Assembly: GCA_023920165.1 (NCBI GenBank) | Contig: CP089275.1 | Location: forward strand, 4,154,001 to 4,218,000 | Origin: Curvularia clavata | Taxonomy: Eukaryota | DNA length: 64,000 nucleotides | Direction of reading: 5' to 3' | Part shown: positions 1 to 64,000 of the stretch, in pieces | Numbering within the stretch: the first letter of the stretch is position 1 | Layout: each line of letters starts with the position of its first letter | The notes under the pieces: model-generated | What the model was told of the DNA's origin: nothing | Seen by the model: the letters and a program-made list of their open reading frames with translations, nothing else | Database searches by the model: none | Translations under genes and position numbers: made by a program

Positions 1-372
1 ATTATGCTCAAGACTCTCTTAGCTCTCCATTTGGAAATATATTCTCCAAAACTATGCGCATAGCACCCCAGATGCAAACGCTGTACTACCTTGTCTCTTC
101 ATTGATCGCATCTTTAGAGTTCCGCCAACATTTCTTCGCGATCATGACTGCTTTGCTTGCATCCCTTTCTCCCAAATTCTATTATAAGTTCTGGTCGAAG
201 TGTCATAGAATTGTTGAGGTCCCCTAATTCAGTACTCTATACTTCACTTTTTACTGTATATTACGGTAAGCTATGCTCGATGGCATGTACCAAACCGAGA
301 GGCTTTCCTCGTCCATGAATTTCCATTTGCAGACTGGTCCGAAGTTTATGCTCAGATTTAAGTAAAGATATG

Positions 373-480
373 TACAGGTTCCGAGAGCTCCGGTACCTAT
401 ACAGGTTCCGAAAGTTCCAGGTACTATTATACAGGTTCCGAGAGTTCCGGGCGGTATGCAGGTTCCGAGAACTCCGGGTA
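373..480. repeat. Degenerate tandem repeat, four copies of a ~27-29 bp unit (core CAGGTTCCGAGAGTTCCGG)
   Basis: Units read directly: tacaggttccgagagctccgg / tacaggttccgaaagttccag / tacaggttccgagagttccgg / tgcaggttccgagaactccgg. Confidence 0.85.
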
Positions 481-530
481 ATACTCCGTACCTAATTCTT
501 TACTTATCGGAGAAAGGTTATACCGAAGTA

Positions 531-580
531 TCTGAGCGTGTTGTCTGAGCGCGCTGTCTGAGCGCTGCTCGGTCTGAACG
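531..580. repeat. Short degenerate tandem repeat (TCTGAGCG core, three copies plus a TCTGAACG variant)
   Basis: tctgagcgtgttgtctgagcgcgctgtctgagcgctgctcggtctgaacg. Confidence 0.75.
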
Positions 581-959
581 TACATAGTAGTTCAGATGGT
601 ACGCGCGCAGCTTGAACCGAGATTCCATCGAGGAGCTATCCAAAGGGCGTCTAGCCCGTTACACTTCGGAGATGTAGAAACCGTTACTTTAATACACAAA
701 CTCTATATTTGTTCTTAACTACTATTCGCGGTGAGCCAAAAGCTGTCTATTTAGTCATAAGCACGTCCGAACACCTTGCCTGATAGAATAGGTGGGGCTG
801 TGCACCCTTGTCTCCAAGTTGGCGGAAACGATCTTGCAACTATGAGCAGGGGTGAAGCTGCAATCGATAGCGACTGTAATTCGCAGCTTGTTCAGATTCT
901 TTGATGAACAAATCCGGAGTATTATCCGAAAATTTCTTAGCGATACGAAACAAGGGGAA

Positions 960-2205
960 ATGCAACAGAGGGTTGGTGAAGAATGCTACAAACAAGCTAT
1001 CAGTTCCCTCGGTACTCTCAACGCTGAAAAAAAGGTCATCCGATTGAAAAAATACCAGTCGAGCCGGGCTTCCAACTGCGTCTCTAGCAGCGAAAATCAT
1101 CATGAACGTAAGGATCCTAATGAGAAGAAGCCCAAAAAAGTGCAACATGTTTGGATAGGATTTTGGGTTAAAATACTAGACTACTCACCTGGGGGACCCA
1201 CACTGTTCTTCCCACCGGAAAGTGGTCATGTCAAGCATCCCCGTTCGTGTGATATCCCACGATATCTTTTTCGGACATTTGACCGAGAAAGCTCTGGAAT
1301 CAACAATGAAGAGATAATGAAGTCGTCAGCAATCTGCTCCAGATACCAGCTGGGTCTCTCCAATGATTTGATGAGCATGGACGAGTTCTATGCTGCTGAT
1401 ATACTACATCACCATTTGAAAAACAAGTTCTACAAGGGAAGAGATGAAGATGACAACTTGGTTTCCTGGACTAGCTCGCTACTTTTCGCGATTCAATATG
1501 CGATATTTAGATGTTGTCACAATGAACTCAGGAGAACTGAGGTCAAAATATGCGTGGTGGACACCAGCCATTTCCCACAAGGGCAATTCATACACGACTT
1601 GCAGCTGCTTGCCAGATATATGCCCACGGCTAAACGCTTGAAAGGTTCTGTACTGAATTTTTTTGAGTTTCGTACAGGGAATGAAGATTACTACAATGGC
1701 GAATACCTCTCACAAGGGGTAGTAAACCATACAGGCAGATCTTGCATAGTTTCTTTGGAACAGCTACAAGCGGCCGGCCTATTCGAACTGTATCCGGAAT
1801 TAGGAGACCCTGAAGATCAGGACAAATGGGCAAAACGTGTGCGCTCTTTACGTACAAAGTGGTTGTATGAAAACGAAACAACTGAGGAAGACATATCACA
1901 TGCGCTCAACATTGCGCAAACGTGTTTCCCCTCATTCGAGACGAACGAGATAGCTTGTTTACTGCTATCGTTTAAGAAGCGCAATTTATCTAGTAAGCAA
2001 TCTAATCTTCCTCATATACCCATTATTATCATTAGAGGAGCGAATTCTAACGATCAAAGGCACCGACCAGTCTCCTCCGAAAGAAGCTCCTTCATGGGCT
2101 GACAGGCCTGTTGAAGTAAACCGGCATTGGCAGGCATTCGAAAAATTGGAGTTTTTGAAGCAAGGTTCCGAACACAATGTGGATTTACGAAAGATATTTG
2201 TGTGA
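960..2205 (+). CDS. Fungal uncharacterised protein with an ADP-ribosyltransferase-like R-S-E motif pattern (resembles the family I recall as DUF7587); start codon uncertain
   Basis: ORF 852..2102 with IPRYLFRTFD, LVSWTSSLLFAIQYA and YNGEYLSQG. Intron 1993-2059 (GTAAGC..CTAAC..AAG) gives an in-frame last exon (..PSWADRPVEVNRHW..) ending TGA at 2205. Confidence 0.65.
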
Positions 2206-2669
2206 CGCTTACGACCGCTGAGATACACATAACTCAAGCTAGACAATGGTGATTTTTGTCCACTAGATCAGTTTCAAGGAGGTTGTTAAGAAGAGTAAGG
2301 CAAAATATTATGTTAGTCCCAGTGTAAATATGCCTGAAGCGTCTAGATTCCCACCTTGCAGCATCGTCATGCCACAGCTCAACTCTTGAGGCTCTTAAAT
2401 TAATCTATTGTACAATGTCACTTTTGGTAATGGCCCCCAAAATGCGACTCGATTTATACTCACTGACAACCATGTAATGTGAAGGTTGTTGGAATAAAGG
2501 CATGCTGAAAAACTTGTGGGATCGTTCGCTGTACCGTTAGCAATTCAGTCACAACTCGCATGAACAATGATAAAATTAAAAGCCTTTCATTACTGCTGAT
2601 AGGAGCATAACATCTCTATACTGCATGCTAAGCAAATATCCACCCAATTACCTTGTCAACATTCTCATA

Positions 2670-4705
2670 TCAATGCTTCCTCAAGGCCAGTACCATCCAC
2701 CCAAATAACCTATATGCAAAGACAATGACAAGCATGTATCCCAGGTACTTGCCCATGTCCCCATTTTCAAATCCATACACACTCAGCACAGCCTTACCCT
2801 CCACCATACACTGGTCTTGCAGTGCACTAGGATACATGCACTGACAGCTGCCATCCACCAACCTCTCACACGCGTAGTTTCTTTTTCCGAACTCATTGAC
2901 CATCATACCCCGAAATACGTATGCCTGGTAATCAATGTAGTGAAAAACATAACGCCAAAACACGTTTAGCGTCTCGGGCTGGACCATGAAGCCATTGACG
3001 CACATCCAGAGACCGTTTGCAAATGCCGTTGCCGCAAGCGCCACAACGAAGATCGGAATGAGGGAGGAAAGCAACACGACGAGCGACTCGGCGGCCAGCA
3101 GGTCGAGGAATAGCCACAGAACCCACATCCAGAAGCCTTCAGCTGAAGGCCGAAAGTTGCCGAGCCAGTAGCTAATCACACTGAAGAGAATGGTGATAAG
3201 AAAGAGATACGGGATGCCGATGATAAAGTTAGCCAGCACAAAAGATGTAGGACCGTAGAGCCCGTTCGCACGCTCTTTGCTGTAGATGGCCAGATCCTCG
3301 AGGTAAGCGGGTATGTAGGCGACAGCCATGAAGGACATGAATGCGCCACCGAAGAAGATAGCGTTGGTGAAGGCTTGGATATTGGATTGTGTGGGGGCGA
3401 GTCGCAGCCAGACAGTGCCCATCATGATGGCGAGGCCCATGTACATAGCAATCCGGATCCCGTAAGCGACGATGTCGCGGTAGGATTTAATGAAGGAGCG
3501 GTGCATGAGTGTAAAGGGGATGGAGAAAGAACTTGCGGACATCTGCGTTGAGTGGGCTGCAGATGGCGATGGTCCTGAAGATTGGGCGTGTATCTTTTCG
3601 AGTACAACTGCGGCTGCCGGGGAACTAGCCCAAGATGTATGGAGTTGGTTGAGACGCTGAGCGGCGGCAGCGGGATCGGAGGAGAAATCAGTATTTACAA
3701 GGTCGATGACGAATTCGGCGGGGTTGTGGTAAAGAGGCATCTGGTAAGGATAATCATGTCAGCTTTCCTTGACTTTTGTCAACCTGTGTATTTTGTCGTT
3801 ACTCACTTCGTATCCTAGACCAGCAAAGTAGTTCCCAACCTTGCTCACCGCACCATTGTAGACGACTTGACCCTTGCTCAACAGCATGAGCTTGTCGAAG
3901 AGTTCGAAGGTTGTGGTCGAAGGCTGATGGATTGAAGCAATGACCAGCACTTTGTATTTCTTCGCAATGTTCCTGACAAAGTTCATGACTTCAAAACTGG
4001 CAGCGGAGTCTAAACCACTTGTCGGCTCATCGAGGAACAGTATCTTTGGGCTTGTGATGAGTTGACTGGCCACGCTGACACGACGCTTCTGACCACCAGA
4101 TACACCTTTTCGAATTGGTGTTCCAATTAATGTGTCGGCTTGATTTTGGAGGCCAAAAGACGACAAGAGACTGGCTATGCGCTCTTTACGTGCGGCTTTG
4201 CTGATCGAACTGTTGTAATACTTGATGTCAGAAACAGAGACAATGGTGAAGGCATTTCGAACAGCAGTCTAGTTGAGACATACCTGGGCAGTGCAAGTTG
4301 AGCCGCAAAATACAATGTCTCCCTGACTGTTAGAGACCCAACAAGTGCATCTTCCTGCTCTACGTAGCTGCTCAGTTTCCTGAACGAAGCTAGAGTTGTC
4401 GGTTCACCATTTATCCTTAAATCCTGGCGGATAGTTGAATTTGGTACAGCAGCCCGATGAGCCAATACATTGAGCAGAGTTGTTTTTCCTGAGCCACTGG
4501 GGCCCATCAAAGCGAGCATTTCTCCTGCCTCCAGGACACCGCTGACATTGCACAGAATATCAAGCGGAAGTTTCGAAGCGCGGTCTTTGACGGTGACAGT
4601 AACGTTCTCCCAGGTAAATCTTTTAACAAAATCGTTGGTTAGATGGGCGAAGTCGGAGCCCTCAGTGCCCTTTTCGACATCTTGGGATTCGCGCGACGAT
4701 GACAT
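2670..4705 (-). CDS. ABCG-type half-size ABC transporter (NBD-TMD), 3 exons
   Basis: Walker A GPSGSGKTT, signature VSGGQKRRV, Walker B ILFLDEPTSGLD, SIHQP loop, NPAEF motif and ABC2 membrane domain across ORFs 4175-4744, 3759-4166 and 2670-3740. Confidence 0.93.
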
Positions 4706-5741
4706 GACGCGCAAAGGGGCGGAAGGTGGAAAGCAGAGTCGCACTTATGGATCCCAGATGGCGATGAAGAAAGCAGTATGATTCGAAAACGTACTTTCGC
4801 AGAGCACAGCTACAACAACGAGACGAGCAAAGTTGAGGCCTAAAAGAGTATTTATCCTCTGCTCAGCCATGCAACCACCTTTCTAGGCCCCCAAAAATAC
4901 TCCACACATAGAACACGTACAGACACACCAATACTACACACTGATCCTACGCCTCAAAATCCAATCGGCGAATAAATCTTATTAGCACTGCTGGCCTGAA
5001 AGGCTGAGAGTCAGAGCGCTGACTGGACCCTACTGTAGATCCGTTGTTCAGACACACACGTGCAATAACACGGTTACACATGTTGGCTTAGCGAGAGACG
5101 CGAAGGAAGCAGCTGAACAACAGTGTGGCACCCCAATCAGGCGGACGCATCTAATGTGAGATGTAATGTAATGTCAGCTGCGGACTCCGAGGGGATAAAG
5201 AACGAGGAAGAAAAAAGAGTTTAATCGCCGTTTTTACCACTGGACTCCTACCGATCGACAGTGTGTTTGCATTCAAAGGATGAACGGTCGCTGTGCGATA
5301 GTAATGAAGCTGAAAACCTGAGATCCATTATGCTAGCTGTAAAGGGTATTTAAGACAATGCATCCGTGGCATGATGTTACAAGACAGAAAAAGCATTAAT
5401 ACCACCGACAAAATGTGCCAAGGTGTCTGGGGCAGAATCAGCCTTGTGGGACTCATTGCTGACGGCTGCTGAAGACGCCGGACCCTTATTACTCGGCGAG
5501 GTTTGCTTTTTCCCGCCATTCAACGGCCGTGCGTTTTCAACCTCGCCGACGTTGCGACAGCATACATGCGACGAATGCCCACACGCTTGACCACTCGGCC
5601 GTACACTGCTCTCCGATTAAGGTGCCTGACCTCAATTTTTCTTGTCCCCGAAGAAACTTTAGAGGCCGAGGACAAAACGGACGGCAGAAATATTTACAAT
5701 TCGGGTAAGGCTACAGTACAATCTCCGCCACGTCTTCCGGT

Positions 5742-8700
5742 TCAGTACATGTATTCACTGAGCTCCAATAACTGCGCATCTAGCGATCGCTTCGCTTGCA
5801 CACTGGCTTCTCTGTTCTCGGCAGCCAACCTCTCTTCGTAGGTCATTTGTAACAACCTCTTGGCATCTTCCTCTCCAAACCTACCACCAGGAACACCAAA
5901 GCCCTTGCCGTACTGCTTTGCTCTTGCGACAATGGCATCCGGACCTGCGGTAAACAGGTCAAAGAACAGTGCTGCGTAGGGCAATGATGCGCCGTTCTCA
6001 ATGTTCTTCAAATTCTGTTGCAAGACGAGGATATTGAGTTGCATCAATGCGCAGCCGTTGGTGTTCATGCGTTCGATCTTGGAGGTGCAGAGAGTGAAGA
6101 GGTATCGGTCCATCAACGATGCCAAGCCTCGCGTGATGTGACTATACGGGGCTGCGGGAATGTATGTTGAGACCTCTGTATCGAAAGACACTAGGTTTGA
6201 GTTGAGGGTGAGAACAGTCGGGTCAGGATCATTGAGAAGGGTGTCGATGTAGATGTTAGGCTGTATGCTTCCGTTGAGTGAGTACAGAATTGTACTTCGA
6301 ATAGCAAGATGTAAAGTGCGCAGGGCGCGGGTAGCAAGAGACCGATAGGTTGCTACTACTGCATCGAATATACTGCTTGAGGTCAGCGTGTTGCCTTACA
6401 AGTATAGACATGGTGTACTTACGCTGCTGTTTCTGTGCTCAACGGCAGATACACAGGGGCACCTTGAGGCCTGGGGTCTGAAGAAGCTAGTTTGGTCCAT
6501 CGCCTGTTGTGTTTCTGACCACTTGACTCGATGTTGACCGGAGCTGAGGCACGATCACTAATGTGCCGCAACTGGGCCGTTTTAGTAGCCAGCCACTTCA
6601 TGCTGGTGTAAAGTAGACACAAGTTGACGATGCTCTTCTTGTCATGGATCATATCTGCCTGGTCCAGAGGCTCGTCGGCTTCTACTGCCTCGATAAGAAG
6701 GTCGACTTCACTCTCGATAGCGTTGTTTAAGTTTGCATGGTCAGATGGATCTATTCGCTCCAGTCGAGCGATCAGTTCCTCCATGGCATCCGACTCGGCC
6801 CACACAGCTGGCGCTTTCATGAGACGACCACTGGATGTAGGCTTTGAACGGCCGACAAGGGCTTTGTACCAGCCCGTGCATTTCTGGGCATATGTGTCCA
6901 TTTGATTGACAATAAGTTGAGAGAAGGCTTGGTCATGTGGAAGATTGTCGAGCATTTTGCAGAAGGCTGTGATAAGGGCGAAAAATTGTGTGGTACCCTG
7001 CACGATTAGCTTGGATAAAAAAAAGCCAAGATCGTTCGTACCTTGAATATTGGCTTTTTGGAATGTCTTGCCCATTGGGGGTCTTCAGCAAAGGCATCAA
7101 GCTCAATAAAGGTTTGTGCACAAAGCTCAATCAGAGTTTCGTCTAGCTGGGGAAGGAAAACGTTGACTAAGAAGTCGTCTAGGAACGAGGTCAATGTGCT
7201 TAGGCTGATATCAGCATTGGATGGCACGACTTCTTTCAATCTATTGAGGAAGTCTAGCGAAGGTGGAAGGAGAATGCCCATGTTGAAAACGCTTGGCTCC
7301 ACGAGGAGTTTGTGCCCAGTCGCACTGCCGTCAAGATTGGTAGTGTTGTGGGTGTTGATATCCTCGAGTCTCTTTGAATCTGACACAAGACCCGGTACAG
7401 ACGTTTTCAGAATAAGCTCAAGGTCGTTTCGTTCTTTGGCGAGCTCAGGGGCTTTTGTATCGACATCTGTTAGTTTGAACATGCGCTTGTTCCTGTCACG
7501 GGGAGCACGTGAGAAGGCGCTGGCAGAAGACGCCTGGCCCTGGCCACCTCTGTAAGAAGCGTCACCATCTGTAGCAAGATAGTCGTGAAGGAGAGACCGT
7601 ATCTAACAATGGCGTCAGTTAAACACCTTCACAGAAAGTTGGCTGCCAGCTTACCTCGCTTTGATAGAGCTTCCACAGTTCCTTGAAGCCACGAGTCAAT
7701 GTTGCACTTGATGAAGTGCGACCCTCGCGTCGAACAATGCCCGCTACTACATCATGCACGGTTCGATGGCCTTCGGCGATGGCCTCGAAACGGGCATACA
7801 GCGTCCACATCAGGTCGTTCAGAAGGGTTGTTCGGACATCTTCACTTTCGATCTCAGTCTTTGACTTGGCACTCTTCTTGGCTGTATAAGCACGAAGTAT
7901 GCTGGGATGCCGTTGAGCTACTTCGTTGTTTGACTTCTCAACGACCTTGAACAGCTCGACGGGTAATCTTTGCTCAATTGTATCAATAGCAACCTCTAAG
8001 CGATTCATCTTCTCCAGGGCTTCTATGACGAGCCTCATGTATTGGAATGTGTCCGATTCCGGATTGTGGGTAGAATCGTCGGTCATCTAGGACGGTCAGT
8101 AGGGACCAGCGACTTGTGGCACATACATACTGGTTCAGAGGTATCCAAGCCGTCAAGGAAGTAATACATTAAGCGACCTCTTGCATCAGCCTGTGCACGT
8201 TGGGACACATCGCCCTTGACTTGGTTGTGGGCATATTCTTTCCACCTATCCTCGCAGTATGGTGATTTGAGATAGAGATGGCTGTGAAGTTCTTCGATCA
8301 GGATATCAGTGAGGGAGACTTCTTGGTTACTAAGATAGGTACGCAGATCAGACAAAGCGCCAATCTTCTCCATTTCAGTCTTGCGTATCATGCGTAGTGC
8401 ATCCTGAAGGATGTCTACGGCGGTCAAGAAACGCTTCTCTGATATCCGTGCTTCCAATCGTTCGGGAACAAGCTGCAGCTTTTCTATGGTGTCGAGCATT
8501 TGTAGCATTCCATCGTAGTTCTGTGAGGTTGTAGCAAACTCGCGCAGCTCTGGCTTTGCTGTGGAGAGCTGGGATTTGGCCGAGATGAGAGAGCTTTTGA
8601 GCGTCCTGACGCGGTGCTGCGAGCTCTGAAGACTGGACTGGATCTGATGGAAGGTACCAATGGAGCTGTTGAAGCCCTGGTGGTGCTCTGTAACGGTTAG

Positions 8701-9362
8701 TGACAAGCCAGCGTGTCTTCAGAGAAGTACCTACCATTGACGATTCCCTTAAGCGCATTCTGTAACTGTTGGTGAGTCTGCTGGAACTGGTCGGCCTGGC
8801 TTGCCAGACCCAGCGAGCTTGAGTCCATAAGCTTGAGAGCTACTTCAATGGGCACACATTGGTCCTTTGTCATGAATTCCCAGTTCTGGCGTATGAATTG
8901 CAAGACTTCCTCGATGGCCTCGCTGCCCGGCCCATAGTTTGCATTACCAGGCCTGCTGCCGTTCTGGCGGTCACTGCTGCGGCCCTTTGCTGGAGAGCGT
9001 TCGTTACCTCCTGGCCGTGGTGACATGCGAGGGCTTCCGTCGCGAGCAGAGAATCCACCACCACCGTAGCCACCAGGCCTGCGATCGCGATCACGATCAC
9101 TGCTGGGTCTTCTCTCCATGTCTTCGTCCTGGACGAGGCCTCCATATCCACCTGGCCGTCTGGGTCGTTCGCGCTCGTTGCTCGGTCGCGGCGCATAACC
9201 ATCTGTGGGAGCACTCATGCCCCCGTATCCACCCGGTCGCCGTGGCCGATCACCGCCAGGCTGGTTGTTGTAGCCGCTTTCGCCTGCACCGTAGCCGTTG
9301 TATCCCCCGTTGGCATAGCCTCCATTGGCACCCGCCTGCGAGTAGCCTGGGTTGCGCGACAT
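5742..9362 (-). CDS. SEC8: Exocyst complex subunit Sec8 (multi-exon)
   Basis: Sec8 N-terminal domain (VNEHHQGFNSSIGTFHQIQ after splicing; LIEELHSHLYLKSPY), LLVEPSVFNM, MQLNILVLQQNLKNIE; several coding segments joined by canonical introns. Confidence 0.92.
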
Positions 9363-9626
9363 AGTTGTCCTAGATTGCTCAAAGTTTCCAGTTTTCCGTG
9401 GTCACAGATTCCGTGGTCATTGCCTGCAGCAAAGAGTCTGGCGCATGGTTGGGGGTACGTGTTGCTGTGTGAATATATACGTCGATGTTGCGGGGAGCTC
9501 GGGGGTGTATCAATGTGGCCGTCGAGCGAGGACAGAGAGGAGGGTGTCACGGCGACACCACCACTGAAAGCTGCCAGGAAACTGTGATTTCGTCGCGGGT
9601 CGATATGGTCCCAAGGCGGTTACATC

Positions 9627-9629
<3 letters not shown>

Positions 9630-9663
<34 letters not shown>
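9630..9663. repeat. (GA)16 microsatellite in the SEC8/CTR9 divergent intergenic region
   Basis: Perfect GA run read directly. Confidence 0.97.
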
Positions 9664-9665
<2 letters not shown>

Positions 9666-9975
9666 CACTACAGTCATTGATCCACCCGTTCCGTCTCCGC
9701 ACGACTGGGGCTCGCGGCGTTAGGCATCATGGCTGCGATACGCGCCAAGACTTGCCCGTTCCGCACGTTCTGCCGGTTCCGCGCTCCTTCCCATTCCCAG
9801 CTCTCACCTCGCGATTTCTTGTCCAGTCCGTCAACCGCAGGCTGCCCATTGTGCAACTCCCGCCTTGCGCCCTCACCTGACCGACCTCTCCCTCTCTATC
9901 GCGCCGCCGCCCTCTTCAATGCCGCGCTGACATCGCCTGTCCATCTCCATCACGACCTGACTCCCTTTATCTAAC

Positions 9976-12900
9976 ATGGCCGCGGTTTACGCCAACGGCG
10001 CGAATGGCGTGAACGGTGCTGGCACCATGTTTCCACCACCACGTTACTCCGACGTTCCTAGCTCCATCACTATCTCGGTCGCCGATGACGAGGGAGGCCA
10101 GCTCGATGTCGAAATTCCCCTAGACGACCAGATCCAGGACGACCCGACCGAGCTGTGCGACATTCTCGAGGCCGAGAAGAGCGCGACATCAACCTGGGTC
10201 CAGGTCGCCGTCGCCTACGCAAAGCACAAACGCATAGAGACAGCCATCGATGTGCTCAAGCAGGCCACCAGCGTCTTCAGCCGCGCCCGCCCCGACGATA
10301 GGCTGAGCATCCTCAATGGCCTGTGCTGGCTGTACCTGCTCAAGTGCCGCGAGGCGCCTCGCGTCAAGCCCCGTATGTCGCCCGCCCTGCTACACACACA
10401 CACACACAATCTCTTTTCCCAGCTGCAAACAACTAACCCGTTTCCAGAAAATGCCGACCCAGACACAAAACTCAAAGAGTTCTGGATCCAGTCCGCAACA
10501 GGAGTCCTCAACGATGCCTCCAGAATCAGCCCCTCGCACCCCCCGCTATTCCTGGCGCGCGGCGTACTCTACCTTCTCAAGGCCTCACTCCAGGGCCCTG
10601 CCACTACCGCCGGCTCCATTGTAAGCCCTGAGCGTATGGAAACGCTCAAACAGGCTGCCAAGTGTTTCGAGGACGCGCTGAGAGCGTCGGGAGGAAGGAA
10701 CCTCATGGCTAAGATGGGCAAGGCACGCGTCAACTATTCCATGGGTAAATGGGCAGACGCTCTGAAGGCATACCAAAACATCCTCGAGAGTTCACCGGAT
10801 CTTATCGACCCAGACCCACGCATCGGTATTGGCTGTTGTTTCTGGCAGCTAGGCCACAAGGACGAAGCAGCCAACGCCTGGCAAAGATCCCTCGAACTGA
10901 ACCCGCGTTCCAAGGTTGCCTTGATCCTGCTCGGCATTTATAACTTCCAACAGACTGCCAACTTGTCCACCTCCGACCCCAAGTTTGCTGAGCTCATCAA
11001 GAAGGCTACCGGCGAGTTCATCCAGCCAGCATTGAAACTCGACAACCAGTATCCTCTGAGTTGTGCGACTGTCGGTAGTTACCTCATTCTCCGTAGGGAC
11101 GTCAACAAGACTGAAGACGTAGCGAGGCGTGCCATCGAGCTCACCGATACCAATGCCATTGCCAGTGATGGTTGGTACCTCCGTGCCAAGGTGGCACACC
11201 AGCAAGACAACATTGCATTGGCTGCAGAATACTACTCAAAGTCTGACCAGGCTCGTGGAGGCGAAGAGCGGGGCTTTATACCGGCCAAGTTTGGATTAGC
11301 ACAGATGAACGTTCTTATGAGCAACTACGATGGCGCAAAGTTCCGCTTGGAAAAGATCCTCCAACAGTCACCCAATGTGGAAGCTCAAACGCTTCTTGGC
11401 ACACTGTATGCTGAGGATGTCTTCAATGCTCAAAATAGCAAGTCCAATGAAGACAAGTCTGCAGAGCTGAAGAAGGCACTCAAGTACCTTGAGAGCGTTC
11501 AAAGTGCATGGAAAGACCCTAAGAAGAAGGTTGTACCCGACCAGTCGGTACTACTTAACCTTGCTCGCCTTTACGAGACTGAACACCCGGAAAGGAGTCT
11601 GAAGTGCCTTGAAGAGGTAGAGCAAATGGAAATCGAGGCCATACCCGAAGAGGACTACCCCGAGGGCGTTGAACAAGGCCCGGAGCTCACAACCGCGCTC
11701 CGCGAAATGCTTCCGCCCCAGTTGCTTAACAACATGGGCTGCTTCCATTTCCAAGCCGAGCGCTACGTCCGCGCTCAAGAGCTCTTCCAAGTCGCCCTCA
11801 CAGCGTGCGTCAATGCCGAGAACCGGGACGATACCATTGACACAGATGCACTCGTTACTTCCATCAGTTTCAATCTTGCCCGAACTTACGAAGCCGAAAG
11901 CCAAGCGGATGAGGCAAAGAAGGTATACAACAGTCTACTCCAAAGGCACCCCGATTACGTGGACGCCCGTATCCGCCTTACATACATGGCTTTGAAGGAG
12001 AACCCTCAAGATGAAGGCCCAAGAGCCGTCAAGGACCTGTTCAAACAGAACGAGGACAACGTCGAGGTTCGCGCTTTGTACGGATGGTACGTCAACAAGT
12101 CAAAGAAGCGGACACAGAACTTTGCTGCAGATGACGAACAGCGACTGTATAAGCACACTCTGCAAAAGTCTGACAAGCATGACCGCTACTCGCTTGTGGG
12201 TATGGGCAACATCCACTTGGCCATTGCCCGTGAGATGCCTCGGACTTCTGAACAGGACAAGGAGAAGCGCCGTAAAGGCTACGAGCGAGCCGTTGAGTTC
12301 TTCGACAAGGTTCTGCAACTCGATCCTAAGAACGCATATGCAGCTCAGGGTATCGCAATTGCATTGGTCGAAGACAAGAAGGACTACTCGACCGCCTTGC
12401 AAATCTTTACCAAGGTCAAAGAAACGCTCAAAGACCATAGTGTCTATGTGAACTTGGGTCACACATACTGCGAGATTAAACAGTACGCTCGAGCGATTGA
12501 AAACGTAAGTCTTGTCATTCGACTCTGTCTATGTGCATCGTAGCATTCGCTAATATCGCAAAGTACGAGGCGGCCTTGTCGAAGAATCGTCACAACGATC
12601 CCAAAATCCTGGCTTGTTTGGGTAGAGCATGGTACCTCCGAGCAAGGCACGAACGCAGCATAGCCGGCTTCCGAACTGCTCTCGACTATTCAAAGCAAGC
12701 TCTCAAAGCCGCTCCTTCCGACCTAAACTCCCAGTTCAACGTCGCCTTCGTTCAGTTCCAGATTGCCACCATGATTTACTCACTTCCGGAGCATCAGCGT
12801 ACCCTCGAGGAGGTTGACGACGCTGCGGCAGGTCTCACGGAAGCGATTGAGGCACTGGAGAAACTCGCAAAGGAGGAAACTCCACCTTTCCCACGCGCCG

Positions 12901-13661
12901 ATATCACATCCCGTGCCAACATGGGTCGCAACACCATGGTTAAGCAACTCGAGCGTGCCCGTGAAAAGCAGGCAGCGTATGAAGGCGAGAATGCTACCAA
13001 ACTCGACCAGGCCCGTCGCCTTCGTGAAGCAGAGAAGCTTCGTCGTGAAGAGGAAAAGAAGCGGGCAGAAGAAGAGGCTTTGGAAAGGAAGCGCAAGTAC
13101 GCTGAAGAGCAGGAGCGTCTCATTCGGCGCGACCGTGAACTCATGGAGAAGCGTAACGAAGAAGAACGCAGGCGTATGGAAGAAGATGAAGACAAGGAGG
13201 TTCGCAAAGCTGAACGAAAAGCACGTGGACCGAAGGGACCTAAGCGCAAGAAGAAGGATGCGGACTCCGACACTGACGGCGTGCCTTCCGACGACGACGA
13301 GCCACGCTCAAGACGCCGAAGGACTACTGTCAGCGGTACGGAAGAGCTCTCTGATACGGAGCGACCACGTGAGAAGAAGAAGAGGAAGCTTGCCCGCAAG
13401 AGCGAACCGTCAGGCAAATACAAGTCCGCAGAGTTCATTGATGACGAGAGCGATGAGGATGACGCAGCGGCACCCGCAGAAGAAGCTGCCGATAAGGAGG
13501 GTGGTGCTCAGGCTGGAAGTGATGACGAAGGTGCGGCTGCTGCCCCACGATCACGCAAAGCTCGTGTCGTGGATGATGAAGACGAAGATGAGGATGAGGG
13601 CACTACAGTACCGTCCAAGTCAAATGGCGATGTTGCCATGGATGATGACGAGGACGAGTAA
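9976..13661 (+). CDS. CTR9: PAF1 complex TPR subunit Ctr9 (3 exons)
   Basis: Long TPR array, DPRIGIGCCFWQLG, LDPKNAYAAQGIAIAL, charged coiled-coil and acidic C-terminus with KYKSAEFIDDESDE; introns 10373-10447 and ~12504-12562. Confidence 0.93.
10392..10408. repeat. (AC)n microsatellite inside CTR9 intron 1
   Basis: acacacacacacacaca read directly. Confidence 0.9.
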
Positions 13662-14053
13662 GGTTTTCGATCGAGACAGGGCATGAGATGGCTTGATCCT
13701 GAGGTCATATCCTAATCCTGAGTTATATCCGGCGGCGTTTTAGACTCCATTCCACCTTGCATCCTTTTTTTCCTACGGCTTTTCATTCCATCTTCTTGTT
13801 TCTTGCATCAGCGCTAGGGCGTTAAAGGGACAGGTCGCAGTTACTCACTCATCTTTTTAATCTATGTTTTTGGATGCATGCCGTTTTGGGGGGAAAAGAG
13901 TCAACAAAATATATACACCACTCAATCGGATGGGCTCAGTTATGAAAGCTTTGGCACAAAGTAGGATGCAAGGCTTGTTCATCACTTCGATTCCTCTGCA
14001 TATGCAATGTTCCTAGAAAATATCTACAGCCTGTTCAACTAGGCAAATTATTC

Positions 14054-17000
14054 TCAAAGCGCCCATTCATTCTTGTCGTCGTTTGCGCTGATAAAAGGTT
14101 CATTGACGAGCTTGACAGCCAACTCACTACACAACACACTACAAAGCAAGACGTTAGTATGCGAGTCGTCAAAGACATACATGCAAAGGGAACTAGAAGA
14201 GGGAGGTGAAGACTTACCAGCTGCTTCCCACAAGCGCATCCAACTCCTTGATCATTCTCTCGCGCACTGCTCCCGTCTTAATCCCCTTCTGCACCTCACT
14301 CTGCAACTCTGCTATCCGCTTGCCACGCGCGATACCAGCGAGCTCCACAACCCTCTTCGCCAAACAGTCACTGTGAAATGCGTGCTGGCATGGAAAGACG
14401 AAAAACTGTCGTGCAAGCAGTGGGAGACCGCAGACGTAGCATCGTTCACCTGGCTCAACAATAGCATATCGCTGCTCCAGCGCCTTGATGTCGGATTTGA
14501 TATGCGTAGCAGTCGCTTCGCTATCGTCCATTTCTTGCTTGAGATTGTCAATTTTGCGGCTGTAATCCTCGAGCGCAGCGCAAATCTCCTCTTTGAAGTC
14601 ATCAATGACTACAAAATCGGGGAAGAAAGGTATCAAGTCCTCGATCCGAAGAAGATCGACGCGACGCAGAAACTCGATGGCGGTTTTGATGCCGCTGGAC
14701 TGGGAAATGATCTTCTTTGCAATAGCGAGCCAAAGCTTCTTGCGGAGAGCGGGCTCAGTGTTTGAGCGGTCGGCGACTGAGGATGCGAGATCTATCTCAT
14801 CGTACTTTAGGGCGAGATCGACCGCTTGTACATATTGCTGCATCGAACTGTAGATATGCACGCAGGATTGTACACGCTTGTGCTGTATGCATAGGCGAAG
14901 GGCGAAGTCAGCATCGTAGTTCTGTTCATGAGCAAGCGATTGGCCTTCAAGGTAGGCGAGCAGTGCTGACTCGTCTGTGGTAGGATGTGATGCGTAAATG
15001 GATATGAGGGTGTTGTGGATCGCAGCATCTGTTGAGTTGCGCTGGTTGATTTCGAAGAGCAGGTAGCGGACGGCTTGGTTCTGACTTAGCGAAACCTTGG
15101 TATGGTTGTTATAATTGAGGAATGCTGGGATGAGCTTCTGTGCATCAAAGTTGGAGTGTCGCATCATAATATCGACGAGCTCTACTGGTACATGCGCCAT
15201 GAGAACGGAGCTGTACTTGTAGAATATTTCCGGATCTGTTTGCTTCTTGAGAACACCCAAAGACTCTTGCCACCGCTCACGCTGGACCCAGTATGAGAGC
15301 ACGTAATTGTAGTCATTCACTACTGTCGCGAAGTATAGCAGTTCTTCTTCGCGACCGTGACTGCTGATGATCTCGTACACCGTCTTGCGATCCAGATCCG
15401 CTCTGTACTTTGACACAAAGTCCTGGTACTCCTTTCGGATGACTGAAAGCTGATCGTGAGTCTCCGCGGTATTCATGCTCTCCGAGAGCTCGGCTTTTGT
15501 TGTAATAGTGTCGTCCAACGTATTCAACTTGGCCATGTAGAGCTCGACTAGCCACACAGCCACCATAGTCCGCTGCATAATGGCACCCTTCTTTAGCGTT
15601 GATAATTTAGTCAACAGGTACTTCCGCAGCGCGTCTTGTTCACCGTTGTCAATGAACGTCAGAGCGACCTGCTCAAATGGTTTTGTACTTCGTCCGTAGA
15701 CAGTGGCTGCTTCCATGTATTGATTCTTCGCAACAAGATAATCGCCAGACGCAGTAGCCACAGCATCCTTCTGCGCTGGTGTCTTTGCGTATTGTGAAGC
15801 GGCCTCAAATTGTTGCGACTTGAGCATGATTTTCCAGACATCTCTGCTCTCATCTGTGACAACAATCTCGAAGATTTCTTGGGTAGTGAAGAGCCAATAT
15901 GTGTTCTTCTTGACGTCTGCCACCAGGCCCAACGCGCTTTGTCCAGGGTCAAGCACAACCTGATCAAGGACTACGGTATCATCAAGACGGTTGATGGCTA
16001 CGATCCTACCTTCAACAAGTTGCAAAATGTGCCATTGGCTCAGCACCATAGATGCAACCGCCTCTTGCGTTCTACGGGTACGTCCACTGGCAGTTTGTGA
16101 AGGTGGCACCTGAGACCTTGGCAGCATCTTTGCATCTCCAAGGACCTTGCCGCCCAGCTCAGAAGTATCCTGTGAAAGATACAATTTTCCGTGTAAGACA
16201 CCTTGTGATGTAAGCCACCCGAATATCCTTTCCATCTGTGAGTCTTCTCTGTTGTGGGCATCTTGGTTCTCCGGGGATACAGTAAGCAAGGAGGTTGCAG
16301 TGGGTGCTACATTGGAAACTTCGTGCACAGTTGCAGACTCGCTTTCGAAGAGTTTGAGGAAGATTGACCCGCTTCCCTCATTGCCTTGGCGTCCAACTTT
16401 GCCAGCGAAATGGAGGAATGTCGAAGGCGTAGCGACGATGATGCGCCGCAGGTCGGACCGCCCAGGCACCATGTCCGTCCATAAACCTGTGATGGGCCCA
16501 TCATTTGTCCTGTATACACTCTTCAAGTACCTCTCTTCTCTCCTGTAGAACTCAGAGGAGGGCTCAATGTAAACCTCGTACACATTGCCGTCTGCCGCTC
16601 CCACCAGAATCTCCCTTGTCGAAGCAGTGGGCTGGGAAGGATTCCATGATATGCTCTCGATGACAACACCCTTTAGTCTCGACAATGCCTTCGGTGTGCG
16701 CGATTGTGTGTGGAGATAGTAATTCTCGGCAAGGGTAGTGGTGACGATGAGATGGGATGCGGAGGGATCCAGGAATAGGCGCTTGATGACACCGATTTCC
16801 GAGGGCTTTTTGGGCAGATCGATATCTACACGCGAGTAAGCACTGGTTTTGCTGGAATCTTTTCAAACTTGAATGCGCCTGACGAACCATCTATGTCTGC
16901 GGGACTATCCAAATCAATACGCAGAATACGGCCCGTCGAGAGTGCTAGTATAAGAACATTGTTCGCTACTGCAGCAGCGACAAAATCGGAGGATATGTTG

Positions 17001-17104
17001 AATTGCAGAGACACGCGTTCTATGTTGAACATGGGGAGCGACGCATCCTCTTGCATATTGCTCGTGCTAGGCGGCGCATACCCGCTCGACATGTCGTACG
17101 CCAT
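14054..17104 (-). CDS. VPS18: HOPS/CORVET subunit Vps18/Pep3 (3 exons)
   Basis: Pep3/Vps18 beta-propeller (FLDPSASHL region), clathrin-like repeat (LRKKLWLAIAK, LLRIEDLIPFFPDF) and C-terminal RING-H2 (CYVC..FPCQHAFHSDC..CVLC in the last exon). Confidence 0.93.
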
Positions 17105-17408
17105 TCTGAGATTCGGGGCTCGCTCGCTACTATTGTACACTCCTTGTCATATTTTTCGAGATACGCCACTGGTATTTCCTCTCCTCGTGGCGCCGAAAGC
17201 TTCGTTGCGCCGGATTGTTTTGTCGTAGTGGAGGCATCTTGACGACCCCGGTGACGCCTAAGCTGGGAGCTTGGACATTGGCGCTGGAGCGGAGATATAC
17301 CGGCGTTAGCCCCTCGTCACGTGAATTCGCGTCCAAGCCAGGAGATGCTGTGGCTGACTTGTAACAAAAACGCCAGCTGCAGGAAGGATTGGCACAAGTC
17401 GTTTCAAT

Positions 17409-19253
17409 TCAGACTAGGTAGATATCCTGCTCTTCTACATCCCACTCTACCCAGTCTTTACTGCTCTCCTCACCTAGGATGTCTACGAAGACTTCATCAT
17501 CCATTATCAAAGTTGTCTCCTTTCCTGTCAGATGCGTGCCCCCAAGAAAAGAGTAATACTGTTCTTGGGCTGTTGCCCGTAGGATGCATGGAGTCCAACA
17601 ACCAAAAACTATTCCACACAAGTCACCCTGCTGGGTAATATCAGGGGCCAAGCCAAAGTATCCGCGCTCTGTGACGATGAACCTGCATCCATCTATGAAT
17701 ACTTTCATGGTGTTCAGATAAAGGTCCATTTTTTCGTCTTCGCTACTTGTAATGTTTGATTGAAGCGAAACCTCGCCTTCCCTAGACCCACATGTGAGCT
17801 TGGCATGTTTCGCAAAAGCTGCCCTGTCACCTCGCCAGGCCTTCCATTGTCCGTGGTATCTGCCTAGGCATAAAGTATCGAGGAAAGCATCTAGCATGCG
17901 GGTTGACCCATACGGAGATTTAGTCGTATGAACCTTGACGTCCTCCCATATTTTTGACAGGATCTGTAGCTTTGACGAATGAGTCATGGGAATAGATGCA
18001 TATCGCACTCGATCCAACATAACGCCCCGGGCCTTGAAGGTGGTATCGTCAATAAAAACTGGCGTACATATATCGTCGTCACGAGACGACAAGCCTGTTT
18101 TTCTCCCGACTTTAGATGGAAGCGAACGTACTGGGACATCCCAGCGGGGGATCCACGAGGCTACAACCAAATCTACGGCTCCAATTGGATGACAAACGTA
18201 GTCTAGAACTCGAGGACTTGAGGTGGTCTTGGTATACTCAATCGCAAACTGCCGATAAACCTCCAGAAATGGCTGGTCATAGTCTGGGGTTATGGTGATT
18301 CCCTCTGTGTCATCGTTTGACAACTCCATAAAGGCATAAATCCTATCTCTTGGATCCGAAACTTGGAGGTATTTGGCAAAATTGAGATCTCGCAACACGT
18401 GAAGCGCACTCATCGAATTGTAAATGCGCAACGCATCGGCAAACTGTCTGTGCTGTCTTGCATAGGCAGCAGTGTGCAATTTTATGGACCAGTTACGAAT
18501 CTTATTTGCGTGGAAGGTTCTCCAGGCTCGATTCGCTAGCCACATGTGCACGCACATCAGGTCTTTCCAGAGAAACTCACTAGAGCCCCAGATGAACTTG
18601 CCAATTTTCGCAAAGGCGGCTTCCCTTACAACCCAACCGCGTCTGAACCACTCTTTCTCGACAAGATGAAACATTGATTTCCATCGGCTATCAGAAAGAA
18701 GAGGATCGTTTGGTGAGGGATAAGGAAATTCACGTGACTGTGGACCAACGAGACGTTGACATATGGATTTGATCATCTCAGTAACCTCATCGAGCAAAGA
18801 GCATAGCTGGGGTCCATGGCCGCCTTCATCAGGTCCTACATAGATCAATACCTGCTTCGCTGAGCGATATATTTGGCCCATAATGGCGACCTGATGGCCC
18901 TTCTCTTTCAAATCGTCTTGGTTGATGCAGATGCCGTCCGCCCAGAGTTTGCGTGGAGCATCCGGAAGGCGTAGACTTTGAAGAACATCGTATAGGCTCT
19001 CAGTAATCTTGATGCTACGGCCATCGCAAGTGATCTTCCTGTTTTTGATATCCCTTCCCCAGACGTACGAGATGGCTTCAAAGGAGACGTGATGCAGGGG
19101 TGCGGTGCAAAGACTGCATTCAAGCGGTTCGTTGCCCACACCGGGCTGAAGGGTGAGACAGCGGAAAGAATCGTCACGAGGAAGCTTGTCGTACTCATAA
19201 GGTGTGCCAAGGACAGAAGGAATTTGATTCGAGCGCTGGTATATGCCCTGCAT
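17409..19253 (-). CDS. Heterokaryon incompatibility HET-domain protein (HET-6-like), intronless
   Basis: FEAISYVWG, LWADGICINQDDLKEKGHQVAIMGQIYRSAKQV, WFRRGWVVRE, SDPRDRIYA, C-terminal FIVTERGYFGLAP..GD..GCWTPCILR. Confidence 0.9.
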   Translation of the reverse strand: MQGIYQRSNQIPSVLGTPYEYDKLPRDDSFRCLTLQPGVGNEPLECSLCTAPLHHVSFEAISYVWGRDIKNRKITCDGRSIKITESLYDVLQSLRLPDAPRKLWADGICINQDDLKEKGHQVAIMGQIYRSAKQVLIYVGPDEGGHGPQLCSLLDEVTEMIKSICQRLVGPQSREFPYPSPNDPLLSDSRWKSMFHLVEKEWFRRGWVVREAAFAKIGKFIWGSSEFLWKDLMCVHMWLANRAWRTFHANKIRNWSIKLHTAAYARQHRQFADALRIYNSMSALHVLRDLNFAKYLQVSDPRDRIYAFMELSNDDTEGITITPDYDQPFLEVYRQFAIEYTKTTSSPRVLDYVCHPIGAVDLVVASWIPRWDVPVRSLPSKVGRKTGLSSRDDDICTPVFIDDTTFKARGVMLDRVRYASIPMTHSSKLQILSKIWEDVKVHTTKSPYGSTRMLDAFLDTLCLGRYHGQWKAWRGDRAAFAKHAKLTCGSREGEVSLQSNITSSEDEKMDLYLNTMKVFIDGCRFIVTERGYFGLAPDITQQGDLCGIVFGCWTPCILRATAQEQYYSFLGGTHLTGKETTLIMDDEVFVDILGEESSKDWVEWDVEEQDIYLV

Positions 19254-19420
19254 ATTGTAAAATACGGATTTGCATATGTTTGCAACGAATGGTAGATTTG
19301 ATGAGCACGAATCTGGAAGCAGGGAATGAGAGAACAATATTGGGGGAGCCTTCAGGCACCCAACCACTCTACCCAAATCAGCCCCAGAGCTTACAGCTCA
19401 TGTGTTCTGCGCCTCACAGC

Positions 19421-20557
19421 CTATTTCCTTGCCATATCCTGCGCCACGATGCTCCTGACATACCCCGCCACCCTCTCCGCCACCGGCACGCCATGCCTGA
19501 TACAGAATCCATGCGGCCATCCTTCAAAATTGTCAATCTCCATAATGGGTTTCCAGTTCTCGCCCATGCCATCCACCTCCTCGACTTCGCCTGTGCTGAA
19601 TCTACCGCGGTTGTTAATCAGCGCGTCCCGCGTTGCATCCGCAACCCAATGATCGGTGCGCGCAAACAAAAAGCGCAAAATGGGCCGCGGGTGAGGATGC
19701 TTGGTTGGCGGCTCTGATGCAGAGGCGCCCCAAATTTCCTCATCCCAGATGTCCGTATCGATCTGGAACATTTCGTCACGTGCCATGTGGAGTGCTTGCT
19801 GGATACCGTGTGGAGACTTGATAAACGCTGCTGTCGTGTTGGCGGCATCCGCAGGAAAATCCATAAACTTTGCTACAATGGTAGCAATGAGAGATGTAGG
19901 AAGCCAAAATGTAAGAAAGTACACAAAGAGAGAAGCAAATACTACGAAGTTGGAGTTCTTGACGAAGGGCTATATCACGTGGTTAGTCATGGTTGTTCAG
20001 ACACAGTAGCAACACGGACGTACAGCAAACTTCATCCCGCTCTCGCTCCGGGCAATATCGACAATGGTAGGGAAGAGCCCTATGGCACTAACGACTCTCG
20101 TCTCAAAGTCGTCACCAGCTAGGCCATGCGCCCTCAGCCTGCGAATAATCTCCAGCGAGATGTAAGCGCCGACTGAATGCCCTACAAGGATCACTCTAAC
20201 ATCCTTTGCGCCCTGATCTTTGACTTCTTCCACCAGCTCTGTCAACTCGTCTTCTGCATGTCGTATTTGGTCTTGTAGTCCATATGGCGGCTGTTTGCGC
20301 CACTTCATCGTCTTGATCTCCTTGGCGTTCATCTCAAAGCCAGACAAACTCCTCCCGTATACCTGAAATTCAACATCGCGGTCTGAGGCTGTGTTATGGC
20401 TCAAGAGACCGTACAGATGTGTCAAAAAAGTCCGGTAATACTCGATGAGTCCTGGGTTGCCAGTGACAAAGTAGATGATGTAGGTCCGTGCGGCAGATTT
20501 TTTGCCAGGCTCTGGCGGTGTGCGAAGATGAATCAAGGAAGCCGGTGGAGCGGACAT
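19421..20557 (-). CDS. Lipid droplet-associated alpha/beta hydrolase (LDAH/YPR147C-like), 2 exons
   Basis: FVTGNPGLIEYY, nucleophile motif GHSVG, LFPTIVDIARS, ALHMARDEM, DHWV, HGFC. Confidence 0.88.
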
Positions 20558-21016
20558 GATGAATTGAGGTCCGGCCTGATATTTTGGGATCTGTAAGGGG
20601 AATGTAGGAAAGGAGCCTACAAGAGCGATTTTATGAGCGCCTTTTGATATCTTGGCCACGCTAGGTTCAACCGGGGTTTATGCAGATGCGCTATGCTTTC
20701 CGAGGCATGGCGCAGTTCAGAGACATCTAGAATTCCAGACTGGATCTGAGCAAGGCCGATACACCGCTTTCTTGTTGCTCGTTGGCGTCCGGGCGGGAAG
20801 CGGTGCTGCTGGAGAAGAGAACACACAGTGTATTGTGTATGTTTGAATTCTCTTGTTCACAGACTACAACATAAAGCTGCACGAAGTTTTTCCACAAACC
20901 GATAACTTGCGCATGCGTTGCTACGAATAAGAAGCTAAATGGGTATCATTGTTGGCATCCGTGTCGTAAGCCAACCTCTCTTTTGTAGCCATAGATTGCA
21001 TAGTTCAAAACCAAAT

Positions 21017-24000
21017 TCACTCAATCCTCAGGAACAATTCTAAAACCCCAACCATCCTCTCCTTTTGAGCTGCCTTCTCCTTTTCCTTGCTTCCCTCCTT
21101 CCACTTCACCAGACAATCCGCAAAGACGACTGCATAATTTCTTACGATCAGCTGCCGGATAGCCACCTCAGGGACTTTGCTTAAAGTCTTTCGCCTGACA
21201 TGGGTTTGAGGACTGGATGGAAGACTCATGTCAGCACTCGCTCTCTTGTTGTTGGTGGCGTCCGAACGTGGCTTGGAAGCCTCCGTAATTTGATTTGAGA
21301 TGTTATGGAGAAAAGAAAGAATAAGGAGGAATGTCGCGTTGTGGTTGGGTGAAGAAGCGAGGATCTCGAGGACGGTCATTTTGTCGTCGTCCGGAGAAGG
21401 AGGGGCGTTGGACTTTTCACGCCGGATGAGTGCTTCCTCCAGTCTTTCCCAAAGACTCTTCGTAATGACACCATCAGCAAGGTTTGAAAGGAAGGTGATG
21501 AGAACTTCGGCCAGCACCTCAACTCGTTCCCTACTGCGAGTCTCAGGTACAAAAGCATTGACAAAAGGGGTATCACAATCCAAGGCGTCATAAACGTTTG
21601 CGAGCTCGTCTTCTCTCTCCTCTCCCATAGTAGCTCGACCTCTGACGAATGGCCACCCCGCATTATCTTGCCAGGGCGCTCTCTCTCCTTCGCTCTTTGT
21701 CATCTCCCATTCGGCCAGTGTCCGTTCTGTCAGGTCTTCTATCGCCTCGGTCAGCCGAAAGATTTCCCTTGGTACGCTCCATTTTACCTCGCCAGAGGCA
21801 GGTACCTGGTGCTGTAGCTTCCGGATACCGCCTTCCGGAATTTTGATCAATCTGTCAATGGATCTCGTAAGCGCAGAGGGTAGCCAATGGGCGCGAATGG
21901 GCAAGAAATGGTCCCGCCCATTCTCGACTCGCAGAACAAGGACCTCATCTAACAGCGAATTACCTTCATTAAGGTCACGCACGGATGCCGGATTCTCGAT
22001 CTTGAGCTTCAATTCAACGTTCAGGACGTCGGCGGGTTCGAGAGTGAAACGTTGTTGAATATCATCCGACTTTAGCTTGTCAAGTTTGTCCTGGTCCTTG
22101 TCAAACGCGACGGTCAACCAGGAAGGAAATGGTCCAGCAGGTTGACCCTTTTCTACGGGGCGATCTGCAAATCCGAACGTGGCTGGAACACGTCCAGTGT
22201 TAGCGATGGTGATGTTGCGGCGGTAAGACTTTGCGAATTTAACTCGACCAAAGTCGACTCCTTCGAACGCGCTGTCCGTTTTGTTCTCCTCGTTAGAGGA
22301 GTGGGAGCCGGTGGCACGTTCAACCGCGACAGCAATGGAGGGTCGGCCTTCATTCTCCTGGCGGTCTATCTCACGAGCCACCTCAGTGTGGACAGCAGTC
22401 TTGAGCTCAGGGACAACAGAGTCATATTGCAGTCGAAAGACGGCATCTAGAGGCTTGTGATCAGAGCTGAGCACGCGCATGTGAGTCGTGTAGTACTCGA
22501 GTAGCAGTTCAGCCTAGTTATGGTTCAATCAGCAAGACGTTCTAACCAGCAGTGTCTCTTTTATCGAAATATACGTACGGACATGTCGTCTTTCGTTTTT
22601 ATTGGTTCAGGTTCAGGTATTTCGTTCTCGTCATAGTCGTCATAGGTCTCGCCATCTGTTTCTGGGTCGTATTCATACATGACGTCGTAGTCTCCTGGGG
22701 CACCTAACCCCTTTGACGACATTTCTGCATCTCTCTGGCGTGCTGCCTCTTGTTCCTTCACTCTCGCCTCATACTGCTGCCTAGATGCTCGCGTCCGGTA
22801 AATGATACGGTCACACCAGCTGGGACAACGACGCTTCTCGCTCGAGTCGAAAACACCAACCTTGCCAATGTCATACTTGTAGGATGGCAGAAACTGAATG
22901 GGGCCCTCTTCCCAGCCATCATGGAAAGCCTTTCCTTCCTTCATCATTCTGTGCAGCTCATCGTGTGGTAGCAAAGACAAGATGGTAGTCTGCAGTGACG
23001 CTGGATCAAGTTCATCCGGTGCAGGAACCACGTCATGGATCTGTCCAGACGAACGTTTAGAGCCGTATCCGGAGTCACCGGATGTGGATGGTCTGCCTTC
23101 GCTATCTTCTAGGTCCAAGTCCCGAGTATGAATCGTAAGCAGACGGCGCACATCATCGCCTGGCATGCCTTGGAGTCGATAGTTCAGGTCACCGAACCAA
23201 AAGGCAAAGTCTTCGTCGCCGAGCCCGTCACCGCTGGTCTGGGGTGCGCCCAGGCCGTCCACAATCGGATCAAAACGTGTGCGAGAGGCTATTTGAGCAG
23301 CATCCCAGTTCCTTCGGTCGAGTGCCGCTTTATCGGCGCCAGCTGCAAGATGGGAATTTATAAAAACAAGACGGGTCGTCTCTCCCAAGACAATACGCGT
23401 GGTCACAGCGCCTTTGTTACCCATGTAGCCCATGAGACCAGTACCTACACTCGTGGTGCTGACGCTCTTGATCTGGGGCAGAATTTCCGATGAGGCATAA
23501 ACAACCAGCCAAAGGCCAATCAATTGTTGATCTGCTACTAGTTGGTAGCCTTTGGGCAGGGCAGCCTCAAGCTCGGCTTTCCATTTGTTCACGGTTGAAG
23601 GATCTGTGTAAGGCCTCAAGGCTTCTGTGGGCGAGGTGATATCGACGATCTCCTGCAGGCCGAGTACATAGATGTCGATTTCCTCTCCGCCAGGGACTGC
23701 ACCAGCATCGTGGTGGGGAACAGAGGGCACTCTTGGGTCATGTCTTGCCTCCTGGGCCGCGATCGTTTCTCTGCCGCCTTTGGCATGGTAACCAGGGTCC
23801 GATATGCCCAAGCCAGCTAGGGCTTCCTCGACGCCCCTTCCCTTGACAAACCATTTGCCTATGTCGAGCTCTGTTCCTTTCTGGGCGGCCGTGTTCCAAG
23901 AGCCGACCTTGATGCGCACTGTCTGGGGTCGGGTATACTCGGCGCGGCGGTCGTACAGTGCCTGCGAGAGGGACGTCTGTTGCGTTGTGACCGAGGCTGC

Positions 24001-24087
24001 ACCGGGGGAGGGCACATCGAGGAACGCGCCAGGGATGTTTGCATCCAGCCGCTCTGTAGACCTTACAGAGGAGGCTTCGGATGCCAT
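21017..24087 (-). CDS. OCRL/INPP5B-like inositol polyphosphate 5-phosphatase with ASH/RhoGAP-like C-terminus
   Basis: 5-phosphatase motifs GLQEIV, GNKGAV, NSHLAAG, FWFGDLNYR, PSYKYD, PSWCDRI, SDHKP; C-terminal LRVENGRDHF, SVPREIFRL. Confidence 0.9.
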
Positions 24088-24446
24088 GGCGGGAGGCAAG
24101 GCGAGGTGGGCCGAGGGCGTGGGGGAGAGGGGGAGGAAGAGAAGGTTAGGCGGAAGACGGGAAAGAGGAACCAAGGAAGGGCACAACGGGTCACGCGCGA
24201 TGGGCGGGCGCAAGTGCACTCAACCCATACTGGCGATTTTTGTTGGCGGCCGGTTGAGCCACACGCGGCGGCAGCAATGACGACGGTGAGGCTGTGAACT
24301 CGTGCAATGACGCTGACGGGATGGCGGTGCTGGCGGGGACGGTGGAGCAGAGCAGGCCCAAGCGATGCGGTGCCTGACTTTGCCCGCGACAACATCCACC
24401 ACCACCACCGCCATACACACCATACACACCATTCCCAGCGCACTCG

Positions 24447-25253
24447 ATGGCGCCGAATCGCAAAGCCCGCGCCGGTCAGCCGCAGCCACCACCGCAGCCG
24501 CCGCCTCAGCCCTCCGACTACGAGACAGACGCGCCGCCGCCTGCTGTCGATGTGCCCCTCCCTCCGCCGCGGTCCAACGAGGAGCTCAACTTCTCCGTCC
24601 TCCGCCGCCTGTATCCAGAAGTCGTCGCCATTGAACATGTCACGCCCTACGCCGCCCTGTACACGTTCAATCTCGAGACGCAGCAGTGGGAGAAGATGGG
24701 CATCGAGGGCACTCTCTTCATCTGCCAACTGACGCCCTCGTCCATGGGCGCCGAACGCTACTGCACCATCATTCTCAACCGCAGGGGCCTGGACAACTTC
24801 TACGAGGAGCTCATTAGCAGCGACGAAATGGAGATTTCAGATCCCTATGTCATCATCCAGGGCGAGCAAGTCTATGGTATATGGATCTTTGCCGACCCGC
24901 CGCCTTCCTCGACTGCCAACTGTCGCGAAGAGACCGCCGCCAAGATGATGGCTATCGCCGACAGGGCAGAGGCAAGCCGCTCCGCTCTCCACGCTCCCGC
25001 CGAGACAGCTTCATCTGCCCCCATGGGTCGCCAACTGTCACTCCGGGAGCTCTTTGGCCAACAGCGCGAGCAGGATGCCGACTTCAGCCTCCACCACCAT
25101 GATAGCCACACCATGCCAAGTATGCTCCACCAGCAACAGCAGCAGCAGCAACAGCATCAACTACCATATATGCCACATCCTGCTCCTGCCCAACAAGATG
25201 TATTGGGCCAGCTGTTCATGAGGGCCAAGCAGAACCACAATGGCCTGGGCTGA
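24447..25253 (+). CDS. DCP1: mRNA decapping enzyme regulatory subunit Dcp1 (EVH1-like domain)
   Basis: ELNFSVLRR, LYTF..QQWEKMGIEGTLF, IILNRRGLDNF, VYGIWIF; Pro-rich N-terminus and polyQ C-terminus. Confidence 0.85.
   Translation: MAPNRKARAGQPQPPPQPPPQPSDYETDAPPPAVDVPLPPPRSNEELNFSVLRRLYPEVVAIEHVTPYAALYTFNLETQQWEKMGIEGTLFICQLTPSSMGAERYCTIILNRRGLDNFYEELISSDEMEISDPYVIIQGEQVYGIWIFADPPPSSTANCREETAAKMMAIADRAEASRSALHAPAETASSAPMGRQLSLRELFGQQREQDADFSLHHHDSHTMPSMLHQQQQQQQQHQLPYMPHPAPAQQDVLGQLFMRAKQNHNGLG
25131..25154 (+). repeat. CAG/CAA trinucleotide repeat encoding polyQ (Q8) in DCP1
   Basis: cagcaacagcagcagcagcaacag. Confidence 0.9.
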
Positions 25254-25990
25254 TGTAGCTGGGTTCGTTGCCAATGGCACGGATTCCATCTCCTACAAAC
25301 AAGCGCCTGTATCATTCGAAGGGCGTGTGCCTATCGATGCCCAATGTGCCAGTGATAGCACCAAGGTTGCCGTGTCTTGTACAAGGGCGACCTCGAGGTG
25401 GAATCTATCCAATGTATGGTAGCTGGGTTCCGTTGAGACTCGTCTCCCCCTCTATCCTGTGGTGCCCTGTCCTGTGCCAGCTGCATTTATAAAACTTGAG
25501 CACATGCGAACAATTTGCTGGCGTCTCCTTGTTCACTCAGGCCCTACTTCCTGACGCGTGCCTTCTAGGAACATAGCATGACGCACCAAGGAAAAGCTGC
25601 GCCATGATTTGCAGTTGCACGACTGGCCTGCTTATGACGCGCTACAGCGGATAGGGTTCTCAATGTACCGAAATAGTCGGAATCAAATTACACTCATCAA
25701 ATTTGATTAAAGGCACCTTCCAGACATACAACTACTTCTATATATACAGAAATTATCACAAAATTCAAACTATAATGGTGATTTTGACCATATTTGCATG
25801 AGCTAGGCGGTCTTGATGTGGCGATACTTTCTGACTATCTCGGTACACCGAGAAATAGGGCTGAAAAGCTACCTCACCCTCCCGCACATCCCTGTCTTTT
25901 ACCCCACGGTGGGGCATCCACTCTCCCAAAAATTTCCCCTCCAACATCACATACGCCCAAGATTGCACCATTACAAACCAATTGCACAAA

Positions 25991-27356
25991 ATGTCAGAAA
26001 GTGTCCGGGTTCTTCTTGTCGGCAACGGCGGCCGTGAACACGCCCTTGCCTGGAAACTTTTGCAATCGCCTTCAACTGAGCACATTTACGTCTGCCCCGG
26101 TAACGGAGGTACTGCAACACTTTCGTCAAAAGTCACAAACGTCACACACATCAAGGACACCGACTTTGCCGGCCTCGTTGACTTCGCAAAAGAAAAGAAA
26201 ATCAACCTGTTAATACCGGGACCCGAGGCACCACTCGTTGCTGGTATTGTAGATTACTTCAAGGAGAATGGACTCGAGAGCATCAAGGCGTTTGGTCCTT
26301 CTAAGAAGGCCGCAACCATGGAGGGCAGCAAGACATTCAGCAAGGACTTTATGAAGCGACAGAATATTCCCACTGCCGCTTACGAGAACTTTAGCAAGTA
26401 CGAAGACGCTAAGGCGTACCTGGACTCGATTTCGCATTCCGTGGTGATCAAGGCCTCAGGCCTCGCAGCAGGCAAGGGTGTCATCATACCACAGACCAAA
26501 GAGGAGGCACAAGCAGCGCTCAAGGACATCATGCTGGACCGTGAGTTTGGTGCTGCAGGCGATGAGGTAGTCATTGAGGAGTTCCTCGAGGGCGACGAGC
26601 TGTCTATCCTCACCTTCAGTGACGGCCGCACCATCAAGTCTCTCCCACCCGCACAAGACCACAAGCGCATCTTCGACAACGATCAGGGCCCCAACACAGG
26701 AGGTATGGGCACCTATGCACCCACGCGCATTGCGCCCCGCGACGTTCTCGACCGCATCGACAAGGACATCCTGCAACCCACCATTGACGGCATGCGCGCC
26801 GAGGGCTTCGAGTTCAAGGGCGTCCTCTTCACTGGTTTGATGATGACCAAGGACGGCCCCAAAGTACTCGAATACAACGTCCGCTTCGGCGACCCAGAGA
26901 CACAGAGCTTGTTGGCGCTCATGGAGGGCGATCTTGCCCAGGTCATGGTCGCATGTGCAGATGGACGACTGAAAGATGTTGATGTCAAGGTCTCCGACCG
27001 CTCGGCAGCTACCGTGGTAGTTGCAGCAGGCGGATACCCAGGCAGCTATGCAAAGGGCACAGTGATGAAGCTCGATCCCACGCCAGAAGGTGAGTTGTCA
27101 ATTTCCAAAGTGTTCTTCCTAAATCTAAACATACAACGCAATGCTAATAAAAGACGCAGACGTGGTGCTTTTCCATGCCGGAACTTCCTTCTCCGATAAC
27201 ACGCTCAAGACCTCGGGTGGACGTGTCATTGCATCCACAGCGACTGCGCCTACGCTGGAAGAAGCCGTGGCGAAGGCCTACAAGGGTGTCGAGTGTATCC
27301 ACTTTGAGGGCATGCAGTACCGCAAGGATATTGCAGGACGGGCGCTGAAGAAGTAA
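25991..27356 (+). CDS. ADE5: Phosphoribosylamine-glycine ligase (GAR synthetase, PurD/Ade5 domain only), 2 exons, ~431 aa
   Basis: GNGGREHALAW, PGNGG, GPEAPL, EGSKTFSK, QDHKR..GPNTGGMG, EYNVRFGDPE, FHAGT, TSGGRV, YRKDIA then stop; intron 27090-27159. Confidence 0.95.
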
Positions 27357-27689
27357 AGAAAAAAAGGTATTTCGGGGGACATTAGGTTGGCGTTCTTTTT
27401 AGAGTGGACCACGTGTAACATACCAAATTCATACTCGGGTCAGAAGCAGCAACGAGTTATGAGGCTTACAATGGGCGTGTCCAAAGGATTGTTAGATAAG
27501 GCACGAGACCGAAAAGTGTGCATGTTCAGATGGCTGATTATTCTCCTACCTACCTTTGGCCATCGTCTACATCAAGTCGACATTCAGGAGATGCTGTTTA
27601 TCAACGCAAGGTTACCCTGCAATGAGAGTCGTATATACCTGGGTTGGGTACCTCATGCTGCACTCTCAATCGCTATCCTCACTTGGACT

Positions 27690-28994
27690 TTATCGATTCT
27701 TGTCCTTCTTTTCCTTTTTATGTTTCTTCTTCTCCGACGAAGCGCCATCTTCTTCCTTTTTGCGTTTTTTGCCCGGCTCATCTTGATCTGTTTTGTCTTT
27801 TGGGTCAGACGACCCATTACCAGATACAGCCGGGGGGTCAGTGCCTTCTTGAGCCTTAGCCTTAGCCTCTTGTTCTTTCAGTCGTGCAGCCTTCAACTCG
27901 TCCTTTTGTCGTATCGCATCCCTCAGTGCAGGGCTGTTGCGCTTCAGAGCGTCGGCTGCAGCCGCAACACCAGCTTGTACTTTGTTTTGCCCGTCGCCGC
28001 TGCCGAGCCACTCGTCTGTATAGCCCCATCCCGTAAGATAAATGCCCATATGATAGCACTGAACACTGTTGGCGTCATACGTCATGGGTCGCTCTTCCTT
28101 AGTGATGAGCTTGACGTCCTTGCCGAGAACCAGCTTGTCAAGTTGGCTGCGAGCCTGAGGGTTTTCGATGATCTTTTCTCTGAAGCCGAGCAGCTGCGGT
28201 GCCCAGAGCTGCGTGAGCCATGTCTCAGCAGCCTCGAAACCATGTTCCGGGTCAGAGAGAACAATTGCCGCGACATAGGCCTCGAGCATGTCGGCGACGA
28301 CTTTATGATATTGCTTCGAGTTTTTGTCCCATACAGCCCGGTGCTTCAATCGATCCGGGAAGCCATACGCGTGGGAGAATTTACCCAAAGTAGAATTCTC
28401 GACAAGGCGTTCGCGCCACATGCACAGCTCGGGAACGTCGACATGTGGGAAGCGATTGTACAGAGCGCGCGATGCAATGAGCTCAATGTAGGCGTCTCCG
28501 AGTAACTCCAGACGTTCGTAGTCAAGGCTGAGGTCCTCGCCCAGCGACGAGCCGGGGATACTGGGGTCGTAGATGGCAGATCGGTGGGTAAAGACGGCTT
28601 GGTGAAGATGGGGCTCAGAAATGGATGGCAGAGGGGGAAGGTCTTTGGATTCGCGGACTTTGCGGTCGACGTAGGGTGGAATCGCGACCTGGGCGGCCTT
28701 GTCGGGGCGTTTATTATCAAGCTCGCGTTTCGCATGCGACGAAGCACCGTCGTCTCGAGCGCAAAGTCGGCGGCGCAGCTCGTGGGCATGGTAGAGGGTT
28801 TCTTTGTCTGCGCCGGCCGTCGTCTCCTCTGCGACAAAGCGATCCAGCAGGGCTACGAGGCCCGTCTGCATATCTTTGGGTGAGAGCTCTGGCTGCGACG
28901 GCACATTATGGCGTTGAGAAGACGGCTGGTATTTCTTATTGCGTTGGTCATGACCGTAGTGATGGAACCCTCCCCCGCGCTTCTGCGATGCCAT
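27690..28994 (-). CDS. Ribonuclease III (Rnt1/Pac1-like) with C-terminal dsRNA-binding-like domain, intronless
   Basis: VFTHRS, RNase III signature YERLELLGDAYIEL, ADMLEAYVAAI, YLTGWG..LGSGDGQNKVQAG; basic C-terminus. Confidence 0.9.
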   Translation of the reverse strand: MASQKRGGGFHHYGHDQRNKKYQPSSQRHNVPSQPELSPKDMQTGLVALLDRFVAEETTAGADKETLYHAHELRRRLCARDDGASSHAKRELDNKRPDKAAQVAIPPYVDRKVRESKDLPPLPSISEPHLHQAVFTHRSAIYDPSIPGSSLGEDLSLDYERLELLGDAYIELIASRALYNRFPHVDVPELCMWRERLVENSTLGKFSHAYGFPDRLKHRAVWDKNSKQYHKVVADMLEAYVAAIVLSDPEHGFEAAETWLTQLWAPQLLGFREKIIENPQARSQLDKLVLGKDVKLITKEERPMTYDANSVQCYHMGIYLTGWGYTDEWLGSGDGQNKVQAGVAAAADALKRNSPALRDAIRQKDELKAARLKEQEAKAKAQEGTDPPAVSGNGSSDPKDKTDQDEPGKKRKKEEDGASSEKKKHKKEKKDKNR

Positions 28995-29189
28995 GGCGCT
29001 TCAGCAGAGACCGATGCTCTGCAGGCTGCTTCAATTGGGAGCGTGTGGGAAGGGAGAGAGGTGTCGTATCCAGAAAACGTTGGCGAGAGGGCGGCGGACG
29101 CTCGGTGGTTGCGGGCGCCAAGGGCACCTCCGCAATGGACATTTCCACCCGCCGCACGCCCAACACCAAGGTCCAGCATTGCAATCACA

Positions 29190-29647
29190 ATGGCGGTGTC
29201 ACGACAGCGGATATTGGACCTGATGAGGGTATGCCCTGTTTTCTTTATTCTCAGCTGTTTCTTCGCATTGCTTGCGCCTAGGTCGTATGCCGTGTCGTGA
29301 TTCTAACATGCACAGGTCCAATGCAAGGTCTTCAACACCACATACAACCCCGAACGCATCCGCCTGGGATCGCGCATCCTTCACCAGCGCCTTAAGGGCC
29401 CATCAGTCGCCTCGTATTACCCGCCGCGAATTGGTACCATCAGCCAGCTGCGCAGCCTGTACCCTGAGCACCAAATCATCGACGAGGCCGAGGAAGACTG
29501 GCTCGAGCATCTCAATGTCGCAAAGTCAAGAGGCAAAGGCGCACCCAAGAAGAAGAGGACTGCTGCCGGTATGTGCCCACTAAGGCTGTGCGTCTTGTGT
29601 CATGCTAATACCATCCAGAATCCAAAAAGTTCAACAAGAGGAAGTAG
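29190..29647 (+). CDS. RSM27: Mitochondrial ribosomal small-subunit protein mS33/Rsm27 (3 exons; absent from the ORF track)
   Basis: Spliced translation MAVSRQRILDLMR-VQCKVFNTTYNPERIRLGSRILHQRLKGPSVASYYP..SRGKGAPKKKRTAA-ESKKFNKRK*. Confidence 0.9.
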
Positions 29648-29811
29648 GTGGACGGACGGACGACTTGGGATGTGGTGTAAAACTACTGTACGAATTGCAT
29701 CGGCTGGCGTTTTATTTATGCGGGATGCGTCCGCCTTCTTGTGGATATGGATATCAAATTTATGTGCAGCCAATACACACGACATGGCGTCTGCATGCCA
29801 CCCGGATCATT

Positions 29812-30493
29812 CTACAACTTGCTCGTGGCTGCTTTCGGTTGCTGTGCCTGGTTCCATTCTCTCTCGAACTCGTCATCCCACGCCGTTCGTACCAGTCGGT
29901 GCTCGGGCTGTACAGGCACATTTACCTTGTGATGCTCGACTGTACAGTAGGTCGTCCTTCCATCCAGGCTGGTCATGTCGCCTCGGATCATTGCCATTTG
30001 CTTGCCTACACTTACTACCTTGCTGTTGAGCCTCACTTTGACACCAATTGGCACAGCTTTGAGATAGGAAATATTGAGGGACCGTGTTACACCTCCCAAA
30101 AACTCCCAAAAACCAGGCCGCGCTAGCGGGCAGAGAGCTGATGTTGTAGACATGTCGAAGATGACGCCTGCAGCTCCACCATGCATGACATCTGCCAAAA
30201 ATCAGTTTCAACTTTCGGCCTCGAGGGCATACGTACTGTTCAAGTTGGAGAAGCTGGGTTTAATAAACATTTCATACGTCACGGTTCCGTCGATCGTTGC
30301 ATCCACAAGCTCCAAAGAGTTCATGACCTCGTTGTCAAAGTCCTGGGCTTATAGTCAGCCCAATAAAGTAAAAAGGACTTGAGCATCTTACCGCATGGCC
30401 TTCTGGCCGCTTGGCTTCGAGTAGTTTGTACTTGTCAAACAGGGCTTGCACGGCCGCCATTGCTTTTCGCCGATCGGCTGCTTGGTCACTCAT
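29812..30493 (-). CDS. HotDog-fold acyl-CoA thioesterase (PaaI/ACOT13-like), 3 exons
   Basis: FSNLN-VMHGGAAGVIFD, GGVTRSLNISYLKAVP, CTVEHHKV. Confidence 0.87.
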
Positions 30494-31155
30494 GGTGGGC
30501 TTGGAACGATGAGAACTGGTACTGGGAAAGATACTCTATGTCCAGGTACACATGTCTTTTGTTATATCAGAAAGACGACTATTCAAGGCCGCGATGTGAG
30601 CTCGGCTGTATTGGGGCTGGTGATGGAGATCGGCAGGGTGTTCCTTACTGCCTCGGCTTATCCGCTCCAGCATGTCCATCCGAAAGGAGCCTGGCAGCCC
30701 TATTCCAGTGACTACATGTGGACGTGTCTGTCCTTTTTGCATCAAGTGCGCGCGCAATGACTCTCATACATGTGGGCAGGCCCACCTGGTTGTGCCAGAA
30801 TCTCACCACGTCGTTTCATCGCCGTGCGTCTAGTCACCACGCGCTGTTTCAAGCCCGGAACGGCGCCACCGCGTACGGCGATACTTTTGTCGTGACAAGA
30901 CTTACATACATATACCACACGCACCCGCCACCAATAAGTGCTGACACCCCAAGCCTGTTCTATTTCTGGTCCGGTGGGCAAGTATCTACATAGATGATGG
31001 CTTTGCAGTCCGAGCTGAACTAGATTGCGACCCCCTTCGTTGATCAATCGCTACGCCATCATTAATTAGACGAGCCGTCGCTGACTGCTTGTGTCCACAT
31101 CGCCTTTCGCTTCTTCCGGCTCCTCACAATCGGACTTTCTGAGCAGGTCTTCACC

Positions 31156-32618
31156 ATGGGTTCCGAAACAGTGCCAGTGTCTGCGACACTTCGAAAAAGG
31201 GTCTTGAAGGTGTTGTTCATTTCCCTGTTGCTCGACTTGGTACGTCATCCTTTTGGTCCGCAACAGACGGAGCGCATCCCACTGACAATCCGTGGCCTAG
31301 ATATCCTTTACCTTTATTCTTCCTCTTTTCCCTAAACTCATTGAATTCTACCGTAACCACGAAACTGGCGACCCGAACACTGTTCTCTCGAAAATCCTCG
31401 CCGGTCTCAATGCATACAAGAACTCATTTGCGAAACCCATCAACTCCCGCTACGACATTGTCCTGCTCGGCGGCGCGCTCGGATCGCTCTTCTCGCTCTG
31501 CCAGGCAGTTGCATCGCCCTTTATCGGTACCCTCTCGGACAGATATGGAAGGCGTACGGCGCTGTTGTGGTCCATGGTGGGCAACATCCTTAGCGTTGCG
31601 CTCTGGGTTGCAGCCACAGACTTCCGGACATTTCTTGCGAGCAGGATTGTAGGTGGACTTAGCGAGGGCAACGTACAGCTTGCCATGGCAATTGCTACCG
31701 ACATTAGCGACGACAGTCAGCGAGGATCGACCATGGCGCTCGTGGGTGTCTGCTTCAGCATCGCTTTTACATTTGGACCTGCGTTGGGCGCCTACCTCTC
31801 GACACTGCAAATCATGGACAAGAACCCCTTTGCCATGGCTGCAGGCTTCTCCTTGTTTCTAATTGTTTCGGAGACTATTTATCTCTATGCCAGCCTCCCA
31901 GAGACACTTCCTTCAGCGGACAAGACTCAGAACGGCACTACCAATGGAAAAGCAAAGGATAATACTGCAGCAAAACCCCGTGTTCGAACAAACTCGCACT
32001 ATCTTCTCAACGCCACACATTTCACGTTTATCCTGTTCTTCAGCGGCATGGAGTTTTCGCTACCATTTATGACATACGATCTATTTGCCTACCAAGCAAA
32101 GGATTCGGGGCGACTTCTTGGATTCATCGGACTGGTCGCTTCGCTGCTCCAAGGTTCAGTGGTGCGTCGGATGCATCCGTTGAAGGTGGTCCAGTTGGGT
32201 GTAGTCAGCTGCACGATAGCTTTCGTTATGCTGGGTAGGGTACAGACGCAAGGTGCGCTCTATGGAGCTGCTGCTCTCTTGGCAGTTACGAGTGCGACGG
32301 TCGTTACCGGTCTCAATAGTCTGTCATCTTTCGAAGCCGCAGCGGATGAGCGTGGCAACAAGCTAGGTAATCATCGAAGTTTCGGTAAGTTCCAGATACT
32401 ACCTCGATATTGCAACAACTAAGGCTCTTCTAGGTCAGATCGGACGCTCTCTGGGGCCCTTGATCTTCTGTACACTCTATTGGTGGGCAGGCAGAGAAAC
32501 AGCGTACGCAACCGGAGCCGCAGGCATGATAGCCGTCTGTGGATTAGTATTCGGAGGACTCAAAGTCCCGCCTGGCACGGAGAACATCGGAAAGAAAGAG
32601 AAGAAGGTGGCCCAATAG
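31156..32618 (+). CDS. MFS transporter, tetracycline-resistance/MFSD10-like (3 exons)
   Basis: SLLLDL-ISFTFILPLFP, motif A GTLSDRYGRR, SRIVGGLSEGNVQL, FTFGPALG, SGMEFSLPF, HRSF-GQIGRSLGP. Confidence 0.88.
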
Positions 32619-33166
32619 AGCCATGGTGGTCATTCTTGATGCATTTGTATTATATTTCAAGTAAAAATACCCTTTCGATCCAACGCGATGTGCTGTTTCG
32701 AGTCTAGATATGGTCTGCAATAAATTCGACGTAAGGTGTTTCAATTGGCAGGCGATGTTCAGTAGCAATTCAAGATTCAAAGATACTTGATGAGTGAGTC
32801 GGGTTGACCGACATGCTTTATAGGCGTCTTACGTGTGCTTCACCTAGCCAACGTTTATCGTGTCCTTAGTCTGTGGCTCGGTACACTGCCGGCCGACCCG
32901 CGGTGTACACCAGTCCCGAGTCCAGCCTAGTTACTGGGGTATATGCATCAGATCTACAAGCTATCGCGCTAACCCCGCACACACGGTGTTTTAGTATTGG
33001 CTTCAACCTCGGCTTCTTTGTTTAGCTTTGTTCCGCGTTCAAACAACAGCAGCTAGCCGACATTATGCCATTGCCGTCCTTGCAGTTATCTTCAGCTGTT
33101 GCTCTGCTCTTCGTCAGTCGATCACTTGACTGACAAGCAAGCAAATCTATCAAAACTCGGTCAATC

Positions 33167-35125
33167 ATGGATAAAACTACCACTGCTGCAGCATTGGCAG
33201 CCATTTCCGGTCTGGCCGCGTACATCAACGGGAAATACCATGTTACACAAGATCTCAAGGCGTTGAAGTTCAAGTATCAAGCAGCAAAGTATTATGCAGA
33301 AGTCGGTACGTATCCAGTCCTCAACCCTTACTACAACAGTGACATCTCGTGCTAAGTCTGCACAGTGAAAGCCAATCGCCAATGCCTCTGGTACTCATTT
33401 GCTCCTTACGCAGCAAAGTACAGCAACAACCTATGCATCTGGTCTCGCACCAAGACTTATACATGGCAAGAAGTACACGACCGTGCGGTCCAGTGGGCGA
33501 ACTTTTTTCTTGCTCAGGGCGTGAAACCAGGTGACATGGTCGCCACATACCTAATGAACAGTGCTGATTTCATGGTCATCTGGCTCGGTCTCTTTTGCAT
33601 CGGCTGTGCCCCAGCTCATCTCAACTACAATCTGAAAGACGAGGGACTAGTGCACTGCTTGAAAGTTGCCGGAGTCAAAATCGTACTTTTCGACGAGGAA
33701 GAGGGCTGTTCGGAGAGATTCAGCCAAGTCAAGGATGCAGTGGAAGAGATGGGCATCCGTTCATTCAGAGTGGATGAAAGCATGTTGGCCAGTGTTTATC
33801 AGGGTAGCACTGTAGTCCCAGGAGACGAGATGAGGGCAAACGTAGATGGCAAAAGCCCACTGTGTCTGCTCTACACCTCCGGTACCACTGGATTACCGAA
33901 GGCCTCCAAGTTTACTATAAGCCGGTTTTACGAGCGAGGGAACCCAGACAACCCTTCTTTTGGCCTAAAGGCGGGGCCAGATGGGGATCGGTGGTACTGC
34001 TGTATGCCTTTATTTCACGGAACAGGAGGAGTAATGACTATGGGCGCCCTCACAAGTGGTATGAGTGCGGCTATAGGGCGCAAGTTCTCAGTCAGCAGTT
34101 TCTGGGACGATATCCACGATTCGCAAGCTACCATGTTCATATACGTTGGTGAAGCCGCACGATATCTGCTCATGGCACCACCACACCCAAGAGAAAGGGA
34201 CCATCGACTACGCGGCATGTATGGTAACGGCATGCGACCAGATGTCTGGGGACGTTTCAAAGAGCGCTTCAACGTTCCCGAAGTTATGGAGTTCTTCAAC
34301 TCTACCGAAGGTGTGTTGGGAATGATTGTCCACAACAAAGGCCCTTTTACGGAGAACATTGTTGCTCAGCACGGCGCCCTGATCAGAAGAGCATTGCACA
34401 ACGTGTACGTACCTGTATCCATTGATCCGGAGACGGGAGAACTGGTGCGTGACCCCAAGACTGGGTTTGTGAAACGCAACTCGTATAAGGAAGGTGGAGA
34501 AATCCTCGTCGCTGTGCCCAGCGAAGACGCATTTGCCGGATACTACAACAACCCCAAAGCCACCGCAAAGAAGTTTGAAAGAAATGTCTTCAAGAAGGGC
34601 GATTTGTTCTATCGATCTGGTGATGCGCTGAGAAGGGATGATGATGGGCGGTGGTTCTTCCTCGATAGGCTTGGCGACACCTTTCGATGGAAGAGTGAAA
34701 ATGTATCCACAGCTGAAGTGGCCGAGGTGCTCGGAAAGTTCCCTGGAGTAGGCGAAGCCATCGTATACGGCACTCTAGTTCCCAGGCATGATGGCCGCGC
34801 TGGCTGCGCTGCTCTCCGATTATCTGATGGCGTCACCCCCGAGACGTTCGATTGGAAAGCATTGCTGGAATACTCACGAAGCAAGCTGCCAAGATACGCT
34901 GTGCCTGTATTCTTGCGACTGGTTAAACAAGCAACTAATACGGACAACCAGAAACAAAACAAAGGCCCATTGAGAAATGAAGGTATCGAAATCGACCAGT
35001 ATGGAAGCAAGGTTATCGGTGGTGCCGATGATCCGGTCATGTGGATGAAGCCTGGCCAGGATAGATATGTGAGGTTTACTATGGAAGACCTAGAAACACT
35101 GAGAAATGGGAAGGCTCTGTTGTAA
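33167..35125 (+). CDS. Very-long-chain acyl-CoA synthetase / fatty acid transport protein (Fat1/FATP family), 2 exons
   Basis: AMP-binding YTSGTTGLPK, PLFHGTG, YVGEAARYL, EFFNSTEG, FATP signature DRLGDTFRWKSENVSTAEV, DGRAGCAA. Confidence 0.92.
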
Positions 35126-35644
35126 ATATTAGTTCGGTCAAATCACCGGGACTGCCCTGGGAGTTGCAAAGCCAGTCTGACTGAGTGGTGGACAATGTCA
35201 ATCTACCTTACATTTTTCTCCACCGCATTGAATGATACTGCTCATGTCGTCCACCTTGTCGACAGAAGCCAAGTCTATGGAACAACCGTAACGAGAATGC
35301 ACGAAAAGGAAGGAAATCCACAATCTCAATTTGCATGATCAGCCATACACAGAGATGAATACTCACTCTCAATTTCTGAAATGACGGCACTGCTGATTGG
35401 AGATTATCCATATGTATAACGGATATTTTGGGCTTGTACATACCGAAGCGCGATGCAAGGGCATGCACCCATGGCACAATCTGTTCCATAGGATTTGGCT
35501 CCCAGTTCCAGCCTCTGTTGCACAAGAGAAGCTGATGCAGAGCCCAGATAAGGGCAATTTCAAGTACGGCCAAATATCATGGCCGGAGTTTCATCGCCGC
35601 AGCCGTTTGCAGAAGGTGTGTTACCGCTTATCAAAAGATACGAC

Positions 35645-37391
35645 ATGATTGGTGCGCTTCGGTCCATCAAGGTACTTTGATCTTGTAGCATTTGGCATCT
35701 CCCCGCTCGGATGTTATTTGGGCAGAAAAACAGGTGCCAATTGAGCTTGTGCTTCGTTTCCCTGAAGTAAGGGTTGAATATATGCATCTGGACACTATGC
35801 ACGAATTGGAACAGCGCCTGGTTCGCAAGCTCGGTACGTCTGCACAATTGGGGTGCTTCGGTGTTGTCCATCAAAGCTAACGGCTCGACAGATTGCTTTA
35901 TCTTGGTTGGGATTTTGCTATCAAACTTAGAGAAGGACAGCTAATGTCGAGTTCAGGTGTACTGTTGTGCTGCCTATTTCTTCAACTACCTGGATCGATC
36001 AGCCTTTGCCAATGCCTATGTTTCTGGGTTGAAGGAGTCTCTCCAGCTTGCGGGCAACCAATATAGTGTCTTATTGTCTATGTTTACAGCCGGTAGCTGC
36101 ACCGGCCAGATACCTCACGCTCTGATCATTCAGAAAATTGCGCCTCGCTTTTGGCTCCCATTCACTCTGATCGTATGGTCCGGTCTAACCATGTGCTCTG
36201 CAGCATGTACGACTTATGCTCAGCTCTGCGTTGTCCGCTTCTTGCAAGGGTTTTTTGAGTCGAGTTTATACAGTGGCACCATCTACATCCTTGGGTCCTG
36301 GTACAAGCCCTCAGAGATTGCTAAAAGAACTGCCATCTTCACCGCCGTCGGCCAAATAGGTAGCATGTTCGCCGGCGTGATGATGACAGCAATGAATGAG
36401 AGCCTGCATGGACAGAACTCTCTCGCGGGCTGGCAGTGGGTCTTTATTATCAGTAGGTATCCTGCAATACACCTCGATCCTTTGAATACTGAAATCTACT
36501 AGACGGCACTATGGGAATCCCGTTTGGTATCTTTGGTTTGTTGTTCTTCCCAAACTTGCCTGAATCTCCAAATGCTCCCTATCTCAGCAAGGAAGAGTTA
36601 CAGCTAGCGTTGGACCGTCTACCGCCGAAAAGAACTTGGGGCCACGATATCAGCCTCAAGTCGTTGGCCAAACGGCTTCTTGCAAAGCCAGACATCTACA
36701 TACTCTCCCTCTACTCTATGATCGGATGCGCACTAGAGGCAATCGTCCTTCAGGGTCTCTTCTTACTCTGGATGAAAGCCAACATCGAACAGTTTCCGTC
36801 GTATGCAACGACCACGTATCCCCTTGGTGTGCAAGCTGTATCTATTGTGTCCAATATAGGAGCTGGTTATGTCATCGATATGACCAACCGCCGTATACCT
36901 ATGGTAGTATTGGCCGGACTTTTGCAGATACTTGTTGCGGTCCTCCTCCTAATCCCCAATCTTTCCACTGCTGGGGTGTTCTTCGCGTTCTACTTGGCAG
37001 GTACTTCGTACATTGTGAACCCCATTTTATACGGTTGGGCGAGTGTCATTTGCCAGCGGGGTGGTGACGATGCCTCGAGATCCGTCATTCTCTATACCAT
37101 GAGCATGGTGCAATCCATCCTATATACCTTTTGGGGCATCGCGTTTTATCCGGCGACCGATGCGCCGTATTGGAAGAAAGGGTGCATCACGATGATTGTA
37201 GTAGTCTTTGCTTTCTTTGGAGCAACAGCAGCAGTACAATGGGTGCGTACATCATCTGGAACAGGCTTTGTAAGGCAGTGATGGACTGACTTGAGATACA
37301 GCTGGACCAAATGTCACAAATCACCCCCAGGAGCGCTGATGATGTCGTTGACATGAACGAGACTGCAGATGGTGGCAATAAGAAGGACTGA
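35645..37391 (+). CDS. MFS transporter of the allantoate/pantothenate (Fen2/Liz1-like) family; 5' end unresolved
   Basis: EQRLVRKL-D-CFIL-VYCCAAYFFNYLDRSAFANAYVSGLKE, LGSWYKPSEIAKRTAIF, LAGWQWVFII, FYPATDAPYWKKG; includes a 14-nt micro-exon. Confidence 0.85.
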
Positions 37392-39753
37392 GGCTTCGAG
37401 AAAAAGGGATGAGCGGATCCTTCTGACAATACGAATCCAGCAATCGATACGCTACATACTTGGGCACAGATCAGTGCTCCGATGAACTATTGAATTCCAT
37501 AATCCGGGGTGCATGTTCCCGCCATATACCCCCCACGTTCTGCGCCAGGGCCATTCAATATGCATTGTTTTCCAGAAAGCGGTGTCTCCCCGCAAGATGG
37601 CTTTCGCATTTGGGTCCCATTGCGGGAGTTGTGCGGCTGCTCACTTTTCAGTATAGGGGAGAGACCTAGTGTTGATAGAGATATATGGGAGATGTTATGA
37701 TCGACACAAGGAACCCGAGAAATTTGGGTCACCCCTAGGATCACCTGGAAAACAGAACAACGGTTGCAAGGCAGGTGTTGCGAAACAAAGATTGAGGATA
37801 ATTGTTAGGATTGCGCGTCAGTTTCACCAGAAGCCAAAGTGTTTGAGCGGAGCTATAACATGGGGACGTATAAGGCAGGCGAAGATGGTTTAAGATGAGC
37901 ATGCAAAGACTGATACTGAGACCATTCGAGCTGAGTCCAATTGTGTGATGGGGATGAAGGATGCAAGCCCGCACAAGCTTGGGCCAGGTTATTTACGACG
38001 CCTCGTCGACCAAAGACCGCATTCATGTCCGTCGTCAATGCAACCACGCAGCTCTCTGCTGCTTTTGATGGCGAACGAGCTCAGTGGCACTGTGCCAACC
38101 CAGAGGCGATGGCTATAGCAGCAGTCAACATATGGAAGCTCTGGTAAGACGACTGGTTTGAAATGACGGCTGGATTTATGCGTCGACATGATCAAGGCAG
38201 CTGCAGCATCCGGGTCAGGTGCCCGGAGGCGTGGTGGTAAGAAGGCAGGCATGGCGACGGTGGGAGGATCGACACAACGGCCATGCGTGTTCCCGGTGTC
38301 AGTCAACGTGGGGCTGGGACTGAAGTGGGCATGGCATGGCATGCAAAGCAGAGGGTTACAAACAACGGCTGGCTTGGCACACGTACGGCTGAACGGCTCT
38401 AGGGTAACGTCTCGGCCTCGTGGTGGAGTTCGCTTCGTTTCGGACTCGCCTTAGCGCGCCCGACTAGGGCCGAACGGGCGCTCGACACCTCGACGACAAG
38501 CGCCACAGCTGCCTTTACCTACATCACGCAGCACCCTCCAGAAGATCCAAAATGACCTGGTTCGTATCCTCGCACGCCCCGGACGCCGCCATCATCCTTG
38601 AGCAGCAGCTCCACTCACCAAAACTAGTCGTCCTGACGCTACCCGCCAGCTGCTAGTCCCATTGCGAGCCTCACAGATCCCCCTTCCAGCCCCCCCCCCC
38701 CTCCTCTCCTTCAGTCATCACGGCCCGAACAGCGCTCCATGGGCACGCCTACGCGCCTCGCCATTGACTTGTTCACGACAGATTTTTCATGCCCAATTTC
38801 CTTTCCTTCTAGACGAGTCTTGGCGCCATCTCCCGTCGGCCGTGCACGTGGAATGCCTTGATTCCTAGAGCCGTGAAACGCGAAACGTCGCCCGGGGCTC
38901 TGCCTCTGGCCAGCCTCGTTTCCTATCTGGTAGACGCCTTCTCGCTCACGGTTGCGTTCGCCCACAGTTCCCACCGCCTGTGACCCCTCTTCAGGCTACG
39001 GCGATCCGCCGGATTCGCCACGTCACGTTTCAGAAATCTCTTGCGCCCATGATGCTCCAACACTACAAGTCTCGGATGAGGCCCCCAGGCTCTTCCCGTT
39101 CCTTTACCGTCCCCTCATTTACGAGTGATGTCCTGTGATCGCAGCCACAATGTGGGGCTATACTGACTGCAATTATGGCCAGCCTCATCGACAATCGGCC
39201 AGGAAGAGCTGCCTTCGCCGGCCGAGGTCTACTCGATGGCCGCACAGCCAATCAAAGCCGCCGTCTCGTTGTATCAGAGCCTGCCCAGCTACCCCTGCTG
39301 CGCTTTGGCAGTGTACATTATTTTGGCGGCTCGATATGTACTTGCCCTAGCTAGCATGCACAGATGTTTATGGGGCTGAACACCACTGGGCGAATGAGAC
39401 ATTTCCAGTACACCATACCCTTACCCGGTCTGGCTTCCCGATGGCCTGTCGAACCTACTAGCCAAGGGTTGGTACATGGGAAGGTACATGGGAAGCGCGA
39501 CAGGCAGGCTACTTGCTTGTCGCCTAGTATGTAATGAGTATGAAGCTCATTATATCAACCCTTTTCTGCAATAGTGTCCCTCTTTTGTCGATAAGAGCTG
39601 GTCTCTGAGTCTGTCGTTACCTCTGCATGTGTAGTGGCGCAGGCCTCGCCCTCATATCGCCTTGCTTTATTGCTTCGAGTAGTTCCCACAATTCTGGAGA
39701 CGCTCTTTACTACTATTTGCTTTTCTTCTGATACCTTCCTTCTGATTGCCATC

Positions 39754-41514
39754 ATGGCGCAAACTGCTTCCCCGCCCGTACTTGCACCGCGATTGCCGGA
39801 TCCCTCAAGCCATACCGACTTTACTGACTACGCTGTCACTGCAAAAGCACTCGCCACGTCCAAAAAGTATATGCACGATCTGTTCCCAGGCCAGAATAAG
39901 CCTCTGCCCCTTCCAAAGGTCACAGAAGCACCAAACCTATCCGACTACCCGAACGCTTCACCCAATGGACGACAACGGCACGCCACGGAGGAGCGGCTCG
40001 CAGTCCCAGAGGTTGACGACATAATGGACCGGCGATCGCTCGAGTGCTTGATCATGCTCGATGAATCGTCTTTCGGCGAAAACGATATGATTTTGCCTTC
40101 ATCCAGCTTTACTACGCCGTCTTCTCCTTCACCTAAGCGTCGCGACAACTCAGCCCAGGCAACACCTAAACGGAAGCATTCGGTCACTGGTTCTAGCTAT
40201 CCCAACAAGACAAGACGTTCTCTTCTCCAGCTTCCACAGGGAGTGCTGGGGCATATACTGGCCTACGTTTTTGCTGAAGAACGAGCCGTCTCCATTACGC
40301 CATATCAGTCACGAATCACACCCCAACGCCACCGACATCGCCATGGACCCAATGCTGTCGACATTCGCTCAGTCATGATGCACCCTGCCTTGCGCGTCTG
40401 CCATCAGATGCGAGCTATAGGATTGAACATCCTGTACCGCGACAGTCTGTTCCTTATCGATCTGTGTGATGCAGGCAATACTCCACGCACGAATGAAAGA
40501 GACGCTGGCAAATTCTGGCATTGCTGGACAGATGCAAAGCCTCCTCAGATGGTTCTTTCCGTGCTCACTCAAGCTTCCAATTTGCGCTTTCAGCTTCCTG
40601 TCTCTATTGCGGATGCCACTACGGTGCATGGAACGATGAAGAGAAAAAAGGACTTCCACGAGGATGGTTGCATTGTTTTGGAATCTCTACGCAATATCAC
40701 GACTCTGATCACCGGTATACCCATGTTCTCACAATCCTCAAGACCCCATTCATCGAGCCCAACAGCGCCCAAGGCTCTGCGTCGGAAGCTCAGTCTGCGC
40801 GGGTCAAAGCGTCGTGAGTCGTTGGAGTTTGTGTGCCGTGGGGACGCCCTTCAATCTCCGCCCAGGGAGCCACTGAGCACGCTCGAAATCGTCCTGGTAA
40901 AGCCAGCTGGGACAGTGGAGGCTCCCATCCAGATGCTAGAGATGATTGCAATCTGCAGTGTCATCCCTGTCTGGGACAACCTCGAATACCACCTCGAGTT
41001 CGAAGGGTTCCGAAAGCTCTGGGCAAAGCGAACAATGGGAAAGTGGTTGGGCAATGAGCCCGATGCTGCAAAACTGCTACAAGGTACGTTCTGAAACAGT
41101 TGCACAAAGAGGTTGCATTTCACCGCAAGAAGAAAAAAATGCTAACATTTTCTTTTTTTTTCTGATTTAGATCTTCGAGCTCTAGGACAACCTCAACCAA
41201 TGAACGAGTACTCACAACAATTTGGTGGCATCAACCAGGAGTTTCAGGGACAGCGAGGTTCGATAGTGGACATGGTTCATAGGCACAGGTCCAGACCTAC
41301 TCAAGATTCCATCGATGGTGTGACCCATAGGTATCTGCAAGCGCCGTCAAAAGGCTCTCGCAATGCGAGAACGTCAAAGGAGGGCAGTGTGGCGCGGAGG
41401 ATCAGGGAGATGGAGAATTTTTCTAAGATTTCGCTGTCCAGAGGTGGCAAACAACCACCGACGGTACAACAACTTCAGCGGATTGCGTCGGATATACGGC
41501 GAGGAGTTTACTAA
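39754..41514 (+). CDS. Hypothetical fungal protein with an F-box-like LLQLPQGVLGHILAYVF segment, 2 exons
   Basis: Long ORF 39634..41094 joined via intron 41084-41170 (GTACGT..GCTAAC..TAG) in frame to ORF 41200..41514. Confidence 0.7.
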
Positions 41515-41554
41515 GCTTCGCGCCATGAATAACGACCATTTTATGAGATGTTTG

Positions 41555-41576
41555 TGCTGCTGCTGCTGCTGCTGCT
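41555..41576. repeat. (TGC)7 microsatellite between two convergent genes
   Basis: tgctgctgctgctgctgctgct. Confidence 0.9.
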
Positions 41577-41689
41577 TGTGATGTTGAGAGAGGAGAGTGC
41601 GTGCTTGGTCATTATGTCTATTGTACCAGGTCTAGTATGCGTCTTTGAACTTGTTTGCATGTATCCTATGCCATGGATCATCACTCCTA

Positions 41690-43234
41690 TCATGCCTTAC
41701 CGTCTGAAAACTGGACGACAGCCCATTTGCCGCTCCATGCCCACTTTCGTGCTCCACTGTCTCCACCACCTCCCTCCATGGCCCTGAGGCGCTCGTCTTC
41801 GCCTTCTGGCAAACCAACCACGACGTCAGCCTTGCAAGTGCGGAGCGCTAGGACACGAAGGCCTGAGGCGGGGCCCATGGGCCCAATGGCGTCTGTGAAT
41901 GGCGTCGTAGCGGGCCAAGCAGCCTGTCATGAGGTTAGCGATGTGGGAAGGGAAGTGATTAACAACACTTACATCAGCAGTCAGCTTTCGGTAATTTAGG
42001 TCGCCTTTGAAGATGACCAACTCGCTCTCCTTCAAGTCATTGTAAAGCTCGGGTTCCGTCTTGGGCAGTCGCCAGTAGCTTCCAGCCGCAGTCCAGAAAT
42101 CGTTGGGTCGCAGCATCAACTGGCCTTCAGCATGCATCGTACTCCAGTGCTGGAACAAGAATTTCAGGTTGGCGCTCTCGGTCTCTGACAGAGGTACAGC
42201 CTGCTTCCCATTGTGCTTTTCATCGTCTGAAAGCGCTTCGTAGAAGCTGTGTGGATCGGCCAAGGCGGAGAGAAGGGCACCAAAGTCGGCTGGTAAAACA
42301 TCCGAGACAAACCAAGGGATGGATTTGGGGTGGAATACGACATTGGTAGCGAGGCCAGATGCAATGAGATAGCCAGCTAGGATGAGATCGACGAACAGCT
42401 CGAATCCGGCGTTGTCGAGAACAATGTCGACTCGCCTTCCTTTCTTCCCCTGCTTCTGTGCGGCAGTAAGCACCTTGAAAGCCTTGTCCAAGTCGTTCAC
42501 CAGAATGTTTTTTTCAGAGTTTTTGCGCGCTTCAGAGCCTTGCAGCTTCTGGATGTCTTCATACGACAGGTTTGTCAGGAGCGAAAGGTCTGTCGCGTTG
42601 CCCCATAGGCAAATCTCGCACATTTCGGTGAAGAGAACCTTCTCGGCAGCCTCAAGCTGTTCTTGGGTCTCGGCGCCGCTGATGGTCTTTTTCTGCTCAA
42701 ATTCGGTGACAATGTCCTTGTAACGCGCAGCGAGTTCGAGTACTGCGGGGCGAGAAGACTTGAATGTCGACATTTTCTGGCGGGCGAAGATGTCATAGGA
42801 ACGCCAGGCGTCGGTCTGTTTAAAGATGCTCGATATGCGCCTTTCTATGGCTGTCAGTCTCTTCCTGTAGTACCCATTGATAGTACGTACCTGTACAGAT
42901 AGCACTCGGCGTAGAGCCAAGGCACGTCGTGCCATTTGGGATTCCCTCTGGCTGCTAATTCCTTGTTGTATGCCTCGACGTCGGACTCGCCGTCATTGGG
43001 GATGGGTGTCAGCTCGCGGTCGTGCTGCAATTCGTACTTGAGCTTGGCCAGTTCAGAGACAATCTGTTTGCCTTGGCTGATGGCCGCCTCGTCCTTGGTG
43101 TCGTGCAGGGAGCGATGAACATCATCAATGCCTTGTGTTATGATGATGGGCCACCTTGAGCGCGCTGAAGTGTGGGCGAACGACGTAGGGTCGCTTGTGC
43201 TGTACTGTGGTACGGGGAATGTGTCAAACTCCAT
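41690..43234 (-). CDS. ARMT1/DUF89 damage-control metal-dependent phosphatase (YMR027W-like), 3 exons
   Basis: RWPIIIT, PWLYAECYLYRR, CLWGNATDLSLL, IVLDNAGFEL, HPKSIPWFVSDV, IFKGDLNYRKL, LRTCKADVVVGL. Confidence 0.92.
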
Positions 43235-44113
43235 ATTGGCGGCGCAATTGTCTGGTTCAAGAGTACAACGAAGGCTTGATAGTCGGTTGCGCCAGACATT
43301 CAATTATAACCATGGCGGGGCCCGGAGGACGCGCTCAGTCGTCGCCAACTTATTTAGTGGGGTCGCCCGGAATTGCTGCTTTCGGCTTAGCGAGGTGATT
43401 CGCTTGCGGTATAGCTTCCGCATCTCATCACTCTGAGGATCCGTCTTGTGAACAACATATACGGTTTGCAGACAACCATCTTAGGATTACTGGTAATATA
43501 TCTAATATGTTGACGTAATGATGTTTTACTTCATTTTGTCTATTACCTGAAATGGAAGTTTAACCTACCTTCTTCATCAAATGCCACCAACCCAAGAAGA
43601 GAACAGTGCTGGCACGAGTAAATCTCTTAAAGGAAGCGCGAGGTACCTGTAAAGTGTCGTCGATAGCTTCCACGTGAGCACCGGATTCGCGATTTGTAGA
43701 AATTTGCCCAGTTGGAGAAGTCATTCTACAAGCGTCGCCCCAGTGATGGGCTCGTTGGCCATGAAGTTCGCCAGTCGTCATGCCAAATACACTCAGCTTG
43801 AGATCACGATCTGGAGTCTCTTCCAACTTTCCATCTATGAGGAGCAGGCCGACCACTTTCATGTTGGTGTATTGTTCCGTAAGACATCCCAAGTATGACG
43901 CTTCCACGGAGACGCCCAGACGTTCCCAGAGACTATCTTTACCCTTGAATCTTTGCTGAACTCGTTCATGTAGTAGCCAGTGTGCTCACGTTTCTTGAAA
44001 CTAGTAGTTCATCACAGGTACTACACTGCTGCGTAAGTGTATCTGACAATGCCAGAGCACCAATCAAACATCCTATTCTGACAGCTTCGCGTCGATAGCT
44101 AGCGGTCCATATG

Positions 44114-45031
44114 TTATTCGTCCATCAGCTCCAGTACACGTGTGTTCTTGACAGTACACTCCCCGTCCCCGACACAGCCGAGACTAGCCCTGATATGACC
44201 CCGATCGCCATTGCCTCGCATTTCAGCGATAATAGTAGCAGCCGTCTCGCACGATATCAGCAGTCCGGCGTCGAAGGATCTCTCCTTTGGTGCAGAGACT
44301 GGAGGGCAAAAACAGCTGGTTGTGTTGGGGCACTCTGCATCATCCTGGAGCATGGGAAAACTGGGGGCGCTAGGGTCATGAGTATCGCCGTCTGCTGGTC
44401 TGCAACAAGACAGATGATCAGGAATAGCTGGCGCAGCAGGCTTTTGTAATGTCGAAGTCACGGTTGCGGTTCCATGTTTGCCGGAACCAGAGTCAGTGCT
44501 CACGACATCAGAGCAGGGTTCGTCGGTGCGCTGAGGTTCTGCGCGTGGTTGCGCAGGAGGCTGAAGAGTCGATGGAGCCAGTGGTGTGACTGGAGTTGGC
44601 ATAGGGGACTGTCTAGCAGGTGGCATGCGCCAATGTACATGGTTCGTGGCTACACTCTGGACCGTTGGAGCTCCTTGGGGTTGTGTCTGCGCAGGCAAAG
44701 CAGGCCGGCTGGGAGCAGTGCCAAGGTCAAAGGAGCGTAAATACGCCTCGACCTCGTCGCGCGTCACACCACGACTTGCGAGCAGACTCCTCAATCGCGA
44801 ATTCTCTTCTGCGACTTTGCGTGCTGCGCGCTGCATCTCCTGGGTGGCGGCGACGCCTTTTAGTTCATACTCTTGGACCCGGCGCTGCAAGTCCTGGATG
44901 AGCTCCTTGCGCTGGTTGCGAGAACGCCTCTGGTTCTCGCGGATGCGAATTGAGGATGGTGTGTCACTACCCTGCTAGCGATTTAGCCACAGGCTGCCAG
45001 TACGAGTGTGCTAACCCACCTTCTTGGACAT
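44114..45031 (-). CDS. bZIP-type transcription factor with Cys-rich C-terminal domain, 2 exons
   Basis: MSKK-intron-GSDTPSSIRIRENQRRSRNQRKELIQDLQRRV..EENSRLRSLL basic/zipper region; C-terminal ISCETAATIIAEM..LGC..CTVKN. Confidence 0.8.
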
Positions 45032-45717
45032 GTTCAGAGGTTGGTGGATGGCTGCCGGGTGTTGTTGGAGTGCATAAGAGCCGCGTGGGGGGCTGGCGCT
45101 ACTAAGGAACCAAGCCTCCGTCTCCACCATCACCAGTCAGTCCATTGCACTTCTTCTTTGCGTGATTGTACATGACCAACATGAAGATCAGCTTTTTCTT
45201 TAGCACACCTGAAGCCATGCTATCTCAAGCCAATCCTCAATGTGCGTGCCCAAATGCACATATACCGGCCCTGCCGCTGGTGCCCCGCCCGCATGGTGCT
45301 ATCGCCGGCAGTAAGCCTCAAACACCTTCCGCATTGGTTCTACACTTGCATACGCCTCGCGTGTCCCACTCTTTCTACAGTACACCAGCCCATCAGCCAA
45401 GTCGTGGTACAGTAGACAAGTGACGAAAAGCACGCTTGGCAATCTTGGCTCTGTCCCGTCTACCGCTCCCTTCCCTTGCGGTAATGCATTGCGTCGTCAT
45501 GGCGGCATCAAGGCAGATACCTGTAGTCGCCGGTGCTGCAATAGCACATGCACCTTGTCCTAACCAGGAAGCTCACTCATGGCCTATGGCCGGCTGGGAA
45601 AATGTATACCCATCCCGACGAGACTGTTATAAGAAACCAGAAATCCCTCTCATCTAACGCCTGTCCGCCTCCAAGTACGCCTCAGCGGCATTGTGCCTTT
45701 CTCCGTTGACTGCCAAA

Positions 45718-47847
45718 ATGGTCACATCTCAGCTTCCTTGGTTAGGATCTGCCGCTCTGCTGAGTGGTCTTGTCCATGCTCAGTTCCCTCCAACACCACA
45801 AGGCGTGACAGTCATTAAATCACAATTCGAGGAAGGCGTCCGCATCTCTTACAAGGAGGCATGTCATTCACCGGCCGCTTTCCTTGACTCCGCTTTCTTA
45901 CCGTATTTCTAGACCAAACTCTGCGAGACTACAGAAGGTGTTCGGAGCTTCTCTGGCTACGTCCATCTCCCAGCCGGCGCGCTCGCCGACTTGGGCGTCC
46001 AGAACCAGACATATGAGATCAATACACATTTCTGGTTCTTCGAATCTAGAAAGGATCCTGAGAATGCACCTTTGTCGATTTGGATGAATGGTGAGCGATA
46101 CATTGAGGACCTTCTGCATTATTGTCTAACGTTTGACTAGGTGGACCCGGTTCCAGTTCCATGCTCGGGCTCTTGCGCGAAAACGGGCCTTGCTATGTCA
46201 ATTCAGATTCTAACAGTACCTACATCAGCGAGTGGTCATGGAACAACGAAGGTCAGCAGACCCAGAGTTTACCGGGGAAATGTTTGCTAACAGGACCTAG
46301 TGAACATGTTGTACCTTGACCAGCCCGTTCAGGTCGGTCTTAGTTACGACAGCCTAGTAAACATCACCAACAACCTAGACACGGGTGAGCTGACAGTCGT
46401 GGATTTTGATAAAAGCCCGGTTCCTGCACAGAACAACAGTTTTTACGTTGGCACTTACCCTAGCCAAAACTCAAACCTAACCACTCGGGGAACTGAAAAC
46501 TCTGCACGAGCGCTATGGAACTTCGCTCAAGTCTGGTTCCAAGAGTTTCCCGAACACAAGCCCAATGATAACAGAATATCCATTGCCACAGAGTCATACG
46601 GTGGCCGCTATGGACCCGCTTTTGCCGCTTACTTCCAGGAGCAGAATGAGAAAATTGAAAACGGAACCTGGAGTGAAGCTGGAGAAACTCATATCCTCAA
46701 TCTTGATACGCTATTGATTATCAATGGTTGCATCGATCGCTATGTGCAATGGCCAGGATACCCAATCATGGCCTACAACAACACGTATGGCATCAAGGCT
46801 ATCAATGAAAGCCGCTATGAAGAAGCGCTTGATAATTTGTACCGCAAAGGAGGATGCCTAGACCAGATTGAAGAGTGCAGAAATCTCAGCATTGCGTACG
46901 ACCCAACCAACCAAGGCTTCAATGCCACTGTCAACAAAGTATGCCAGGCTGCGGAAACCTTCTGTTCCGAGACTATCCGTGATCCTTATTTCGACACCGA
47001 CCTGAACTATTACGACGTATCTGCACCCGGTGCCGCAGCATTTCCCCCGCCCTGGTATCAAGGTTTCCTCAATCAGCCCCACGTACAGCAGGACCTCGGC
47101 GTGCCGCTTAACTGGACCCAATCCAACTCTGCAGTATCAAAATCATTCCGTAGCATAGGAGATTATCCACGACCTGGCTGGAAAGAGGACTTGGCATACC
47201 TGCTCGAGGAAGGTATCAAAGTCACACTGGTGTACGGTGACCGCGACTATGCCTGCAACTGGTATGGCGGAGAGCTCCTCTCGCTCGCGATTCCCTACGA
47301 GAACGCAACTTCGTTTGCCAATGCAGGATATGCCCCTGTGATTGTTAATGAGACTTATATTGGAGGCCAGGTACGCCAGTATGGAAATTTGTCCTTCACG
47401 CGCGTATACGAAGCCGGCCATGAAGTACCGGCATATCAACCAGAGACCGCCTACAAAATCTTCATGCGTGCCCTTTTCAACCGGGACATCAGCACGGGCA
47501 ATGTCTCTACTGCCGATAACCCTAGCTATGCAACTGAAGGACTGAGCAATGTCTTCAATATCACCAACCAACCCATCATCGACGAAGGTACCCAGTGCTA
47601 CGTTCTAGACCCTGGCCAGTGCACTAAAGACCAGTGGGCGTCTGTAATGAATGGCACTGCTCTTGTTCGCAACTGGATCGTTGTAGATGCCAACACGAGT
47701 TATCTTTTTCCAGACCTAATGACTAATGGCACTGGGGGAAATGGAACACTACCATCCTCTACTGGAGCTGCATCAGCTGGCTCTATTGTCAGTGCTGCTG
47801 CCAAAGCATCGTTCATAGCGATCATTGGGGGCTTTTTGATGGCGTAG
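45718..47847 (+). CDS. Secreted serine carboxypeptidase (peptidase S10), probably GPI-anchored, 4 exons
   Basis: Signal peptide, [26 protein letters not shown], catalytic [21 protein letters not shown]; Ser/Gly-rich then hydrophobic C-terminus. Confidence 0.93.
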
Positions 47848-48232
47848 GGCCTTCAAGTTGAGGTACCAAGTCAATCTTTCCCAATACTTCAGCAATAGCT
47901 CCAAACACCTTACTTGTCAACCTAAACAACATTGTCCAAATCCTTGAGCGAATTATTGTTCATTGGGTCAGGCTGGCCTGGTTTTTGGTGCAAGCAAGCA
48001 TTGATTGTGCGCAATGATGTATTGGATATATCATTCTAGCGTACAGGTCCTCCGCGCATTTCAAGGCATTTCGGAATTTACTTGATGTTTTGAGTAACAG
48101 TTTCTATGACAATTGTTATGGTTTGTCGAGCTACCGTGACGTCATGACTTTATAGCTCAGCTACCACGACATATACATGTGCATGTTATCCTTAGTATCG
48201 CCGAACCTTTTTCTCACGCACAGTTTACAAAC

Positions 48233-48823
48233 ATGTCTCGAAGCACGTACTCCGCATTTCAAAAGCATTTGTTATTCTTCTCCACACCCACAACTCCACC
48301 AAGACTTACGTTCGGATCCGCCCTGCGGGCAGGTGTGTCACTTGGGTTGGACTTCCCTGTCGCAGTCTTTCTGAGTCTGTCGTTGAGGCTGCTCTATGCA
48401 CCATTCCCTTACTTTTGGTCTCCTATCATTGTCGACAAGATCCCGGCTTCGTCCCATCGCACTCAATTAGAAAAAGCCACACTTCGAAAGGGGAAATCCG
48501 ACTACACCTGCTCTGAACTATTGTCTCTTTTGCAGCAGAGTGAAGACGGGAAACGTGAGAAGGGATGGCTGTCGCACAAGATTGACCAAGGCCACATTGT
48601 TGGGTTTTGGACAATGGCAGCAGACACAAGCTCGCATACTGTCAGCAAAGAGGATGTTGAAAGGTTTCAGCAAGGCAATTGGGAAGACGCGGTGGTTGAG
48701 AGACGAAGAGGACTGAGCGACGTATTGCCGCTATGGAGAGGTGGACCTATTTGGGTGGGTGGCCATAGCTGGGCTGTACAGAAATTACTAGGCGTGAAAG
48801 TCTACAAAGCCAAGGGAGAGTAG
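48233..48823 (+). CDS. Small protein with degenerate caleosin/peroxygenase-like pattern
   Basis: AFQKHLLFF, central hydrophobic stretch then PFPYFWSP, YTCSELLSLL, VSKEDVERFQQG; resemblance judged by eye only. Confidence 0.55.
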   Translation: MSRSTYSAFQKHLLFFSTPTTPPRLTFGSALRAGVSLGLDFPVAVFLSLSLRLLYAPFPYFWSPIIVDKIPASSHRTQLEKATLRKGKSDYTCSELLSLLQQSEDGKREKGWLSHKIDQGHIVGFWTMAADTSSHTVSKEDVERFQQGNWEDAVVERRRGLSDVLPLWRGGPIWVGGHSWAVQKLLGVKVYKAKGE

Positions 48824-49799
48824 TGGTGGGCCAATCTTGTCTATAAGAGGGTACAAAAGAAGCATTAAAAACAATTTGCAGTTTGAGAAATTCCGTTGGC
48901 GCGCCACAATGCTCATCACATTTTCCACAGAACGAAAACAACATATCGTAGTGCGCGTTTATGTAATCTCAATCTGCCTTATTTCCCCGGGCTGAAGTTT
49001 GATCTGCGTGCTCGGAACTGATTCGGAACTGATCCACCACCTCCACAAGAAAAAGTAAACGGCTATGACGACGGTCAGACTGGCCCATTGGGACCCATAA
49101 TTGTGGATACTCTAGGTGCAAAAGACATCTAGATGTACATTTGTATTCCAATGCCTCGATGCGAAAGGGCGCTTATAATTGCACTATAATTCGAGGGGAA
49201 AAATAGTAGTCTTGATAAGAATATAAAGGTGAAACAGAGATAAGAACACAAGTGATCTGAGCGTCGTGCGCAAGTGTTTGTTTTTACCTCGTTGAGCGCA
49301 TGCACCAGCGACCTTCTGTGTGCGTCGGGACCGTGACTTGGCTGCTTCAATCCATTTGTATCATGTCACGATTTTTACAGGTTTTGAGAGGTCTGGACGC
49401 TATCAGGTCCACACTTTTGATAGTGGCCGATGCCCAAGCCCGACAGACCCGCTTTTTCTTCTTGCAGAGTCAATGCGATTGAGCACTTATGTAAACATTG
49501 TTAATCCACCTTCTCAGATGAATGGTAAAGATCTCTTTCGAAAAGGAGGCGTTGGGTCTTTCGTCCCGATCGCAAATTCGTATTCGCCTCATCACTCATT
49601 TAGTTCGGCGAGAAACGCTGTTTTTGCACTTGACATCACAAAATCCTCACTGTCGAGAATAGCGTACGGCTGTTCATTCGCATTTCAGTTTCGAAAAGTT
49701 GCAGGCAACCTCAGATCTACGACAAAGTGTACCAAGGTTGTGAGCGGTGGTCGTTGCGGTCGATTCAACCAAGAATTGGGAACCTGAAGGGATCGCAGT

Positions 49800-51552
49800 A
49801 TGGAAGAGAAAATTAACTCTGAGGCTTCGAATTCCGACGATATTTTGCCTCTGTCGTCTTCCTCAGAGGGCGGCATTGTACAAGATGCATCCGACACAGA
49901 CACAAAACAAGGCAACTCACCCGAGTCCGCACGCCCTTCCGAGTACCATGTCGACCTCGAGCTCGCCAGACAAAAGTCGAACATCGAATTCATGTCTCTG
50001 CCCCGCGAGTGTATATTCGTAACTCTGCTTTGCTCTGCACAGTTCGTCACTCAAATCGGTCTTGTCGGTACCATCAATATCCTCCACATCATCGGGTCAG
50101 ATCTAGGTATTACCGACCTAGGCGTCCTCGCATGGCTGATAGCAGGCTATTCACTGACAGTGGGTACTTTTATTCTGCTTTCCGGTCGCTGCGGGGACTT
50201 GTTCGGTTACAAGCCTATGCTTGTCATAGGGTACATTTGGTTTGCACTCTGGAACATCGTAGCGGGTTGCAGTGTGTACCTCGATGGAAGCCGAGGACAA
50301 ATCGTGTTTATTTTCTCCAGGGTGCTCGGCGGAATAGGCCCGGCAATCTTGCTACCCAATGCACTCGGTCTCCTTGGCGCCACGTATAGTGAGGGCCGAA
50401 GGAAGGATATGGTGTTTTCGCTATTCGGAGCATGTGCACCGGGTAAGTAGTAGACCCATCTTACCTGTATATATAACTATGCTGACATTAATTAGGTGGT
50501 GCTATTGTTGGGGGTACCTTTGCTGGACTATGGTCCCTCTTGTGGTGGCCATGGGCATTCTGGACCTTTGGTATCGCCCTATTTGCTCTCGCTGTCGCGT
50601 CAATACTCGTTCTCCCCTCAGTACCCTTGGACGAACATACTTCTAAGCTCTCATTGTGGGAGAAGTTTCAGGAGCTGGATCCGCTTGGGGCAACTGTCGG
50701 CATCACTGCTATGATCTTGTTTAATTTCGCTTGGAATCAAGCTCCCGGATTTGGTTGGGAACAGCCATACATTTATGCGACCTTGATCGTTGGCCTCTTG
50801 CTCTTCCCGGTGTTCTTTTGGATCGAGGCCAGGGTGTCCAAAAAACCACTCATTCCGTTCGCAGCTCTCAGCACCGATGTTACCTTTGTATTGACCTGCA
50901 TGGCATGCGGATGGGCTTCATTTGGTAAGTGTCTCTGAGTTGTATGAAAATTTATCGCACAAGACACTGACATATCAAAGGGATTTGGGTATACTATTTC
51001 CTCCAGTTCCTCCAACGGCTACGGGGCGACTCCCCGCTTATGACCATGGCGCACATATCACCTGTCGCTATATCGGGATTTATTGCAGCTGTCGTCTCGG
51101 GTCGTGTGATATCGCGCATTGGCCCAGGCTGGGTTATGTTCATCAGCATGTTGGCCTTCTTGACAGGCTGTATATTAATCGCAACGATGCCCGTTGATCA
51201 GACCTACTGGGCGCAAGCTTTTGTCACAACAGTGATTATTCCTTGGGGACAAGACATGAGTTTTCCCGCTGCTACTCTAATCATGAGTAACGCCGTGGCG
51301 AGGAGGCACCAAGGGATGGCGGCAAGCCTAGTCAACACGATAGTGAACTACAGCATCAGTATCGGCGTTGGGATTGCAGGGACAGTTGAGGTGTATATAA
51401 AAAATGGCAGGAACAGCCCAGAAGATGAGCTAAAAGGGTACCGCAGTGCATTTTATGTCGGGGTTGCACTAAGTGGACTAGGGGTTGTCACCAGTATGTT
51501 GTTCTTGGTAAAGATTTTTCTAAAGGGGGTGACAGCAGAGACTAAACTCTGA
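49800..51552 (+). CDS. MFS drug:H+ antiporter, DHA2 family (Atr1/YOR378W-like), 3 exons
   Basis: WLIAGYSLTVGTFILLSGRCGDLFGYK, GIGPAILLPN, FGACAPG, NFAWNQAP, WGQDMSFPAA, QGMAASLVNTIVNYSISIG. Confidence 0.92.
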
Positions 51553-52670
51553 GCGGTACACACGCTATACAAGACGCAGTCCTAGTTCATATGTCTTACT
51601 ATTGTAGTATATATATATACATATTTCCTGTTATCGGTTTTCACAGCTGGCTCGCCTACTGCAATTGGCCCATCAAAGTATCTCAAAATAACGGCAGGCC
51701 TGCCCTCACTCTACCGAAATGATAGTATTTGTTAACATCCAAAAGCTCACGGCAAAATTTTATATTCCAGATTGAATCATATAGAAGGATTTAGCTGTCT
51801 CACATCTGTTTTCCAACACTGGCGTAGTGAAGACGGCGCGTTTGGTCAACACGCTAACCCGAGAGGTTCTTTATGAGCGGATATACCAATCGTTCGCCTG
51901 ATCCAACGCCTATCTTCGCCCCTGTTGGCATTTCGTTATCTGCGGAACTGCTCTGTCCTACAGCAATTGTCGAAGACAGATTCGGGACGCTTGAAACGAA
52001 GGAAGAGAATAGTCCAATATATTGACTTATATGAAGATTCGATGTAGCGGATGAATGAACTTGGTGTAGCGGTTGGCGTTTTAAATGGAGCGTTAAATTC
52101 TGCTATAGCAACTGCACCGATACTGGATGAAGCGGTCAATGTTGTTGTCGCTATCCACGGGGGCATAGAACCTTAGCTGTACTTGTGCCAGGAGGTTCTC
52201 TTGGGTCCTACAGTGCCTCCCAGTTTGAGAAGGGTTTATACTTGCTACAACTATTTGAGAAATATATTGGAGATCGCTTGATAGTTACTTGCTGAATTGT
52301 GCGGCAACGACCAAGAAGAAGCATGCACTGCTCGAGAGCATCTTTCCCTAAGTTGTCTTCGAAAACCATGTAGTTATACTGAAATCCTAATCACCCAGTC
52401 TCAGTGTAAAGAAGTTTGCAGACATACTTGAGGTGGTTATGTTCGCGAACAGAACGTGTGCGTGTTGTTGACATTCTACAAAACGAATATTGAAGAAAGC
52501 ATCTAGTGCGCCACAGGCTTTTTTAAAGGCCTACTTCTGTCTGCTCCTGAGGAACATCTTGCTTCTATCGCCGATAGTCAATATATGTACCATTCGGGTT
52601 GTGCAAATGGCCGCTCTGCTCTAGTACTACTGATTGCATCCTTAAAAGACCATCGCCATCGACTGCAGTC

Positions 52671-53685
52671 TTACAACACAAGCATTACCGTCGCCACCAC
52701 ACCAGCCGCCCATCCCACCATCTTCGCACTAATATTAACCCCGGAACTCTCCCACGGCGTCTCTTGCGCTGGTACACGGCTTCCTCCCACTGTCTTGTTC
52801 GCAGTCATACACACGAACTCGACGCGGCTTTGGATCAAACTCGATTCTGGGTCAACGAATCGTCCCAGTATGACGAGTGGTATCGTCTGGCGCGTTAAGA
52901 GATCATACGTCTTGTTCGCATCCATATTGACGTCGATAGCATTGGACACTTCGACGCCTATGGCTGTCCCGAACGTGCTGTAATTGTCTGGTATCTGTAC
53001 CTCGGGCATGTTGGTGTAGGCGCACGTGCTGTTGGTCACGTCGAGGAACTTGGAGTCTGTGTCAACTCATTAGCTGGCTGTACAAAAGGTGCAAGTCTCG
53101 AGTCACAAGTCAGTAGTATATGTTCTCTGCGGGTGGAAAATAAAAGAAAGGGCATAAGGGGGGCTTATACAAGGACCACGGATGGAACGTACTGTGTGAA
53201 CCGCCTTTCAACATTGGACACGCCTCGTTGAACGTTTGTGATGTTGAACCAGTCTCAGCGTACGGACAGTAATATGTCGAATCACTCAGTACTTTAGTCA
53301 GGTGGTCAATACAGACCGAGCTGATCACACCGCTACAGCTGTTCTGCCCTCCGGGCTCTAACGTCGCATTGATGTTGGTGTATTGGTAGCTGCAGATCTC
53401 GGTGCCATTGGGCACGTTTCCAGGTACGGAGATGTAAGTATCTGCCCTGACGTCGTTCGTATGGTTCCATTCTGTCCCTCGAGATCCGACAAGGACAGAG
53501 ACATACCACGGGTCGTCGTTGGCGTAGGAGGAATTCCAAGTGAATTCGTGCCGGCCAGTTGAGTTCACGGTCCTGAATTCCTGGCGATAACCTTGGCAAG
53601 AGGAATTTTGCGCATTGACAAACGCTGTCGTGAGAAGTCCTAATATTGTAAAGAGCAGCAACTTTGGGTTTTCAGATGTCCACAT
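52671..53685 (-). CDS. Secreted Cys-containing hypothetical protein with probable GPI-anchor signal, 2 exons
   Basis: Hydrophobic signal peptide (LLLFTILGLLTTAFVNA), several Cys and N-x-S/T sequons, C-terminal SSG..AKMVGWAAGVVATVMLVL; intron 53192-53057 joins the two ORFs in frame. Confidence 0.8.
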
Positions 53686-54324
53686 ATTAACGCAGCATAA
53701 GGAAAAAGCCTTATGTGATTATTTGTACATACTTACGGGGATACATTTATACATATTTCAGTGTATGTGGGAGTTAGATACTGTATTGGAATGACGCACT
53801 AGCCAAGAGCAATGACGTCCATCTTAGCTCTCTGATTTACCAATTTCTACGGTATTGTGGTGAAAATCAGCCTGATTGACAGAATTCGGCATTCTGTACC
53901 CGTCCAAGCGAATATTGTGTAACAGTAAATCCATGCCGCGATTAGGCACCCCGCAGCTGACTGTGTCGTATTACAACACATAATGAACGGTATTGCGGCA
54001 CACATCCATGTGAACAAGGGTGCTCTTTCCTTGGCTGCAAGCGCAACGAAGGAGCGACGATATCTAACATAGTTAGCTGGGCACCAAGTGCTTGGCCCCT
54101 GTTGGTCCACGTGAGCCAAAACATGAAGAATACACATTTCAGAGTTTGTAAAGCACATCGACACTAATACTTCAACGATCAGCTTCATATTATGCAGATT
54201 TTCACTAGTCTATAAGATTCAATCCCTGTAGTACTATGATTGATCTTGTGTACATATATGGACAACTAGCGGGGCTGTATAATACAATGAGATATGCAAT
54301 AACCTGAATGATCCTTCGTGTATT

Positions 54325-57300
54325 CTATTGACCTGAGCGACGAGGGGAGCAGAGAATGGGAGCACCGTGCATGGTGATTAGTGATGCAAAGGCTTGCTCA
54401 CGCTCTCCAAACTGCTTCTTCCACTCATCACAGACGCCTTGTTGAAGAGTGTCCACCTCCGACCTCGTCCACTCTCGACCTGGCCGAGTCCAAGACACCT
54501 CGAGTTGGTGTCTTAACAAGTTTATTTTATACTTAGTCGATTCAAATGCAGCTAGTAGAATCAATGTCAGCAAGTTCAATTTATCAATGTGCCCTTGGCT
54601 TACACTTTTGATCGTCCCCAACATTGTACCATGCCTTCACCTTCATGCGGTCCTCGACATATTTGCGTTGCTCTTGGAATAATCTCAATCCAGAGAAGTG
54701 TAGCTCTCGACCACGTAGGCAGAAATAGCCATGCATCCACACTAATTCGAATGAATGATATATTTCTGTATGTGCGGCGATCCAAGGTTGCTGCAGGAGG
54801 TTTTTCGCAACCATGATGCGTTCTTCATCATTATCGTCTGACCCATCGCTCTGCAGGAGCACTGGCTCTGAGAACTTCATCATTAATCACCTATCAAACT
54901 GGTTTGGTGTCTTACCTTCATCAAATCCCCATGGCTCAAGCTCAAACCGCGTAGTTACTCTTTCTAAGAACTCCTGGAGTTCGGACTTGGGCATAAACCT
55001 CGCTGGAAGCATTCGAGAACTGTTCAAGTCAGAGTTGACTTATAGGGGAAATTGAAGCTCATGGGCTCTTACCGATGGAGAATTCCTTGTAGCTCAGATT
55101 CATGCAAGGCTCCATCTTCACGCATAATTCTGTACCAGGCGGCGACCTGTTGACGATGCATATTGAGGTCGGAATGGAGATAGTCACTATCATGAACCTG
55201 CTCTTTACTCTCGCCAGAACTACTGAATGGATTTCCTCCGGGCCTCTGGATTCGAAGAGTGATTTCGAAAGACCAAACAAGGTTATCAATCATCGTCTTG
55301 TTCTGTTGTACCTCGTTGTATGGCAATCTTCTGGGTGGTTCCATATTTTCAACGTAGCTTTTGAAGACTCGCAGCGCTGTGAAATTTCCATGAGCGGCTG
55401 CACTGTGCGCGGCTCCCAGCCTTCCTGGTCTACGTTCACTTAGGCGCGAGTACTCCGGGTAGTGAGTCAAGAGAAGCCTGACCAATTCCGCTCGCTTCTG
55501 ATCAGAGGCTCCATCTTTTTAACCGATTATTACCAATTATTGTTTCAAGAAAATAGATCTACACATACTTTGCAATGGCCCGCCAACAGCTAACGCGAGC
55601 AATGTGTTCCCAAGCCCATCCATGAATCTTGGCTTGGGGCTAAGATTGAGGAGGTACTCAACATGTGATTTGTCCACAAGTCCTTGATGATTGGAAAGGA
55701 CGATGATCGCTCCCGTAAGGGTATATTGACCTAGACCTGGTATTGAATCATATTCAAGCGCGTATCTTTTTCGTAATTCTTCGGCAACTATTCGATCTTG
55801 TAAGTATCCATCCGTCAACAAAAGAGCAAACACTGTAAACCCTGATGAGTTACTCAGCTCAAGTATCTCTCTCACGTAGTGGCCATCCTTGACGGATGAA
55901 GTGGCCTCTAGGAATTCTACCATTCGAGGAATCATTTCAGGAAAAAATTGAGCAGCGTAGTGGAGACAATTACCACCCTCAATTGGGTCTAGCATATTGA
56001 CGTCTCTCTTGAGAAGAGCTTCGACGGTTGGTCTATTTCGACTGTCGAGTGCCGATCGCAGCATATCAGGTGACAATTTCTCCGAAACACCTGTCTCAAT
56101 GTCAAGAAGCGCTTCAACCAGGTGACCTCGTCCACTGATGATTGCTAATCTCAAAGGAGTGATATTTTCGTCTGAGTATTTGGACTGTCTCAGAACTTCC
56201 ACGACGTCTGGCCCTACAATGAGGCTCAACGTCTCTCGGAGTTTTTGTTCGAAATTTGATCCCGCCTCACACATCAGTCGAAACTTTGTATAGCGCGCTA
56301 AGTTTCTGAAAGCGTGTGCTTTGGCTTTAGAGACTTCAGACGTGGGCACTTTTGCCAGCATTTGCTTTAGCAGCTCGTAATTCAAAGTACTAGCACATTT
56401 CGAGATTGGCGTTATGGTGTCCAGGTTGTTGGGAGTTCTAAAATTTGGGTCCGCTCCCCAATCCAGCAGAAATTGTACTGCAGTCCCCTGGGAGTAATCG
56501 AACGCCGCCAATGCCGCTAGCAGCGGCGTTATGTTGGCGTCTGATCCCTCGTTGACGTCTACTCCATTTTCTATCGCCCATTTTCCAATATCTTCCACCT
56601 CGGAAGGCTCTGCAAACCGACTTAGAAAGTGAAAGATACCAAATCCCATTCGATCTCTAAAGCAGGGATCAGCCCCATGATATCGGAGCTTGGTGACCAT
56701 ATCATAGTATCCGAGATAGCACGCAATCCAGAGTGGCGAGAACCCTGGCGTGTTACCGATCTCATCCACGCTCGCTGAGAGGTCCTTTAGAAGAAGATCG
56801 ACCATGCATTCGTCTCGATTGCAGACAGCAATTTGCAACAGCGTGAAACCTGACTCGTTTGGTTGATCAAGGCAACCGTGTTGTCTGATCTGTTGGATGA
56901 GTGGTGGTCTCTCCAGATCTGTAAGTCTGCCTGAACCATACATATTGTATGACAGAATGGCGGAGTCATATACTGCTTTGCTATCTTCATTAGAAAATTT
57001 CTCCAACAGGGCGACATGAAGTATATGGGGCAGGATGCAGATCAATTCCCGCGTTTTTTCCTCCTGGGACACACTTGCGAAGTGTTCTGGACATTCCCGA
57101 GCCCAGGTCTTGGCGGCGAGTATCTTGTAATTAATGGTATCAAGATCATCAGGATTAAGTTGAACCATTTTCGTCCCTGCAATCCAAGTTAAGTATGCGT
57201 CTTTCAGCTTTTGTGCGACCGATTCGATTGTGCCAGGAGGACTCTCGTTGCCAATGGAGTGAAACACATTCACAGCGCAAGCAATCGCTTCTTCACACCC

Positions 57301-58958
57301 TTTCTTTATCGCGTCGGTGAGGTACTTTGCTCCAAGGTCGGATGCGTCCGACATTGTACTATTGAAAGCTGCTGCTGCAAGCTCAAAAGTTGCCCGGCCC
57401 GATTGGTCATCGCCGTTACGAATTTGTTGTTCCAAACTATTAATCACTTCTATGGAAGTCTCACGCTGGACAGCAGCAGATCGGAACATTGTCTCACATG
57501 CGATCTAATTCATCAGCAATAGGATCGCAACAGTAAATCTCGGTGCTTACATCAGGAGTAGTTTTGATTGGCCTTACACGAAGCTCTGCCCCGCGTATAT
57601 CAGCTTCAGAGGATATAAGTACAGGGAAGGGACTCGGCGCTATTTTTTCGTACCAGAGAACGGTTCCGCCAACAGGACGAGAGCGATCTCGGCTTGGAAA
57701 GGGCAGCAGTACGGCTCTGCGGCAGTTAGCCTTCGACAGCTCGATGCCGACATGCTATTACTTACTGGTTGTCCATCAAGTCGGAGTCGAGATCCCACAT
57801 TAAGATAAACATCATGGTCGTCCGGACGATGTGGTGCGCGGCAGCAATGTGGCAACGTTCTTCTGTCTTTGGAGTCAGGCACTGAGACAACAGACTGTCT
57901 AGACATGGCTCTGTGGAAGAGTCCAGTGAGTTTTGCGCTGAAATTTCCAGTATCAAAACTTTGAAGCAGGAATTGTCCTCGAGTGGATTTGCCGTTTTCA
58001 TCGCCAGTATCGCATCTCTTGACTGCTCCGGGAAGAGTTCTCGACCATTCAGCATGATGCTCGCGCTGAGCAAGCCAAAGCTATAAACATCAACAAGAGC
58101 TAGATCGCTGAGAGGGATGGGCTGTTTCAAGTCTATCTCAGGTGCCATCCATGGTTCGGTTCCCAATCGGTCTTGGAACGTCCGCTCTGAAAGGTAGTCT
58201 GCTGCAATTACTGAGAAGCCAAAATCGCAGATCTTCACATTGATCGGCCTGATACCCCTGAGATCGAGGTCTTGGAGGTCAGGGTCGTCAAAAACAAGGA
58301 CATTCTGAGGCTTGAGATCACAATGGACGACGCCGTTTGCATGAAGGTATCCTAGACCAACGGCGATCTGGTGCATGATGTGAAGTTTCCCAACCGCCGA
58401 AATTGTTTCCGTTGCGCGTAAGTATTGTTGCAAATTACCATAAGGAGCACCTTCGAGGAGCATCTGTGGCCAGAACCGTCCTTGAACCTCGACCTTGTGC
58501 CACGAAATAGCCAGTAACCGAATAATATTTCGTGATTTCCGAATACTCTTATTCGCCAGAATACGGAGTTCGTTTGTGATAGCAGCCAAAGCACTCGTAT
58601 CGTCTTTCCTATCTTGTGGCTGATTCCTTGGATTTATCCTTTTCATTACATAATCCTTCAAGTCAATTCTATCTCTAGGAGATTGTTTGTTAAACCATTC
58701 TGGGCGCACGTAATTGATAAAATCTGTTGCGAGTGATGCATTCAGGTGGTCGGATGACCTTTCCACCGCGAAAGAAAACCCGGTACCAGTATTAAAAACA
58801 CCAGAACCAGCTTTCACACTGTGTCGCTGTGCGAGAATGGGAACTCCTAATGCCAAAGCAACAGCAAAAAACTCGGCTTGCCTGGTGACAGTCCCGTGGG
58901 GTCGGCTGAGTATTTCCGACTCAGGTTCAGCCTCGCTGTAAAGGTCATAGTCTGCCAT
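54325..58958 (-). CDS. Protein kinase with Sel1-like and ankyrin repeats and an unassigned C-terminal region, 7 exons, ~1,440 aa
   Basis: Kinase motifs GTGFSFAV, VMKR, NELRIL, HCDLKPQNVL, DFG, GTEPWMAPE, DVYSFGLL. Ankyrins SGFTLLQIAV, GFSPLWIAC..HGADP, NITPLLAAL..WGADPN, ITPLRLAII. Six GT-AG introns (donors near 57765, 57550, 55568, 55072, 54916, 54603) each keep the frame. Confidence 0.85.
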
Positions 58959-59325
58959 TACGGTTAACAATTGCTCTGAGTCGTCCAGGTATCGATACAC
59001 AATTGTAATGATCCAGTTGTGCAGTACATGGATCAGCGGGCTATTAAATTCCCAAGGAATGAAGATTGTTAAGAGGAAGTACAGCTGCAGGCGACGTGTT
59101 CAGCTGATGATAGCATTATTGGTGGCTTGCAGGAGCTGAGGCAGACTACACCAATGAGTGAGAACCGACATGACATGACTGCGGTTCAAGATTGCCCCAC
59201 TAAAAGGGAGAAGGTATAAGAGCCTCCTGAAAGCCCAATCCAAAGTGCATGTAGTTTCAGGCGTTTACAAGACCTCCATAATCAACTTTGCCAAAGACTA
59301 CTCTTCCCCAAAAAAGACTGCGACA
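58959..59325. promoter_or_regulatory. Putative bidirectional promoter shared by the kinase-ankyrin and HeLo-pseudokinase genes
   Basis: 367 bp between divergent ATGs; TATAAG-like element near 59215; otherwise inferred from geometry. Confidence 0.55.
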
Positions 59326-61136
59326 ATGACGAGTCTGGAGATACCTGCTTTCATCGTAGGACTCTCCGGACTTGCGGCCGTATTTGACAAGAGCTGCGCA
59401 ATCTGGCGGACCATCCGCGAAGCAGAAAATTTTGGTGAAGATGTAGCAGACCGCCTCAGAATTCTGGAAATGGAGATTTTTAGGTTCCAAACGTGGTGGG
59501 AAGCGCTCGAAAAGCTTGCAGTCCAGGTAGCTAGGTTCTGAACCGTCGTTGGCCATAGTGTGACCACTCATCTCCGCATCAGAACCCTCCCGTCAAATCC
59601 AAGACGATCCCATCTACGCTCTTAGGCTCTATACTAGCCAACCAACTCCGCGATAATCTTGAGCACCCTATCACAAATGCAGCATCTCAGATTTCGAAGC
59701 TGCTGAATGATGTTCAGACAATCCTAATCGATCAAGGTGTTCTGCGGGCCACAGTCGGGTCCCAACTGTTCAATGCACAAGCGGCTCAAAATCCCAAGAC
59801 ACTTGATGAAGACCTAGAAAATTCACATTCTAGGAGGAGAAAGCTTGCGAAGGATTTGATGACTTCAATATCGTGGTGGAAGAGAGTACAATACGATGCA
59901 AAGCCTTGGGATGAGTCAGTGAAGTCAGCTCTGGCGTCCAAGTTGCAAGACATTGCGTACTGGAATCGTGCTCTATATGATATACTTCCCAGTCGAACAC
60001 GAGATAGTATTCTCAGCCAGGGCATATCCGCCTACATTCTATCAGATCCTCAGGAGGCTAGTAGTGTTTCGAAATTGAAGCAGGACGTCGTCAGCGAGAC
60101 TGCCAAGTTGTTGGTGTCCAGGAGACAGTTGTTGGGGAAATCGGGAGACCCACCCAACACCAAACAACTGGCAAAGGTTACTTTGGCACAAGATAAATTC
60201 GGTTCTGTTCCTACCATACTCCCAGACTCCAAAGTGTCTTTCCTTGATAGTGGGAATCAGAGATTCCTTGTCGAGTGGTACCCGTTTCCAAACCATGGCG
60301 GGTATAGCGACTATGAATCAATTCTAGCACTTGCCGAGGAAAGACTCAAGTGTCTTTCGCTACTATTGCAAGAGGAAACTAAGCCGTCTACACTCATAGC
60401 TTTGACCTCTCAAGGCTGCTTTCGCTGCGACTCTCTCCGCGCCTTTGGTTTAGTCAGCGTGCTACCGCCAGAAATATCAAACACGCACTCTCCAATCCTC
60501 CTACACGATCTTCTCCAACGAAAATTTGAAGATCCAAGTACCAATTCTCATTTCTTGCCGACTCTGAGTCAGAGATTTACCATCGCATCATCTTTGGCTA
60601 GTAGTCTTTACACATTCATGCTGGCACGGTGGCATCATAAACGATTCAACTCCCAGAGTGTCTTGTTTACTCACATGATGGAGAGTCAACTACCGGACCT
60701 CACGAAGCCTCTCGTGTGCGGTTATAGCGTTTCCCGACCTTCTCATCCTGAGCAGATTTCGTTACTAGGTCCCTCGGATGAGGAGCAAGACCTGTACCTT
60801 CATCCTGATCTACGACAGAATGCTAGTACCAGGCCAAAGTACCAGAGGGAGCACGAGATCTACGCTTTCGGTCTGCTCTTGGTTGAAATTGGATTTTGGA
60901 ATACCTTGGCGAGGATAGCAACGACAAAGGATCAAAAGGCGGCTTCTAGATCTGGCGGAGATCTGCGGGACTTTCTTATCAAGAAGTGCACAACGGAGAT
61001 GGCATGCTGGATGGGATCGAGATTCCAGGATGTAACGCTGCGCTGTCTCAAAGCTGGACATAGTTACCAACAGAGTTGTGGTTTCGATAAGAATGACTTT
61101 TACTGGGACGTAGTATTAGAGTTGGCAGAATGTTAG
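59326..61136 (+). CDS. HeLo (prion-inhibition and propagation) domain plus kinase-like pseudokinase protein, 2 exons, ~584 aa
   Basis: N-terminal MTSLEIPAFIVGLSGLAAVF..AENFGED..LEMEIFRFQTWWE (HeLo pattern). Intron 59527-59582 is in frame. C-terminal LVEW, PTLSQRFTIA, WHHKRFNSQSVLF, GYSVSRP, LYLHPD, EIYAFGLLLVEIGFW, MG..F..V..RCL. Confidence 0.85.
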
Positions 61137-61263
61137 ATTTAGTTCCAATAAGTTGTTTTATTCTAGACTGGATTAGTCTATATCAGGCTAAGTTCCTATC
61201 ATTTCACCGAGTATTATTTAAAGATTAGATGTTTTAATAGATAGATTGTTCATGCGCATAACG

Positions 61264-64000
61264 TTACATGAACATATTGATAACGCCTGACCGATCAGCA
61301 GATACGATCATCCCATATGGCTGCTCGATAAACGCTACATCGAGAATACAATCTACATGACCTTTGAGAAGGTACTGCTGCTGTAAAGCAATGGCACTTG
61401 ACCTTGAGGATTTTCCCGCCGCCTTCTTGTTTGTTGTATTCACCTTGCTTTCTTTCCCGTTGCCTTTCTGGTTCATGGGCTGCTGCAGCTGTTCCGTAAC
61501 AACAATCGTATCTGGGCTTGGTTGAGAGACAACATACTGTGGCTTTCCTTCGTCAGCCTCGAGCCCGCTGACTACAAGCGAACTGTCTGCGCGACTAGTG
61601 TCCCAGTAGCGGATTTTCCAGTCTGGGCCCGCAGTGATTAGGAAAGTGTGTTTCGAATCGCCCCTCTCATCGGTCGTCTGTGTGTGTACTGCGATCGCCC
61701 TGACGCCCCGATCTGCTGTCGAACTGGCAGTTGGCTCAACACTGGTAGCAAAACGACCAAGCATTCCACCTGATCTTTCTTCATCGAGGTCGATGAGTGT
61801 TGTACTCTTGACACCGATATCTTTACATGAACCAGTACGGTACACCTCTTTGCAAATATGCTTTTCAAAATCCCACACGGTCACTTCACCTTGATCACTG
61901 CCCCCAGCAATGTAGAGTCTAGTCTTCTTCGCCTTTGGGAGAAAGACTTGGTGAAGTCTGTGGATAGGCGATGCGCCATGGCAAACCCAGGCCTTGAGAC
62001 GTAGCTTGAACCGAAGATCCCAAAGATCGAGTACACCATGTGACGTTCCCAGCAGCAACCAATGTGCTTTTCGATCGACACAGAAGCAAGTGGGTGTTCC
62101 ATGGTCGAGAGGGTTGTTGAGTGTATAGAGTAACTCCATCGTGCGTAGGTCTAGGGCAAGAATTTTTGAATTGTTAGTAGCTAACAAAAGGACAGACTTG
62201 TTGTCTCCACTGTAGTGCTCGGACCAGACGGCAAAATCTCCTTTAGGCAACTGGTACTCGCGAAGGAGACGGGGCCGGCCAAATTTGGCGTTGCCATCTT
62301 GATTCTGTAGGTAGTCGATGCGAACCACGTGAACGCTCCCATCACTGCCCGTCGCAACGAAGGAATATGTTTGCTCAACAAAAACTAGGCTAGTGACTTT
62401 GACGTCTTCGCCTAGTTTGTATGTTTGCCGAGATCGACGGGTAATGTTGCGCTCAAGACGTGACGTGTCCCAGATCTTCACGCTCCCATCGTCAGAGCCG
62501 CTGATGAAAAATCCTTGGTCAGGCGACACCAGTACTCGCGTCACGGCAGCTGTGTGCTCGCTGAAACTAGCAACAAGTGTACCTTCTGGACGCCAAGGAG
62601 TGCCTGCAGGCGATCGATGCGCATCTTTGTACTTGATGGGCTGTCGTCGGATAGGAGGTTGTATGCGAGGACCGAACTCGATTTCCTCAGTTGGAAATCG
62701 CTCGAGTAGCATTGAATCCAGTAGCTTCAATATTGCTGGATCATTTCCTGTGTAGTTGTGCGCGTTTCGAAAACGAATCCGCAGCGGACTTCGTTCAAAT
62801 CTGTCTACCGCAAGCGGCGACATTGGTTGTCTAGATCGAGATGACTCTCGGGGATGAACTCCATCCACTTTTCCAAGAACATTTGCAGAAGTTGTTCCAA
62901 TTTCTGCAAGAGCCTTATTTTCTCCTCTTCCAAGCAGTCCTAACGCGCTACTGCGGTGTCGGAGGCCGTTAGAAGGATCGATGGATGCTGTTGAGCCTGA
63001 AGGGGAGGAAGAAATTTTTGAGATCTTGAGAGAATTCCTCCTTGTCTCGGAACCGGAGGTTGGCGAAGATTGATCATTAGGGACGTTACGCGGTTTGGAT
63101 CGAGACGGGATTGTGATACCTCTCTCTTCGCGGACTAGTCGTCCAGCTTGGCTTTCGAAATGTGGCATCCGATCAGCCAATCCGTCGGCCTCGGTAGTCG
63201 ACGCATCCAAAAGTGCATCTTTGATGGTGCGAGGCGGTAAGTGGTCTTCTGGCGCATCAGCCCTCTTAGTTTGCTCCATAACTTGACGAACGTCTTCGTC
63301 GAACAGCACAGTTTGTGCTTTAACGCCAAGGTCCTTCAGTGTAACAATGCTGTTAAATCTAGCGGTAGGCGTGGAAAGGCTGTCGGAGCGCCGACGATGA
63401 GCAACTCGCCAAATGAACTCCCGGAGTGCCACCAGCTTGAAGTCCTCGTCGGGGTTCAGTCCTGCTTTACGCAGCTTTTGGAGCCACAACTCATCTTCCT
63501 CATTTTTCGGCAACCGTTGCAAAACTTTTTGGTCAAGTTCTCGGCCTGAGATAGTTGGAAGGCTGTCATCTGATGATCCAAACGTGAACGTTTGCTGGTG
63601 CCTGGCTGCTAGCCAGAAATGTCCCTTTTGAGCTTGCAGTGCCCAGTTAGAAGCCATTTCCAATAGCAGACGTGACATGGGACTCTTCAACGACTCCAGA
63701 ATACGTAATTCGGAAAACTCAGCAGGGATGACTTTAAGATATGGCCTGATAAGGTTGACCAGGATGCTATGAGTATCGGCCACTGATAGATATGTCGATG
63801 CAGCAGAGATGAATTGAGCTGCTGCTTCCCGTATCCAAAGATTTGGGTGCATCGTCAGCCTTGCAAGGATGTCCACTAGCTCCCATGTCTTGGAACGCTG
63901 GAGTAAACCAAGTTCCGCCATCGAAGATAGGGATCTAATGACTTTCTCTACTACAAACTCTTCGGGATCTGTCAATGCCTGAACCATAAGTGGCAATATG
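61264..64000 (-). CDS. VPS15: PI3-kinase regulatory subunit Vps15 (HEAT and WD40 C-terminal part; 5' end lies beyond the window)
   Basis: PLMVQALTDPEEFVV, HPNLWIR, WRPEGTLVASFSEH, GSDDGSVKIWD..RLERN, HGTPTCFC, LDLWDLRF, IVSADRSGVI. Confidence 0.92.
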   Translation of the reverse strand, partial: ILPLMVQALTDPEEFVVEKVIRSLSSMAELGLLQRSKTWELVDILARLTMHPNLWIREAAAQFISAASTYLSVADTHSILVNLIRPYLKVIPAEFSELRILESLKSPMSRLLLEMASNWALQAQKGHFWLAARHQQTFTFGSSDDSLPTISGRELDQKVLQRLPKNEEDELWLQKLRKAGLNPDEDFKLVALREFIWRVAHRRRSDSLSTPTARFNSIVTLKDLGVKAQTVLFDEDVRQVMEQTKRADAPEDHLPPRTIKDALLDASTTEADGLADRMPHFESQAGRLVREERGITIPSRSKPRNVPNDQSSPTSGSETRRNSLKISKISSSPSGSTASIDPSNGLRHRSSALGLLGRGENKALAEIGTTSANVLGKVDGVHPRESSRSRQPMSPLAVDRFERSPLRIRFRNAHNYTGNDPAILKLLDSMLLERFPTEEIEFGPRIQPPIRRQPIKYKDAHRSPAGTPWRPEGTLVASFSEHTAAVTRVLVSPDQGFFISGSDDGSVKIWDTSRLERNITRRSRQTYKLGEDVKVTSLVFVEQTYSFVATGSDGSVHVVRIDYLQNQDGNAKFGRPRLLREYQLPKGDFAVWSEHYSGDNKSVLLLATNNSKILALDLRTMELLYTLNNPLDHGTPTCFCVDRKAHWLLLGTSHGVLDLWDLRFKLRLKAWVCHGASPIHRLHQVFLPKAKKTRLYIAGGSDQGEVTVWDFEKHICKEVYRTGSCKDIGVKSTTLIDLDEERSGGMLGRFATSVEPTASSTADRGVRAIAVHTQTTDERGDSKHTFLITAGPDWKIRYWDTSRADSSLVVSGLEADEGKPQYVVSQPSPDTIVVTEQLQQPMNQKGNGKESKVNTTNKKAAGKSSRSSAIALQQQYLLKGHVDCILDVAFIEQPYGMIVSADRSGVINMFM

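What the first reader, a model, noticed from the sequence alone, without database searches (positions are those of the whole stretch)
60240..61136. Kinase-like domain of the HeLo protein is a pseudokinase with MLKL-like motif substitutions
Seen: the catalytic-loop position reads WHHKRFNSQSVLF (no HRD aspartate, no conserved Asn), the DFG position reads GYS(VSRP), and the beta3 region reads LVEWY rather than VAIK. The C-lobe scaffold motifs are kept (LYLHPD, EIYAFGLLLVEI, RCL). Established: human MLKL replaces HRD with HGK and DFG with GFE. Inference: this is a conformational switch rather than an enzyme. Ser residues just after GYS (SVSRPSHPEQISLLGPS) lie in the activation-loop position and are candidate regulatory phosphosites.
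Basis: partly seen in the sequence, partly recalled or inferred. Interest (0 to 1): 0.7.

Follow-up and report, generated by a model that had tools for sequence, protein, structure and literature searches.

The report
Fungal MLKL-like pseudokinase with partner kinase
A fungal protein built like the animal cell-death executioner MLKL (a membrane-attacking helix bundle plus a dead kinase) sits head-to-head with a working-type kinase fused to ankyrin repeats, and this pairing recurs across many fungi, which makes a kinase-triggered cell-death switch in fungi directly testable.

Summary
Observation confirmed. The gene (59326-61136, one RNA-supported intron, 584 aa) encodes a HeLo domain plus a true kinase fold lacking all three catalytic residues; no relative has the beta3 Lys or DFG Asp (0 of 97). 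MLKL tops the kinase hits by sequence profile but not by structure. Unlike MLKL, the beta3 Lys is Glu (alphaC carries Arg), so ATP binding is probably lost. Of the proposed Ser sites only S460 is conserved as Ser/Thr (93 of 97).

The larger result lies outside the finding: 367 bp away, head-to-head, is an intact non-RD kinase fused to ankyrin repeats. A kinase lies within 5 kb in 17 of 21 well-flanked non-redundant metagenome loci (about 4% expected) and beside 5 of 6 paralogs in this genome. The two gene trees mirror each other, and kinase-pseudokinase fusions exist. Best reading: a RIPK3-MLKL-like two-gene death switch; phosphorylation, binding and killing are all unshown.

The HeLo-(pseudo)kinase architecture is mentioned in a 2025 review; I found the pairing in no paper. 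This scan has noted the same pair before in other genomes.

The parts
59326..59526 (+). Exon 1 of the HeLo-pseudokinase gene (residues 1-67)
59335..59385 (+). Hydrophobic N-terminal helix (residues 4-20), the position of the membrane-inserting helix in HET-S
   Evidence: most hydrophobic 17-residue window of the protein (1.95); at least 1.6 in 64 of 83 relatives with an N-terminus; aligns with the HET-S N-terminus
59527..59582 (+). 56-nt GT..AG intron
   Evidence: spliced joint in runs X7 and X16
59356..60077 (+). HeLo domain (residues 11-232, across the intron)
   Evidence: Pfam PF14479 36.3 bits, cut-off 23.2; family profile vs HET-S HeLo crystal chains E 3.5e-24; all-helical in the model
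59583..61136 (+). Exon 2 (residues 68-584 and stop)
60147..61133 (+). Pseudokinase domain (residues about 256-584; Pfam DUF7580)
60267..60281 (+). beta3 strand LVEWY; E298 at the position of the catalytic Lys
60342..60344 (+). R321 on helix alphaC, co-conserved with E298 (possible charge-swapped bridge; geometry not checked)
   Evidence: E298 with R321 in 85 of 97; helix 311-328 in the model
60630..60668 (+). Pseudo-catalytic loop WHHKRFNSQSVLF (HRD position reads HKR)
60720..60737 (+). DFG position GYS and invariant R452
   Evidence: G 93 of 97, D 0 of 97, R452 97 of 97
60759..60761 (+). S460, the only conserved activation-loop Ser/Thr; best candidate phosphosite
   Evidence: Ser/Thr in 93 of 97 against 13.9% background; most Ser/Thr-conserved column of the protein
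58959..59325 (.). 367-bp spacer between the two start codons (probable shared promoter; inferred)
54325..58958 (-). Partner gene: intact non-RD kinase plus ankyrin repeats, 1443 aa by the RNA-supported introns
57837..58658 (-). Partner kinase domain with Gly-rich loop, K106, alphaC E130, HCDLKPQN, DFG, APE
55950..56870 (-). Ankyrin-repeat region of the partner (approximate; residues about 666-973)

Best explanation
The protein is the executioner half of a two-gene fungal cell-death module that works like RIPK3-MLKL. At rest the pseudokinase and the helices before it hold the HeLo bundle closed (inferred). The head-to-head partner is a sensor kinase: its ankyrin repeats (TPR in other members) detect a non-self or damage signal and release its kinase (inferred). 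The kinase phosphorylates the pseudokinase activation loop, most likely at S460. Conserved basic residues K420 and R452 sit where phosphate-binding residues sit in ordinary kinases (recalled from PKA-type kinases, not checked on the model). The changed domain frees the HeLo N-terminal helix, which oligomerises in the membrane and kills the cell compartment (inferred from HET-S and MLKL). Shown here: fold, loss of catalytic residues, HeLo homology, intact partner kinase, conserved linkage, parallel trees, fusions, transcription of both genes. Not shown: phosphorylation, binding, toxicity, the signal.
For: Kinase fold and dead active site. HeLo homology to HET-S including the hydrophobic first helix. 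Family profile aligns to full-length mouse MLKL over profile positions 81-484, E 1.4e-13. Intact partner kinase head-to-head. Kinase within 5 kb in 30 of 54 non-redundant metagenome loci, 28 of 35 with at least 2 kb upstream, 17 of 21 with at least 3 kb on both sides; 19 of the 30 are head-to-head; about 4% expected from this genome's kinase density. Same-strand ankyrin ORFs follow the kinase in 19 and TPR in 2 of those 30. 5 of 6 paralogs in this genome have such a partner, against 0 of 5 DUF7580 genes without a HeLo hit. Consecutive accessions for the pair in Clohesyomyces and Schizothecium. Pair distances correlate (Spearman 0.37, 0 of 5000 permutations, 28 pairs) and two 7-member clades recur in both trees. 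In-frame fusions of an intact-motif kinase to this pseudokinase in 3 loci and 5 library proteins. 27 of 28 partners are non-RD, a class linked to innate immunity (PMC8463890 passages). S460 conserved. Both genes spliced in the same runs.
Against: No functional data exist for any member. Linkage and parallel trees follow from co-inheritance and do not give the direction of control. The activation-loop Ser/Thr is kept equally in loci without a kinase neighbour (6 of 7, against 24 of 28 paired), so it is not specific to the pair. 4 of 21 well-flanked loci and 1 of 6 paralogs here have no kinase within 5 kb (one of the four has it at 5,035 bp), and one counted neighbour (L093) looks like a housekeeping MAP kinase. 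Structure does not single out MLKL (rank 46, Z 16.8, against 19.8 for IRAK1), and the beta3 Lys that MLKL uses in its switch is absent. No RHIM-like core in the partner. Plant MLKLs can act without cell death (bioRxiv 10.1101/681015, abstract and passages). The model's first 10 residues are low confidence.
Confidence: 0.57

Rival explanations
1. Toxin-antidote or guard logic: the kinase-ankyrin protein keeps the HeLo-pseudokinase off, by binding or by an inhibitory phosphate, and death follows when the kinase is lost, blocked by a pathogen factor or mismatched after cell fusion.
For: Tight head-to-head linkage and parallel trees fit equally well. Several diverged pairs coexist in one genome, which suits pair-specific control. 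A wheat MLKL becomes auto-active when its kinase site is perturbed (bioRxiv 10.64898/2026.08.07.743466, abstract).
Against: Some HeLo-pseudokinase genes persist with no kinase nearby. Repeat arrays on the kinase match the sensor role they have in fungal NLRs (PMC12258605 passages). No divergent allele classes among the 4 runs laid (weak).
Confidence: 0.2
2. The pseudokinase is an allosteric regulator or decoy for the partner kinase, as in JAK or plant tandem kinase-pseudokinase proteins; the output is kinase signalling, and the HeLo bundle is a scaffold rather than a pore.
For: In-frame kinase-pseudokinase fusions, in which most of the HeLo match is lost (profile positions 164-558 only). Plant tandem kinase-pseudokinase proteins act in immunity (PMC13519141 passage). 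Plant MLKL immunity can be separated from death.
Against: The free proteins keep a full HeLo domain with a hydrophobic first helix (64 of 83 relatives), which is the part needed for HET-S toxicity (PMC7889193 passage).
Confidence: 0.12
3. The two genes travel together as a co-regulated, mobile defence island but do not act on each other; the pseudokinase is switched by another input (another kinase, a ligand, a protease).
For: Activation-loop Ser/Thr kept in unpaired members. Patchy relatives, 87% identical in a Monosporascus record, suggest movement of the block. An earlier scan note reports a zinc-finger/ankyrin partner instead of a kinase (unchecked), and L072 has an ankyrin gene head-to-head with no kinase hit.
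Against: Linkage persists at about 25% identity and in four different orientations, with two unrelated kinase lineages, and as fusions; passive hitch-hiking would not be expected to keep a kinase specifically.
Confidence: 0.08
4. The domain is an atypical enzyme that uses shifted residues (for example the invariant H419, K420, R452) for phosphotransfer or another reaction.
For: Several active-site residues are highly conserved (H419 and R452 97 of 97; Asn at the catalytic position in 72 of 97).
Against: No Gly-rich loop, no beta3 Lys, no metal-binding Asp in any of 97 relatives; the HRD Asp position varies freely.
Confidence: 0.03

Closest known systems
Vertebrate MLKL with RIPK3 (necroptosis)
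   Same: N-terminal HeLo/4HB bundle, helical linker, C-terminal pseudokinase; HRD Asp lost; DFG replaced by G-aromatic-x; activation-loop Ser/Thr; an upstream kinase of TKL-like type (partner profile hits LRRK2, MLK/ZAK, Roco4, IRAK4).
   Different: MLKL keeps the beta3 Lys, the Lys-Glu bridge and ATP binding; this family has Glu/Arg. The kinase is encoded next door and carries ankyrin or TPR repeats, is non-RD, and has no RHIM core. Common descent of the pseudokinase domains is not established.
Plant MLKLs, and the wheat NLR/MLKL pair R3NLR-R3AK
   Same: HeLo plus kinase-like domain; phosphomimic-sensitive activation loop in AtMLKL1; a paired sensor gene with an MLKL executioner in wheat (abstract).
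   Different: The plant sensor is an NLR, not a kinase-repeat protein; AtMLKLs have a Ser-rich tail, which is absent here.
HET-S / HELLP with NWD2-type NLR (fungal amyloid signalling pairs)
   Same: HeLo executioner encoded next to a repeat-bearing sensor (PMC7889193 passages); HeLo homology E 3.5e-24.
   Different: No prion-forming tail (the protein ends with the last kinase helix); the neighbour has a kinase, not a NACHT/NB-ARC domain; the proposed signal is a phosphate, not an amyloid fold.
Fungal HeLo/HELL-kinase or pseudokinase proteins noted in a review; Pfam HeLo plus DUF7580
   Same: [quoted passage not shown] Large family: 4826 clusters at E up to 0.001.
   Different: The passages read give no motif analysis, no partner kinase and no experiment.
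Plant tandem kinase-pseudokinase proteins
   Same: Kinase and pseudokinase in one chain, as in the fused members L082, L098, L105.
   Different: The window's genes are separate and the pseudokinase carries a full HeLo domain.

Membership tests
Pseudokinase | Protein-kinase fold | tested here: met
   pLDDT 88.2 model; Z 19.8 to IRAK1 and BRAF; Foldseek top hits all kinases
Pseudokinase | One or more of VAIK Lys, HRD Asp, DFG Asp missing | tested here: met
   all three missing; family 0, 9 and 0 of 97
Pseudokinase | No phosphotransfer activity | not testable with these tools
   needs an assay
MLKL | N-terminal 4HB/HeLo domain | tested here: met
   Pfam HeLo above cut-off; HET-S and full-length MLKL profile hits
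MLKL | Brace helices between bundle and pseudokinase | tested here: inconclusive
   helices 204-251 in the model and aligned through this region to mouse MLKL by profile; not superposed
MLKL | HRD Asp lost and DFG replaced by GFx | tested here: met
   HKR and GYS here; family G 93, F 82 of 97; MLKL motifs
MLKL | beta3 Lys kept, Lys-alphaC Glu bridge, ATP binding | tested here: not met
   E298, Lys in 0 of 97; MLKL K230-E250 from PMC8044208 passages. ATP binding itself not testable
MLKL | Common descent with animal MLKL pseudokinase domain | tested here: inconclusive
   first among kinases by profile, 46th by structure; no tree with MLKL was built
MLKL | Activation by activation-loop phosphorylation, oligomerisation, membrane permeabilisation | not testable with these tools
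   only a conserved candidate site and a linked kinase
RIPK3-type activator (partner gene) | Intact Ser/Thr kinase motifs | tested here: met
   K106, E130, HCDLKPQN, DFG, APE; HxD-K-N and DF in 25 of 25 aligned partners
RIPK3-type activator (partner gene) | RHIM amyloid motif | tested here: not met
   no (I/V)Q(I/L/V/F)G or GxQxG core in residues 1-1369 of the partner or in 3 relatives (simple pattern, core recalled)
HET-S/HELLP amyloid-controlled executioners | C-terminal prion-forming motif and adjacent NLR | tested here: not met
   no tail after the kinase C-lobe; neighbours are kinase-ankyrin and a Vps15-like WD40 gene

The most novel reading that the evidence does not exclude
Fungi have a widespread, amyloid-free necroptosis core: two-gene cassettes in which a non-RD sensor kinase with exchangeable ankyrin or TPR repeats phosphorylates a cognate HeLo-pseudokinase at one conserved activation-loop Ser/Thr. 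The pseudokinase switch uses a charge-swapped beta3 Glu/alphaC Arg pair and no ATP. A single genome carries at least five such diverged cassettes, so this would be a further class of fungal immune sensor beside NLR-amyloid and protease-gasdermin clusters.
Probability: 0.45. Interest if true: 0.85.

Novelty: new variant of a known kind. Interest (0 to 1): 0.63.

Why it matters
A 2025 review asks how far necroptosis is conserved in fungi and notes MLKL-shaped fungal proteins without naming an activator (PMC12881547). Known fungal HeLo proteins are switched on by amyloid templating or sit on NLRs. This locus supplies a candidate activating kinase, a single candidate phosphosite and several natural cognate and non-cognate pairs in one genome, so the question can be settled by a two-plasmid experiment. 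If true, a kinase-to-pseudokinase death switch exists in fungi as in animals, by descent or convergence, with a pseudokinase that lacks MLKL's ATP-binding lysine.

Tried and rejected
Complex prediction of the pseudokinase domain (250-584) with the partner kinase domain (10-397): no answer, score 0.00 in two runs, alignments not used, controls not folded; no evidence either way. 'Frameshifted pseudogene': rejected, the frame break is an intron. 'All Ser after GYS are candidate sites': rejected by conservation. 'The conserved Ser/Thr marks paired genes': not supported. 'MLKL is the closest structure': not supported. 'Some relatives are active kinases': 9 of 97 keep the HRD Asp but none has the DFG Asp or beta3 Lys; P0189 has an HKDLKSSN loop but GFD at DFG. 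Database C-terminus of the partner (P0025 residues 1370-1640): rejected as a mis-fusion with the next gene. Divergent allele classes: none among 26 single-letter differences over 10 kb in 4 runs (contigs only, weak). The E298-R321 distance could not be measured, as model coordinates are not delivered; the profile alignment puts C324, not R321, opposite the partner's alphaC Glu, so that register is open. A tree with MLKL was not built because no MLKL sequence was held as a stored protein. The paper on non-RD kinases by DOI was not held. Literature searches for the pair listed no paper whose title, abstract start or searched passages describe it; subscription journals are largely missing, and supplements were not read.

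Full report
1. The observation. The window is fungal DNA with introns; a database record identical to the protein in question is labelled Curvularia clavata by its source. The gene starts at ATG 59326, has one 56-nt GT..AG intron (59527-59582) and ends at 61136, giving 584 aa. This equals P0001, and the intron is spliced out in contigs of 2 of the 4 runs laid, X7 and X16. Pfam gives HeLo at residues 11-232 (36.3 bits, cut-off 23.2) and DUF7580 at 363-578, with no Pkinase hit.

2. It is a kinase fold. AlphaFold2 on a 139-sequence alignment gave mean pLDDT 88.2 and pTM 0.87, with a helical N-terminal half and a two-lobed domain from about residue 256. Foldseek's best matches are IRAK4 and other kinases. 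VIA-align over 48,161 chains gives IRAK1 and BRAF at Z 19.8, mouse RIP3 at 18.3 and rat MLKL at 16.8, rank 46. The fold is therefore TKL/TK-like, and structure does not single out MLKL.

3. It is dead, family-wide. A profile search found 4826 clusters at E up to 0.001. I aligned the 97 proteins of 480-700 aa among those held. The beta3 Lys position is E in 91 and K in 0; the DFG Asp position is G in 93 and D in 0; the HRD Asp position is D in only 9; none has GxGxxG. Profile alignment to the partner kinases fixes the register: R421 = HRD Asp, S426 = catalytic Asn, G447 = DFG Asp. The Asn is kept in 72 of 97, so its loss here is local.

4. How MLKL-like. The family profile searched against PDB sequences hits HET-S HeLo chains first (E 3.5e-24), then full-length mouse MLKL over positions 81-484 (1.4e-13) and MLKL pseudokinase domains (1e-10, 8.3e-10), ahead of LIMK1 (1.9e-7), IRAK4 and BRAF. 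The alignment pairs the family's catalytic loop with mouse HRNISSSS and its GF-x-x-S-R with GFELSK, and puts the beta3 Glu on the Lys of VTIK. Human MLKL has HGK, GFE and VAIK230 (PMC6013482, passages) and a K230-E250 bridge central to its switch (PMC8044208, passages). So two of the three substitutions are MLKL-like and the third is not. Part of MLKL's rank may come simply from both lacking the two Asp residues; I could not test that. E298 co-occurs with R321 on alphaC in 85 of 97, which suggests a charge-swapped bridge; this is an inference, and one search aligns that helix three residues differently.

5. Phosphosite candidates. Ser/Thr frequency is 19, 61, 14, 93 and 19 of 97 at S449, S451, S454, S460 and S465; background is 13.9%, and S460 is the most Ser/Thr-conserved column in the protein. 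S451 alternates with Ala (33 of 97) and is probably structural. K420 (K or R in 87) and R452 (97) occupy the places of the phosphate-binding residues of ordinary kinases (recalled; not measured). In the HMMER alignment S460 falls four residues after mouse S345 (S345/S347 and human T357/S358 from PMC11476962, passages). Against: the Ser/Thr is kept in 6 of 7 loci without a kinase neighbour as well as 24 of 28 with one (loose pattern, a few mis-matches).

6. The neighbour. 367 bp upstream, on the other strand, starts a kinase-ankyrin gene. Spliced contigs give six introns in its coding region and a 1443-aa frame ending at 54325; the database model P0025 is mis-fused to the next gene after residue 1369. 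The kinase has every catalytic motif, is non-RD (HCD), and its family profile is nearest to LRRK2, MLK/ZAK, Roco4 and IRAK4 among the single-kinase hits. Both genes are spliced in the same runs; contigs cannot rank expression.

7. The pairing is conserved. A metagenome scan using only pseudokinase patterns gave 500 matches, 153 confirmed, the best 80 kept. These fall into 54 clusters at 85% identity (L038 probably duplicates L036). A kinase domain lies within 5 kb in 30 of 54, in 28 of 35 with at least 2 kb upstream, and in 17 of 21 with at least 3 kb on both sides; 19 are head-to-head, 6 tandem downstream, 4 tandem upstream, 1 convergent. Beyond 5 kb, 4 loci have one in 164 kb, against 30 in 316 kb. 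This genome's 138 Pkinase matches in 32.4 Mb give about 4% by chance; the loci are related, so the formal P value overstates the case. One counted neighbour (L093) looks like a MAP kinase and is probably chance. I scanned 69 of 84 nearby ORFs: ankyrin ORFs follow the kinase on the same strand in 19 of the 30 clusters and TPR in 2; 8 show no repeats (3 cut by contig ends) and 1 was not scanned. That these ORFs are one gene is shown only for the window and for P0026-P0029. In this genome 5 of 6 family genes have a kinase-repeat partner: three ankyrin, two TPR (one was found through its kinase). The sixth, a long form on C3, has none within 36 kb, and 0 of 5 DUF7580 genes without a HeLo hit have one. 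Named genomes agree: ORY06679.1/ORY06680.1 in Clohesyomyces and KAK0749675.1/KAK0749676.1 in Schizothecium.

8. The pair evolves together. For 28 pairs (L038, L047, L082, L085, L093, L097, L098 left out as duplicate, split or MAPK-like), pairwise identities correlate (Spearman 0.37; 0 of 5000 permutations reach it). The 7-member clade holding the window and a second 7-member clade with HKD/HRD-type kinases appear in both trees (the pseudokinase tree is the quick one). This shows co-inheritance, not contact. All 28 partners keep HxDxKxxN and 27 are non-RD, a class associated with innate immunity (PMC8463890, passages). In 3 of the 54 loci and 5 of 143 library proteins a kinase with intact motifs is fused in frame ahead of this pseudokinase; these fusions lack most of the HeLo match, and two of the three loci also have a kinase-TPR gene beside them.

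9. Mechanism. The best reading is a sensor-kinase/executioner pair working like RIPK3-MLKL (0.57): repeats sense, the kinase phosphorylates S460, the pseudokinase releases the HeLo helix, the membrane is breached. The HeLo part keeps the hydrophobic first helix that HET-S needs for toxicity (PMC7889193, passages). Rivals: the kinase as antidote or guard (0.20); the pseudokinase as regulator of kinase signalling without lysis (0.12); passive linkage (0.08); atypical enzyme (0.03). Nothing here gives the direction of control.

10. What is known. The review PMC12881547 (passages) mentions HELL domains joined to kinase/pseudokinase domains as reminiscent of MLKL and calls for work on how far necroptosis is conserved; the passages name no partner kinase. 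Passages of PMC9815663, PMC10197012, PMC5485727, PMC12258605, PMC11476962, PMC12463104, PMC13519141 and PMC7889193 do not describe the pair, and searches listed no paper on it. I read no whole text and no supplements, and most subscription papers are not in the library, so absence from print is not proven. Plant parallels are AtMLKL (bioRxiv 10.1101/681015, abstract and passages) and a wheat NLR/MLKL pair (bioRxiv 10.64898/2026.08.07.743466, abstract). This scan has noted the same kind of pair in other genomes; I had reached that reading before the look-up, and those notes are not counted as support.

11. Verdict. The protein is a real HeLo-pseudokinase that works, most likely, like MLKL but fails one defining MLKL feature (the beta3 Lys). 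The architecture alone is known in outline. The conserved kinase partner, the single conserved Ser and the Glu/Arg swap make it a new variant of a known kind and directly testable. Interest 0.63.

Noticed in passing
window 57586-57653 (-): An alternative 68-nt intron, seen in 2 runs at lower depth, shifts the frame and would give a 418-aa kinase-only form of the partner without ankyrin repeats. It could be a built-in active form or splicing noise.
   Followed up: partly
window 52215-53684 (-): A separate spliced transcript for a small protein with a signal-peptide-like start and hydrophobic end, no Pfam hit; the database model P0025 wrongly fuses it to the kinase-ankyrin gene.
   Followed up: partly
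P0001 vs P0002: The closest relative is 87% identical and labelled Monosporascus, from another fungal class (taxonomy recalled) than the window's label, while most relatives are below 50%; suggests recent horizontal transfer of the gene. Not tested.
   Followed up: no
L105:4284-6605, L082:2880-5201, L098:5216-7645: Single ORFs with an intact-motif kinase fused ahead of the pseudokinase, a fungal tandem kinase-pseudokinase architecture; L082 and L098 also have a kinase-TPR gene next to them.
   Followed up: partly
G000 C7:1576164, C6:1887789, C2:451855, C1:56796, C2:3879541: Five DUF7580 genes without a Pfam HeLo hit: two are head-to-head with TPR genes, one precedes a subtilase domain near an NB-ARC/TPR gene, two face unannotated ORFs. 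DUF7580 seems to be a general kinase-like module of fungal immune clusters.
   Followed up: partly
L024:2746-4509, L025:1606-2415, L017:6595-8079: A DDE/Tc5-type transposase lies beside the C7 pair, and similar-looking ORFs lie on its other side and near another DUF7580 locus.
   Followed up: no
L072:686-4740: An ankyrin gene head-to-head with a family pseudokinase, preceded by a 357-aa ORF with no kinase or other Pfam hit: a different or decayed partner.
   Followed up: partly
window 17409-19397 (-): HET-domain gene (Pfam PF06985, E 1.8e-30) among housekeeping genes.
   Followed up: no
window 61264-64000 (-): Downstream neighbour is a HEAT/WD40 gene continuing into a kinase domain beyond the window (Vps15-like; name recalled); its transcript overlaps the HeLo gene's end in one contig.
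   Followed up: no
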